The notes under the pieces were generated by a model. The model ran no database searches. It was not told the DNA's origin and saw nothing but the letters and a program-made list of their open reading frames with translations. Source: Heterodontus francisci (Eukaryota). From it: a stretch of 64,000 nucleotides of DNA. The stretch is taken from the NCBI RefSeq assembly GCF_036365525.1, contig NC_090388.1, forward strand, positions 64,133,726 through 64,197,725, written 5' to 3'. The position numbers and the translations under genes were made by a program. Shown here piece after piece: positions 1-64,000 of this stretch (its first letter is position 1; each line of letters opens with the position of its first letter).

Positions 1-545
1 TGTATGCAGTTCTGGTCTTCATATTTAAGGAAGGATATACTTGCCTTGGAGGCGGTAGAGCGAAGGTTCACTAGGTTGGTTCCTGGGTCAGAGTGTTGTC
101 CTATAATAAGAGGCTGAGTAAACTGGGCCTACACTCTCTGGAGTTCAGAAGAATGAGAGGTGATCGCATTGAAACATACAAGATTCTGAACGGTCTTGAC
201 AGGTTAGAGACTGAGAGGTTTTTTCTCCTAGCTGGGGACTCTAGAACATGAGGGCACAGTCTCAGGATAAGGGATTGATCATTTAGGACTGAGATGAGGA
301 GAAACGTCTTCACTCAGAAGGTTGGGAATCTTTGGAATTGTCTATCCCAGAGGGTTGTGGATGTTCCATCTTTGAGTATATTTAAGACCAAGATAGATTT
401 TTGTTATTCCAGGCAATCAAAGGAAATGGGAGCAGGTGGGAAAGCAGAGTTGAGGCAAAAGATCAGCCATGATCGTATTGAATGGCGGAGCAGGGTAGAG
501 GGGGCATATGGTCCACTTCTGCTCCTATTTTTTTATGTTCTTGTG
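1..545 (+). mobile_element. CR1-type LINE 3' fragment (ORF2 C-terminus plus tail)
   Basis: Translates to QFWSSYLRKDILALEAVERRFTRLVPG and later RRNVFTQKVGNLWNCL, typical of the CR1 ORF2 C-terminus; ends in gctcctatt...ttatgttctt. Confidence 0.85.
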
Positions 546-852
546 GGTTCTACAGAACTCTGGCAGAATCACCAAGTCATTTCTAAACACAACACTGAAC
601 AGTACTGTCTCCCAGTAGACTAACAACATGTAGAAGTTTTTCTCACTGTCGATCTTCAAAAATGAACTTAGCTTAGACATGGCACTGACTGACTATAAAA
701 ATGGACCTGTGGGGTCACTGAGCTTAGTCATCTACAGAAGAATATAGTGCTTCAAATAAATCTTTATCCAGTGACAGGATAAATTTTTACATCACATTCA
801 ATGGAGTTTATTATGTTATTTTATACAAAACAAATGCAGGATGGTTACTTAC

Positions 853-980
853 GTCAGTGCTGAAGCGCGAGGTATACAAGTCAGGGTGATGTTGATATTC
901 CAAAGGATCATATTTCCCATCACTCTTTCTAACAACATGATGATGACGACTCAGAACAGTGCAGTAAACCTTACTTTGAT
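853..980 (-). CDS. AASS: AASS coding exon 7 of 7 in window (128 nt, phase 1->0)
   Basis: tacag|AT CAA AGT AAG GTT...ACT GAC|gtaagt; (D)[42 protein letters not shown] matches [20 protein letters not shown]...YDP.EY..HP. Confidence 0.95.
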
Positions 981-1748
981 CTGTACAATTAATGACAGGC
1001 AGTTAGTTTGGAAATGTGAAGAGCTCACAATACTTTAATTATTGTTATTTGTAATGAAGAACAGTCAAATCTGAATAATATTTATATTCCTTCCCCTCCT
1101 TAGTTGCCCTTTTTGATAATTATTGCCCACCCCTCCCCCACAGCACTAATCATTTCATGACTAGGGTGGCGTGTACACCCGTTCTGTTCTATGTCGTCTG
1201 CTGAGGACATAGCAGAAGCTTGATCTGCTTAAGAACCGTGGGCACAAGAGACTATCCTGTCCGATACCCAACAGTACCTAATTGTATTGCACCCTTGTCC
1301 AGGTCTTTTCATTTGCAATGGTTAATTATGATCAGCTGCAAATGGTCATTTGACCAGTTCTAGGTACAACAAAACTACCTCCCAGTTTTGCTTCAATCAA
1401 GGTTAGTAACACAAACTCAAATATAGCCTATTGTATTTTGTCTAAGACAAAATACAAGTCTATACCAGTAGCAAAAGATAAATAGTTTCTTTTAACAAGT
1501 CTGGAACAGGTAAAGCTCTTCAATAAATGGACAATAACTTTATTGTTAAATTGTATTTCAGAAGCCAATCAACCACCTTTGGTCACACTGCTCATCTGCT
1601 GCTGTGTAATGTAGTTTTGCTGTTTTGTAAAAGGTGCAGGCTAAATGAAGCAACGCCAACCAGCAGGAGTTTCTGCGACAGGTGTGAGACTGCTCTCCCA
1701 AGACAGTCTCGTACCATTTTGAGCATTACCCTGGTTGCAATGTAATAT

Positions 1749-2117
1749 GGGCGGCACAGTGGCGCAGTGGTTAGCACCGCAGCCTCACAGCTCCAGGGAC
1801 CCGGGTTCGATTCCGGGTACTGCCTGTGTGGAGTTTGCAAGTTCTCCCTGTGTCTGCGTGGGTTTTCTCCAGGTGCTCCGGTTTCCTCCCACAAGCCAAA
1901 AGACTTGCAGGTTGATAGGTAAATTGGCCATTATAAATTGTCACTAGTATAGGTAGGTGGTAGGGAAATATAGGGACAGGTGGGGATGTTTGGTAGGAAT
2001 ATGGGATTAGTGTAGGATTAGTATAAATGGGTGGTTGATGTTCGGCACAGACTCGGTGGGCCGAAGGGCCTGTTTCAGTGCTGTATCTCTAATCTAATCT
2101 AATCTAATCTAATCTAA
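1749..2117 (+). mobile_element. tRNA-derived V-SINE (HE1-like)
   Basis: A box TGGCGCAGTGG, B box GGTTCGATTCC, V-domain gtggagtttgca..ttctccc..gtctgcgtgggtt, CR1-like 3' end, (AATCT)n tail; four copies in window. Confidence 0.9.
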
Positions 2118-2152
2118 AACAGCCGATGCAAAGCAGACTTTTTAAAAAGTCT

Positions 2153-2636
2153 TTTTTTTCTTATTATTTAAGGTGTCCTTTATGCCCCAGGCCCCTTTTA
2201 TGTATCTCATGTCGAGGGGGCCTTTATTCCTCAGGCCCCCTTTATATACATAATTTTAAAAATAACTTTATTAAAAACATAAATAAACAAAAAACTCAAA
2301 TTAAAATGCCATTCTCAGCGTCAACAATGCACCCCAGTCCCTGCGGTGCCCACCGGTCACAGAAGGCCTCAAGCGTGCCAGTGGACACCGCATGCTCCTT
2401 CTCCAGGGACAGCCGGGCGCGAACGTAACCGCGGAAGAGGGGCAGGAAGACAGGGAGGACGGACCCCCCGATGGCCCGCAGCATGGATCTGTGAATTGCC
2501 ACCTTGGCCAGGCCCAGGAGCAGACCGACCAGGAGATCCTCCTCCCGGCCCACGCCCTTCCGCACCGGGTGCCCAAAGATCAGGAGCGTGGGACTGAAGT
2601 AAAGCCAGAATTTGAGGAGCAGCCCCTTCAAATACT
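2153..2636 (-). mobile_element. 5'-truncated Tx1-like (L1 clade) LINE with TSD
   Basis: ORF2 C-terminus LLLKFWLYFSPTLLIFG...LLLGLAKVAIH...YVRARLSLEKEHA...RWAPQG..CIV*, A-rich tail, direct repeat AAAAGTCT at 2145-2152 and 2637-2644. Confidence 0.8.
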
Positions 2637-2809
2637 AAAAGTCTGCGTTAGCTGGCAAGGATGAGTCAGCTAGTGTGCAGACAAGACTCAGAAATGGGAG
2701 GTGTAATTGGACACCAGTTTCCCAGTATTCTGTTCAGAATGTGTCATTTGATCAAATCAGTTGCTTCAGGCTGAAGGCAGGCAGTGCTGCACTGGACTCC
2801 CGGATTCAG

Positions 2810-3480
2810 GCAATGCACTGCGCTAACACACACTCCCAGTTCAGGAAACACACAGAGCTAACAGTCCCTGGTCAGGCAACGACCAGCGCTAATACTCCCT
2901 GTTCAGGCAACGCACAGCACTAACACACACTCCCAGTTCAGGAAACACACGGAGCTAACAGTCCCTGGTCAGGCAACGACCAGCGCTAATACTCCCCGTT
3001 CAGGCAATGCACAGCGCTAACACACACTCCCAGTTCAGGTAATGAACAGCGCGAATATTCTCCAGTTCATTCAACACAGCGCTAACACACCCCGTTCAGG
3101 CAACAACCAGCGCTAACACACCCCGTTCAGGCAACGACCAGCGCTAACACACCCCGTTCAGGCAACGACCAGCGCTAACAGTCCTCGGTCAGGCAACGAC
3201 CAGCGCCAATACTCTCCAGTTCAGGCAACACACAACGCTAACACTTCCCGTTCAGGCAATGCATAACGTTAACACTCCTGAATTCAGACAATGCACAACA
3301 CTAACACTCCCGAATTCAGACAATGCACAACACTAACACTCCCACATTCAGACAATACACAACGCTAACACTCCCACATTCAGACAACGCACAACAGGAA
3401 CACTCCCGAGTTCAGACAATGCACAACGTGAACATTTCCGAGTTCAGACAATGCACAGCACTAACGTTCCTGAGTTCACA
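2810..3480. repeat. Minisatellite, ~30-33 bp unit (e.g. gttcaggcaacgaccagcgctaacacacccc)
   Basis: About 20 diverged tandem copies with cores ttcagg/acaa and gctaacac. Confidence 0.9.
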
Positions 3481-4127
3481 CAACCACAACGTTGGCAGTC
3501 TGAAGAAGCAAATTTTATTAAGCAGGAATGGCAGTGAGCCAGGTTGAGCTGACATCTCTAGAGGCCCTTGAGCACATTCACAGGGAAAGACATCCTTAGA
3601 AGGCCCGGTACATGTGTAGTGAAGTCATTTAGTAGCCCACTGCATGCACAGAAGAATAACATAATCGGGTCCCCCAAAAAAGGGAAATTCCCAAGTGTCG
3701 CTAATCTCTAAATGTTTACAAAGTTCTCACCGACTACTTGTGAATCTTTCGATGACAGTAAAATGTCAGCTGGCTCACTGGTTCTTCAGCAAGTTTAACA
3801 CTGCACAAGCATGTGGATACCATATATGTAAATACATGTACTGCTCTCTACTGGTCCGTGAACTCAGTGGTGCTGACTTGCAAGACCCTAAAGTAGCTGC
3901 TAATGTCAAGCAATGGCATAAATTCATGGGTTCATAAAATATCCCAACGAATACATTCCACCAGAGTTCTACTAGACATCTTGTGACTGGGGAGTTTTTT
4001 TTGAATAAGGGTGTGTCTTGAGCACTATGGAGAGCAGCCAGTGAACATGACTCCACGAAAATAAGATATTCATCACTTCAGATTAATGTGAAAACAATGG
4101 AATGAAGCAATCATAACTATTAAATAC

Positions 4128-4206
4128 CTCCAGACTGGAAAACAGCTTGCAGCTCATGCGGTTCAACAAACTCACAAGGTAGTTCATTAAATACTTCTTG
4201 TGCTCC
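4128..4206 (-). CDS. AASS: AASS coding exon 6 (79 nt, phase 0->1)
   Basis: ttccag|GGA GCA CAA GAA...TCT GGA G|gtattt; [26 protein letters not shown]. Confidence 0.95.
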
Positions 4207-4337
4207 CTGGAAAAGTAACAGCAGTTATCATTGCAAAGAGTGTTGCTTTTTCTTCTTCCAAGAAACATATATAGACCATTTTCCATTGTCACTGTATGTA
4301 GCAAGTTCTTAGATTTACAGCAAAACAACTTATATAG

Positions 4338-5882
4338 CAAGGTCGTCCAACATTTTCGGGCAGAGGGCTGCACTACGATTTTTGCTCGGCCTGGGGGGGC
4401 CAGTGAGCAAATTTCAAAAGAGAAAGGCATTAAAAATTTATCTTAAAACAACAAATGTGCATTTTTGTGAAGAAGCTTTAAATGAGAAGATTAATTTATT
4501 GACTTACTTTCTCGTCACTATATTGAAAACTGATTTAGTGACATATCTTGCATGGTTTTTGCTTGCATAAGTGGTCATCTCTGCCCTCACACTTGATGTA
4601 GCGATGCAGAGTATTTAGGATAGATGTGCATCTTTCAGGAGTGAGATCTTTCTCTCTGTTTCTGTTTCTCTCTTTCTCGGTGTTCTCCANNNNNNNNNNN
4701 NNNNNNNNNNNNNNNNNNNNNNNNNNNNNNNNNNNNNNNNNNNNNNNNNNNNNNNNNNNNNNNNNNNNNNNNNNNNNNNNNNNNNNNNNNNNNNNNNNNN
4801 NNNNNNNNNNNNNNNNNNNNNNNNNNNNNNNNNNNNNNNNNTCTCTGTTTCCCCCCTCTCTTTCTCTTTGTTNNNNNNNNNNNNNNNNNNNNNNNNNNNN
4901 NNNNNNNNNNNNNNNNNNNNNNNNNNNNNNNNNNNNNNNNNNNNNNNNNNNNNNNNNNNNNNNNNNNNNNNNNNNNNNNNNNNNNNNNNNNNNNNNNNNN
5001 NNNNNNNNNNNNNNNNNNNNNNNNNNNNNNNNNNNNNNNTCTCTCTTTGTTTCCCCCCGCTCTCTCTCTTTGTTTCCCCCCGCTCTCTCTCTTTGTTTCC
5101 CCCCGCTCTCTCTCTTTGTTTCCCCCCGCTCTCTCTCTTTGTTTCCCCCCGCTCTCTCTCTTTGTTTCCCCCCTCTCTCTCTCCCTCTCTTTGTTTCCCC
5201 CCTCTCTCTCTCCCTCTCTTTGTTTCCCCCCTCTCTCTCTCCCTCTCTTTGTTTCCCCCCCTCTCTCTCTCCCTCTCTTTGTTTCCCCCCCTCTCTCGCT
5301 CCCTCTCTTTGTTTCCCCCCTCTCTCGCTCCCTCTCTTTGTTCCCCCCTCTCTCTCCCTCTCTTTGTTTCCCCCCCCTCTCTCTCTCTCTCTTTGTTTCC
5401 CCCCCCCCTCTCTTTGTTCCCCCCTCTCTCTCTCTCTTTGTTCCCCCCCTCTCTCTCTCTGTTCCCCCCCCCTCTCTCTCTCTGTTCCCNNNNNNNNNNN
5501 NNNNNNNNNNNNNNNNNNNNNNNNNNNNNNNNNNNNNNNNNNNNNNNNNNNNNNNNNNNNNNNNNNNNNNNNNNNNNNNNNNNNNNNNNNNNNNNNNNNN
5601 NNNNNNNNNNNNNNNNNNNNNNNNNNNNNNNNNNNNNNNNNNNNNNNNNNNNNNNNNNNNNNNNNNNNNNNNNNNNNNNNNNNNNNNNNNNNNNNNNNNN
5701 NNNNNNNNCTCTTTGTTTCCCCCCTCTCTCTCTCTCTCTCTTTGTTTCCCCCCTCTCTCTCTCTCTGTTTCCCCCCCCTCTCTTTTCCCCCCCTCTCTCT
5801 CTCTCTTTGTTTCCCCCCTCTCCCTCTCTCTCTGTTCCCCCCCTCTCCCTCTCTCTCTGTTCCCCCCCTCTCCCTCTCTCTA

Positions 5883-5923
<41 letters not shown>

Positions 5924-6997
5924 CCCCCTCTCTCTCTCTCTCTCTGTTCCCCCCCCCCCTCTCTCCCTCTCTCTGTTCCCCCTCTCTCTCTCTTTGTTTC
6001 CCCCCTCTCTCTCTCTCTCTTTGTTTCCCCCCTCTCCCTCTCTCTCTGTTCCCCCCCTCTCTCTCTCTGTTCCCCCCCCTCTCTCTCTCTCTCTCTGTTC
6101 CCCCCCTCTCTCTCTCTCTCTCTGTTCCCCCCCTCTCTCTCTCTCTCTGTTCTCCCCCTCTCTCTCTCTCTCTGTTCCCCCCCTCTCTCTGTTCCCCCCC
6201 CTCTCTCTCTCTCTGTTCCCCCCTCTCTCTCTCTCTCTGTTCCCCCTCTCTCTCTCGCTCTGTTCCCCCCTCTCTCTCTCGCTCTGTTCCCCCCTCTCTC
6301 TCTCGCTCTGTTCCCCCCTCTCTCTCTCGCTCTGTTCCCCCCTCTCTCTCTCGCTCTGTTCCCCCCTCTCTCTCTCTCTCGCTCTGTTCCCCCCTCTCTC
6401 TCTCTCTCGCTCTGTTCCCCCCTCTCTCTCTCGCTCTGTTCCCCTCTCTCTCTCTCGCTCTGTTCCCCCCTCTCTCTCTCGGTTCCCCCCTCTCTCTCTC
6501 TGTTCCCCCCTCTCTCTCTCTGTTCCCCCCTCTCTCTCTCTCTCGCTCTCTTTGTTTCCCCCCCTCTCTCTGTTTCCCCCACCACCACCCCCCCCCCCAC
6601 CTCCCTGACAGTTGCACTGAGCAGGAGCGCTCAGAACAACAGCTTTGTGGTTGGTCAGTTTGTTTAAAAACATCACGCTGTCAGTTTCACAGCTGACAAC
6701 GTTTGAAGCAGGAACGCGCTTCCCAATATCAGACAGATTCTGAGTTTTGCAGTGGGCTTTAAAAAGTCAGAAAACCCCGAATCTTTCCGATGTTGGGAAG
6801 CGCGTTCCTGCTTCAGCAGCTGGCACCTGTGAAACCAACAGCGCAATGTTTTAAAAAAGGCCGCTTTGCAGGAAGACAAAAGGAAATCTCCATCTCCACT
6901 CATGGAGCCCTGGCGAAGATGAGGGACAGCTGCGGTCCGGATGGAAACCTTTGGCGGGCCGGATCCTGGCCTGCAGGCCATACGGTGGACAGCCCTG
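4338..6997. mobile_element. Non-autonomous hAT (Charlie-like) element carrying an internal satellite expansion
   Basis: Termini caaggtcgtccaac...ggtggacagccctg are imperfect inverted repeats; both ends match the element at 46101-46371 in opposite orientation; 8-bp flanks ttatatag/atatatcg. Confidence 0.65.
4650..6580. repeat. Polypyrimidine compound satellite (TGTT-Cn-(TC)n) with three assembly gaps
   Basis: Repeating tgtt(t)ccccc(c)tctctc units; N runs at 4690-4841, 4873-5039 and 5490-5708. Confidence 0.95.
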
Positions 6998-8572
6998 ATA
7001 TATCGTATCTTTAAGGTTAAAATAGGCAGGCACCAAAGCTAAAATAAAAACTGGGAGGGTAGAAATACAATAGGCTTTGAAAAACTGGAATGACTTTCAA
7101 GAAGACCATTGAAGCAGCATGCAGTAAAATTTGTAGAAAAGCGGCACGTCCTAATAAAACACAACACAGTTTCTGTCCAGTTAACTTAATAAACATAGCT
7201 AACACCTTTTGGGAATCCAAATCTTCTGCTCCTTCACTGAAATGCAAAGCTGTTTCAAAATTGAAAATAATGCATTTGGAAAATGTCCTTCCACTCCCCT
7301 CTGTTCATCCCCTGCCCCTCCAAAATCAAGATGACAACAACTGTACACAGTTATAAGGAGAATTTCAGCTTGAGTGCTCCATTATGGTGTACTCTTTCAG
7401 TCTATCCACAGGACTTAGAGTTCTAGATGTACAAAAAGTTCTGAGTTAGCTCAAAATTATTATTCCAGAATAAAAATGCGGAAGTCAGAGAAAACTTGTG
7501 CTTATTAAGACAAAAATTATTTAACACTGCATTTCTTGATCAAGGAAAATGAAACCCATTCATAGATTGGCAATGACAGATGTGTTTCTTTAGTTACAGC
7601 TGTGTGAACACAGAAAACAACAGGCTAGCAGGAGTAATCCAACAATCAAAATTTGTTGCTTTATGAAAGCTCTGAAATAATGACTGATAGTCAAGGCTTT
7701 TAAAGTCAGAACAGTTATCCAATTGAATCTAAGGCTGCTGGCAATGATGTGGAAGACATCTGCAGCTTCAATTAAACAGAATGAATACTGCAGAAGCATT
7801 TGTGTAATATGACATGGGAACATATGAATTACTAGACGAAAAAGACCAAGGTTCATCTCGTTCATCTTCTACCATTCTGATAGTCATATGATATTACGAT
7901 AATAGTGTTGTTGACTAACTGTAGCAATTATCTTCTATCAGTAAGTCTACAACAGACCCAGACGTGACAAGAGGTAAACCCCAGTGGTGGAGAGCTCTGT
8001 GAACCATAGATCCAAAGTCAACTGCTCCTCCCAAGCATTCTACACTTACCGCATGCCGTTTCTCAAATTAATCATATACTGTATCCGAAAATGTTATTTT
8101 CAGAAAGAAATCCATCCCATTTCCATTTGAATGAATCAATATTAACTGCTTCCACCATCTCCCTCGTGAGCTTTTCCCCACAGACTGGCCACTCACTGAC
8201 TGATATAATGTTTCCACAGATTTGTTTTGAACTTAGCCTCCCTTTAAGCACAGGGCGTGTCCTTTGCTTCTACTGTTCTGGATCAGGTGAACAGCTTGAT
8301 AATAATGTGATAAATCCACAAAAAAAAAAATAGCAAGATTTCACCCAGTTGCAATAGGAAATGAAAGACATTTCTATTTTGAAGGACACCCCACATCCCC
8401 ATATTACCATTGAGCTATTCGTTAATAAGCATCTTTTCCTTCTCTGAATTTATTAACTCCTACCATAAACAAACAATACCGGGAAGAATATCAGAAAGGC
8501 ATGAAAAGTAACCAGATAGCACCATCACTGAAATCATGAAGAAGAAGCTGACATGAGCTCGTTGACCATTCA

Positions 8573-8920
<348 letters not shown>

Positions 8921-9949
8921 TTAACACAACAGCTCACCAGATAACTCCAACTTGGGCTGATTGCTTCATGAATAGATTCATGGGAGGACCGTCCCAAAAT
9001 ACCATTGCTGGGGAATTGCCTTGAAGCCTCTCCTCCCTAACCACCACACCCACCCCACTCAAAACAGGGGTTCTGCCACACTTCTGCCAAAGTTACAGCG
9101 GCAGAACAGGATAAGGTCTGAGGAGTTTGCCACAAGCCTAACCTTGCACAGCAAGTTTAAGAGATATTTTATATCTCTTATATGGGGGGGGGGGGGGGGG
9201 GGGGGTGGAGTGGGAGTGTTGGCCTTTTGGTGAAGGGTTTGAAAATTTCTGTGCCAGAATTGGACCATCAAAAATCCAAGCATTTGAAAGTGAAGCTAAA
9301 AAAAAAAGAGGGTTAACTGAAAAAGAATAGTCTGTGGTAACACTGGAAATGGATACTGTGCCACCCAAGGATAATTGCAATTTTATATCCCTGCTGCTAA
9401 CTCTTGGGTGAATGGCTCAGATGCTTAAGGCAGCTTACCCGTAAAGATGATGGTAGACTCCATTCCCAGGCTGCCTTGAGTGAGTGGACCTCAGCCATGA
9501 TGCGCCACAATTAAACTCAGAGCCCCATGGTTGGGAAGGTCCCAATAACAAATCAGCAACCCCTCCTGCTGGAACTTATGAGCGTGAATGACAAGAGAAG
9601 ATATGATTTGGACTGAGATGTAATGCTGCACTGGTGAACAGCATTCTGATATCTTTATCTAGGGCAACATGAATAACAAGCTTTGGGCAAGATGTTAGAG
9701 ACATCAGCTGGTATATCTAACTCCTAGCAAGGAAAACAATGCTTTCAAAAGAGAGAGGTGGAAGGAAAAGGGGTTGAAAAAGTATTGACAAAAAAGGATT
9801 ATTTAAGTCCATTTTACTTTCAATTGTCCCAGTTCACAATCTCACTGCAGATCTAAGCCCAATGAGCATTTACAACCCTCCTGGATTGCCTTAGAGTATC
9901 CCAGATTGTCCAGGAGTCTCCCAGAAGAGAAGACTGATCACATGGATAC

Positions 9950-11418
9950 TGTCATGAAAACACAATATGCCAACTAAAGAATTTTTAATTCATCAGTTGA
10001 AAACTTACATTAAGCTTTTTACGGGAAAACCCCTGCAGTTAACTTTTTAAAAAACTAGCAGCCAAGATGGCCACCATAATTTGCATCCGAAATTTTCATA
10101 TTCAAAAAGATCCACCCAGAGCCAGAGGTTTGAGCAGCATGGCCCCAGGACAATGGCTTGCTCTAAGTGATTGAATTACCTAAAATTACTTCATTAGCAC
10201 GGCAGTCAAGGCAATCCTAACACCTTGACTTTGAAAGAGCAACCCCCCTCCAAGTGTAAATTGGCATCCTGGGGCCTGTGGAGCAAATTCCTGACCCTGA
10301 ATTTCACTACAAGGTTCCAGAAAACCTGAAGCAGTCATGTGACCATCTGTCCCTCTCAGTGGAAGGTGTTTTTTTCCCCCTTGGACAAAGAGACAAGCCA
10401 GTAACTCAGACCGTGCAGCAGGAAAAGGCTGTGTGCCTCCCTTTCTCTGTCTCTCTCCCCATGCAACACCCCCCCCCCGCCCCCACCCCGCCACTCCCCT
10501 CCAAATAACACAACTTTGGAAACCGTCTGCAACTATGGATCGATCCAAGCCTACTAGACTGCTACAGCTAGAGACCAGGGGAATAGAACCAACTCCAAGT
10601 CTGCCTCCAAGAAAGCCTTGAGCTAAGCCGGCCAACCGTAAAGTGCACTTTATCCAGCCAAGGACTTCAAGAATACAGCTTCAGCTGGAAGACCACCAAA
10701 TCATCCACTCCACAGACAGTGTATTTAAGTTCCATTTATTCTGGACTCCAATCCAAATACCAAATCTACTTTTCCCTTTGTAATCTATTTGTGTATATCT
10801 GATTCTCGTGTGAATGTGTAGCGTAAATTTATTATTTTCTAGATCGGTTTTAGATTAAGTACAATAAACTCACCTCTTTCTTGTTTAAATGCAAGAAAAC
10901 CTGTCCGATTGGTTCTTCAGTTTTAGTTTAGTTTAGAGATACAGCACTGGAACAGGCCCTTCGGCCCACCGAGTCTGTGCCGACCATCAACCACCCATTT
11001 ATACTAATCCTACACTAATCCCATATCCCTACCACATCCCCACCTGTCCCTATATTTCCCTACCACCTACCTATACTAGGGGCAACTTATAATGGCCAAT
11101 TAACCTATCAACCTGCAAGTCTCTGGCATGTGGGAGGAAACCGGAGCGCCCGGAGGAAACCCACGCAGACACAGGGAGAACTTGCAAACTCCACACAGGC
11201 AGTACCCAGAATTGAACCTGGGTCGCTGGAGCTGTGAGGCTGCAGTGCTAACCACTGCGCCACTGTGCCGCCCACATCACATTAAAGGTAAAAGGTAAAA
11301 CACTCACTGAGGTGGTAAGCACAACCACGGTTTTTTAAAAAGGGAATAATCCCTGCTGTGGTCAAAAGAGGAAGGAAAAGAGGGGAGTCTGAGACCCTCT
11401 CCTCACCTGGCCGTAACA
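9950..11418 (+). mobile_element. Solo LTR (TGTCATG...CCGTAACA) interrupted by a SINE
   Basis: TG...CA termini shared with the other solo LTRs, AATAAA at ~10864; no clean TSD. Confidence 0.55.
10919..11273 (-). mobile_element. HE1-like V-SINE
   Basis: Reverse complement of the 1749-2117 copy, (AAACT)n tail. Confidence 0.9.
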
Positions 11419-12180
11419 CCACCACTGCTAGCAACTCCAGTGAAACATCTGTGGACTGCGGCCTGTATAGGTCTTTCCTGAAAGCTGCTGACACAAGTGT
11501 TGAAACCTGCCTCCCTATCCCCCACCATCATACCTGCAGCCTGTCTCCCTTGGAGAACGCGAGGCTCGGTTCGATGGTTGCCCACCTTCAGCTCTCAGCC
11601 ATTTCCTGTCAGCCATTTTAAGAAACCGCCTGGAATTTCATGGCTGCTGGTCCTGCCCTGCTGCTGGAATTTTGCCGGAAGCACGGCCCAGCTACAGCAG
11701 GCAGAATGGAATTGGCCGGCCACGATTTATTGTGTATCAATTGGGTGTTGTTATTTGTATTCAGGTGGTGGATATTATTGGGGAATCACCTGTGCTCATA
11801 TATGTAGGAGCTGACTGAAAGGTTGGAGGTGCACAACATGCAATGTGTATCTCTGTAAATAAAAGTTTGTAAGTGTATAAAAACTAGGCTCCAGTGTTCT
11901 AGTCTTCCCTGGCTGGCTATCTGAGTTGCCATCAGATAACTCCCATTCAACTGTGTTCAAAAGTACAGCCTGCTAGTTCGGCAACTGTTAAGTGAAGTTA
12001 CTAAGAAAAGTCTGTGGGCTCGTTATCCTCTTCATTAATTATAAAACTATAAAAAATAGGAACAGGAGTAGGCCATGCAGCCCCTCGAGCCTGCTCTGCC
12101 ATTTAATAAGATCATGACTGATCTGATTGTAGCCTTAACTCCACCTTCCAGCCTGCCCCCATAACCCTTTACTCCCTTGT

Positions 12181-14314
12181 ACTCCCTCCGCAGCACTTAA
12201 AGCAGCCAGAAGTACTGCACAAAGAACAGCTAGGCGTTGCGCAAACGACTACTGGCAACACCTATGCAGTCATATTCAGCTGGCCTCAGACACCGGAAAC
12301 ATCAGAGGAATGTATGATGGCATGAAGAGAGCTCTTGGGCCAACCATCAAGAAGATCACCCCCCTCAAATCTAAATCGGGGGACATAATCACTGACCAAC
12401 GCAAACAGATGGACCGCTGGGTTGAGCACTACCTAGAACTGTACTCCAGGGAGAATGCTGTCACTGAGACTGCCCTCAATGCAGCCCAGCCTCTACCAGT
12501 CATGGATGAGCTGGACATACAGCCAACCAAATCGGAACTCAATGATGCCATTGATTCCCTAGCCAGCGGAAAAGCCCCTGGGAAGGACAGCATTACCCCT
12601 GAAATAATCAAGAGTGCCAAGCCTGCTATACTCTCAGCACTACATGAACTGCTATGCCTGTGCTGGGACGAAGGAGCAGTACCCCAGGACATGCGCGATG
12701 CCAACATCATCACCCTCTATAAAAACAAAGGTGACCGCGGTGACTGCAACAACTACCGTGGAATCTCCCTGCTCAGCATAGTGGGGAAAGTCTTTGCTCG
12801 AGTCGCTCTGAACAGGCTCCAGAAGCTGGCCGAGCGCGTCTACCCTGAGGCACAGTGTGGCTTTCGTGCAGAGAGATCGACTATTGACATGCTGTTCTCC
12901 CTTCGTCAGATACAGGAGAAATGCCGTGAACAGCAGATGCCCCTCTACATTGCTTTCATTGATCTCACCAAAGCCTTTGACCTCGTCAGCAGACGTGGTC
13001 TCTTCAGACTACTAGAAAAGATCGGATGTCCACCAAAGCTACTAAGTATCATCACCTCATTCCATGACAATATGAAAGGCACAATTCAACATGGTGGCTC
13101 CTCATCAGAGCCCTTTCCTATCCTGAGTGGTGTGAAACAGGGCTGTGTTCTCGCACCCACACTTTTTGGGATTTTCTTCTCCCTGCTGCTTTCACATGCG
13201 TTCAAATCCTCTGAAGAAGGAATTTTCCTCCACACAAGATCAGGGGGCAGGTTGTTCAACCTTGCCCGTCTAAGAGCGAAGTCCAAAGTACGGAAAGTCC
13301 TCATCAGAGAACTCCTCTTTGCTGACGATGCTGCTTTAACATCTCACACTGAAGAATGCCTGCAGAGTCTCATCGACAGGTTTGCGTCTGCCTGCAATGA
13401 ATTTGGCCTAACCATCAGCCTCAAGAAAACGAACATCATGGGGCAGGATGTCAGAAATGCTCCATCCATCAATATTGGCGACCACGCTCTGGAAGTGGTT
13501 CAAGAGTTCACCTACCTAGGCTCAACTATCACCAGTAACCTGTCTCTAGATGCAGAAATCAACAAGCGCATGGGTAAGGCTTCCACTGCTATGTCCAGAC
13601 TGGCCAAGAGAGTGTGGGAAAATGGCGCACTGACACGGAACACAAAAGTCCGAGTGTATCAGGCCTGTGTCCTCAGTACCTTGCTCTACGGCAGCGAGGC
13701 CTGGACAACGTATGCCAGCCAAGAGCGACGTCTCAATTCATTCCATCTTCGCTGCCTTCGGAGAATACTTGGCATCAGGTGGCAGGACTATATCTCCAAC
13801 ACAGAAGTCCTTGAAGCGGCCAACATCCCCAGCTTATACACACTACTGAGTCAGCGGCGCTTGAGATGGCTTGGCCATGTGAGCCGCATGGAAGATGGCA
13901 GGATCCCCAAAGACACATTGTACAGCGAGCTCGCCACTGGTATCAGACCCACCGGCCGTCCATGTCTCCGTTATAAAGACGTCTGCAAACGCGACATGAA
14001 ATCGTGTGACATTGATCACAAGTCGTGGGAGTCAGTTGCCAGCATTCGCCAGAGCTGGCGGGCAGCCATAAAGACAGGGCTAAATTGTGGCGAGTCGAAG
14101 AGACTTAGTAGTTGGCAGGAAAAAAGACAGAGGCGCAAGGGGAGAGCCAACTGTGCAACAGCCCCAACAAACAAATTTCTCTGCAGCACCTGTGGAAGAG
14201 CCTGTTACTCCAGAATTGGCCTTTATAGCCACTCCAGGCGCTGCTTCACAAACCACTGACCACCTCCAGGCGCGTATCCATTGTCTCTCGAGATAAGGAG
14301 GCCCAAAAGAAGAA
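12181..14314 (+). mobile_element. RTE-clade LINE, 5'-truncated (endonuclease missing)
   Basis: Uninterrupted RT ORF followed by a short 3' UTR ending in aaaagaagaa. Confidence 0.9.
12310..14259 (+). CDS. RTE reverse transcriptase ORF (649 aa; frame also open 5' of the ATG)
   Basis: Motifs NYRGISLLS, EAQCGFR, FIDLTKAFD, GVKQGCVLAP, LFADD, FTYLGS, RLRWLGHV and C-terminal CxxC...H finger. Confidence 0.9.
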   Translation: MYDGMKRALGPTIKKITPLKSKSGDIITDQRKQMDRWVEHYLELYSRENAVTETALNAAQPLPVMDELDIQPTKSELNDAIDSLASGKAPGKDSITPEIIKSAKPAILSALHELLCLCWDEGAVPQDMRDANIITLYKNKGDRGDCNNYRGISLLSIVGKVFARVALNRLQKLAERVYPEAQCGFRAERSTIDMLFSLRQIQEKCREQQMPLYIAFIDLTKAFDLVSRRGLFRLLEKIGCPPKLLSIITSFHDNMKGTIQHGGSSSEPFPILSGVKQGCVLAPTLFGIFFSLLLSHAFKSSEEGIFLHTRSGGRLFNLARLRAKSKVRKVLIRELLFADDAALTSHTEECLQSLIDRFASACNEFGLTISLKKTNIMGQDVRNAPSINIGDHALEVVQEFTYLGSTITSNLSLDAEINKRMGKASTAMSRLAKRVWENGALTRNTKVRVYQACVLSTLLYGSEAWTTYASQERRLNSFHLRCLRRILGIRWQDYISNTEVLEAANIPSLYTLLSQRRLRWLGHVSRMEDGRIPKDTLYSELATGIRPTGRPCLRYKDVCKRDMKSCDIDHKSWESVASIRQSWRAAIKTGLNCGESKRLSSWQEKRQRRKGRANCATAPTNKFLCSTCGRACYSRIGLYSHSRRCFTNH

Positions 14315-14923
14315 AGATCAAAAATCTGTCCAACTCATATATTCAATGACCCAGCCTCCACTGCTCTCTGGAGAAACGAATTACAAAGATTAATGACCCT
14401 CAGAGAAGAAATTCCTCCTCATCGTCGTCTTAAATGAAGACCCCTTATTTTGAAACTGTGCCTAGTTCTAGATTGCCCCATAAGGGGAAACATCCTCTCA
14501 GCATCTACCATGTCAAGCTCTCTCAGAATCTTATATGTTTCAATAAGCTCACCTCTCATTCTTCTAAACTCCAGTGAGTATAGGCCCAACCTGCTCAACC
14601 TTTCCTCATAAACCACCCTTTCATCCCAGGAATCAGCCGAGTGAACCTTCTCTGAACTGCCTCCAATGCAAGTATATCCCTCATTAAGTGAGAACAAATG
14701 CTGTACTCTAGGTGCGGTCTCACCAACACCCTGCAGCAGTTGTAACTCATTCTTTGTTTAAATGAATGGTACCCTTCACCCCACCCCCATATTGCCCCCA
14801 CGTGCAACTCTGATTTACACAATTACATTTAATTTGATGTATCTGGATAGAGGGTTACAAACTGTCCTGGAATGGAAGGAAAGTCTCCTAGACATTGCTG
14901 CTAGCAACATGGAAGAATAGAGG

Positions 14924-15263
14924 GCAGTGGTTAGCACCGCAGCCTCACAGCTCCAGCGACCTGGGTTCAATTCTGGGTACTGCCTGTGTGGAGTTTGCAA
15001 GTTCTCCCTGTGTCTGCGTGGGTTTTCTCCGGGTGCTTCGGTTTCCTCCCACAAGCCAAATGACTTGCAGGTTGGTAGGTAAATTGGCCATTATAAATTA
15101 CTCCTAGTATAGGTAGGTGGTAGGGAAATATAGGGACAGGTGGGGATGTGGTAGGAATATGGGGTTAGTGTAGGATTAGTATAAATGGGTGGTTGATGGT
15201 CGGCACAGACTCGGTGGGCCGAAGGGCCTGTTTCAGTGCTGTATCTCTAAAACTAAAACTAAA
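14924..15263 (+). mobile_element. HE1-like V-SINE, slightly 5'-truncated
   Basis: Near-identical to 1749-2117; (AAAACT) tail. Confidence 0.9.
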
Positions 15264-15645
15264 TCACCACATTGGCATACCCCACCTGTGGTTTCTGCCT
15301 GTTTACCCTCTTCATCAGCTTACAGGTGGCCTTAGACCATCTGGTGGTGCAAAACTCCGAGCAAAGGTACTCAACTACCAACTACTCGAAGTTAAATACA
15401 ATAACATTTACAAACTGCGAGCAAGTGTCGCATGATCAAACATGCCATGATCAAACCTCCAGGAATACCTCAATCTGAGTTGGCAAACCTATGCCCAATT
15501 AATCACAGCTATCATTAGCACAGTAACCATCTCAATAAAAGGACTACCATTTGTATTTATTCATATTGGCGATTGGTGACTAAACAAGCCAGTAGACCCA
15601 GCAGCACAGTAATACACAAAGGCTGGAAAAGCAGAAGACTCTTAC

Positions 15646-15713
15646 CATGAAAGGAGTATGGTGGCCAAGGGCAAGGAAGCGCAGTCCCAAACCATGTAAA
15701 ATGTTGATCATTC
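15646..15713 (-). CDS. AASS: AASS coding exon 4 (68 nt, phase 1->0)
   Basis: gacag|GA ATG ATC AAC...TTC ATG|gtaag; (G)[22 protein letters not shown]. Confidence 0.97.
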
Positions 15714-15756
15714 CTGTCACAAACAGCAGGAAGAAACTATTAGAAATTACTGTTCA

Positions 15757-15993
<237 letters not shown>

Positions 15994-17210
15994 TTAGGGC
16001 TGTAAAACTATCGACTTGCAGTCAAGGTCAATAGAAATTCCAACATACTTAGCTATCCTGGATTTATACCAAAATCAGGAGATCTTCCATCAAAGAGACA
16101 AAGGGATGTCAACCTCAGCTCTACATTGTGGTGCTGCACTATTGCAATGGCTCAAAAACAAGGAAAACCTTGACAACATTAAAATGAAAACGGAAAATTC
16201 TGGCAGTAGGTCGATCAACATTTGAAAGGAAATCAGACATTTCTCTTTCAGGAGTTGTATTTCCAGCATCTTCCTTCTTTTACTTCAGATTTCCAACATT
16301 CATGGTTCCTTTTCCCCCACCCCCACAAGGATATTGCACGGAGGAAGTTACTCAATACACACATTTCTGCTGTAATATCTAAAATACACAATACTTATAC
16401 AGAGTAAAGTATATTTATATTACTCTTAACTGATTTCTTTTGTTTATTTTGGTATTGGGGAGGAAGTTTTTTTTTAAAGGATTCTATTCAACTACTATGT
16501 TCTTAAGCACCTGCCCATTTCAGAGTTTTTGTTTATTTAATCAAATCCTCTTTATAAGGATTTGGCCTTATTTTTAAAAGGGTTATTGGTACATATTGCA
16601 CTGTTTTTAAAATCTTTTTGATAAGCAATGTATTGCAATCTTTACCATCTTTTATTTGTACCACAGGGAACAACATGGACTCCTACATTGTGCTGCTTCC
16701 CCTGACCAGACAGCCAGTGTGTCTGAAAATTGCGTTCTCACTTCCCATCATTGAGATGTACAAGTAGCCCAGCCCGGACCAGTCAGGTGGGCCCAAACAT
16801 CTTTTCATCAGTCCTCCCCCTCAGTCTCCATTTTTAATTCTTTTGGTGCGGCCAGTTAGATTCAATTCAATTCCCAATGGGCGCGAATAAATAGCATCTA
16901 ACTGGCCTGCAATCGGACAATCTCTTGGATAAAGGGGATAATGATTAAATATTGGAACAAGTATCGTCATATTGATGCTTTTAGTGGTAGGGAAGATTCC
17001 TCAGAGGTTGAAGTGTAGGCATATTATTTAGAGAATTCAGACATAGCTTTTGGATGTGTTTATTTCTGAGATTACTTAATGGAATTGACACTTTCAGTTT
17101 TCAGGATTTCGGAGTCTGGGACTTCAATAACATAAATCAGTCGTGCCAAAAACTGTCCTTCACATTAATTAGGTTCTTGTAAGGCGACAGTGCCATCTCA
17201 ACAAAGACAA

Positions 17211-17890
17211 GGGGCAGGATTTTGGGTTTGGACCCCAAAATCTGGCTCAAATTGGGGTTAGGATCCCATATTCTGAGGGGAAACAGTCAACCGGTAGTGA
17301 TTTTTCCTGAATAGGCCAATTAATGACCAGAGGACGGTCTCGCCATCCAATTAAGGACAGCGGCAGGCACTTGAGGCTGGAGGGCCAATAGGAGGGCTTT
17401 CAGCTCAGAAGGAGATGAAGCCTGCCGCTTCAGGTAAGAGAGAGGGCACCGCCATCTTGAGGGGCCCTCTCTGCAACTTTTAAATTAAAAAATGGTCACA
17501 ACAGCTGATCACATCATGGAGTGGGAACCTCTCCAAAGGGTGGCCTGCAGCTGTGGTCAGCCAGGCAGGGAGAGCCTGAAAGTCTGCCTGGAGTGCTGGC
17601 CCCCTGGTCTGTCATGGGAGGCTGCCTCTAGGCAGCTGGCCTAGTTTCCAATGCCAAGGGGGCCCACAGGCCAACTGAAAAATACCAGTCAGCCTCTGCA
17701 AATGGCCAATTAACTTACCTTAATTGGCTACCCAATGCTTGTAGGTGGATAGCCCTACCACCCTCAATCCCACTTTTGGGAAAATGGCCTGGGGGTGGGA
17801 TGATGCCGGCAAGCCAGCACATTAGTCGGCACTATTTTGGCAAAATTGGCACACCAGACGGTGGCACGATCTTTCGCATCAACCCACCCT
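17211..17890. mobile_element. Probable degraded GC-rich non-autonomous DNA element
   Basis: Abrupt GC-rich block starting ggggcaggattt with caattaa-type motifs resembling 36952-37350; no clear second terminus. Confidence 0.3.
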
Positions 17891-18149
17891 CTGTACTCAC
17901 ACAAGGAGTAACAATCTGATTTCTAACATCATTTTATAAAGAGAATTTCCATAAATCTGGAAGACAATATACTCAATGTATGCTAAAATTGTCAATAATT
18001 ATAAACATATGGAAAATACCTTTAGCAGTTAATGGGGCTGTTTCCTTCCTATTTTTGTTTTCTCTGCACATGTTTTTAAAGGTCACCACATCAAACTCAG
18101 GAAAAAAGTCTTAAAAACTGATACCAAAAAAAAAATACTTGTACTGTAC

Positions 18150-18326
18150 CTTTTCAATGATAGCATCCAGAACAGGCATGTTGGCCTCTTGGGCTTTAAT
18201 AGTGTGTGAAAAGAAGGCATAAGTCTTCCTAGGTATCAGCTTCTCCACTGGAGGGCTTTTCACTCCAATAATTAAAGAAGCCTCAGAGATGTCTTCCTGG
18301 ATTATAGCCCCTGCTTGCCGATAACC
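18150..18326 (-). CDS. AASS: AASS coding exon 2 (177 nt, phase 0->0)
   Basis: ttttag|GGT TAT CGG...GAA AAG|gtacag; [59 protein letters not shown]. Confidence 0.97.
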
Positions 18327-19279
18327 CTAAAAATGGAGAAGTTATAAAGATAAATAAAATGGTTTCCCTTTTCTTAAGTGAGCTTCAAAAGCATTGAACT
18401 TCAGCAAGTCAATATGTTAGACATGAACAAGTCCCCTGTTCTTATTTGTACCATTTGGCAGTGTGTGCTTCCACTTACATTCATCATTTACTCTTGATTA
18501 GATTAAGGAACGTTAGAATTTGAGGTAGAGTTGGCAGGACAGGACCAAAAATCGAGACATTTTTAAAAGAAGTATCACATTTAAGCAATTTCTTAGGCAT
18601 TTGGGACTTAGATGTGTTAATAATGTAGGCCTAAAAATGACTGCTGCTATGAGCGGACTAAAATTTCACAGCCTAGAGATTCCGCTCAATTGAGCTTTTT
18701 TTGATGCTGTTCAGCTGAAGATCGTGGAATCTTAATTGCAATTTGCGTTCCATGATCTTTTACATTAGGTTTAAAAACATCACGCTGGAAGTAGGCCCAC
18801 TAAATTAGCCACACAGCCAGGGCGAATTAATCACCATTGGGAGTTGTCACTAATTGTGCTTGTTTGCAAATCTTTAGGAAATCTTTAAAAATTAAGTTGC
18901 TTCTTTTGGGTGCTAGGACAGTAAAAGGCAAGTTTTAAAAGCTTTTGAATTTTTTTTTTGTTTGATTTATTAAGAAACTGACTACTGTACCTCAAAATAA
19001 CTAGAAAATTGCCTTATACATTTGTTAAAAGTGAATTGTACTAATTTAAAATCGGATCACTCACAGGCAGTGGATTGACAGTAATTAAAAATGCTTTTTT
19101 TTAGGCTGCGTTTGCTGACAAAGCTGTCACTAGGTGACGCTGCAGTGCCATATGCGCAAATGCAGCCTGTGCCACTAAAACGTCAGTCTGCGACTTCAGG
19201 CAGCTGCCAGGACTAAAGATGGTGCTGCTCAAATAATCACACGAAGGCAACCTGACCTAAACACATGGCAGCACACAAT

Positions 19280-19610
19280 GGTGGGAGGGAGAAAGCGAGC
19301 GAGCATGCCGGGGACGGGAGTGGGGGGGTTAACGGGCCAGGGCAGGGGACCAGGCCGGAGGGGGGGGGGGGGGGGGGGGGAGTGAGAGGGCCGGGGACGG
19401 GGGTGGGGGGGGCAGCGGAGTGGCCGAAAGAGTGGAGCAGCCGGAGATAGCAGTGCGGCTGCAGAGAGCTGAGCGGCCGGAGAGAACAGTGGGGGGGGGG
19501 GGGGCGGGGAGCGGAATGGCCGGAGAGAGCAGAGAGGGGGGGGGGGGAGCGGAGCGGCAGAGGGAGCTGAGCAGCCGGAAAGAGCAGCGAGGTGGGGGGG
19601 AGCAGATCTT
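19280..19610. repeat. G-rich low-complexity tract with poly-G runs inside a GC-rich repeat
   Basis: Several long G runs and repeated gagcggccggagag/gcagccggag units. Confidence 0.7.
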
Positions 19611-20919
19611 GACATATGGGTGAATACGTTAGCATTGCATTGCTGTACGCGTAAAGCGCATGCGCAGAGGCTGACCAGGGGCATTGCCCGAAGATGCACA
19701 CGTCACACGATGACATCATCGGCGCATGTGCTAACCAGTCCTGGCAAGTCGGAATGCAGCGCACGCGCAGAGAGCAGGAGCCAGTCTGCCCAAGTGCACA
19801 CCTTGGCGCAGCCTGATGACGTCAGTGGCCGGGTGTGTTGTCAGGAATCACATTGTTTTTTTTAATGATAAACCCATTTTCAGCTAGACTGCACCAACCT
19901 TCTTAAATATCTGAAGGAAAATTTAAAATTGCTGACCAATTGCGCGGGTGCAGAACAGATTATGCATTCTATGATATGCATATGAGATTGGGTGGAAAGA
20001 TGGTGGTGGTGTGGATGGGGTGTGGGAGAAGGCATTTTTCAAAACAAGTATAATTGTGAGTATGCACCAGAATTGCAGATCATGCTCAAAGCAGAAACTC
20101 TACTCCCATCTGTTTATATACAACCCACGGTCTGCTGTTTTACTGCAAGTGTTCACTCCATTTAAAAAATGTGATGACCTTTTGGAGAGGAGAAAAGAAA
20201 ATTAAAGAAGGAGGGGAGAGAAAACAAGCCAAGAAGTTTTGAAGTTGCTTAGTAATGAAGAAGATTGACTGGCAACCAAAGGAACCACAAAGAACTTGGA
20301 TTTTGGCCACATTCATTACAAACTGAACTTGCATTGACTATGTAATAACATGCAGTTATCACAAAGTACGACATAGGAGGAAGACTTGCTGTGGCGAATC
20401 TTGATCATTATTTACATTTCCGATTTTGCGCCATGGTACACCTCAATGGAATTTTCGGAAGATAAATAATTACATGAGCATCTACTCCTAAAAATCATTC
20501 CACCGATACAATGTTAGGAACAATGGAATTAGAACATGTAATATGGAACTCCCAGTGAAAATATAATCCAGCTGAGAATAGAGATCATGAAGCTCCAATG
20601 AAAGTTTCCTGCCTCCAAACAAACAGTAGCACTAACTAACAAAACAGCTTATTTAATGTGAAAGGAAACTGGAGACAGAAACAGTTTATTGCATTTCTGC
20701 CAGAACAGTGAAGCAATCTGGAGAATAAACTGCGAAACCTGTGCCTAGTAGAGAGTTAGATCCTCTTAAGAGACTAGCATAGCCATCTGAATATAAAAAG
20801 GCTGACTGATTATGGTTTCGGATACCCTTTCCCCTTCAAAAATGCGTCGTAACCATGTGAATGTTTACAATAAAACCTTAGAAAGTCCCATTTATAGAAA
20901 TAAAATCATTATTGCTCCA

Positions 20920-21842
20920 TGTCATGCAGATCAGAGGTGTGATATACAGACTAACTCTGAAGGGTTATTAAAAAATGAGCATTGTCTTTAAAAAATGAAC
21001 CTTTATTTTAAAAAGTGAACAATGGTCCAAAATGGCCACCAAAGAAAAAGGGGATTGGCGTTTTGTGTTTCCAAACAGTGTAACAAAGACGAAGGACAAA
21101 TCTTCAAAGCCAAAACATGTTAATGAAAACCAACTTAGACCTATCCTAAAAACATTCCAGAACTGATTGTCTTCTTCTAAAACAAAGGAGGTGTGACGTA
21201 GCCACATCCTGGGCCATTGTGTGATCACCATGGGAGAAACAAGAGTGTCTTCAAACAGGAGGTGAGAGGTGACACCGTTTTACCTTAAAACCAAGTCAGC
21301 CAGAGAGAGACTGATCCAGAATGTGAAGCTACTTATAACAGCTGGCATTCCAGCAAGCCAGAAAGCACGTGCCCTGCTGAAAATACCCAACATCTACAAT
21401 ATACAACAGAGATAGCTGGAAGTGACCCACCATCTTCTACAGAACCTTCAATCAAGAGAGAAATCTACAAACATCTCAAGCCTGTAACTATCTAAAACTT
21501 GAGTCACAAGAGAATTCAACAGGTTTATCGTAAACCTTCTCCCCCACTAAAACCCAGAACCCAGCTACTTCTTTCCCTTCTCTATGTTTCTTTTTTGTGT
21601 GCATGCGTGTGCGCCCGCGCAAGCAGATGATGAGTGAATGAGCTTGAGACAATTTCGGGATAAGGCATATTGATCAATAAAAAAATTGACTTTCTGTTTT
21701 CCAAACCTACAAGAAAACCTGTTGCTGTCTGTTTGAAAAATAAAACGTCAAGGGCTAACCTCTTAATACAAATACACTTGCTGCAGTCTGGTAGGGACTT
21801 GAACAGTGGGAACCACCCACATCGCACCACGTGGCCATAGCA
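20920..21842 (+). mobile_element. Solo LTR with 4-bp TSD
   Basis: TGTCATG...CCATAGCA, flanked by TCCA at 20916-20919 and 21843-21846; AATAAA at ~21676. Confidence 0.75.
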
Positions 21843-21957
21843 TCCACCGTATGTTCAAAACACAGATTTAAAAATTTCTGAGTGGTCGCAGAAACAGCTA
21901 AAACAGAACTGGACCCAGGCAGGGTCACATTCTGTCCAATGAAACATTCAGAATCAC

Positions 21958-22179
21958 CTTTTCATGGATTGCTCGTCTGTTGGACGGTTGCACCAGGACC
22001 TTGTAGCCTGCACTGGTCACTTCTTTGATGTGTCTTGGGGCCAATGGCGCTCGCCTCTCCCAGACGTTTATATCCTCCCTCCGCAATGCCAAGACAGCTT
22101 TGTGATGCTGGGATCTAGGGTGGCCACACCAGAAGAAGCACCTTATTGCTCTGCTGTTATGTTTCAACAACCAAAACAT
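21958..22179 (-). CDS. AASS: AASS first coding exon (222 nt CDS; exon begins at 22187) with likely mitochondrial targeting peptide
   Basis: aagcag|GTTTGAAC ATG TTT...GAA AAG|gtgatt; [74 protein letters not shown]; leader has no acidic residues. Confidence 0.95.
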
Positions 22180-23449
22180 GTTCAAACCTGCTTTTCAAAA
22201 GGAAGAGAGAAATACAGAAACATTTTAATGTCGATCCAGTATACACGCAAAAAAAAACCCTAATATAAATATTCAATTTGCAAATCAAACCATCCTGATC
22301 TCAGTAGCACTCTACTGTGAAAGGCAAAACAACATTTTGGTATTTGCTATATCCAGCAATGATTTTTCAAACTTTGCTGTCTGAGGACTCTGCAAGTTTT
22401 AACACATTCCACCAACCCCTACAAACATTGACATTCTTCCAGCAAGCCTATGCAAATATTGATACCCTCCTGTGGATGCAATACAAATGCTGGCACATTC
22501 TCAGCAATCTCTGCAAATATTAACACACCTCTATTGGCCCCTCTTAAGACAGTGACATGCTCTTAAAAACAGTGGGATAGAGATTCTGCAGTGGAGCCAA
22601 GCAGGCCATATTGCATGGGTCAATACATGCACCCCACCCAGTACTGAAGTCAGTGGAGCACTGCATAATAGAAGGCAGGTGTGATAATGTCCTTTTGGTG
22701 CTACCACCCAAGTTTATTTCCTATCTCAGTGTCACCTCTCAACAGCAAACAGTGCCAGCATGGCTGCAAATGTCTTAATTATACGGCAGCAACCGTAAAA
22801 ATAATGAAGACAGTGCACTTGCAATGAACACTATGCCCTGCACCAGGACAGAAATCTAATAACCACCCAACACTTTTAAGGTTTCCAAAAAAGTCTTCAA
22901 ATTCATGTTGTACAATATAATGTAAATTACAGTGACACTGTTACAACTGCAATTAAGCATCCTATCACCTTACAAATATTATTTGCTATACTCACTCCTT
23001 GCCTTTGTAAAGTTGTGCGGAGGCAGAAACCTGTAGCTATCTAAAACAAAAGCATGTGTGCCAGGTTAGATGGGATGAAGATAAAAAAACTCATTTAGAC
23101 AGATTTTTGTTTTCTCTTTTCTCCAAATATCAGCATTAAGCATTCCTCAGAGATCAGTCAATGGTCAGCTCACATGGCAAATGCAACTCAAGTCTGCCAC
23201 TACTGTAGACCGAAACAGTGCTGTGATCTCAGCCTTTGGCTTGTACAGTATGACATTTTCTGGAATGCACTACCTTAAAGGGAGGTAGAAGCAGATTCAA
23301 CTTTCAAAAGGGAATTGAATATATACTTGGAAAGGAAAAATTGGCAGGGCCGTAGGAATAGGGAAATGAGACTAGTTGGATAGCTCATTCAGAGAGCCAG
23401 CACTGGCATGAAGGGCTGAATCGCCTGTGCTGCATGATTCTGCATTCAA

Positions 23450-25081
23450 GGGGGAGAAGTGTGCCAACCTGAATTCATGTTGAAGATGAAGAATGCCATT
23501 ACGAACTGGAAAAATTGAAGAGAGTGTCTCAAAAGAGTGGGGAGCTGGTGGAGCTGCAAAGTCTCAACAAAATGGGCCTGGAGGAGGTGGAGTGCCACAA
23601 TGAACTGTTTGGATATGGGATATTGACTGAGTCATGGAAATGTTTTTTTTCTCTGTTTGAAAACTAAGGAGTGGGGGGGGGGTGGAATGACGGAAACCAG
23701 ACTGGGCAAATGGAAACATATTAACTTCGCCATATGGAACACTGCTTGAACCCTTTTTACTGGACATTGAACATAACTTGTTTAAAAGGACCACACAGCT
23801 GAACAGCTAAAACATGGTTGCTCATTTGCATGCGAGAGACAGTTACATAGAGAAACAATGGGAGTGCTCACTGATTCAATTAGCGAGATGGGTTTTGTCA
23901 ATAGTGGTGATCAAAAGACATTGAGAGCCACTGACTTTATAAGAGACAAACCTCCACCGCCACCCCCCCCCTCCCACCACCCCACACTGAGCGTGACTGG
24001 AGAACATTTGAAATCAACAATTCTCGCAGACGATGCTGTTTCAAACAAAGAGCTGGTCACATGACTAATCTGCTGGCCAACCTGGGGGACTTTTTGAATT
24101 GTGCCACACAGAAAGGACAGACTGCAATTCGAAGACCAAAGAGAAGGTAGGCCCCTTTCTCTCTCTCGAAACAGTGTGTGCAAGCTACAAGCCTGTTCCA
24201 AAGCAACAGAAAGAGAAATGCGGTCACATGCCGTATTGTATCAGTTTGTCTGGAAGACTGGCTAGAACCGGTTTGATCTGCCAAACCAAAGAAGCGTGCT
24301 CTCCTTGAAGGAAGGATTTGTCTCTCTCTCAGCAGAAAATCTAAATTAGCCTACAAGCTGTGTGTCGCCTTAAGAAGAAAAGACCCCTGGAAAGGAATCT
24401 TTGCATTGTTGGTAGCAAATTCCATTTTTACTTCCAGTGTCTAAGAAGTCTCTGCTTCAGGAGTGACTTTTTGTTGCCTTTCATGTTTCTGGGAGTTTTG
24501 GAAATTCAGTGAAGTTTCTACTGATAGACTGCTAATTCAAAATCTAAATTGACCTGTTGTTATACTCCTTGTTGAAAGATCCATGTGATGCCTACTGCAG
24601 CCAAAATGCTTTGAACACCTATCCATTACAGACAGTTCATCAACTGCTAGCAGACTTCGAATGGCATCTGACTATTCGACTCTAGGACACCTCACTGATC
24701 CAGGAACGTAATCCACCAGAACTTACAACCCAGCTATTTATTTATTCCTCAGAAACAGCTCTAATTTAAAACATCATTTTTAAAACCAGTTAGCCTTTGG
24801 GTTTTGAATGTATGTGTGTGTGCCTGAGGGTTAGGAAGTATAAGAAGTTATAAACTCTTTTCAGACAGATTTATCTCAGTATTATTTAAGATTTAGTTTA
24901 TTAATAAATAATTAATTTGTTGTTGTTTAAAGATATCTGATTTGGTGTGTTTTATACAGGGGGTTAATAAAGTATTTAATTTGGCTAATTTCTGGTAGGT
25001 GGGAAACATTAATAATATGCTGTGGCCTGTGGAGTAATGGGACTGAATTGACAGTGCATTACTCGCACCTTGGTCGTAACA
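23450..25081 (+). mobile_element. LTR-like element (3' end defined, 5' end uncertain)
   Basis: Ends tgtggcctgtggag...cgcaccttggtcgtaaca, homologous to the provirus LTR end at 50169-50232 read on the minus strand. Confidence 0.55.
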
Positions 25082-25406
25082 ACTGTTGAAAGTAATGCTC
25101 TTATTGATCTATTAATAATCCAAAAATCTGTTTTACCTTTCTCGTTTAAGATTTAAAATATATTAATTGTGAATTATAAACATGGAGACGGTTACCAAAA
25201 TGTATCATTTTTAATGTAACAATCAAAATCCCTTAGGGGAGCAGATACCCATACTCTTCCAGGAGATCAATATTGTACCTTCAATATTTGGATTTCTCCT
25301 TTAGGTTTTTGTGCACTGATGATTATTTCCTCCAATACAAGTGATGGAATGTTGTGCATTCCTACATCTTAAGGTACAGAGCTAGTGTAACTCCTTGTTT
25401 CTACAT

Positions 25407-25642
25407 GTCAAGGGCACATACTGTCCTTCAGATGAGATATTAAACAGAGGCCCTGTCTCCATCTCAAGTACAGATAAAAGATCCCACGGTCCTACTTCAA
25501 AGAAGAGCTGGGGAGTCTCCTGTGTCCTGGTCCATATTTATCCCTCAACCAATATCTTTAAAACAGATTATCTGGCCATTATCTCATTACTTTATGTGGG
25601 ACCTTGCTACGTGCAATTTGGCTGCTGTATTTCCTACATTAC
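25407..25642 (+). mobile_element. DeuSINE-like (SacSINE1/AmnSINE-type) fragment
   Basis: gtccttcagatgag..ttaaac.gaggccctgtct...aaagatccca...gtgggaccttgct..gtgcaa.ttggctgc core. Confidence 0.6.
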
Positions 25643-25780
25643 ATCAGAACTAAAGGCCATCGACCTGAAATGTTAACTCTATTTCCCACTTCGCAGATGC
25701 TGCCTGACCTGCTCAGTGTTTCCAGCATTTTCTGTTGTTGTTTGCACATTTCCAGCATCTGCAGTATTTTGCTTTTGCAG
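25643..25780 (+). mobile_element. Penelope pseudo-LTR remnant
   Basis: Homologous to 42590-42708 (gacctgaaa.gttaactct...cagatgctgcc.gacctgct...ttccagcatc.gcagtattttgcttttg). Confidence 0.7.
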
Positions 25781-25794
25781 TTTGTTCAAACAGC

Positions 25795-26555
25795 GAGGTA
25801 CAGTACTAGGGTCAGCCTTGGTGCGGCGATAGCATATCTGACTGAGTTAGAAGGGTGTGGGTTCAAGACCCTTTCCAGAGAATTGGCAGCATATTCCAGG
25901 CGGCACAGTGGCGCAGTGGTTAGCACCGCAGCCTCACAGCTCCAGTGACCCAGGTTCGGTTCTGGGTACTGCCTGTGCGGAGTTTACAAGTTCTCCCTAT
26001 AACCGTGTGGGTTTCCTCCCACATGCCAAAGACTTGTGGGCTGATAGGCCATTGTAAATTGCCCCTAGTGTAGGTAGGTGGTATGAGAATTGAGGGAAGG
26101 TGGGGATGTGAGAGGGAAATGGCATTAATGTAGGATTAGTATAAATGGGTAGTTGTTGGGCAGCGTGGACTCGTTGGGCCAAAGGGCCTGTTTCAGTGCT
26201 GTATCTCTCTATGACTCTAATTCAATGCAGCATTGAGGGAATGCTGCACAGTCAGAGGTGGCGTCTTTCAGCTGAGTCGCTAAACTGGTGGATATAAAAG
26301 ATCTCATGGCACTATTTGAAGAAGAGCTGAGAGTTCTCCCTGGTGACCTGGCTAATATCTATCCTTCTACCAACATTAGTAAAAAAATTATCATTTGTTT
26401 CATTCTGTTTGTGGCACCTTGCTGTGTGCAAATTGGCTGCCATATTTCCTACATTGCAACAGTGACTGCACTTCAAAAATATTTCATTGGCGTGTAGCAC
26501 TTCAGGAAATCCTGTGGTCATACAAGGTGTTATATAAATCTAAGTTCTTCCTTTC
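25795..26555 (+). mobile_element. DeuSINE-like copy interrupted by an HE1-like SINE (25899-26219)
   Basis: Decayed tRNA-like head (gggttcaagacc), Deu core resumes at ~26221, L2-like tail; nested V-SINE matches the other copies. Confidence 0.6.
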
Positions 26556-28600
26556 TTTCTCTGTCTGCCTCTCTTCTGCTTTTATCATGTTTAACCAGTA
26601 GAGTTGACAACAATAATTTCTAAGCTTACATCTTTAAAGTGGTTTGATACAATGGGGCAATTTTGACTTCAGGGAGAGAGTGTAATCAGTTCAAATGCCC
26701 AACATCCTCAACAAGGAGCCTCCTCTGCATAATGTCAGTGAGATGCCAGCACTGAACCGCTTGGGGTTGGGGCGGAAAGCAATCAGGGAGTGGAAGAGTG
26801 AGCACAGGCAGGCAGCGAGCCAGAAGATTTTTGTAGAGCCAGGAGGGGCAGGCATTCTGCTCCTGGTCCCATAAAAATCTGTTTTTTTTTTAAAAAGAGG
26901 AACTTACTTGTTTTTGGATTGACATGCAGTGGTGCCATAGTATGAATGGGAGGAGCTTGCACAGCACACATCCCACCCATTGGTCCCTCAAAATTGTGTG
27001 AGGGTCCTATGCAAATTATATACCCTAATCTGCAGATTACAAGTAGAATGCAGCATGAATCAGACAAGCACTTGGGTCACTCTTCTGAAGGCCTCAATGA
27101 AAATGCCAGTGGACGGATCAGCAGTAGGTGTGTTCAACTTAACAATTTTCGGAGCATTACTATCCCACACCTGCCCAGCGAAGGTCTTGAAAGTCAGCTC
27201 CAATCAGCAATAACATTAGAAGTGTGAGACTGTAAACTATTAAACAGCTCGGTTTACCATAGTAATTGAAAAGTAATCCCATTCCCCTGCTATCTCCCCA
27301 TAGCCCCATATCTTCATAATCTGAGCACATTATGGTTTTTGTCTTCAATTTTGGAACTGGCCAGGTAGATTACAATGGGTAATTTTTCTGTTCCTGCATT
27401 TCCCTATGTTCTGTGTTCCACAGCTCCAATTTTATTTTATACCTTCAGAGTAAGGTTCAGTCTTCAATCACACAGAAGGCAATTTATAATTTTGTCACTT
27501 CACTAGTGCCAGAAAAAAAGATGGCAACTATTTGCCTGGTATGTTAAGCACATCGCACTGCATGTACTGCACAGAACAGTTACAGCACATCCTGCACAAA
27601 CAGTTCATTCTTTGCTAATGCTGGCTAGAAATTAAATCCAATAATCTTAACAACTAGATAAACAAGTCAGTGGGAATTTATTAATCTCTGTATATCAAAC
27701 AATCATGGGTCAAAACTTTTACTCTTCAAAATACCAATCAAACATCCACCTTCATCAAAACTCAATAGCAGAATTGCCTCCATTTCTAGGTAAAGCAGTT
27801 TGATACCAATGTATTGTATGTCGGACTTCTCTTCAGCCAAGTTATTGAATTTCCAAGGACTTTGTTGCTCATAAACTAGGCTTGAAGAGCAGGAGACAGA
27901 GAAACTGTTCTGACAATACTAACAGTTTATTAAAATAAAACTAACCCCAGGAACTTCACAAGAAATTTTCAGTAATGGACATAAGACTGAGACAAGATCT
28001 TGGAGATGTAAGTGATAAAATACCCTAAACACTCTAACTGGTCACAAACCACTGACAAGATTTGCATTTGTGTTGACTTCTAAAACCTCTGTTGATACAC
28101 AGCCATACATCTCTATCACTTCCTTCCCTCGATTGCCTCAGCGCTTTCAAACTGTGTGGGCAACATTATGTCCTGGATGAGTCCCAACTTCCTCCAGCTC
28201 CATACTGAGAAGACCACAGCTATCAACTTCACCTCCTCATCATAAACTCTGCCACTGATTTCATCTCCTTCCTGGTTACTGTCAGGTTGAACCAGACCAC
28301 TTGCAATTGGCATCCTGTTTAGCTCTGAATGCAGCTTTGAATCCCACATACTATCATCAAGACCATTTACCTCCATTTCTATAATATTGCCTGCTTCCAC
28401 TGAAACTATTAAACATGGCTTTGCCACTCCAGGATGAACAACTCCACTTTCTTGCCAACCTCTCTTCCTAAACTCCAATTTGTACAAAACTCTGCCACAA
28501 ATATCCTATCCTGCACGAAGTCCTGCTCTCCCATCACTCTGTCATTGCTGATCTGTTATGGCTCATCATCTACATATGCATTAAATTCAAAAACGTAGCC

Positions 28601-31512
28601 TTTTTTTTATTCATTCATGGGATGTGGGCTTCGCTGGCCAGGCCAGCATTGATTGCCCATCCCTAATTGCCCTAGGGAAGGTGGTGGTGAGCTGCCTTCT
28701 TGAACCGCTGCAGTCCATTTGGGGTAGGTATCTTCCAGTTGGTATATAGGCTAAGGGAGTAAACCCTAACAGAAAATCCGGAGCGGAACCCCGTAGGCGG
28801 TCATGTGTCACCTTTGGCATGTTTCCGGCAGTTCCTGCAGCCATACTGGTGCCAAACGTCGTGTCCTGCACTCCTTTGGACCCCACCAGAAAGGCCGAGA
28901 GGGGGGTTTTGACGACTGGGCAACTCTCAACCTCCATAAATTTGCCCAGGCATGCGCCATGGAGAGGTCACTCCATAATCACTGGCCACCTCCAGGCGCG
29001 TATCCATTGTCTCTCGAGATAAGGAGGCCCAAAAGGAAAAGGAAAGGATACCCACAGTGCTGTTACGAAGGGAGTTCCAGGATTTTGACCCAGGGACAGT
29101 GAGGGAAAGGCGATATAGTTCCAAGTCAGGATGGTGTGTGACTTGGAGGGGAACTTGCAGGTGGTGGTGTTCCCATGTATGTGCTGCCCTTGTCCTTCTA
29201 GTTGGTAGAGGTCGCGGGTTTGGAAGGTGCTGTATGAGGAGCCTTGGTGCATTGCTGCAGTGCATCTTGTAGATGGTACACACTGCTGCCACTGTGCGTC
29301 GATGGTGGAGGGAGCGAATGTTTGTAGATGGGGTGCCAATCAAGTGGGCTGCTTTGTCCTGGATGGTGTCGAGCTTCTTGAGTGTTGTTGGAGCTGCACC
29401 CATCCAGGCAAGTGGAGAGTATTCCATCACACTCCTGACTTGGGCCTTGTAGATGGTGGACAGGCTTTGGGGAGTCAGTAGGTGAGTTACTCGCCGCAGG
29501 ATTCCTAGCCTCTGACCTGCTCTTGTAGCCACAGTATTTATATGGCTACTCCAGTTCAGCTTCTGGTCAATGGTAGCCCCTAGGATGTTGATAGTGGGGG
29601 ATTCAGCGATGGTAATGCTGTTGAATGTCAAGGGAGATGGTTAGATTCTCTCTTGTTGGAGATGGTCATTGCCTGGCACTTGTGTGGCGCGAATGTTACT
29701 TGCCACTTATCAGCCCAAGCCTGGATATTGTCCAGGTCTTGCTGCATTTCTACACAGACTGCTTCAGTATCTGAGGAGTCACAAATGGTGCTGAACATTG
29801 TGCAATCATCAGCGAACATCCCCCCTTCTGACCTTATAATTGAAGGAAGGTCATTGATGAAGCAGCTGAAGATGGTTGGGCCCAGGACACGACTCTGAGG
29901 AACTCCTGCAGTGATGTCCTGGAGCTCAGATGATTGACCTCCAACAACCACAACCATCTTCCTTTGCGCTAGGTATGACTCCAGCCAGCGGAGGGTTTTC
30001 CCCCGGATTCCAATTGACCTCAGTTTTGCTAGGGCTCCTTGATGCCATACTCGGTCAAATGCTGCCTTGATGTCAAGGGCAGTCGCTCTCACCTCACATC
30101 TTGAGTTGAGCTCTTTTGTCCATGTTTGAACCAAGGCTGTAATGAGGTCAGGAGCTGAGTGGCCCTGGCGGAACCCAAACTGAGCGTCACTGAGCAGGTT
30201 ATTGTTAAGCAAGTGCCGCTTGATGGCACTGTTGATGACACCTTCCATCACTTTACTGATGATTGAGAGTAGACTGATGGGGCGGTAATTGGCCGGGTTG
30301 GATTTGTCCTGCTTTTTGTGTACAGGACATACCTGGGCAATTTTCCACATTGCAGGGTAGATGCCAGTGTTGTAGCTGTACTGGAACAGCTTGGCTCGGG
30401 GTGCGGCAAGTTCTGGAGCACAAGTCTTCAGTACTATTGTCGGAATATTGTCCGGGCCCATAGCTTTTGCAGTATCCAGTGTCTTTAGTCGTTTCTTGAT
30501 ATCACGCAAAGTGAATCGAATTGGCTGAAGTCTGGCATCTGTGATGTTGGGGACTTCAGGAGGAGGCCGAGATGGATCATCAACTCGGCACTTCTGGCTG
30601 AAGATTGTTGCAAATGCTTCAGATTTATCTTTCGCACCGATGTGCTGGGCTCCCCCATCATTGAGGATGGGGATATTTGTGGAGCCACCTCCTCCAGTTA
30701 GTTGTTTAATTGTCCACCACCATTCACGGCTGGATCTGGCAGGACTGCAGAGCTTCGATTTGATCCATTGGTTATGGGATCGCTTAGCTCTGTCTATCGC
30801 ATGCTGCTTACGCAGTTTGGCCCGCAGATAGTCCTGTGTTGTAGCTTCACCAGGTTGACACCTCATTTTGAGGTATGCCTGGTGCTGCTCCTGGCATGCC
30901 CTCCTGCACTCTTCATTGAGCCAGGGTTGGTCTCCTGGCTTGATGGTAATGGTAGAGTGGGGGATATGCCGGGCCATGAGGTTACAGATTGTGGTTGAGT
31001 ACAATTCTGCTGCTGATGACCCACAGCGCCTCATGGATGCCCAGTTTTGCATTGCTAGATCTGTTCGAAATCTATCCCATTTAACACGGTGATAGTGCCA
31101 CACAACACGATGGACGGTATCCTCAATGTGAAGGCGGGGACTTCGTCTCCACAAGGACTGTGCGGTGGTCACTCCTACCAATATTGTCATGGACAGAGGC
31201 ATTTGCAGCAGGCAGATTGGTGAGGACAAGGTCAAGTATGTTTTTCCCTCGTGTTGGTTCCCCCACCACCTGCCGCAGCCCCAGTCTAGCAGCTATGTCC
31301 TTTAGGACTCGGCCAGCTCGGCCAGTAGTGGTGCTACCGAGCCACTCTTGGTGATGGACATTGAAGTCCCCCACCCAGAGTACATTTTGTGCCCTTGCCA
31401 CCCTCAGTGCTTCCTCCAAGTGGTGTTCAACATGGTGGAGTACTGAGTCATCAGCTGAGGGAGGGCGGTAGGTGGTAATCAGTTGGAGGTTACCTTGCCC
31501 ATGTTTGATCTG
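28601..31512 (-). mobile_element. CR1/L2-group LINE, 5'-truncated, frameshifted; same family as 55332-58605
   Basis: APE motifs YRPP, GDFNVHH, LDLVLTN, SDH; RT motifs NYRPISLL, QFGFR, LDIKAAFD, MFADD; 3' end ...cccatgaatgaat plus A tract. Confidence 0.9.
28731..29047 (+). mobile_element. Short non-autonomous RTE-derived element
   Basis: 28986-29035 is identical to the RTE 3' UTR at 14260-14309; sits inside the LINE 3' region and is absent from the paralogous copy (~55455-55470). Confidence 0.8.
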
Positions 31513-32419
31513 GTCTATAAATCCTCCCAAGCCAATCGCTGCAATTTCCTCTAGCCCTATATATCTCCCTGAGCAGTCCATTCCTCCAATTCTTCCTATC
31601 ATCATTAGCAGAACTTTAAGTTGCCATGGCCTATTCTCTGGAGCTCCTACTCTAAACCTCTTTCTCCACCTTCAAAAACCATCTGTTGGACCAAGCTTTC
31701 ACTCGCCCCTTCTGCGCCAGTGTCCATTTTGCAGGTCTATCTGTGAAGTGCCTAGAGATGTTCTTTGGTTCAAAAGGTTCTATAAATGCAAGTTGTTCAT
31801 GGTGCTGAAGTCAATAATGACGGGACAGAATCAAGAGGAATCTTGACCTCTACTATCATAGATGTTGTGAGAATATTCTACAATTAGAAATAAAAATATC
31901 ACTATTTCAGTAATCAGACAGTGATTGGAACATTGTATTACTGCTGCCAGTTGTAATACTGAAGGCCAAGAACAACTGGATGATATCAATTATGTGCTGG
32001 GGGAGGGGATCAGCTGTTTTACAATAGTGTGAATGAGGCTGTATTCATTGTCCCAGACTACCATAGAATGTAGACAGTCTACTGTTTACCTAAACCTGAA
32101 AGTGAGCAGCACAAGGTGGTGCATAAGCATCAAGAACAGAATCTTACAGAGGAGGGCCCCAAAGCACAAGCCCTTCAATGGTTTTGAAGAGGCAGCAGTC
32201 AGGCTACTTTGCACAGAAAAGGTGTAGAAGGGATGAGGTATAGCAAACTTGCAGCATCTTCCAAGCTGAGGAATAAGACCATTTTTATCATGCTCTTTAT
32301 AGGAACATTCGGCCCCTTGAACCTGCTCTGCCATTCAACTAGTTTATGGTTGATCTTCTACCTCAATGCCATTTTCACACACTATCCTCATATCCCTGGA
32401 TATCTTTAATATCTAGACA

Positions 32420-33130
32420 ATGCTGAAGAGAAGCAGGTAGCCAGAGCAACCACCTCTATGGGCTGCATTCATCCGGGACCTTTGGATTGTGGCCAGGTCT
32501 AGAAGCAGCCCACGAGGAGATCCTCAGTAAACATCAGGAATGTAGGACTGAAGTGGAGCCTGAAGTTGAGGAGCAGCCCCTCTAAATGATGAAACGAGAG
32601 CTGCAAACTTTCACACTTGGTGAAAATGTGAATGACAGACTCAACCAGGCCGCAGAAGTTATACCTGGCCTGGAAGTTTGTGAAATGACTTGAAAACCTG
32701 TTTGCAACACCTCAGATCCCCATTGGTGCAGGGGTGGACTCCCAAGTGGAAAGTGTCCTCTGGGGACCCCGAGCTCCTTTCCACTGGACGGTGTGATGAT
32801 ACGCCATGGTAAGTCTGGATGGAAAATGAAGGCGAGGGAGTGGGCAGTGTCCAGGAAACAGCTTTGTGTAGTGCAGAATGGATTGTAGGGTATTTCTGAG
32901 AGACAGCTGAAGTTGTGAGGTGGAGATTCCTGCAGTGGGATTTGAGGCGTTGTGCCAGGGAGAAATTTTTTCAGTCAATTGTGGGTAAGGTCAGGTGTGA
33001 CCGATCCTGAGGCTCCTATCTTCATCTGGTGTAATTAGGGCTGAGTGATTTTTTTGCACCTGGACGGATTTGGTCATGGTAGTGACAACATGCAGAGGGC
33101 ATCTCCCTCCTCCCCTTCCCCTGCCTGGGT
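32420..33130 (-). mobile_element. Older degenerate Tx1-like fragment
   Basis: 32490-32590 aligns with 2506-2633 (gccagg..aggagatcctc...ggactgaagt...ttgaggagcagcccct). Confidence 0.55.
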
Positions 33131-33999
33131 TGGCATGGTGGGATAATATTCTTTATTCACACAAGCAATACACTCACCCATTTACTGCCACCACCAACAT
33201 CACTAAAACAAATTATCTGGATTTTAACTCATTGCTGTTTGTGGGAGCTTGCGGTGTGTGTATTGGCTGCCACTCCTACGTTATAACAGTGACAACACCT
33301 TATGCAAAATGCTTTGGCGTGCCCGGAGGTTGTGAAAGGTTTGAAATAATTGTAAGGTTATTTTTCTCTTTACATAACCAAGCACCAGATCAAACATCAC
33401 CCCTACCCCACCCGGGAATTTGAAGAGTGGCAGTGGTCCCCAAAAGTGGGTAGGATCCAGAAGCCCATGCAGCTACCAACTTGGCACATGCAATAACTTA
33501 AGACCCAGAACAAGGGAGTCGAGGACCGTCTCAGACCCATGTGGTTCCAACTGGCACTCAGCACACATTCACTTCAGCGACTGGATGGAGCTTGCAGGAA
33601 ACCGGAGCACACAACTCGTAGTTTCACTAAAGGGAAGCAGGGTGATACACCGGATAAAACCAACTTGCACTTACACAGCAGCTTCACAAGAGCATTATTA
33701 AACAAAACTTGACAGTGAACTGCGTAAGGAGATAGTAGCGCAGCGACCAAAAGCATGGTTCAAATAGCAAGTTTTAAGAAGCATTTTAAAAGGGAGAGAA
33801 AGGCAGCAAGTAAAAAGTTCCCTCACTCCTTTATAAAAGTTACGATCGCCAAATATTCCCTTATGCTTATTGTTTTCATGCAGAACCCGACATATGCAAA
33901 AAGCCTAAAAGATATCACGGGTTTCTTTAAAAGAACACATCATATACAGGAAATGAAAACATGTTTAAGGAAACGGTTTCCCATCCTGTGAAATGACTG

Positions 34000-34570
34000 G
34001 AAGCACAGATTCTAAATATAGAGGCACTGACGCCAAGCGAAGCTTTAAAGGGCTCGGGCTGCGAGACCAGCACACGCTCCTTAAAATGACTGCGCCATTT
34101 GCCTGGAGATTGCCCATTTAACAACAGTCGCTGCCGCTCTGTGCGATGGGGGGACGGTCGGGTTGGTTATTTATGGCGAATGCTTTAGAACAGGCCTGAA
34201 AATCACACATGATGTTCCCCTCGAAGAGGTGAATCACTTTGTACTCCGATCGCGCACGGTTAAACATTGTAAAAGGGGGGCGGGGGGAAAGAGGCAATGA
34301 AAGCTCAACTAAAGTCCTGGGTCTTGGTAACAAACACTCACCTCGGCTATTGAGCAGGGCCGGAAGAGGAACCCGAAAGTTTGGAAGGGCAGGATTGGGA
34401 ATGAAGGGCTATTTCCAGAGCGATGTGAAACGGACTCCTGTCCTGCAGCCAGCCAATGGCGCGTCAGAGCAATGCACTGCCTCCTTAATAATAGACACAC
34501 ATTGACTGGCGTGTCACTAGGAAATCCCAACGCAGTAGAGGTGGGTAAACCCTGGGAGCTCGGCTTATTG
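34000..34570 (-). promoter_or_regulatory. CpG-enriched candidate AASS promoter
   Basis: Locally high CpG density, AGCCAATGGC CCAAT box at 34451-34460, CCGGAAG ETS-type site at 34360-34366. Confidence 0.5.
34342..34430 (-). other. AASS: Candidate non-coding exon 1 of AASS (5' boundary unknown)
   Basis: Near-consensus donor GAG|GTGAGT at 34342/34341 in CpG-enriched sequence with no recognisable repeat; the first coding exon has an acceptor 8 nt before the ATG, implying an upstream exon. Confidence 0.55.
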
Positions 34571-35129
34571 AATCGCTTACTTCAATAGATTACTTTTTTT
34601 TTTAAACACTGTTTCTCTTTCTCCACAGATGCTGCCTGACCTGCCAAGAGTTTTCCAGCGTTTTCTGTTTCTATTTCACATTTCCAATATCCGGAGGGTT
34701 TTTTTTTGTGTGCAGCACAGAAATAGGGTATTCCGCCCAACTGCTGTATACCGGGGCTGCTGCTCCCTAGAAGCCTCCACTAATCCCTCTCTATCTGACC
34801 CCATCAGTGTATTTCCATTCCTTTCCCCCTCCTGAGTTTATCAAGCTTCCCCTTAAATGTATCTATTTAGCGGTCATAACATTTTTTAAATTTGTTAAAC
34901 TGCTAAGAATACTTTTCTGCTCGGAAGGGGAAATCCTGTTTCCTTGCCAATATCCCAGCCCAGTTCCTTTTGTATAGATATAATCCAGGTTTATCAATTT
35001 CCTTATATGGTGATCCTACATCCTGGTACTTGTAGCAAAAGTTATTAAAATAGGAATAGAAACAGTTAAAATATACCGGTAGTTGAGTTTGGATTTTATT
35101 CCCTACATTGCAACCATGATTTCATTTCA

Positions 35130-36070
35130 ACATCAGCTTGCATTTAAAAAGTATCTTCACCAAGGAGGAGTATTATCAAAGCAATATTTGATACTGAACC
35201 ACATAAGGAGATGTTAGGACAGATGACTAAAAACTTGGTCAAAGAGGTAGATTTTAAGCAGCATCTTAAAGGAGGAAAGAGCAGGAGAGGATTCCAGAAC
35301 TTGGGTCCTTGGTGCCTGAAGGTACGGGAATGCACAATAAGCCACCGATCTTGGAAGGTTGTGTGGCTGGAGGAGATTATAGCGGTATGGAGGGGTGAGG
35401 CTGTAGAGGAATTTGAAAACAAGGATAAGAATTTTAAAAATATAACCGGCTACCAGTGTAGGCCAGCAAGCACAGGAGTGATAGGTGAACAGGACTTGAT
35501 GCAAGTTAGGACACGAGCACCAGTGTTTTGGATGACCTCAAGTTTACTAAGGGTAGAACGAAGGAGGCCGGCCAGGAGTGAATTGGGATAGTCGAGTCTC
35601 GAGATGACAAAGACACGGAGGAGGGTTTCAGCAGCAGAATAGCTGAGGCAGGGGCGGAGTGGGGTGATGTTACAGAGGTGGAAGTAGGCAGTCTCAATGG
35701 TGGCATGAATATCTGGTCGGAAGCTCTTCTCGGGGTCAAATATAACACCAAGGTTGTGAGCAACCTGGTTCAGCCTAAAAGATAGTTACCAGTGATAAAT
35801 GAATTGAGAGCTTTTTCCAGAAGTGGACACTGAAGGGAGTAGGGTTGGGAGGGGGATAGGGGATGGGAGTTGAAAGTGATACAAGGAAATGATCAGAGAT
35901 GGCCTTAACTGTGATTGATATTATGGGGATAGCAAGGTGATTTGAGATGGCAATGTTAAGGAGTTGGCTGTGGATAGGAGTTGAGGAGATTACATGGAGG
36001 GTGACAGTAAGGGAGGATAAGAGAGCAGTGAACTCGGAGGAGAGACAGCATGATGAATTGAGATGGTCTG
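35130..36070 (-). mobile_element. L2 LINE 3' fragment
   Basis: Minus-strand peptides FKILILVFK and FKMLLKIYLFDQVF; homologous to 42950-43630. Confidence 0.7.
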
Positions 36071-36193
36071 ATGCTCTGAATTGCTAAACATAGCTTTCTG
36101 TGGCAAGTTCAATGGGCAAGTCATGCGCAAATCCAGCAAGTTCTTAAAAATACGAGGGAGGCCAAGGGCAAGAGGACATATGTATGAAACAAC

Positions 36194-36587
36194 TGTTACG
36201 GCCAAGTGGTGTGACATGGGTGGTTGTCAATGTTCAGCACCACACCTGACCACTACAAGTGTATTTGTGTTAAAGTTTAGCCCCGCAGTGTTTTATTTTT
36301 CAAATAACCAGACAGTGACAGGTTTTCGTGTAGATTTTAAACAGAGTCAATTGTTTATTGATCAATAAGTCTTATCCGGAAATTGTCGCAACCACATCCA
36401 CTCACGCATTCGCTCGCACACACAGACACAAATGATGAAACAAATAGAGAAGGGAAAGAGGAAGGTTACAATAAACCTGTTGAATTCTCTTGAGACTCAA
36501 GTTCTAAAGTGAAATGATTGTAGATTTCTCCATTGATTGAAGCTTCTGTTGAAGATGGTGGGTCTGCTGTATAATGTAGATGCCGGA

Positions 36588-36622
<35 letters not shown>

Positions 36623-36848
36623 GTATAAGATGGGTTTCATCAACACCTTTTGGTTTTGAAGATTTGTCCTTTGTCTTTGTCAGACTGTTTGGGTATACAA
36701 AATGCTAATCTTTTCCTTCAGTGGCCATTTTAGACCATTGTTCACTTTATTTTAAAAAGTTTTTCTTTAAAGACAAAGTCTGTTTTCTCATAACTCTTCA
36801 GAGTTAGTCAGTGAAGGTTGCATCATCGTGCTTGCAATGTGCGTGACA
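36194..36848 (-). mobile_element. Solo LTR with 4-bp TSD
   Basis: Minus strand reads TGTCACG...GGCCGTAACA; CAAC at 36190-36193 and 36849-36852; internal (TC)n at ~36592-36621. Confidence 0.75.
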
Positions 36849-37369
36849 CAACAGAGCAAGATAAAATTAACTCAAAGTTCTAGAATTTCTCAATTCTTGG
36901 CATATTTTTTAATCCCGTGAGCTTGCAGGCTGATTTGCACATGAATAACAGTGGTCAGGATTTTATGGGGCCCCCCGAGGCAGGATCGGAGGTGGGGGAC
37001 ATTGGAGAATCGTGGTGGGACAGAGAGCCTGTCGCCTCCCCGTCACCCAGCGATCTTCCTGGGGGTGGGATCAGCCGATGATGGCCTTTTTGCCAAGAGG
37101 CATATTCAGGCCCTTACGTGGCTAATTAAGGGTCTCTTCCGGTCATCACTGAGTGGGGTTGCTCCTGCATGGGCAACATGTGGCCTTCGATGGACCACTA
37201 CTGAGAACCAATTCACCCCTGGCAACCCGCCTCTCCTGGACTGCAAGACCACCCTGCCTCACCAGGGCTTTCCAGACTGGTCCCAGTGACCCCGCCTCAC
37301 CTACCACTCCGGGGTTCCAGCACTGGGCCTGGGTCCAAGGGCTCTTTGTAAGGCTCTTTTTTTTTTAAT

Positions 37370-39772
37370 AGGATGTCCTTATATCATTTGTACTGACCAC
37401 CTTGATGTCGTTTGCTCTGAGACAGTTGTCCGTAGAAAAATCTACTTGAGGATTCTGCAATCATCCATGCAGGAGACATGGCCTGCCCATCAAAGTTGAA
37501 TTTTCTGAAGGGTGATTTCCTTGCTGTTGAGCCCAGCATGATGGAGGGCATCGTTGTTTGTGATTTTATTCTGCCATCAAATCCTCATGAGGGACCTCAG
37601 GTGTCTTTGGTGGAAGCATTCCAGAGCTTCGATGTGGTGCCTATAGTAGACCCAGGATTCTGCACTATACAGCAGGGTGGCAAGGACAATAGCATGGTAG
37701 AGTTTAATTTCAGTCTTCAACTTAATGCCATGCTGCTTCCAGACACTATCCTGGAGCCAACCATAGGCAGAACTCGCTTTCTGGATACATGCGCAGATAT
37801 CTTCATCAATAGTGGCATCCGTGGAGAGCACACTACCAAGGGATGAGAATTTTTCTACAGCCTTAAGGCTGGAAGGTTGTCTCTTACTCACCTAATTGAA
37901 TTTTTTGAGGAAGTAACAAGGAGGATTGGTGAGGGTAGTGCAGTGGATGTGGTCTACATGGATTTCAGTAAGGCATTTGCCAACGTCCCACATGGCAGAC
38001 TGGTCAGTAAAATTAAAGTCCATGGGATACAGGGGAATGTAGCGAGTTGGATCCAAAATTGGCTCAGTGACAGGAAACAAAGAGTAATGGTCGACGGACG
38101 TTTTTGCGAATGGAAGGCTGTTTCCAGTGTCGTTCCACAGGACTCATTGTTGGGTCCCTTGCTGTTTGTGGTATACATGATTTGGACTTAAATGTGGAAT
38201 GCATAAGTGGGAAATTTGCAGATGACACAATGTGTAGTTGATAGTGAAGAGGATAGCTGTAGACTCCAGAATGATATCAATTGTTTGGTTGAGTGGACAG
38301 AAAAGTGGCAATGGAATTAAGTCCGGAGAAGTGTGAGGTAATGCATTTGGGAGGGCAAACAAAGCAAGGGAATACACAGTAAATGAGAGGATATTGAGAG
38401 GGGTAGAGGAGGTGAGAGATCTTGGAGCGCATGTCCACAGGTCCCTGAAGGTGATAGGACAGGTAGATAAAGTGGTGAAGGCGGCATATGGAATGCTTTT
38501 CTTTCTTGGCCAAGGTATAGAATACAAAAGCAGGGATGTAATGCTGGAACTGTATAAAACACTGGTTAGGCCACAGCTGGAGTATTGCGTACCATTCTGG
38601 TCACCATGTTGCATGAAGGACATAATTGCTCTGGAGAGAGTACAGTGGAGATTTACAGGAATGTTGCCAGGGCTTGAAAATTGCAGCCATGAGGAAAGTT
38701 TGGATAGGCTAGGGTTGTTTTCTTTAGAACAGAGGAGGCTCAGGGGTGACTTAATTGAGATGTACAAAATTATGAAAGGCCTAGATAGGGGAAACAGGTC
38801 CTTCCTGTCTGCTCTCATGGAGAGCTCCATTACCAGGGGGCACAGATTTAAAGTGATTAGAGGAGACATGAGGAAAAACTTTTTCATCCAGAGGGTGGTG
38901 GATGTCTGGAGTTCACTGCTCAGATTAGTGGTGGAGGCATAAACTGTCAACTCATTTAAAAAAAGGTACCTTTTTAGGACCTGCACCTGAGGTGCTGTAA
39001 CCTGCAAGGTTACAGACCAGGTCCTGGAAGGTGGGATTAGATTGGGTGGCTAGTTTTTTCAGCTGGCGGAGACACACTGGGCTGAATGGCCTCTTTCTAT
39101 ACTGTAACTTTTGTATGATGCCATCAGCAGATATGTCTGGTGCTTCATAGCGTGTGCCCAGTGCTGGCTGAAACATAACCTCTGTCTTGGAGACACTGAT
39201 TTGGAGATTTTGGCAGCACACAACAATTTGTTTGCCGTAGTGTGGATGTCATCCTTGTTGTGGATAGTTAGGGCACAGTTATCTACATGAGTAGCTCTCT
39301 GATTACTGTCTCTGTGGCATTGGTAGAGGTACGCAGTCTGGGGAAATTGACGAGCTTCCCTGAACGGAACGGAACGTTGCTGCCTGCAGGCATGTCTCTG
39401 ATGGCTTCCTTCAGCATTGCAAACAAAAAGATATTGAAGGGTTAGAGAGCCACGACACATCCTTGTTTTACGCTGTTGGTTACCGCAAAGACATCAGATA
39501 TCTAACCACAGGTACAAACACATCCAACCATGCCATCATGCAGCAGGATTTTGGCAAACTCGTGCAGACATCCTTGCTTGGAGTGCAAGTGCCATAGATC
39601 AAGTCGACTCACACTGTCAAAAACTTTAGTTAGGGCAAGGAACAGCATATATAGATCCTGATGTTGCTCTCTGCACCTTGCTTGTAGTTGTCTTACTACA
39701 AACACCATATAGGCTGTCGCTCAGTTATCCCTAAAATCACACTGTGATTCCAGGAGGACATAGTCTACGAGG
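37370..39772 (-). mobile_element. Old RTE-clade LINE (37370-37876 and ~39113-39772) split by a CR1
   Basis: Peptides KFSSLGSVLS..ATIDEDI..CIQKASSAYG, KLYHAIVLATLLYSAESW, RQLQARCREQHQDLYMLFLALTKVFDSV. Confidence 0.75.
37877..39112 (+). mobile_element. 5'-truncated CR1 LINE
   Basis: CLTHLIEFFEEVT, VDVVYMDFSKAF, LGPLLF, LYKTLVRPQLEYCVPFWSP, LGLFSLEQRRLRGDL. Confidence 0.9.
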
Positions 39773-40092
39773 TAAAGGCCTGCTACCCGACCCGAATCCA
39801 ATGGGACCCGGCCTGTGTCGGGTTCGGGTCGGGTCGTTCTTCCGGGTCTGGCATTCGGGCACGGGTCAGGCTGGATCGGATACGCTCCATCACCACCTCA
39901 GTTAAGTGACTTTAATGTTAATTTACTTTTTGGACTTTAAAGGTGGTTATGCTACAGTTATTTTAAGCTTGTGCAGGTAAGGAACAAAGTGAAAAACAGA
40001 AGGTAAGTTAACTGATGGTCTGGTCGGGTCAGGCGCAGGAAAAAAAAAAGGACTCAGGTCGGATCTTGTTTGCAGACCCGAGCCGGTCTTTA
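39773..40092. mobile_element. hAT-like MITE with ACCCG/CGGGT subterminal repeats
   Basis: TIR taaaggcctgct / agccggtcttta (10/12); arrays of acccga and cgggtc. Confidence 0.55.
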
Positions 40093-41370
40093 ATATGAGA
40101 CTGTCTAGTAGACGGTTTCATAGGACCCTTGTGAAGATATTTCCTGTGACCGAAAGACGACTTATTCCTCGTGAGGGGGTTCAAAGCTTGTGAGGCGACT
40201 CTCCTCGTTTACCAGAAAATTCCTAGTTAATGCTTCATTAGCAAAAAAAAAGAGATTGATCTCTGATTGGATGTCTTCTCTGGATCTACAGCCTCTCACT
40301 TCAAGTCCTATCCACCCCTTCATATAGTTTATATAAAAATAAACCATATTTTGGTTTGCACTTGTGCATCATCTTGATAGAATATTTTCCAGTCTACTTT
40401 CCATAGAGAGAGAGAGAGAGAATACATAGTGGCATCTGTGATACACAACAACAGTTGTGTGGTGTACAAGCAAAGGTTTTGTATAATGATCTCCAGATCA
40501 TAGTATTGTTTAACTAGGTATCAGGCATCAAAAGCTGCATTCCAAACCATTGGAGATGCAAAGTTCACTTGCAGGACTTACTAGTAAAATATTGGAAAGA
40601 AAAATCAGTTAGATTCTATAACTGAGTGTCATGCTAGGCTCCCACCTGCCGAGGATGAGGGACATAGATTTTGTCATGAACATAGATTTTTAACTGTTGT
40701 TGTAGCAAGGAAATGGCTTGTTAAACAGATCAGCCTTGGCTGAAAAAAAATTAACATACTAACAGACATCAAAGGTGAGGAAGTACGTTCCAGGGCCTGC
40801 TAAGGAGGATACAATCCACAAGGGCCAGTACTGGTCAGACCAGCTGGTCACATGACTACCTGGCTGTTCCAAGGTTTTCTTTTGAACTGGCCACAGAGCA
40901 TTTGAAGGCAGAAAGTCTGTTTGCTCCTGGAGTGAGAAGATCTCTCCTGTCTGCTGCCATCTCTTTCTCACAAGCCTCTTAATCCACTGAAGCCACATGA
41001 ACCCCATGAGAGAAAAGTCTCTTACAGTGAACAAGGTTTAAGAATAATACTGGGCCCCAATGAAAAGCAAGATCTACCTACAATCAAGGATGAGCTTGAA
41101 GACCTGTAACAACAACTCTTCAGATATTGCCTCAAATTTTTTCCACTTTATTTCTTCTGCTCTTTTCTGTCTCTATTTACATGTGTATATCACATGCTAG
41201 CGTGGGCGTGTCCTGTATCCTAGGCGTCAACCAAATCAGAGTTTAATAAATTTCAACTTTTCTTCTTTAAACTTAAGAAAGCCTATTTATACTGGTTTCT
41301 TTGCCTTTAATTGGAAAACGGTGAACAAGGATTCACCAAGGGGGAGCTAAAAACAGAGTGTTTAAAAATA

Positions 41371-42708
41371 TTCCAAATATTCCAAAAATCTCCATTCCAT
41401 TCTCCCAGTTTCTCCGTCTCCGACGCATCTGCTCTGATGATGCTACCTTCCATGACGGTGCTTCTGATATGACCTCCTTTTTCCTCAACCGAGGATTTCC
41501 CCTCACTGTGGTTGACAGGGCCCTCAACCGTGTCCGACCCATTCCCCGCACCTCTACCCTCACCCCTTCCCCTCCCTCCCAGAACCGTGACAGGGTTCCC
41601 CTTGTCCTCACTTTTCATCCCACCAGCCTCCATATCCAAAGGATCATCCTCCGCCATTTTCGCCACCTCCAGCATGATGCCACTACCAGTCGCATCTTCC
41701 CCTCCCTTCCCCTGTCAGCATTCCGAAGGGATCGTTCCCTCCGCGACACCCTGGTCCACTCCTCCATTACCCCCACCACCTCGTCCCCGTCCCAGGGCAC
41801 CTTCCCTTGCAATCGCAGGAGGTGTAATACCTGCCCATTTACCTCCTCTCTCCTCACTATCCCAGGCCCCAAACACTCCTTTCAGGTGAAGCAGCGATTT
41901 ACTTGTACTTCTTTCAATGTAGTATACTGTATTCGCTGCTCACAGTGTGGTCTCCTCTACATAGCGCAGACTGGGTGACCGCTTTGCGGAACATCTCCGC
42001 TCAGTCCGCAAGCAGGACCCTGAGCTTCCGGTTGCTTGCCATTTCAACACTCCCCCCTGCTCTCATGCTCACATCTCTGTCCTGGGATTGCTGCAGTGTT
42101 CCAGTGAACATCAACGCAAGCTCGAGGAACAGCATCTCATCTACCGATTAGGCACACTACAGCCTGCCGGACTGAACATTGAGTTCAATAATTTCAGAGC
42201 ATGACAGCCCCCCACTTTACTTTCATTTTTAGTCATTTTTTCTTCCTTTTTTTTTGCATTCCTTCTTACAATTTTTACAATCTTTTTTTGCATTTATTTC
42301 ATTTCATCTTAGTTTGTTCAGTTTGCTTACCCACTGTTTTTTTCAGGTTGTTTTTCTTCAGGTTTGCACTTGCTGATGTTCAATATTCAGTATATTCACA
42401 CCTAATCTGTACTAATGCTTTGTCTTTCAACACACCATTAACATATTGTTTGCCTTTGCTCCGTGACCTTTTGGTCAGCTATGTGGCCTGGTCCAATCTG
42501 CACCTTCTCCTTTGTTATCTCTTGCCCAACCCCCAGCTCACTTGTTTATAATCTGTGACTTTTCTAATATTTGTCAGTTCCGAAGAAGGGTCACTGACCC
42601 GAAACGTTAACTCTGCTTCTCTTTCCACAGATGCTGCCAGACCTGCTGAGTGAATCCAGCATTTCTTGTTTTTGTTTCAGATTTCCAGCATCCGCAGTAT
42701 TTTGCTTT
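41371..42708 (+). mobile_element. Penelope-like element, 5'-truncated (RT thumb/linker, GIY-YIG start, pseudo-LTR)
   Basis: SIPFSQFLRLRRICS, F.NRGFP, CNRRRCNTC, FTCTSFNVVYCIRCSQCGLLYI; 12-bp direct repeat TGTTTAAAAATA at 41359-41370 and 42709-42720. Confidence 0.88.
42575..42615 (+). ncRNA. Minimal type I hammerhead-like motif in the Penelope pseudo-LTR
   Basis: agtt-CCGAAGA-a-gggtca/tgaccc-GAAA-cgtt-a-act: core, stem II and palindromic stem III; U4->C deviation. Confidence 0.55.
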
Positions 42709-42949
42709 TGTTTAAAAATAAAACCTTGTTACAGTAAAGACCAGGTGAAGGCTGAAAGGAAACCCTAGACCTCTTTCGCACCTGGTTTTAACACAGAGTA
42801 TGCCATCAGCTCTACCAGAATACAGGCCAGACAGTGAAGACAAACTCTACCTTTCTCTCTCCCTATTTTTCTTTCTCTCCCCCTCTCTGGCTGTATGTCT
42901 CTGACATGCTATTTGAGATAAAAGTTAACCAGTAGATAATATCAAACTT

Positions 42950-43630
42950 TACCTCAGTAAAATATTTAACCCTGACATGAGCTTCCTGCCACAGTTCCAC
43001 GCCATCACTAAGGCCGCCTATTTTCACCACTGTAACATTGCCTGACTTCACCCCTTCCTCAGCTATTCTGATGCTGAAACCCTCATCCATGCTTTTGTTA
43101 CCTCTAAGTTTGACTATTCCAATGCACTTCTGGCTGGTCTCCTACATTCTACCTTCTGTCAACTTGAGGTCATCCAAAACTCTGTTGCACACGTCATAAC
43201 TTGCACCAGGTCACGTTCATCTATCACCCCTGTGCTTGATGATCTAAATTAGCAACATCTTGATTTTAAAATGCTCATCCTTATTTTCAAATCCCTCTAT
43301 GACCCCACACCTCCCTATTTCTGTAATCCCCTCCAGCTGTTCAACTCTCATATCTGCGCTCATCTAATTCTGACCTCTTGAACATCCCTGATTTTAAATC
43401 ACTCCACTGTGCCTTCAGCTGCCTTGGCTTTGGAATGCCCTCCCTACACCTCTCTGCCTCGCTTTCCTCCTTTAAGGCACTCCTTAAAACCTACCCCTTT
43501 GACCAAGCTTTTGGTCATCTAACTTAATATCTCCTTATGTGGCCTGGCATCATATTTTGCTTTATAATGCTCCTGTGAAGCACCTTGAGACACATCTATA
43601 TAGCACCTGTAATGTAGTTACAAGTTATTG
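42950..43630 (+). mobile_element. L2 LINE 3' fragment
   Basis: gctgaaaccctcatccatgcttttgttacctc...gactattccaatgc...ccttaaaacctacc..tttgaccaagcttttgg. Confidence 0.75.
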
Positions 43631-43988
43631 TTGTCATAACTCATTCTGCAGCTTGTTTTCAAATTGTCTAGACAAACTCAGAATTATAGGGAGAAAAACT
43701 CAATTACTCCCAATTTAGGGAGCAGGTATTAAAATAGGTGACCCCCAGTGTCCGGTCCCAGAGGCAGGGAACTCGCAATCTTTGTGCTGCCTCCTCGTTT
43801 CATTGATTTCAGCACGCAGCCCAGTGCCTAATGCCCTGCTGACTAGCGGCATGCTGAACGGGGGGCCTCCACAGGATGTGCATCGAGCACATGTTTCAGT
43901 TTACCTGCACCTCTTAAAGGCAGCCTGCCCATCTTAAAGGGGATCTGACTGACTGTAGAGGAATTGGCTACAAAGATAAGCACAGAAA

Positions 43989-44570
43989 ATGAAGCAATAA
44001 GCAAGGGAGAAGGCTGCTAGGTTTTCTGATGTGGCACTGGAGGCAATAATATAGAAGGTAGAAAGGATGCAGAGGCATCAAGGCAAACACTGTGAAAAGG
44101 AATGGGAACAGGTGGCCAAGGAGGTCAATTTCCAGAGCCTGGGCGCAAGGACCTGGCAATAGTGTCGCAAGATGATCAATGACCTCACACAAGTGGGCAA
44201 GGTCAGTGAATGCATATTCACATGATATCTCCTATCCATTGCACCAACATCTCGCATGCTGCTCAATGCACTAGATTCCTATCACTCACCCATCAGCAAT
44301 CTCTAGCAGTCAGGGCCCAGGCCCAAGATTCAAATACTCCACCTTATCCTCACATGCTTTATAATGCTGCCATCCTCACACCCACCTCTCACTGCTTCCA
44401 TATATTTCCAGCTATTCACGCATGGCAGGCACATTACCCAAACATATTGCAAAACAATTACTGATATTCTTCCCTCTCTCTTGCAGGACAAGGTGGCACA
44501 TAACAGGAGGGAGCAGAGCAAAACTGGAGGAAGACAGGCATACCTGCATCAACTGAGCCCGAAAGGAGAC
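43989..44570 (+). pseudogene. Decayed Myb/SANT-like gene of a PIF/Harbinger-type transposon, with intron 44202-44486
   Basis: ARFSDVALEAII*KVE...EWEQVAKEVN...RTWQ*CRKMINDL..K|gtcagt...ttgcag|DKVAHNRREQSKTGG. Confidence 0.6.
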
Positions 44571-44689
44571 AGTGCTCTGCATCATGGGACTGGCTGTGAC
44601 CTAGGGTGTTGCCAAGAAAATTCAGGATTGCCTTACACCTCTTCTCAAATCTCAAACCCCATCTCACCTCCCCACTTATCCTGCTTTCA

Positions 44690-46880
44690 GATGTAAATAG
44701 TAAGCAAGTAGTAAGAGGCAGGATGGGGCCTTTTGGGGAGGACAAAGACAGTGATATATGCTTGGATGTGCTGGGCAAGGCCAAAATACTTAATGAGTAC
44801 TTTGCATCAGTGGAACAGGATGCTGATAAAATACCAGTAGAAGCAGAGATTATAGAGGTAATGAATGGGGTGAAAATGGATAGGCAGGATGTACTGGAAA
44901 GGCTGACTATGCTGAGAGTGGGTAAGTCGCTTGGTCAGAATACCTTGCATCCCAGGTTGCTCAGGAAAGTGGGGAAGATGATAGTGGAAGGGCTTGCTAT
45001 AATCTTCCAATCTTTCCTAGGCATGGGGGAGGTGCCAGAGAATTGGAAAGTGGCAAATGGAACACCCATGTTCAAGAAAGGGTGTAAGGACATTCCTAGT
45101 AACTACCGCCTGGTCAGTTTAACATCAGTGGTGGGTAAGGTTTTAGAAACTATAATCAAGGAAAAATCAAAACACACTTGGAGAGGTAGGAGTTATTTAA
45201 GGAGAGCCACCACAGATCTGTTAAAGGCAGATAGTGTTTGACTAATTGAATGGATTATTTTGATAAACAGAAATGGTTGAGCAAGGGAATGCAATCGATG
45301 TTGCCCATATGGATTTTAAGAAAGCATTTGACAAAATACTGAACAAAAGGTTTGTTAACAAAACTGAGGCTCATTGAAAAGAAGGGTCAGTATCAGCTTG
45401 GATAAAATTTGGCTTAAGGGCAGAAAACAGTGAGTCATGGTAAATATTGTTTTTCAGATTGGAGGATGGTAGACAGCAGTGTTCCCCAAGGGTCATTGCT
45501 AGGACCACTGTTTTTATATAAATCAGTGACTTGGGTATTGGAATACAGAGTAAGATTTTGAAATTTGCTGATCCCAAACTTGGAGGTGTGGCAAACAGTG
45601 AGGATGGTGCCAATCGACTGCAACAGGACAGAGATAGGCTAGCAGAGTGGGCAGACAAGTGGTGGATAGAATTTAATAGAGAAATGGGAGGTGATACTTT
45701 TTGGCAGAAGGGTAGGGAGAGGCAATATATACTTAATGGCACCATTCTAAAGAGTGTGCAGGGACAGAGGGACCTGGAGGTTCATGTACATGGAGCTTTA
45801 AAGGTGGCATTACATATTGAAGAGTAGTTTGTAAAACATACGGGATCTGGAGGTTCATAAATAGAGAGTACAAAGCAGGGAAGTTACACGAACCTTTATA
45901 AAACCCTGGTTCGGCCAGAGTATTGTGTCCAGTTCTGGTCACCACACTTTAGGAAGGATGCAAAGGTCCTTGAGAGTGCAGGGAAGATTTACCAGAATGG
46001 TTCCAGGGATGAGGGACTTTAGCTACAAGGGTAGGTTGGAGAATCTGGGGTTGTTCTCCTTGGAACAAAAGAGATGAGATGGAGATTTGTTAAAGGTGTA
46101 CTAGGTTGTCCAACATACGGCCAGCAGGCCAGGACCAGTCCGCAAATGTATTTCAGAAATGAGAAATTTCCCATTGGCTTCTTCTTCCAGACCAGCTTTA
46201 AAGAAAAAATAAATCGCAAGTCAGTTTCACAGCTGACAGGTGCTGGGGTCGAGAACAGCGGTTTATGAATTTTGGACAGATTCGGGGTTTCCAGCATGCT
46301 CATTTTTTTTTCCCGAATGCAAGACAAAAATTGTAATGTAGCCTCTCACACGAAAACGTTGGACACCCCTGGTATACAGATTTTCAGATTGGAGGATGGT
46401 AGACAGCAGTGTTCCCCAAGGGTCATTGCTAGGACCACTGTTTTTATATAAATAAATGACTTGGGTATTGGAATACAGAGTAAGATTTTGAAATTTGCTG
46501 ATCCCAAACTTGGAGGTGTGGCAAACAGTGAGGATGGTGCGCAAACAGGTTTGGATAAGATAGACAAAGGCGAGCTGTTCCCATTAGCTGATGGTATAAG
46601 GACTAGGGGACACAGATTTAAGGTTTTGGGCAACAGATGCAGGGAGATGTGAAGAACTTTTTTTATGCAGTGAGTGGTAATGACATGGAACTCACTGCCT
46701 ACAAGGGTGGTGGAAACAGACAATGAATGATTTCAAAAAGGAAATTTGATGGACACTTGAGAGATATAAACTTGCAGGGCTATGGGGGATTGAACAAGGA
46801 AATGGGACTGACTGGATTATTCTGCAGAGCACTGGGTGAACTCGATAGGCCGAATGACCTCCTTTTGTGCTGCTTTGACT
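44690..46880 (+). mobile_element. Degenerate CR1 LINE containing a MITE and a local duplication
   Basis: KAKILNEYFASV, LHPRLL, VPENWKVAN, NYRLVSLTSVVGKVLETII, KFAD.KLGG. Confidence 0.85.
46101..46371. mobile_element. hAT (Charlie-like) MITE
   Basis: TIR ctaggttgtccaac / gttggacacccctg; shares gtcagtttcacagctgaca and gacagattc.g.gttt with 6680-6750. Confidence 0.65.
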
Positions 46881-47469
46881 ATGAACCAAGAGCAAAACCA
46901 GACCTCTGATGAAGAAGCACCATCACTTGATCTGACAATCACAGCCATCAGCTCATATACTGGCACTATGCGTATCTTAGAGGGTAATATAGAGATGGGA
47001 TCAGTGCATAGTGAGTCATTGGGAACGAGTGGGCTTCAGCTAAGACCCAGGGATAGGACAGTTCATGTACCGGTTCCCCGGAATGCAAGATCACAGACTA
47101 GTTCTGCTGCAGGGACTCAGATGAGGACTTCAATGGGGTGAGGTACATGAAAACTCAAATAGTCATGCACACCGATATGATTGATGAATTAGCAGGTCTA
47201 CCAGCAAGCCTGTTGTCACTGATAAGGAGCATGGAGGAGTTTGGCTCCAATTTGGAACAGGGCTTCTATTCAGCTGAGTAGAAATGTCCTCATTCTCTAA
47301 TTCACCAACACCCAATATTTGTATTCTAATCCTGTCCATTTACCTAAAGACTGATGTCCACTTGGCAGGCCAAGGGCAACAATGGAGATGACTGGACAAC
47401 ACATTGACATTTAAAACACCCAATTTTCCTTGTACACTACAAATCCTTTTTCTACTATTCCTACATGGT

Positions 47470-48700
47470 GCTACCTCTGTGGTTTCAGAAGAGCCAGAGA
47501 CAGGCTGCTTGGTCCCCTGCTCAGATTGTGGCTGACATCCTCTGGATTTTGGAGCCTGTGAGGGCCAAACCAAGGACTGGCCCACCTGCCCCACCTGCCT
47601 CCATCTTCCCTCTCACCACCTGCACTTCCCAGCTAGCAGAGAGCTGGGGAGCACTTTGCTGCATGTCAGTGAGCCTCAATGGCTAGGGTGAGGCTTTCAT
47701 CAAACCTATTTAAAGTGGGAGTCTGTAGGCCATCAGTCAGCACCAGCATGCACTCGGTTGTCTGCTGTGTGTGATGCTTCACGCAGGTGGCCACTGTTTC
47801 CACAGAGATGGACATCAGCACAAAGGCCTGAGATATCATTGCACATAGTAGAGATGGACTCCGCCAATCTCTGTCCAATGGTGAGCAGTGCCTCAAGAAA
47901 TGTTGACGAAACCTCACACATTTTCTGTTACGGCTCCAGAGTAGTCCTTTCAGTCGATAACCCGATGCTAAGCTTTTGCATCCAGCTGAGCAGTGCTTGG
48001 AGTGTCCTGTGCCCTCAGAGGACTCCCCACGGCTCTTCCTGCTTCCAAGACCTGCATCTGCTCATTTGTGATGTGTGACTCATCATAGGACAACCCAGCT
48101 ACCTTCCATGGAGGTTTCATTGTGCAGAGTGGATCGGAGCTGGTGGAGAGTGCGCGTGAACCATGTGACAGTGCTTACTCAGAGTGCGTGATCTCCTCCG
48201 AGGACTCCTCACCCTCCTCCTGCTCCAACTCCTGTATCACGCTTGAAAGATCGAGAGTTGAAAAACATGAATTAGAATGGACAAAGGAAAAGAGTTCAAA
48301 GTCATCATTGTGCTGATGATCATATTTCAGTTAGAGGTGACAGCATGTCAACATGAGTGATTGTTGTGTGCCATATGGCTATTTGATATCTAATGCTGTC
48401 ACCAGGTATCTGGGAGACCCCCATCTCTATCTCCAATGTAAAGGCCCTCTAGAACTCGGGTGATTTCCAATGCTCCCTCCTCTACAGCTGTCAGGGTGGC
48501 TATGAAAGGAGGGCCACCCCCAGTTCTCTGTCGCTCCCTGCTGTTCTGCGAGGAGAGAAAGAATAGAGTTATGAACGAGAAATAGAATGTGTTGAGAGGA
48601 TAAAAGGACAACATTTGTGGAAGGTGACATTGACCTCATACAGCCATCCCTCACTAAGACAAGAGAGTGAGGTTCAGTGGTAGCTCTTCAGATGGGGCTG
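47470..48700 (-). mobile_element. Second Harbinger-like Myb/SANT gene relic
   Basis: Exon-like NSRERQRTGGGPPFIATLTAVEEGALEI (~48460-48545) parallels HNRREQSKTGG at 44500; boundaries uncertain. Confidence 0.4.
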
Positions 48701-48989
48701 TGCAATGTTATTGTGAAATTTAATTATTTTTATTTTGAACTATATAGTGGATATAGAAATTTTAACCATCGACCGAAATGATAAATCAAAATATTTTTCA
48801 GAAAAGAACTTGCATTTATATAAGCACCTTTCATGGCCTTTGTTCAGCCCAAAATCACTTTACAGCCAATGAAGTACTTTTGACACCTAGTCACTGTTAT
48901 AACGTAGGAAACATGACGGCCAATTTGTGCACAGCAAGCTCCCACAAACAACAATGAAATAAATGGCCAAATAATGTTTCTGGTAGGTT

Positions 48990-49545
48990 TTCTTTTAGTT
49001 CATGGAATGGGTGTGTCACTGGCAAGGAAAGCATTTATTACCCTTATTTAATTGCCATCGAGAAGGTGGTGGTGAGCTGCCTTCTTGAACCGCTGCAGTC
49101 TGCCTGGTGTAGGTAGACCCACAGTAGTGTTAGGTAAGGAGTTCCAGGATTTTGACCCAGCAACAATGAAGGAACAGCGATTGTATTCCCAAGTCAGTAT
49201 GGTTTGTGACTTGGAGGCATTGGTGTTCCCACATGCCTGTTGCCTTCATTCTTCTAGGTAGTAGAAGTCGTTGGTTTGGAAGGTAGTGTGAAAGAAACCT
49301 TGGCAAGTTATTGTAGCGGAGGGTATTCTATCACATTCTGCCTTACGCCTTGTAAATGGTGAAAAGGCTTTGGGGATACAGGAAGTGAGTTAATTTTCAC
49401 TGAACACTCCGTTTCTGACTTACTGTTGTAGCCACAGCGTTTATATGGCTTGTCCAGTTAGGTTTCTGGTCACCCCCCACCAACCCCGGGATGTTGTTGA
49501 TAGGGATGCCGTTGAATGTCAAATGGAGATGGTTAGATTCTCTGA
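48990..49545 (-). mobile_element. Old 3' fragment of the 28601/55332 LINE family
   Basis: gagaaggtggtggtgagctgccttcttgaaccgctgcagtc and ggagatggttagattctct shared, with internal deletions. Confidence 0.75.
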
Positions 49546-52500
49546 GTGATAAACATACTAGGACACTAGGAGAACTCCCCTTCTCTTTTTTAAATAGTCC
49601 CATGGAATTTTTCATGACCACCTGAGGGGATAGATGGAACCTCAGTTTAATGTCTCATCCAAAACACAGTACCTTTGACAATGCAGCATTTCCTCAGTAC
49701 TGCACTGGAGTGCCCACTAAAATAATGTGCTCAGATATTTTAGCTGTCTTGTAGGGGAATAGATAACCATGCCACCTAGTGACAGGTTAGTGTTGTCCTT
49801 CAGCACTGGAATTCCCATTAGAATGCTACGTGGCTCCACAGTGGATACTTACAGAAAATTGTTCAGTTTAGTATTGGAATTTTTCAGTGGAATTCACGCC
49901 TTATGCAAGATTTTTAATAAAATACTAGTTAATTTCAAGCGGGGAATTGAGCCAACTTTTGCTTTCAGTTGAAACACGGTTAGAGAGTACAACCCATTTT
50001 AAATTCATACAAACTCATTTTATATTATAAATTCCTCCGTCCACATTTAAAATGGAAACAGCCTATGCCATGACAGTATGACAAGTTTAGATATGTTCAC
50101 ATTTAAAATAGAAACTAAGAATTTATAATTGAAAAATGTGACAAAGAGCATAGACGTCACATTTTTAATGTTATGACTGAGGTGGGAGGAGTGCAGTTTT
50201 TTTTCTAGTTTCACTTCTCCACAGGTCACAACATATATTTAATGTTTACCCAGTTACTGATGCAGTCGATCATAGACTCTATCCCAGAATAAAATACACC
50301 AACCAGGTTTCTTTAAGAAACAAAATTATCAGATTATAAAACAAGACTTAGCCAGTAATGAAGCAAAGCATGAACACACACATTGAAATATGAAAGTTCC
50401 CTTTTTACCTTAGCCCCTCACATACACGTTAAACCAAAAAAGGAGAGAACTTCTGGTTAGAGCTCTGCTACAAAAAAAAACAAAAAGGCAGAATACTTTG
50501 GCCAAATACTTGCTAATTCCTGAAGAAAAAAAGTGGAAATTTGTCAGTTGTCCCTTTATTCTGGCGTCCCAAATACGCATAGACTGCTGTCACTGGGATC
50601 TTTCTAGAACTGTTCTTTTTAATGCGACGTTGAAGATCAGTTTGGCAGGCTTTCCAGGAGAAATGCGGCATCAGTTTCTCGATTTCTTACTCTTGATTCT
50701 CAGATGGAACAACTGGCAGGCTTCTCAAAGAGGTGGAAAAAGCTGAACTGGGGTTTTGTCCATGGCAGGTTGATTTTTAAACTAAATTTCAAAACACGGT
50801 CCACATTCCAGCTGCCTATCCAAAGCGAAACCAAAAACAATATCCCAAGTGTCAAGCCTCCTTATCACGATAAATCTTGACCAGTCATTTTTCTGTAAAC
50901 ATCTCCCCCAAGTGAAAAAGCCCCTGCTGGGTATTTATCTGAAGACAGGTGACTTCTAGCAAATGTTGTGTTCAATCAAGACCTCTCAGTGTCACTTTCA
51001 ATGACCCCAGTGAAAAAAAATCCATGGAATCCTTTTCAGTTTTCCCAAATAAAACAATGTCCATAATTCTAAAATACACGAGTCCTCAAAATATAGAAGC
51101 ACCACAACACTTTCATCCTTATATGAAACGAAACACCATTTTCAAACATATTATAAAAGTATAGAGAAAACAGAAGATGAAAAATGTTAAAACACATTTA
51201 CACATTCACTCTCACTCATTCTTTACCTGCAGCAAATACAGTTCTGCTTTGTACCATCTTTGCACTGATAACTTAAAGCAAAGTTAAATCCTGGACAAAG
51301 CATCTACAATTACATTATGTTGCTGCACAATGTGGATAATCTTTAAGTGATAAGATTGCAATAGTAAACTCCATCGGAATAGTCTGGCATTCTGGTTTTT
51401 GAATTTTTCCACAAAGGCTAGGGGTTATGATCAGTATATACCAGTGTGTCTCTGTAGTCATGGTGGACATAGATCTCAAAATGTTTAAGAGCTAGTATAA
51501 GCCTAGGGTTTCTGTTTCCACTGTTGAATATCTTTTTTGGTGTCAATTTAGCTTTTCAGAAAAGAATCCCACTGGCCTTTCTATGCTGGATTCATTGTTT
51601 TATAAAAGAACTGCACCAGCCCCAGGTCACTATCAATTGCTACCTTGAAGGATTCATGAAATTTGGAGCAGCTAACATTGGTTCATTAATCAAAATGGCT
51701 TTCAGCCTCTCAAAAGATGCTTGGCACTCCCCTGGTTTTTTTTTTTTGTAGCAAAATCGTTCAGTGGAGCAGCTATAGTACTAAAATTTGGCACAAACGT
51801 GCAGTAGAAGCCACACATCCCAAAAACCTCATGGTTTCTCATTTAATCTGTGGGGTCAGAAACTCCACCAATGCTTGTACTTTTGCTGTTCTTGGCAATA
51901 CTTGTCCTTGCCCTACTATATGCCAAGGTAGGTTACTCTGGCTTTTGCATATTCACTTTTGGCAAGGTTCATCACTAAATCAGCAGATTATAATTCTCTA
52001 AACAGAGCTTCTAGTTGTTCCAAGTGGTCCTTCTAAATGTCACTGAATATCACAACATTGTCAAGGTAAACGACACAGTTAGGAACACTGGCTATGGATT
52101 GGTTCATTAGTCTCTGAAAAGTGGTTGGGGCATTTTTTAGCCCGAATGGCATCACTCAGCATTTGAAAAGACTGGCTGCTATGACAAAGTCCAATATTTC
52201 TTTAGTTCAGGGTGTTAAAGGAACCTTCCAGTATCCCTTTAACGAATCTATTTTTGTAAGAAACATAGCACTGCTCATTCGGTCAATACAGTCTTCCAAG
52301 TGAGGAATTGGGTAGGAGTCTGCCTTTGTTACTGCATCAACCTTTCTGAAGTCTATGCAGAATCCAGTTGAACCAGCACCAACACCACTGGGGAACTCCT
52401 GCTGCTTTGACTGGGTTCAATTAGGTGGTTTTCCAGCATGTATTGGGTTTCTGCTTTTACCTGGGCCTGTTTCTCTGGACTGAAGCGGTAAGGATGCAGT

Positions 52501-55331
52501 TTTATAGGAAAGGATTCCCCTACATCCACATCATGTGTGGCTAAGGTTGCACATCCTGGCTTGTCCCTACAGACTCCTTTAAATGCTGAGTAGCCTAGTT
52601 AGGTCTTCTCGATGTTTTTATATTTAGATGCAGAACATAGTGTCCAATCTCCCTAATAATTCAGTATGAGCTAACCGGATAGTAGGAGGTTCAATTTGAG
52701 AATTGTCTAGGTCTCTTTCTGCCTCATCCTCACTATCCCTTTCATCCTTCACTGTCTCTACTACCTGTCATACCGGTACTTGCCTATCCTCCTCCTGGCA
52801 ATAATATTGTTTTAATATATTGATATGACACAGCCGATTCTTCTTCCGGCAATCTGGGGTGTCAAATAGTTTACTTTACCAATTCTTTTGACCGCTTTAT
52901 ATGTACCACTGAACCGTGCTTTCAGTGGTTCACCCTGCAAAGGCAGTAATATGAACACCACATCCCCTGGTTGAAATGTTCAGCTCTTGGCATGCTTGTC
53001 TGGGAAGCTTTCAGGTGCTCCTGAGCCACTTTACAGGCTCTCATGAGCCGTTCCCAGAACACTGGTACATAATCTAGTACAGAAGATTCATCCCTCAGTT
53101 CTAAAAACATTTCTTTAGTGTAAGAGAACCTCTTCTCTCATGTCCATAAACTAATTCAAAAGGACTAAAACCAGTAGTCACATTAAGTGAATCCCTCGTA
53201 GCAGAAGAAATTTTAGCCCTTTATCCCAATCATGGAATACTGTTATGAATATCCCCCTGATCATCATTTTGAAGGTCTGATGGTACCTTTCTAAAGCCCC
53301 TTTTGTCTGTAGGGGATGTGCTGAAGACTTTAACTGTGTTATACCCAAATTATTCACAACTTCCTGGAAACTTTCAGACATAAAATTAGAACCTTGATCC
53401 AACTGAATCTCAATCAGTAATCCATATCAAGAGAACGGGGCTAACTTCTCTACCACAACCTTAGCAGAAATTGTTCTCAAGGGAATAGCTTCTGGGAACG
53501 GAGTAGCCATATCCATGATAGTGAGTATTTATTGGTGTCCCGCTTCTGTTTACAGTAAAAAGGTCCTACACAGTCTACCAACACCCTACTAAATGCTTCC
53601 CCAAAAACAGGAATGGGAATTAGAGGTGTCAGTTTTACGGCAGGTTGAGGTTTTCCCCCACAATCTGGCACATTTTACAAAATTGTACCATGTCCTTGGA
53701 AAGACCTGGCCAGTATAAATGGTGATTTGTGTGTGATTGGATCTTCCGGATCCCCACATTTCTCACTGTAAAAATTTCCTGGGCTATCCTTAATATTTCC
53801 CGGTGATACTACTATCTGATGAACAACCATCCATTCTTCATCCGTGGGTCTGGGAGGAGGTCTCCAGTTCATCAGAATCCCATTTTTAATATAATAGCCT
53901 TCCAGAACTCCTTTTGCCTCAGCTTCCAAGAGAGCTGATTTTGCCACTTTACTTAACTCTGGATTGGCTTGCTGAGACTTGATCAGAGAAGATTTATTGA
54001 ACATTTCCTTCAGATTATCCAAACTCCCAAAAAAGTTTCAGATATTTGGCTCTGTGGCGTTAGCTTTATCTTCAACAATGGGACTTGTTTAGCCACTGCT
54101 CGGGTCGCTACACATGAAGGAAAAGTTCCAGGAACCTTTTCCTGCAACTGTTCTGTCTTTAACTTCACTTGGTTTTTCTGTGACTACTGGAAAAGCTATT
54201 ATCTTTGCTCCGGCCAAATCATTCCCCAGGAGTAGGTCAACTCCATCTACCGGCAAACTATGGACAACTCCTACAGTTACTGTTTCAGATATTAGGTCAC
54301 ACTCTAGGTACACCCAATACAAAGTTATGGGTATATACTCCCTGCTGCTACCATTCACTAAAACCTTGGCATTCAGTGCACACTCTGGTGGAAATGTTAT
54401 ACCTTTCCCCAACAGAGTTTGGGTGGCTCCTGTATCCCTCATGATCACTACAGGTTTACCTGCCTCACTTGAGGGATAAGGAGTTACTTTTCCTTTTGAC
54501 AAGAATTCTCTATAACTATCAGGTATCCTGTTTACGTCTTCCACATTCTCAGCGGTTTTTGTACTTGGCCTTACAGCTGCAGTCAGAGCTACAGCCTGAT
54601 CTGTTGTACTCTCAGTCAGGGCCCCTTTATCTACATTGGACTTATTGGGGTACAGAAGTCCAATGTGTTTACAACTTCCAACATTTTGCATGAAGGTGTC
54701 CCACCTTGTGATAATGGTAACATTTAGGCTTGTGGACCTCAGCGCATTCCGTTCTGGCCGGAGGAGATGCCAGGGCGTTTCCAGCTGTCCCTTGTCCCTG
54801 ACTACTTGCCTTCCTTTCACCCTCCCACCTTCAATCCTGCTCTGGTTTGTGGGAGTGACGGACAAAGGGTTTGGGCTTATAAACAAGCTCATAATAATCA
54901 GCGATGTCTGCTGCCTGTCTGACTGTTGAAATTTTCTGGTTCTCTACATGGGTTCTTACTAACAGAAGGAATGAACTTTTAAATTCTTCCAGGAGAATTA
55001 GTTCCGTTAGGGTTTCTCATGTGACCTCTATCTTTAGTGCCCACATCCAATCGAAATTAATTTGCTTTACCCTCTCAAATAAGTCTGCCCAGGCTGTCTC
55101 CAGAGGTTCTGAAATTTCTGCCTGTATGCTTCAGGGACCAACTCATAAGGCTATTCTCGTTGCTTTTTTCCCCATCGCAATCTGCAGAGGCCTCCTCAGA
55201 AAAGCATGGCATAAACTTCATCAGCTCTGCCCCTCAACCTGTTTTCCTTCGGCCACTTCATCTGTTTAGCTATCTTTTTAAAAGGAAATGAAAAATGCCT
55301 CCAAGTCCCTTTCCTCAAACTCCGAGAGGGC

Positions 55332-58300
55332 TTTTTTTTATATTCATTCACGGGATGTGGGCATCGCAGGCCAGACCAGCATTTATTGCCCATCCCTAAT
55401 TGCACTTGAGAAGGTGGTGGTGAGCTGCCTTCTTGAACTGCTGCAGTCAACGTGAGGTAGGTACACCCACAGTGCTGTTAGGAAGGGAGTTCCAGGATTT
55501 TGGCCCAGCGACAGTGAAGGAACGGCGATATAGTTCCAAGTCAGGTTGGTGTGTGACTTGAAGGGGAAAATTGTAGGTGGTGGTGTTCCCACATATTTGC
55601 TGCCCTTGTCCTTCTAGTTGGTACAGGTCGCGGGTTTGGAAGGTGCTGTCTAAGGAGCCTTGGTGCGTTGCTGCAGTGCATCTTGTAGATGGTACACACT
55701 GCTGCTACTGTGCGTCGGTGGTGGAGGGAGTGAATGTTTGTAGATGGGGTGCCAATCAAGCTGGCCGTTTTCTCCTGGATGGTGTCGAGCTTCTTGAGTG
55801 TTGTTGGAGCTGCACCCATCCAGGCAAGTGGAGAGTATTCCATCACACTCCTGACTTGTGCCTTTGTAGATGGTGGACAGGCATTGCGGAGACAGGAGAT
55901 GAGTTACTCGCCTCAGGATTCCTAGCCTCTGACCTGCTCTTGTAGCCACGGTATTTATATGGCTACTCCAGTTCAGTTTTCGGTCAATGGTAGCCCCTAG
56001 GATGTTGATAGTGGGGGATTCAGCGATGGTAATGCCGTTGAATGTCAAGGGGAGATGGTTAGATTCTCTTTTGTTGGAGATGGTCATTGCCTGGCACTTG
56101 TGTGGCACGAATGTTACTTGCCACTTATCAGCCCAAGCCTGGATATTGTCCAGGTCTTTCTGCATTTCTACACAGACTGCTTCAATATCTGAGGAGTTGC
56201 GAATGGTGCTGAACATTGTGCAATCATCAGCGAACATCCCCACCTCTGACCTTATGATTGAAGTAAGGTCATTGATGAAGCAGCTGAAGATGGTTGGGCC
56301 TAGGACACTACCCTGAGGTACTCCTGCAGTGATGTCCTGGAGCTCAGATGATTGACCTCCAACAACCACAACCATCTTCCTTTGCGCTCGGTATGACTCC
56401 AGCCAGTGGAGGGTTTTCCCCCTGATTCCCATTGACCTCAGTTTTGCTAGGGCTCCTTGATGCCATACTCGGTCAAATGCTGCCTTGATGTCAAGGGCAG
56501 TCACTCTCACCTCACTTCTTCAGTTCAGCTCTTTTGTCCATGTTTGAACCAAGGCTGTAATGAGGTCAGGAGCTGAGTGGCCCTGGCGGAACCCAAACTG
56601 AGCATCACTGAGCAGGTTATTGCTAAGCAAGTGCTGCTTGATGGCACTGTTGATGACACCTTCCATCACTTTACTGATGATTGAGAGTAGGCTAATGGGG
56701 CGGTAATTGGCCGGGTTGGATTTGTCCTGCTTTTTGTGTGCAGGACATACCTGGGCAACTTTCCACATTGCAGGGTAGATGCCAGTGTTGTAGCTGTACT
56801 GGAATAGCTTGGCTAGGGGCGCGGCAAGTTCTGGAGCACAGGTCTTCAGTACTATTGCCGGAATATTGTCAGGGCCCATAGCCTTTGCAGTATCCAGTGC
56901 CTTCAGTCGTTTCTTGATATCACGTGGAGTGAATCGAATTGGCTGAAGTTTGGCATCTGTGATGCTGGGGACTTTAGGAGGCCGAGATGGATCATCAACT
57001 CGGCATTTCTGGCTGAAGATTGTTGCAAATGCTTCAGCCTTATCTTTCGCACTGATGTGCTGGGCTCCCCCATCATTGAGGATAGGGATATTTGTGGAGC
57101 CACCTCTTCCAGTTAGTTGTTTAATTGTCCACCACCATTCATGGCTGGATGTGGCAGGACTTCAGAGCTTAGATCTGATCCGTTGGTTATGGGATCGCTT
57201 AGCTCTGTCTATCGCATGCTGCTTATGCATGTTGTAGCTTCACCAGGTTGACACCTCATTTTGAGGTATGCCTGGTGCTGCTCCTGGCATGTTCTCCTGC
57301 ACTCTTCATTGAACCAGGGTTTGTCTCCTGGCTTGATGGTAATGGTAGAGTGGGGGATATGCCGGGCCATGAGGTTACAGATTGTGGTTGAGTACAATTC
57401 TGCTGCTGCTGATGGCCCACAGCGCCTCATGGATGCCCAGTTTTGCACTGCTAGATCCGTTCGAAATGTATCCCATTCAGCACGGTGATAGTGCCACACA
57501 ACACGATGGACGGTATCCTCAATGTGAAGGCGGGACTTCTTCTCCACAAGGACTGTGCGGTGGTCACTCCTACCAATACTGTCATGGACAGATGCATCCG
57601 TGGCAGGCAGATTGGTGAGGACGAGGTCGAGTATGTTCTTCCCTCGTGTTGCTTCCCCCACCACCTGCCGCAGGCCTAGTCTAGCAGCTATGTCCTTTAG
57701 GACTCGGCCAGCTCAGTCAGTAGTGGTGCTACCGAGCCACTCATGGTGATGGACATTGAAGTCCCCCACCCAGAGGACATTTTGTGCCCTTGCCACCCTC
57801 AGTGCTTCCTCCAAGTGGTGTTCAACATGGAGGAGTACTGAGTCATCAGCTGAGGGAGGGCGGTAGATGGTAATCAGTAGGAGGTTACCTTGCCCATATT
57901 TAACCTGATGCCATGAGACTTCATGAGGTCCGGAGTCGATGTTGAGGACTCCCAGGGCAACTCCCTCCCTACTGTATACCACTGTGCCACCACCTCTGCT
58001 GGGTCTGTCTTGCCGGTGGGACAGGACGTACCCGGGGATGGTGAAGGCAATGTCTGGGACATTGTCTGTTAGGTATGATTCCGTGAGTATGACTATGTCA
58101 GGCTGTTGCTTGACTAGTCTGTGGGACAGCTCTCCCAACTTTGGCACAAGCCCCCAGATGTTAGTAAGGAGGACTTTGCAGGGTCAACAGGGCTGGATTT
58201 GCCGTTGTCGTTTCCGGTGCCTAGGTTGATGCCGGGTGGTCCGTCCGGTTTCATTCCTTTTTATAGACTTCGTAGCGGTTAGGTACAACTGAGTGGCTTG

Positions 58301-58605
58301 CTAGGCCATTTCAGGAGGGCAAGTAAGAGTTAACCACATTGCTGTGGGTCTGGAGTCACATGTCGCCAGACCAGGTAAGGACAGCAGATTTCCTTCCCTA
58401 AAGGACATTAGTGAACCAGATGGGTTTTTACAACAATCGACAATGGTTTCATGGCCATCATTAGACCAGTTTTTAATTCCAGATTTTTATTAAGTTCAAA
58501 TTCCACCTTCTGCTGTGGTGGGATTCAAACCCATGTCCCCAGAGGAATACCCTGGGTCTCTGGGTTACTAGTCCAGTGATAATACCACTTTGCCACCGCC
58601 TACCC
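55332..58605 (-). mobile_element. Apparently full-length ORF1-less CR1/L2-group LINE with tRNA-like 5' head (this copy disabled)
   Basis: APE from KVLLTNIWGL, ILTESYL, GGGTVVY, YRPP, GDFN; RT PQGSVLGP, MFADD; host gag sequence resumes on both sides. Confidence 0.85.
58515..58605 (-). promoter_or_regulatory. tRNA-derived internal Pol III promoter (tRNA-Thr(AGT)-like)
   Basis: A box TGGCAAAGTGG (58585-58595), B box GGTTTGAATCC (58521-58531), anticodon-like arm CTGGA-CTAGTAA-CCCAG. Confidence 0.7.
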
Positions 58606-59172
58606 TGATTACACAAATTTAGACAGCTCTCCACTGGGTCCTGGGCTGAAGTCATATCTTTTCTCACCAGAGCTTTCACTGGAGTCAAGACCACCCCTTT
58701 CTCTTAGTTATATATTTTTAAATTTGAATTCTCTTTCCTGCCACTCTGCTTGCGCCCTTTGGAATTCTAGTACAACTTTTTTTTCCCAATGTCAAATCCC
58801 ATTCCTGCTTTTTCCCTTCCAAGTTCAAGCTGCTTCATCTGCAATTGAACTTCAGCTAATTCAGTGGCACTACCATCTGGTTCACCTTTTTATTCTTCCA
58901 ATTGCAAATGCTGTACTATTTCTTCAATTATGTTTGCTTTCTTTGCTCCTGGTTTTAACTCAACCCCAATTTTACTGCCAATGCCATTAGCTTAGTCTTG
59001 GTTAAATTTCTCAAATCACTCAGGGATAAGTCCTCCTTCTCCAGAAAGGTCGTAGCAACTGACAAATCCATTCCGGTAATGTAAACTTTAATGCACAAGA
59101 AACCTTTTTTTTTTTTAAAAACTTCTCTTTTCAATTATTACCACCTCATTTGCAATTGCATGTCATCGGGTT

Positions 59173-59190
59173 ATCCCAAATGAGCCCTCA
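59173..59190 (-). promoter_or_regulatory. Primer binding site, tRNA-Pro type
   Basis: TGAGGGCTCATTTGGGAT vs PBS-Pro TGGGGGCTCGTCCGGGAT (14/18, all transitions), 2 nt from the LTR end. Confidence 0.75.
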
Positions 59191-59313
59191 GTTGTATATC
59201 ACGATCGAGGCAGGAGGAGTGCACTGTTTTTTTTCTAGTTCCACTTCTCCACAGGTCACAACATACATTTAAATTTTTATCTAGTTATTCATGTAGTCAA
59301 TCATAGACTCTAT

Positions 59314-60043
59314 AGGCTGAATTTCATCAGCACGCCGCCACGCAGCACAGTGTGAAGTCGGCAGCCTTCCAACAGGGCAGTGCTGCCGCACAGCCCCTGC
59401 GATATTACGCATGGGGGCTCATTTAAATAGAGGGGCAGAGTGAACACCCCTGATGTAGAGTGAGCAGACACCACGTCCCCAGCAATGGCGTCACTGCCAT
59501 TTTTAAAGGACTTCAAGCCTTTAGGATATATTTTAAAAGGTGCCGGTGTGATAAAAAAAAAATGTTTAATTTAACATTGAATCCCCTCGACCACCCATTC
59601 CCCCCCCCCTCCCCCCACTGAGTCCTCAACACAAATTGACCTACGCCCCCCAAAAATACTTTGAATTTCCAAACATCCCCCGCCCCCCCCCCCCCAAACT
59701 TGTGTCTGACCCTCAACCCCTTCCCACCATCCCCACAACCAATCGGAATAGTTTTCCCCACTCCCCTTCCCAATAATTTTATTCCTTCCCCCTCCCTACC
59801 AACATCTCATCTCCGAAGGTGCGTGAGTTGCAGCTGATTGGCCATAAAATCAGCTTGGGATGGCCGCCAACAGGCAAGTTCATCTGCATTTTAATTACCC
59901 TCATTTTAATATTTTAACAAAGGCCTCAACACTGCTAATATCCAGCAGGGCCTTCTCAGCGTTGTGGCGGGCCACTCATGCTAACATTTTACAGGTCTCC
60001 CCACCACGACCCATGGCATTGAGGGGCTGGTAAAATTCAGCCC
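59314..60043. mobile_element. TIR non-autonomous element (Harbinger-like) inserted in the 5' LTR
   Basis: aggctgaatttcatcagc / gctggtaaaattcagccc; absent from the 3' LTR; 3-bp flanks tat/tac. Confidence 0.7.
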
Positions 60044-60279
60044 TACTTTTTATCCCAGAATAAAATACATCAACCAGATTTCTTTAATAAAATTATCAGT
60101 TTATTCTAAAACAAGACTTAACAAGTAACAAAGCAAAGCATTAAACACACAGATTGAAATATGAAAGTTCCCTTTTTACCCTAACCTGTGTGTGAGAGGG
60201 GTTAACTGAAAAATAGAGATTTGCTCTTTAGAGCTCAGTTACAAAAAAAGTACTTTGACCAAATACTTGCTAATTCCTG

Positions 60280-63200
60280 CTGCTGTGAGCCATACATGCT
60301 CAGTTTGAAGAAACTGAGTGAAAAAAGCAACTGAGACATCACAGGAAACTAGTAAGTTGATTGGCCAGTAAGTGCTTCGTGTAAGGGACAGTGTGTTAAT
60401 AGCTAGCTTAGGACACCGGAGTTAAGGAAGATCTATAAAACTAAAACTTTAAAATACCTGAAACACATAAACCGTGTAACTAAGAAATGTATAACTTAGT
60501 TGTCGGTGGTACTAGCATTTAATAAGCACAGCATAATTCTTATATATACTATTTACTAAAGTTAATTAAGTAATTAAATGAAACAAAAAGTAACAAGTGT
60601 TATGTTGCAATTGTGAAATGTGGGATCTCCTGGATGCCAATGCGATCCAGGACAAACATGTCTGCAGAAATTCCAGATCAAGATTATTGATCTGGAAGCC
60701 GAACTGCAGACACTGTGCAACATCAGGGAAGGGGAAAGATAGCTGGACACTTTGTACCAGAACATGGTCCCATCCCCGAGAATAGGATGGTCTCTTTTGG
60801 TCAGCAGTGAAGGATAGGAGGGTGTGACCACAAGTGAGGCAGATATAGGGACTGAGCAGTGGAGGAGCCTCAGCCCTTGCAATTGTCAAACAGGTTTAAG
60901 GTGCTTGCAACCTGTGTGGACAAAAGTGAGGTCTACAGGGCAGATGAGCAGACTGGCCATGGCACCATGGTACAGGAAGCCATTCAAGTTGGAGCAAAGA
61001 GGAAAGTAGTGGTAGTAGGGAACAGTGCAATGAGGGGGATTAATACTGTTCTCTGAAGCAAAGAGCAAGAGTTCAGAAGGTTGGGTTGCCTGTCCAGTGC
61101 CAGGGCTGGAGAGGAACTTGCAGTGGGAGGGGGAGGATCCAGTTGTCATGGCCCTTGTAGGTACCAATGGCATAGGCAGGACAAGGAAAGAGGTTCTGCA
61201 TAGTCAGTATAAGGGGCAAAGCACCAAATTAAGCAGAACCTGAAAAGGTGATCATCTCTGGATTGTTACCTGAGCCATGTGCAAATTGGTATAGGGCAAA
61301 TAAGATTAGAGAAATGAATGCGTGGTAGAAGTGGGTTCCAGTTCATGAGCACCGGTACCAATACTGGGGAAAGTGGGGGCTGTACCGTCGGGACGGTCTA
61401 CATCTGAACCGTGCTGGGATCAGTGTTCTTGTGAGCCACATAACTAGGGAAGTAGAGAGGGTTTTAAACTAAATAATGGGGGAAAGGGATCAAATTTGAA
61501 AAGGTGTGGTAAATCAGAGTAGAGACAAAGATATTAATATGGGAAATGATAAAGAGAGCATGACAAGAAGGGACAGAGTACAAATCTAAGAGTAAATCAG
61601 CAGATAAGATTATAGGTTACAAAAACAAAAAAAAAGGACCAAACTAAAGTCTCTGAATGCACGTAGCATTCAAAACAAAACAGATGAACTGATAGCACAA
61701 ATAGAAATAAATAAATACAACCCAATAGCCTTTACAAAAGACATGGCTGCAGGATGACAGATTTGGATCCGAATATTGAAGGCTACATGACATTTAGGAA
61801 GGACAGAAAGCTAGGAAAAGGTGGAGGGGTGGCTCTGTTAATTAATGATGGTATTAGTACAATAGAGAGGGATGATCCAAGTTCAGGAAACAAGCATGTA
61901 GAAGCAGTTTGGGTAGAGATGAGAAATGATAAAGGCAAGGAGTCACTTGTGGGAGTGGTGTACATGGCCCCCAACAGTAGCCACACAGCAGGAAAGGCCA
62001 ACCAGAAAGCAGTCTATACCAGATCTGGTATCATGCAATGAGATAGGATTAATGACCTCATAGTGAAGGCACCCCTTGGCAGCAATGATCATAATATGAT
62101 TGAATTTTACATTCAGTTTGAGGGAGAGAAAAGAGTGGCTCTAAGACTAGTATTTTAAACTTAAATAAGGACAATTATGAGGGCATGAGAGCAGAGTTAG
62201 CTGAAGAAGTGAACTGGCAAATTAGGTTAAGGGATAGGTCAATAGAGATGCAGTGGCAGACATTTAAGGTGATATTTCAGAATACACAGAATAGATACAT
62301 TGCAATGAGAAAGAAAAATTCCAAGGGGAGGACCCACTATCCGTGGTTAACTAAAAAAAATTAAAGATAGTATCAAACTTAAAAATTATATAATTGTGCA
62401 AAGATGGGTGGCAAGGCAGAAGATTGGACAGAATTTAAAGAACAGCAAAGAACGACTAAAAAATTAATAAGGAGGGAAAAAATAGAGTATGAGAGAAAGC
62501 TAGCTAGAAATATAAAAAAATAGTAAGAGTTTCTATAGATATTTTTAAAAAGTTAACAAAGTGAGCACTAGTCCCATAGAAAGTGAGTCTGGGGAATTAA
62601 TAATGGAAAATAAGGGGATGGCAGATGAATTGAACAGGTATTTTGCATCAGTCTTCACTATAGAGGACTCAAGTAACATCCCATAAATAAACGAAGTGGC
62701 TGGTAAGATCATCGATGCATTGGTTTTAATTTTCCAAAATTCCCTCGATTCAGGGAAGGTTCCATTAGATTGGAAAATAGCAAATTTAACTCCTTTATTC
62801 AAAAAGGGAGAGAGACAGAAAGCAGGAAATTACAAGCCAGTTAGCTTAACATCTGTCATAGGAAAAATGTTAGAAACTATTATTAAAGACATTATGGCAG
62901 GGCACTTCAAAAAATTCAAGGTAATCAGGCAGTTATGGTTTTGTTAAAGGGAAATCATGTTTAAGCAATTTATTGGAGGTTTTTTTTTAAGTAACTTGTG
63001 CTGTGGATAAAGGGGAACTGGTGGATGTGCTGTACTTAGATTTCCAGAAGGCATTTGATAAGGTGCCACAAAGGTTATTGCAAAAGATAAAAGCTCATGG
63101 TGTAGGGAGTAACATATTAGCATGGATAGAAGATTGGCTAGATGACAGGAAACCGTAGACATAAATGGGTCATTTTCTGGTTGGCAAGATGCAACAAGTG

Positions 63201-63946
63201 GTGTGCCACAGGGATCAGGAGCCTCAACTTTTTACAATTATATAATTGACTTAGATAAAAGGGACCGAAGGTATGGTTGCTAAATTTGCTGATGACCCAA
63301 AGATAGGTAGGAAAGTAAGTTGTGAAGAGGACATAAGGAGGCTACAAAGAGATATAGATAGGTTAAGTGAGTGGGCAAAGATCTGGCAAGTGGAGTATAA
63401 AGTGGGAAAATGTGAAATTGCCCATTTTGGCAGGAAGAATAAAAATGCATATTATCTAAATGGTGAGAGATTGCAGAGCTGCAGAGGGATCTGGGTGTCC
63501 TAGTGCATGAATCACAAAAGGTTAGTATGCAGGTTCAGGAAGTTATTAGGAAAACTAAAGAATGTTATCATTTATTGCAAGGGAAATGGAATACAAAAGT
63601 AGGGAGGTTATGCTTCAGTTATACAGGGCATTGGTGAAACTACACCTGGAGTACTATGTACAGTATTGGTCTCCTTAAGGAAGGATGTAAATATGTTGGA
63701 AGCAGTTCAAAGAAGGTTTAGTAGACGAATACCTGGAATGGGCAGGATGTCCCATGAGAAAAGCTTGGACAGACTAGGCTTGTATCTACTGGAGTTTAGA
63801 AAAGTAAGATGCAACTTGATTAAAACATAAAAGATCCTGAGGAGTCTTGACAGGGTGGATGTGGAAAGGATGTTTCCTTTTGTGGGAGAATCTAGAACTA
63901 GAGGACACCCATTAAGACCAAGATGAGGAGAATTCTTTTCTCAGAG
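60280..63946 (+). mobile_element. Near full-length degenerate CR1 LINE (ORF1 zinc finger plus SGNH esterase-like; ORF2 APE-RT)
   Basis: LCCNCEMWD...HVCR, VVVVGNS, VGTNG, DGLHLN; LNARSIQNK, FRKDRK.GKGGGVAL, DWKIANLTPLFKKG, KFADDPKIG; many stops and deletions. Confidence 0.88.
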
Positions 63947-64000
63947 GTTCAAATTAGTCACAATACCATAGAGGAGGAATTCTTGGAGTGTATACGGGAT

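Follow-up and report, generated by a model that had tools for sequence, protein, structure and literature searches.

RNA polymerase III (Pol III) normally makes only short non-coding RNAs, and the Deu-SINEs SacSINE1 and LmeSINE1 were reportedly described by Nishihara et al. in 2006. According to the relevant section of Luchetti et al. (2017, PMC5499810), these SINEs consist of a tRNA head, a conserved body and a LINE-type tail; head and body are also present in chimaera and coelacanth, homology to the partner LINE (L2-2_CM) is reported there at the tail only, and the reason for the conservation of SINE bodies is stated to be unexplained. The division of labour usually drawn, as in the cited passage of PMC10886601, is between LINEs that are transcribed by Pol II and encode protein and SINEs that are transcribed by Pol III and are non-coding. 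Zenon LINEs, of the CR1 group, were described from sharks, rays, coelacanth and hagfish by Stuart et al. (2026, PMC13343379); all of them lack an ORF1 and end in poly(A), and it is with them that the element considered here belongs.

We analysed a LINE copy within a 64,000-nucleotide stretch (the window, i.e. the whole stretch of DNA under study) of the genome (6.0 Gb, with repeats of shark type) of Heterodontus francisci. The original prediction, made from the sequence of the window alone, was of an autonomous SINE/LINE hybrid selected for Pol III read-through. By its consensus match to the published rows the family is one already described, elasmobranch Zenon-1: in the part of the account that gives the first 400 nt, seven Zenon-1 consensus rows from five species (CarCar, RhiTyp, ScyCan, SquAca and HypSab, i.e. 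Carcharodon, Rhincodon, Scyliorhinus, Squalus and Hypanus) match the element closely by eye, including the head and its junction with the body (PMC13343379). Over the same 400 nt, and again by eye, TTTT is absent from the consensuses of these four sharks and a ray, whereas hagfish Zenon-1 and -2 and coelacanth Zenon-1 have no such head and do contain TTTT. The terms 'tRNA', 'SacSINE' and 'polymerase III' have no occurrence in the main text of that paper, which apparently discusses neither the head nor the purge of T-runs nor the absence of an AUG at the start; its supplements, or Repbase entries, may mention the head. No title or abstract on a Pol III-transcribed autonomous LINE, or on a SINE head on Zenon, was found in the full-text literature searched, which covers few subscription journals and neither Repbase nor Dfam. 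What appears to be new is thus an apparently unremarked SINE head as putative promoter, together with a strong T-run purge, on a known family.

Results

A tRNA-derived head on a LINE

The LINE copy is decayed and runs on the minus strand from 58605 to 55332; all features given below lie on that strand. Its flanks translate on both sides to one broken gag-protease-integrase-type sequence (motifs by eye), which we take to be gypsy, and which agrees with the prediction that gag sequence surrounds a single insertion. The first 100 nt (58506..58605), comprising a 5-nt leader and a tRNA-Thr(AGT)-derived head and starting at the family 5' end at 58605, were aligned to a genomic tRNA-Thr(AGT) gene called by ARAGORN. 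The A box (58585..58595), the CTAGTAA anticodon-loop remnant (58565..58571) and the B box (58520..58532) all align, with a score of 59 against a maximum of 44 among 500 shuffles, which bears out the tRNA-like 5' module that had been proposed; relative to the family majority, the window copy carries two changes in the A box and one, of CpG type, in the B box. The variable region contains an insert of ~20 nt relative to tRNA-Thr(AGT), in which the extra hairpin of CCCAGGG/CTCTGGG type noticed at the outset (58538..58556) does form in a fold of L037, a sister copy elsewhere in the genome (z -3.0). The head is not called as a tRNA by ARAGORN or Rfam, and a scan of 58200-58800 confined to Rfam models gave no ribozyme hits at E up to 10.

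Behind the head lies a body (58285..58505) common to a ~400-nt SINE of this genome. The single APE-RT frame (55396..58300), which had been placed about 300 nt after the head, opens at 58300 and contains Pfam APE (PF03372/PF14529) and RT (PF00078) domains, with stops and frameshifts in the window copy. The tRNA-derived head with its A and B boxes, by which SINE2 elements are recognised, is accordingly found here on a LINE, whereas the short, non-coding nature of a SINE is not, the element being 3.3 kb long with an APE-RT frame that is under purifying selection. Two further members of the family lie in the window, namely an old 3' fragment (48988..49543), 69-75% identical, and a sister copy (28601..31512) that is 5'-truncated, headless and split by an RTE fragment; offered originally as a parallel, the latter serves as one in being free of T4 runs, but is silent on the head.

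Copies across the genome

A first search with a 556-nt query spanning the head and the APE junction gave 6,059 first-look candidates. All 40 scored candidates align across the full 556 nt of the query, with 96-97% identity in the 39 that lie outside the window; every one of these 39 begins at nt 1-8 with unrelated flanks, and 36 extend to the 3' end within the stretch examined. Since a set selected in this way is biased toward the head, a second search used the coding body only, and yielded 40 matches, 30 of them as loci, of which the window was one and the 29 others were counted. Seventeen of the 29 begin at the tRNA head (one judged by eye over a short deletion, and one being the L037 locus) and the remaining 12 are 5'-truncated at nt 23-711; an alternative shared 5' end or an ORF1-bearing 5' region was seen at none of the 29 body-selected loci. 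The expectation that full-length copies start at the tRNA head, and that head and body form one element, is therefore upheld in both sets. The missing ORF1 also stands as an observation, no copy having one, but not as evidence for Pol III, since Zenon LINEs generally lack ORF1 in the published account (PMC13343379).

The majority sequence of 40 copies is 3,296 nt long, with a mean divergence of 2.2%, and is laid out as a head derived from tRNA-Thr(AGT), a body presumably of Deu type, the APE-RT frame and a poly(A) tail; older copies, 88-94% identical to the young majority, retain the head. The family 5' end falls 5 nt before the mature tRNA start and 10 nt before the A box, which is where a Pol III leader would begin. 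Target-site duplications are absent from the 31 copies inspected, or amount at most to 3-7 nt matches at chance level, and comparison of copies gave no excess of the modified-base misreading signal sought at tRNA position A58. Contigs of sequencing runs from four organisms, which are guessed to be RNA runs and from which starts and strand are not readable, span the whole element. Judged by these copies and the published consensuses, the SINE-headed LINE is a genuine, family-wide arrangement kept from sharks to rays.

A SINE with the same ends

The ~400-nt SINE of this genome, presumably SacSINE1 (as judged from the architecture published in PMC5499810), gave 3,189 candidates, and 29 copies were aligned. 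It corresponds to LINE nt 1-321 (87%, with a near-identical core) followed by the last ~78 nt of the LINE (91%), and the body that the two share is one we take to be the Deu domain. There is no SINE tail between the head and the ORF of the LINE. Given that the SINE head and body occur in chimaera and coelacanth, and that the coelacanth and hagfish Zenon rows are headless, it is more likely that the LINE captured the 5' part of the SINE than that the SINE arose from the LINE, with the qualification that the ends of the coelacanth and hagfish consensuses may be poor.

The reading frame and its start

In the majority, a single frame stays open for 975 codons, beginning at nt 306 and preceded by 305 nt. 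Outside CpG, 33 synonymous and 20 replacement changes separate the older from the young majority ORF, by which measure purifying selection acts on the APE-RT frame of the lineage that propagates. Its nearest database proteins are 35-43% identical and unnamed. In-frame AUGs are absent before the endonuclease, the first Met lying ~200 codons into the frame, and none of the ten upstream AUGs that precede the ORF is an in-frame codon that opens it. The AUG-less start (58175..58300) encodes an Arg-rich leader ahead of the APE motif, seven of whose eight CpGs fall in Arg CGN codons of the main frame, and is crossed by a conserved out-of-frame ATG (58254-58252); database relatives have a Met plus a similar basic leader, their starts being those of gene callers. 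Immediately before the ORF lies an in-frame ATG-GCC-TAG mini-frame (58301..58309), whose ATG is present in 99 of 102 copies and whose TAG is present in 73, and all five species have both this mini-frame and the out-of-frame leader ATG in their published Zenon-1 consensus.

Several routes into the frame were considered and set aside. The idea of a master lineage whose TAG had become a sense codon was rejected, since the copies that have a sense codon there (24/102) are scattered on the tree and the T of CCTA is a hotspot of mutation throughout the element. Initiation by readthrough from ATG-GCC-TAG, or at the TTG that ends the SINE body, was likewise unsupported; a TAA stands just behind the TTG in 10 of 102 copies, of which eight belong to a single branch, as it does by eye in the Squalus consensuses, and the spacing deviates, again by eye, in the whale shark consensus row. 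Folding of nt ~295-455 gave no IRES-like structure (z +0.8). CR1 ORF2 frames of the same genome also lack an early Met, so that an AUG-less start is not unique to Zenon-1. Some non-canonical initiation seems to be needed, which would suit an uncapped RNA without proving one.

Depletion of thymine runs

The rarity of TTTT on the sense strand, one of the grounds of the Pol III proposal, was confirmed by counting. The window copy has a single TTTT (55567..55570, read as 55570-55567) against 16 A4, nine C4 and eight G4 runs; this run is missing from the family majority and from the sister copy, which reads CAAGTTCCCC at the equivalent position and has no TTTT at all, whereas RTE and CR1-type fragments in the window have 3, 7, 8 and 13 T4 runs. 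The density of T4 over 40 copies is 0.09 per kb, compared with 4.7 for A4, 3.3 for C4 and 2.3 for G4. Set against synonymous-codon permutation, the argument from T4 fared unevenly: the majority ORF has none where 2.1 are expected (P=0.08, not significant), and the whole element none where 3.2 are expected (P=0.026), and the absence of TTTT is by itself weak.

Avoidance of TTT in the ORF is strong. Runs of at least three T number four against 13.1 expected, a count as low being reached in 0 of 3,000 shuffles, and A, C and G runs are normal under the same permutation. All four TTT runs are Phe codons, and Phe makes up 1.8% of the ORF against a median of 4.1% among 120 relatives, with lower values in two of these. 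A synonymous T is used at 0 of the 40 codons at which it would give a TTT spanning the codon junction, the T rate being 0.27, and ahead of any T-starting codon it is used at 4 of 91 (P=3e-8 against the same rate).

As the CR1 fragment in the window retrieved only old copies, controls were taken from a Pfam APE search. Twenty CR1-type ORFs of this genome, from three families and on our assumption all CR1, contain 7-14 T4 runs, with T3 z values of -0.4 to +1.4 and, in the four tested, junction ratios of 0.89-1.05. Related LINEs were drawn from metagenome contigs (80 loci, 74 of them with a frame of at least 400 codons): T4 is present in all 74 ORFs, which come from other eukaryotes (3-56 runs), their T3 z values span -2.8 to +2.8 against -3.6 in the Zenon-1 majority ORF, and their lowest junction ratio is 0.54. 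ARAGORN found tRNA heads at none of the 60 loci scanned out of the 80, which is uninformative given that it also misses the Zenon-1 head, and the B-box motif was found at none of the 74, many of whose contigs may end short of the 5' end. A young RTE of the same genome with equal T content keeps four T4 runs, one of them a T5, yet shows avoidance of TT (z -3.0) and of four-T-in-five windows (z -2.6) and a junction ratio of 0.66. The TTT avoidance of Zenon-1 is far stronger than in any of these controls and is missing from the CR1-type ORFs and the 74 related LINEs, while the milder TT avoidance in RTE counts against specificity; overall, the T-run purge is fairly specific. Human Pol III is reported, in the passage cited, to terminate sharply from four T (PMC13385618). 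The purge already affects TT and TTT, runs under that threshold, and Pol III termination by itself calls for no such depletion.

The 3' end

The 3' tail common to the SINE (55332..55411) comprises AATAAA (55387-55382), a stem-loop and a T + A-tail, the AATAAA lying ~43 nt before the T + A-tail; such a canonical signal suits Pol II as well. Exact tails number 1,348; by hand count of the first 100 listed, the junction T-run is 1, 2, 3, 4, 5 and 6 long in 62, 10, 7, 6, 14 and 1, respectively, so that T4+ occurs in 21 of the first 100 listed, and in 215 tails genome-wide. This exceeds backgrounds of 58/842 and 10/120 (Fisher P=2e-5 and 0.011, respectively). Tails with T4+ show no lineage clustering and no link to age, and the A-tail is shorter as the T-run is longer. 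Since the pattern is like the post-insertion terminator elongation described for mammalian T+ SINEs in the section cited (PMC9599045), it was not taken as evidence of Pol III termination, and these runs look to have been gained after insertion.

Discussion

Transcription of the Zenon-1 LINE

Our preferred reading is that the Zenon-1 LINE is transcribed by Pol III, to which we attach a probability of roughly 0.6. Of the original proposal, a hybrid family and a purge of TTT are retained as its basis, and T4 alone is weak. The pathway as a whole, in which Pol III would start at nt 1 and cross a T-purged body to give an RNA that is translated uncapped and copied by target priming, we likewise consider probable. 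Before sharks and rays diverged, template switching would have given an ancestral Zenon the 5' part of its SINE. TFIIIC would bind the A and B boxes and Pol III would initiate at nt 1, traverse the 3.3 kb because selection took out T-runs, and halt where a T4 is first met, in the A-tail region or behind it. Translation of the uncapped RNA would then follow a route that is cap-independent and relies on a non-AUG start or on reinitiation, perhaps with help from the Deu body, and the encoded protein would copy its own tail and that of the SINE by target-primed reverse transcription. Against Pol III stands the length limit reported for its retroelements, SINEs being put at 100-700 bp in the cited passage (PMC10886601). 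The broadest form of the proposal, that sharks and rays possess an autonomous coding retrotransposon transcribed end to end by Pol III into an uncapped 3.3-kb RNA with AUG-less translation, its Deu domain, which SINEs conserve throughout the animals, being a 5' UTR that recruits ribosomes or aids long Pol III elongation, is tentative, and on balance we lean slightly to the side of doubt.

The strongest competitor, which we nevertheless regard as unlikely, is that the captured SINE head acts as an internal Pol II promoter or contains one, or that TFIIIC only keeps the site open, the RNA being capped and polyadenylated; T-poverty would then have some other cause, for instance attrition of Pol II at T-tracts, the stability of the RNA or the avoidance of decay signals rich in U. 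LINEs are as a rule transcribed by Pol II according to the passages cited (PMC10886601; PMC5786205), mammalian Pol II too is described as terminating at T-tracts near promoters (PMC11610936), and the AATAAA ahead of the tail, the TT avoidance of the same-genome RTE and the extension of the Zenon-1 depletion to TT all fit such a transcript. It accounts poorly, however, for the retention, between subfamilies and between sharks and a ray, of both boxes and of a 5' end placed where Pol III would start, and for the many T4 runs that CR1 and related LINEs tolerate; moreover, a ribosome scanning a capped RNA would meet the ten upstream AUGs and no in-frame opener.

An improbable alternative divides the work, with Pol III RNA as the copied template and the protein made from capped read-through or spliced transcripts of copies in host genes. 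The fixed 5' end and the T purge would be explained without cap-independent translation, which is in keeping with the failure to find an IRES-like fold at nt ~295-455, and many copies are described as intronic in whale shark in the part of bioRxiv 10.1101/443036 concerned. Purifying selection on the frame is nevertheless easier to understand if the copied RNA also makes the protein. In cis-preference, the copied RNA also encodes the protein that copies it. Finally, a chance SINE-LINE chimera at this locus, or repeated insertion of SINEs before truncated LINEs, for which the abundance of SacSINE1-like elements (3,189 candidates) would offer material, is refuted for practical purposes by the recurrence of an identical junction at 39/39 and 17/29 other loci and in five published species consensuses, and by the lack of a SINE tail between head and ORF.

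If Pol III transcription is correct, Zenon-1 would be a LINE kept from shark to ray on a SINE promoter, with codons that avoid T-runs, and would break the polymerase split between LINEs and SINEs; its transcript would be a messenger RNA that Pol III makes naturally in a vertebrate. In addition, the element has a conserved SINE body immediately before a reading frame, where the reason for the conservation of such bodies becomes testable.

Comparison with known systems

In the published description elasmobranch Zenon-1 is 3.2-3.3 kb long, without ORF1, and has APE and RT domains and a poly(A) tail, all as found here, and we found no structural difference from it (PMC13343379). SacSINE1 and LmeSINE1 share with the Zenon-1 LINE a tRNA head, conserved body and LINE-type tail, but are ~400 nt long and non-coding where the LINE is 3.3 kb and coding. 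The joining of a tRNA head to LINE-derived parts is also seen in Bov-tA and SINE2-1_ACar, which, as described in the passage cited, are non-autonomous and encode no protein (PMC4494074). The T+ SINEs B2 and Can are alike in tRNA head, AATAAA, T-run or its rudiment, and A-tail; they differ in being short, non-coding and mammalian, with Pol III RNA that has been shown, in the section cited, to be polyadenylated (PMC9599045). Among LINEs, RTE-1_DAn and elements related to it also contain tRNA-like sequence (Kojima 2018, PMC5786205), but belong to the RTE clade, and the cited passage makes no Pol III claim for them and gives neither position nor role for the tRNA-like part. The nearest parallel to the proposed expression is R2, whose uncapped RNA is, in the part of the source concerned, translatable, probably through an IRES-like 5' structure (PMC6765202). 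R2 is a Pol I co-transcript freed by an HDV-like ribozyme, is site-specific and has no internal tRNA promoter, unlike Zenon-1; what the two would have in common, established for R2 and proposed for Zenon-1, is a single-ORF non-LTR element whose RNA comes from a polymerase that is not Pol II and is translated without a cap.

Sequence features of the Zenon LINE family

The 3' ends of Zenon LINE copies carry AATAAA, then T and an A-tail (the tail at 55341-55332 in the window copy), and in roughly one-fifth of the family tails listed the first As are replaced by a run of four to six Ts, the length of which peaks at T5. Lying behind AATAAA, such a T4-T6 run is predicted to provide those copies with a Pol III terminator of their own, and was probably acquired after insertion. 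A mutation hotspot is also evident family-wide in the Zenon repeats, where T within CCTA, chiefly CCTAG, is replaced by G or C at roughly eight times the rate of T in the median context (e.g. nt 243, 303 and 2182 of the family majority sequence).

Neighbouring and related elements

In two CR1-type genomic copies (L283, L300) the upstream frame is continuous with the APE-RT frame, with no intervening stop; the fused frame spans 1,281 codons in L283, and a Pfam APE search of the genome identified frames of equal length at four further places. Long stop-free frames also occur on both strands of a partly masked tandem repeat (window 4535-6766). A very young RTE family, represented at window 12181-14310 and by genomic copies L185-L199, consists of copies 99% identical to one another that retain intact 1,060-codon frames; in several of them the sequence held in common extends over 1.4 kb 5' of the frame, which would be an unusual length for RTE.

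A second SINE with a tRNA head, presumably HE1/V-SINE-like, occurs four times in the window (1739-2102, the subject of an ARAGORN tRNA call, 10923-11283, 14924-15269 and 25899-26208), and these copies are mutually 78-95% alike. Several genomic Zenon copies (L033, L035, L038, L041, L046) are hosted by older copies of the LINE or of its SINE. The host of the window copy is a broken LTR-type element on the minus strand (53000-55331 and 58606-59300), whose motif order of gag, protease and integrase we take to be Gmr1-like.
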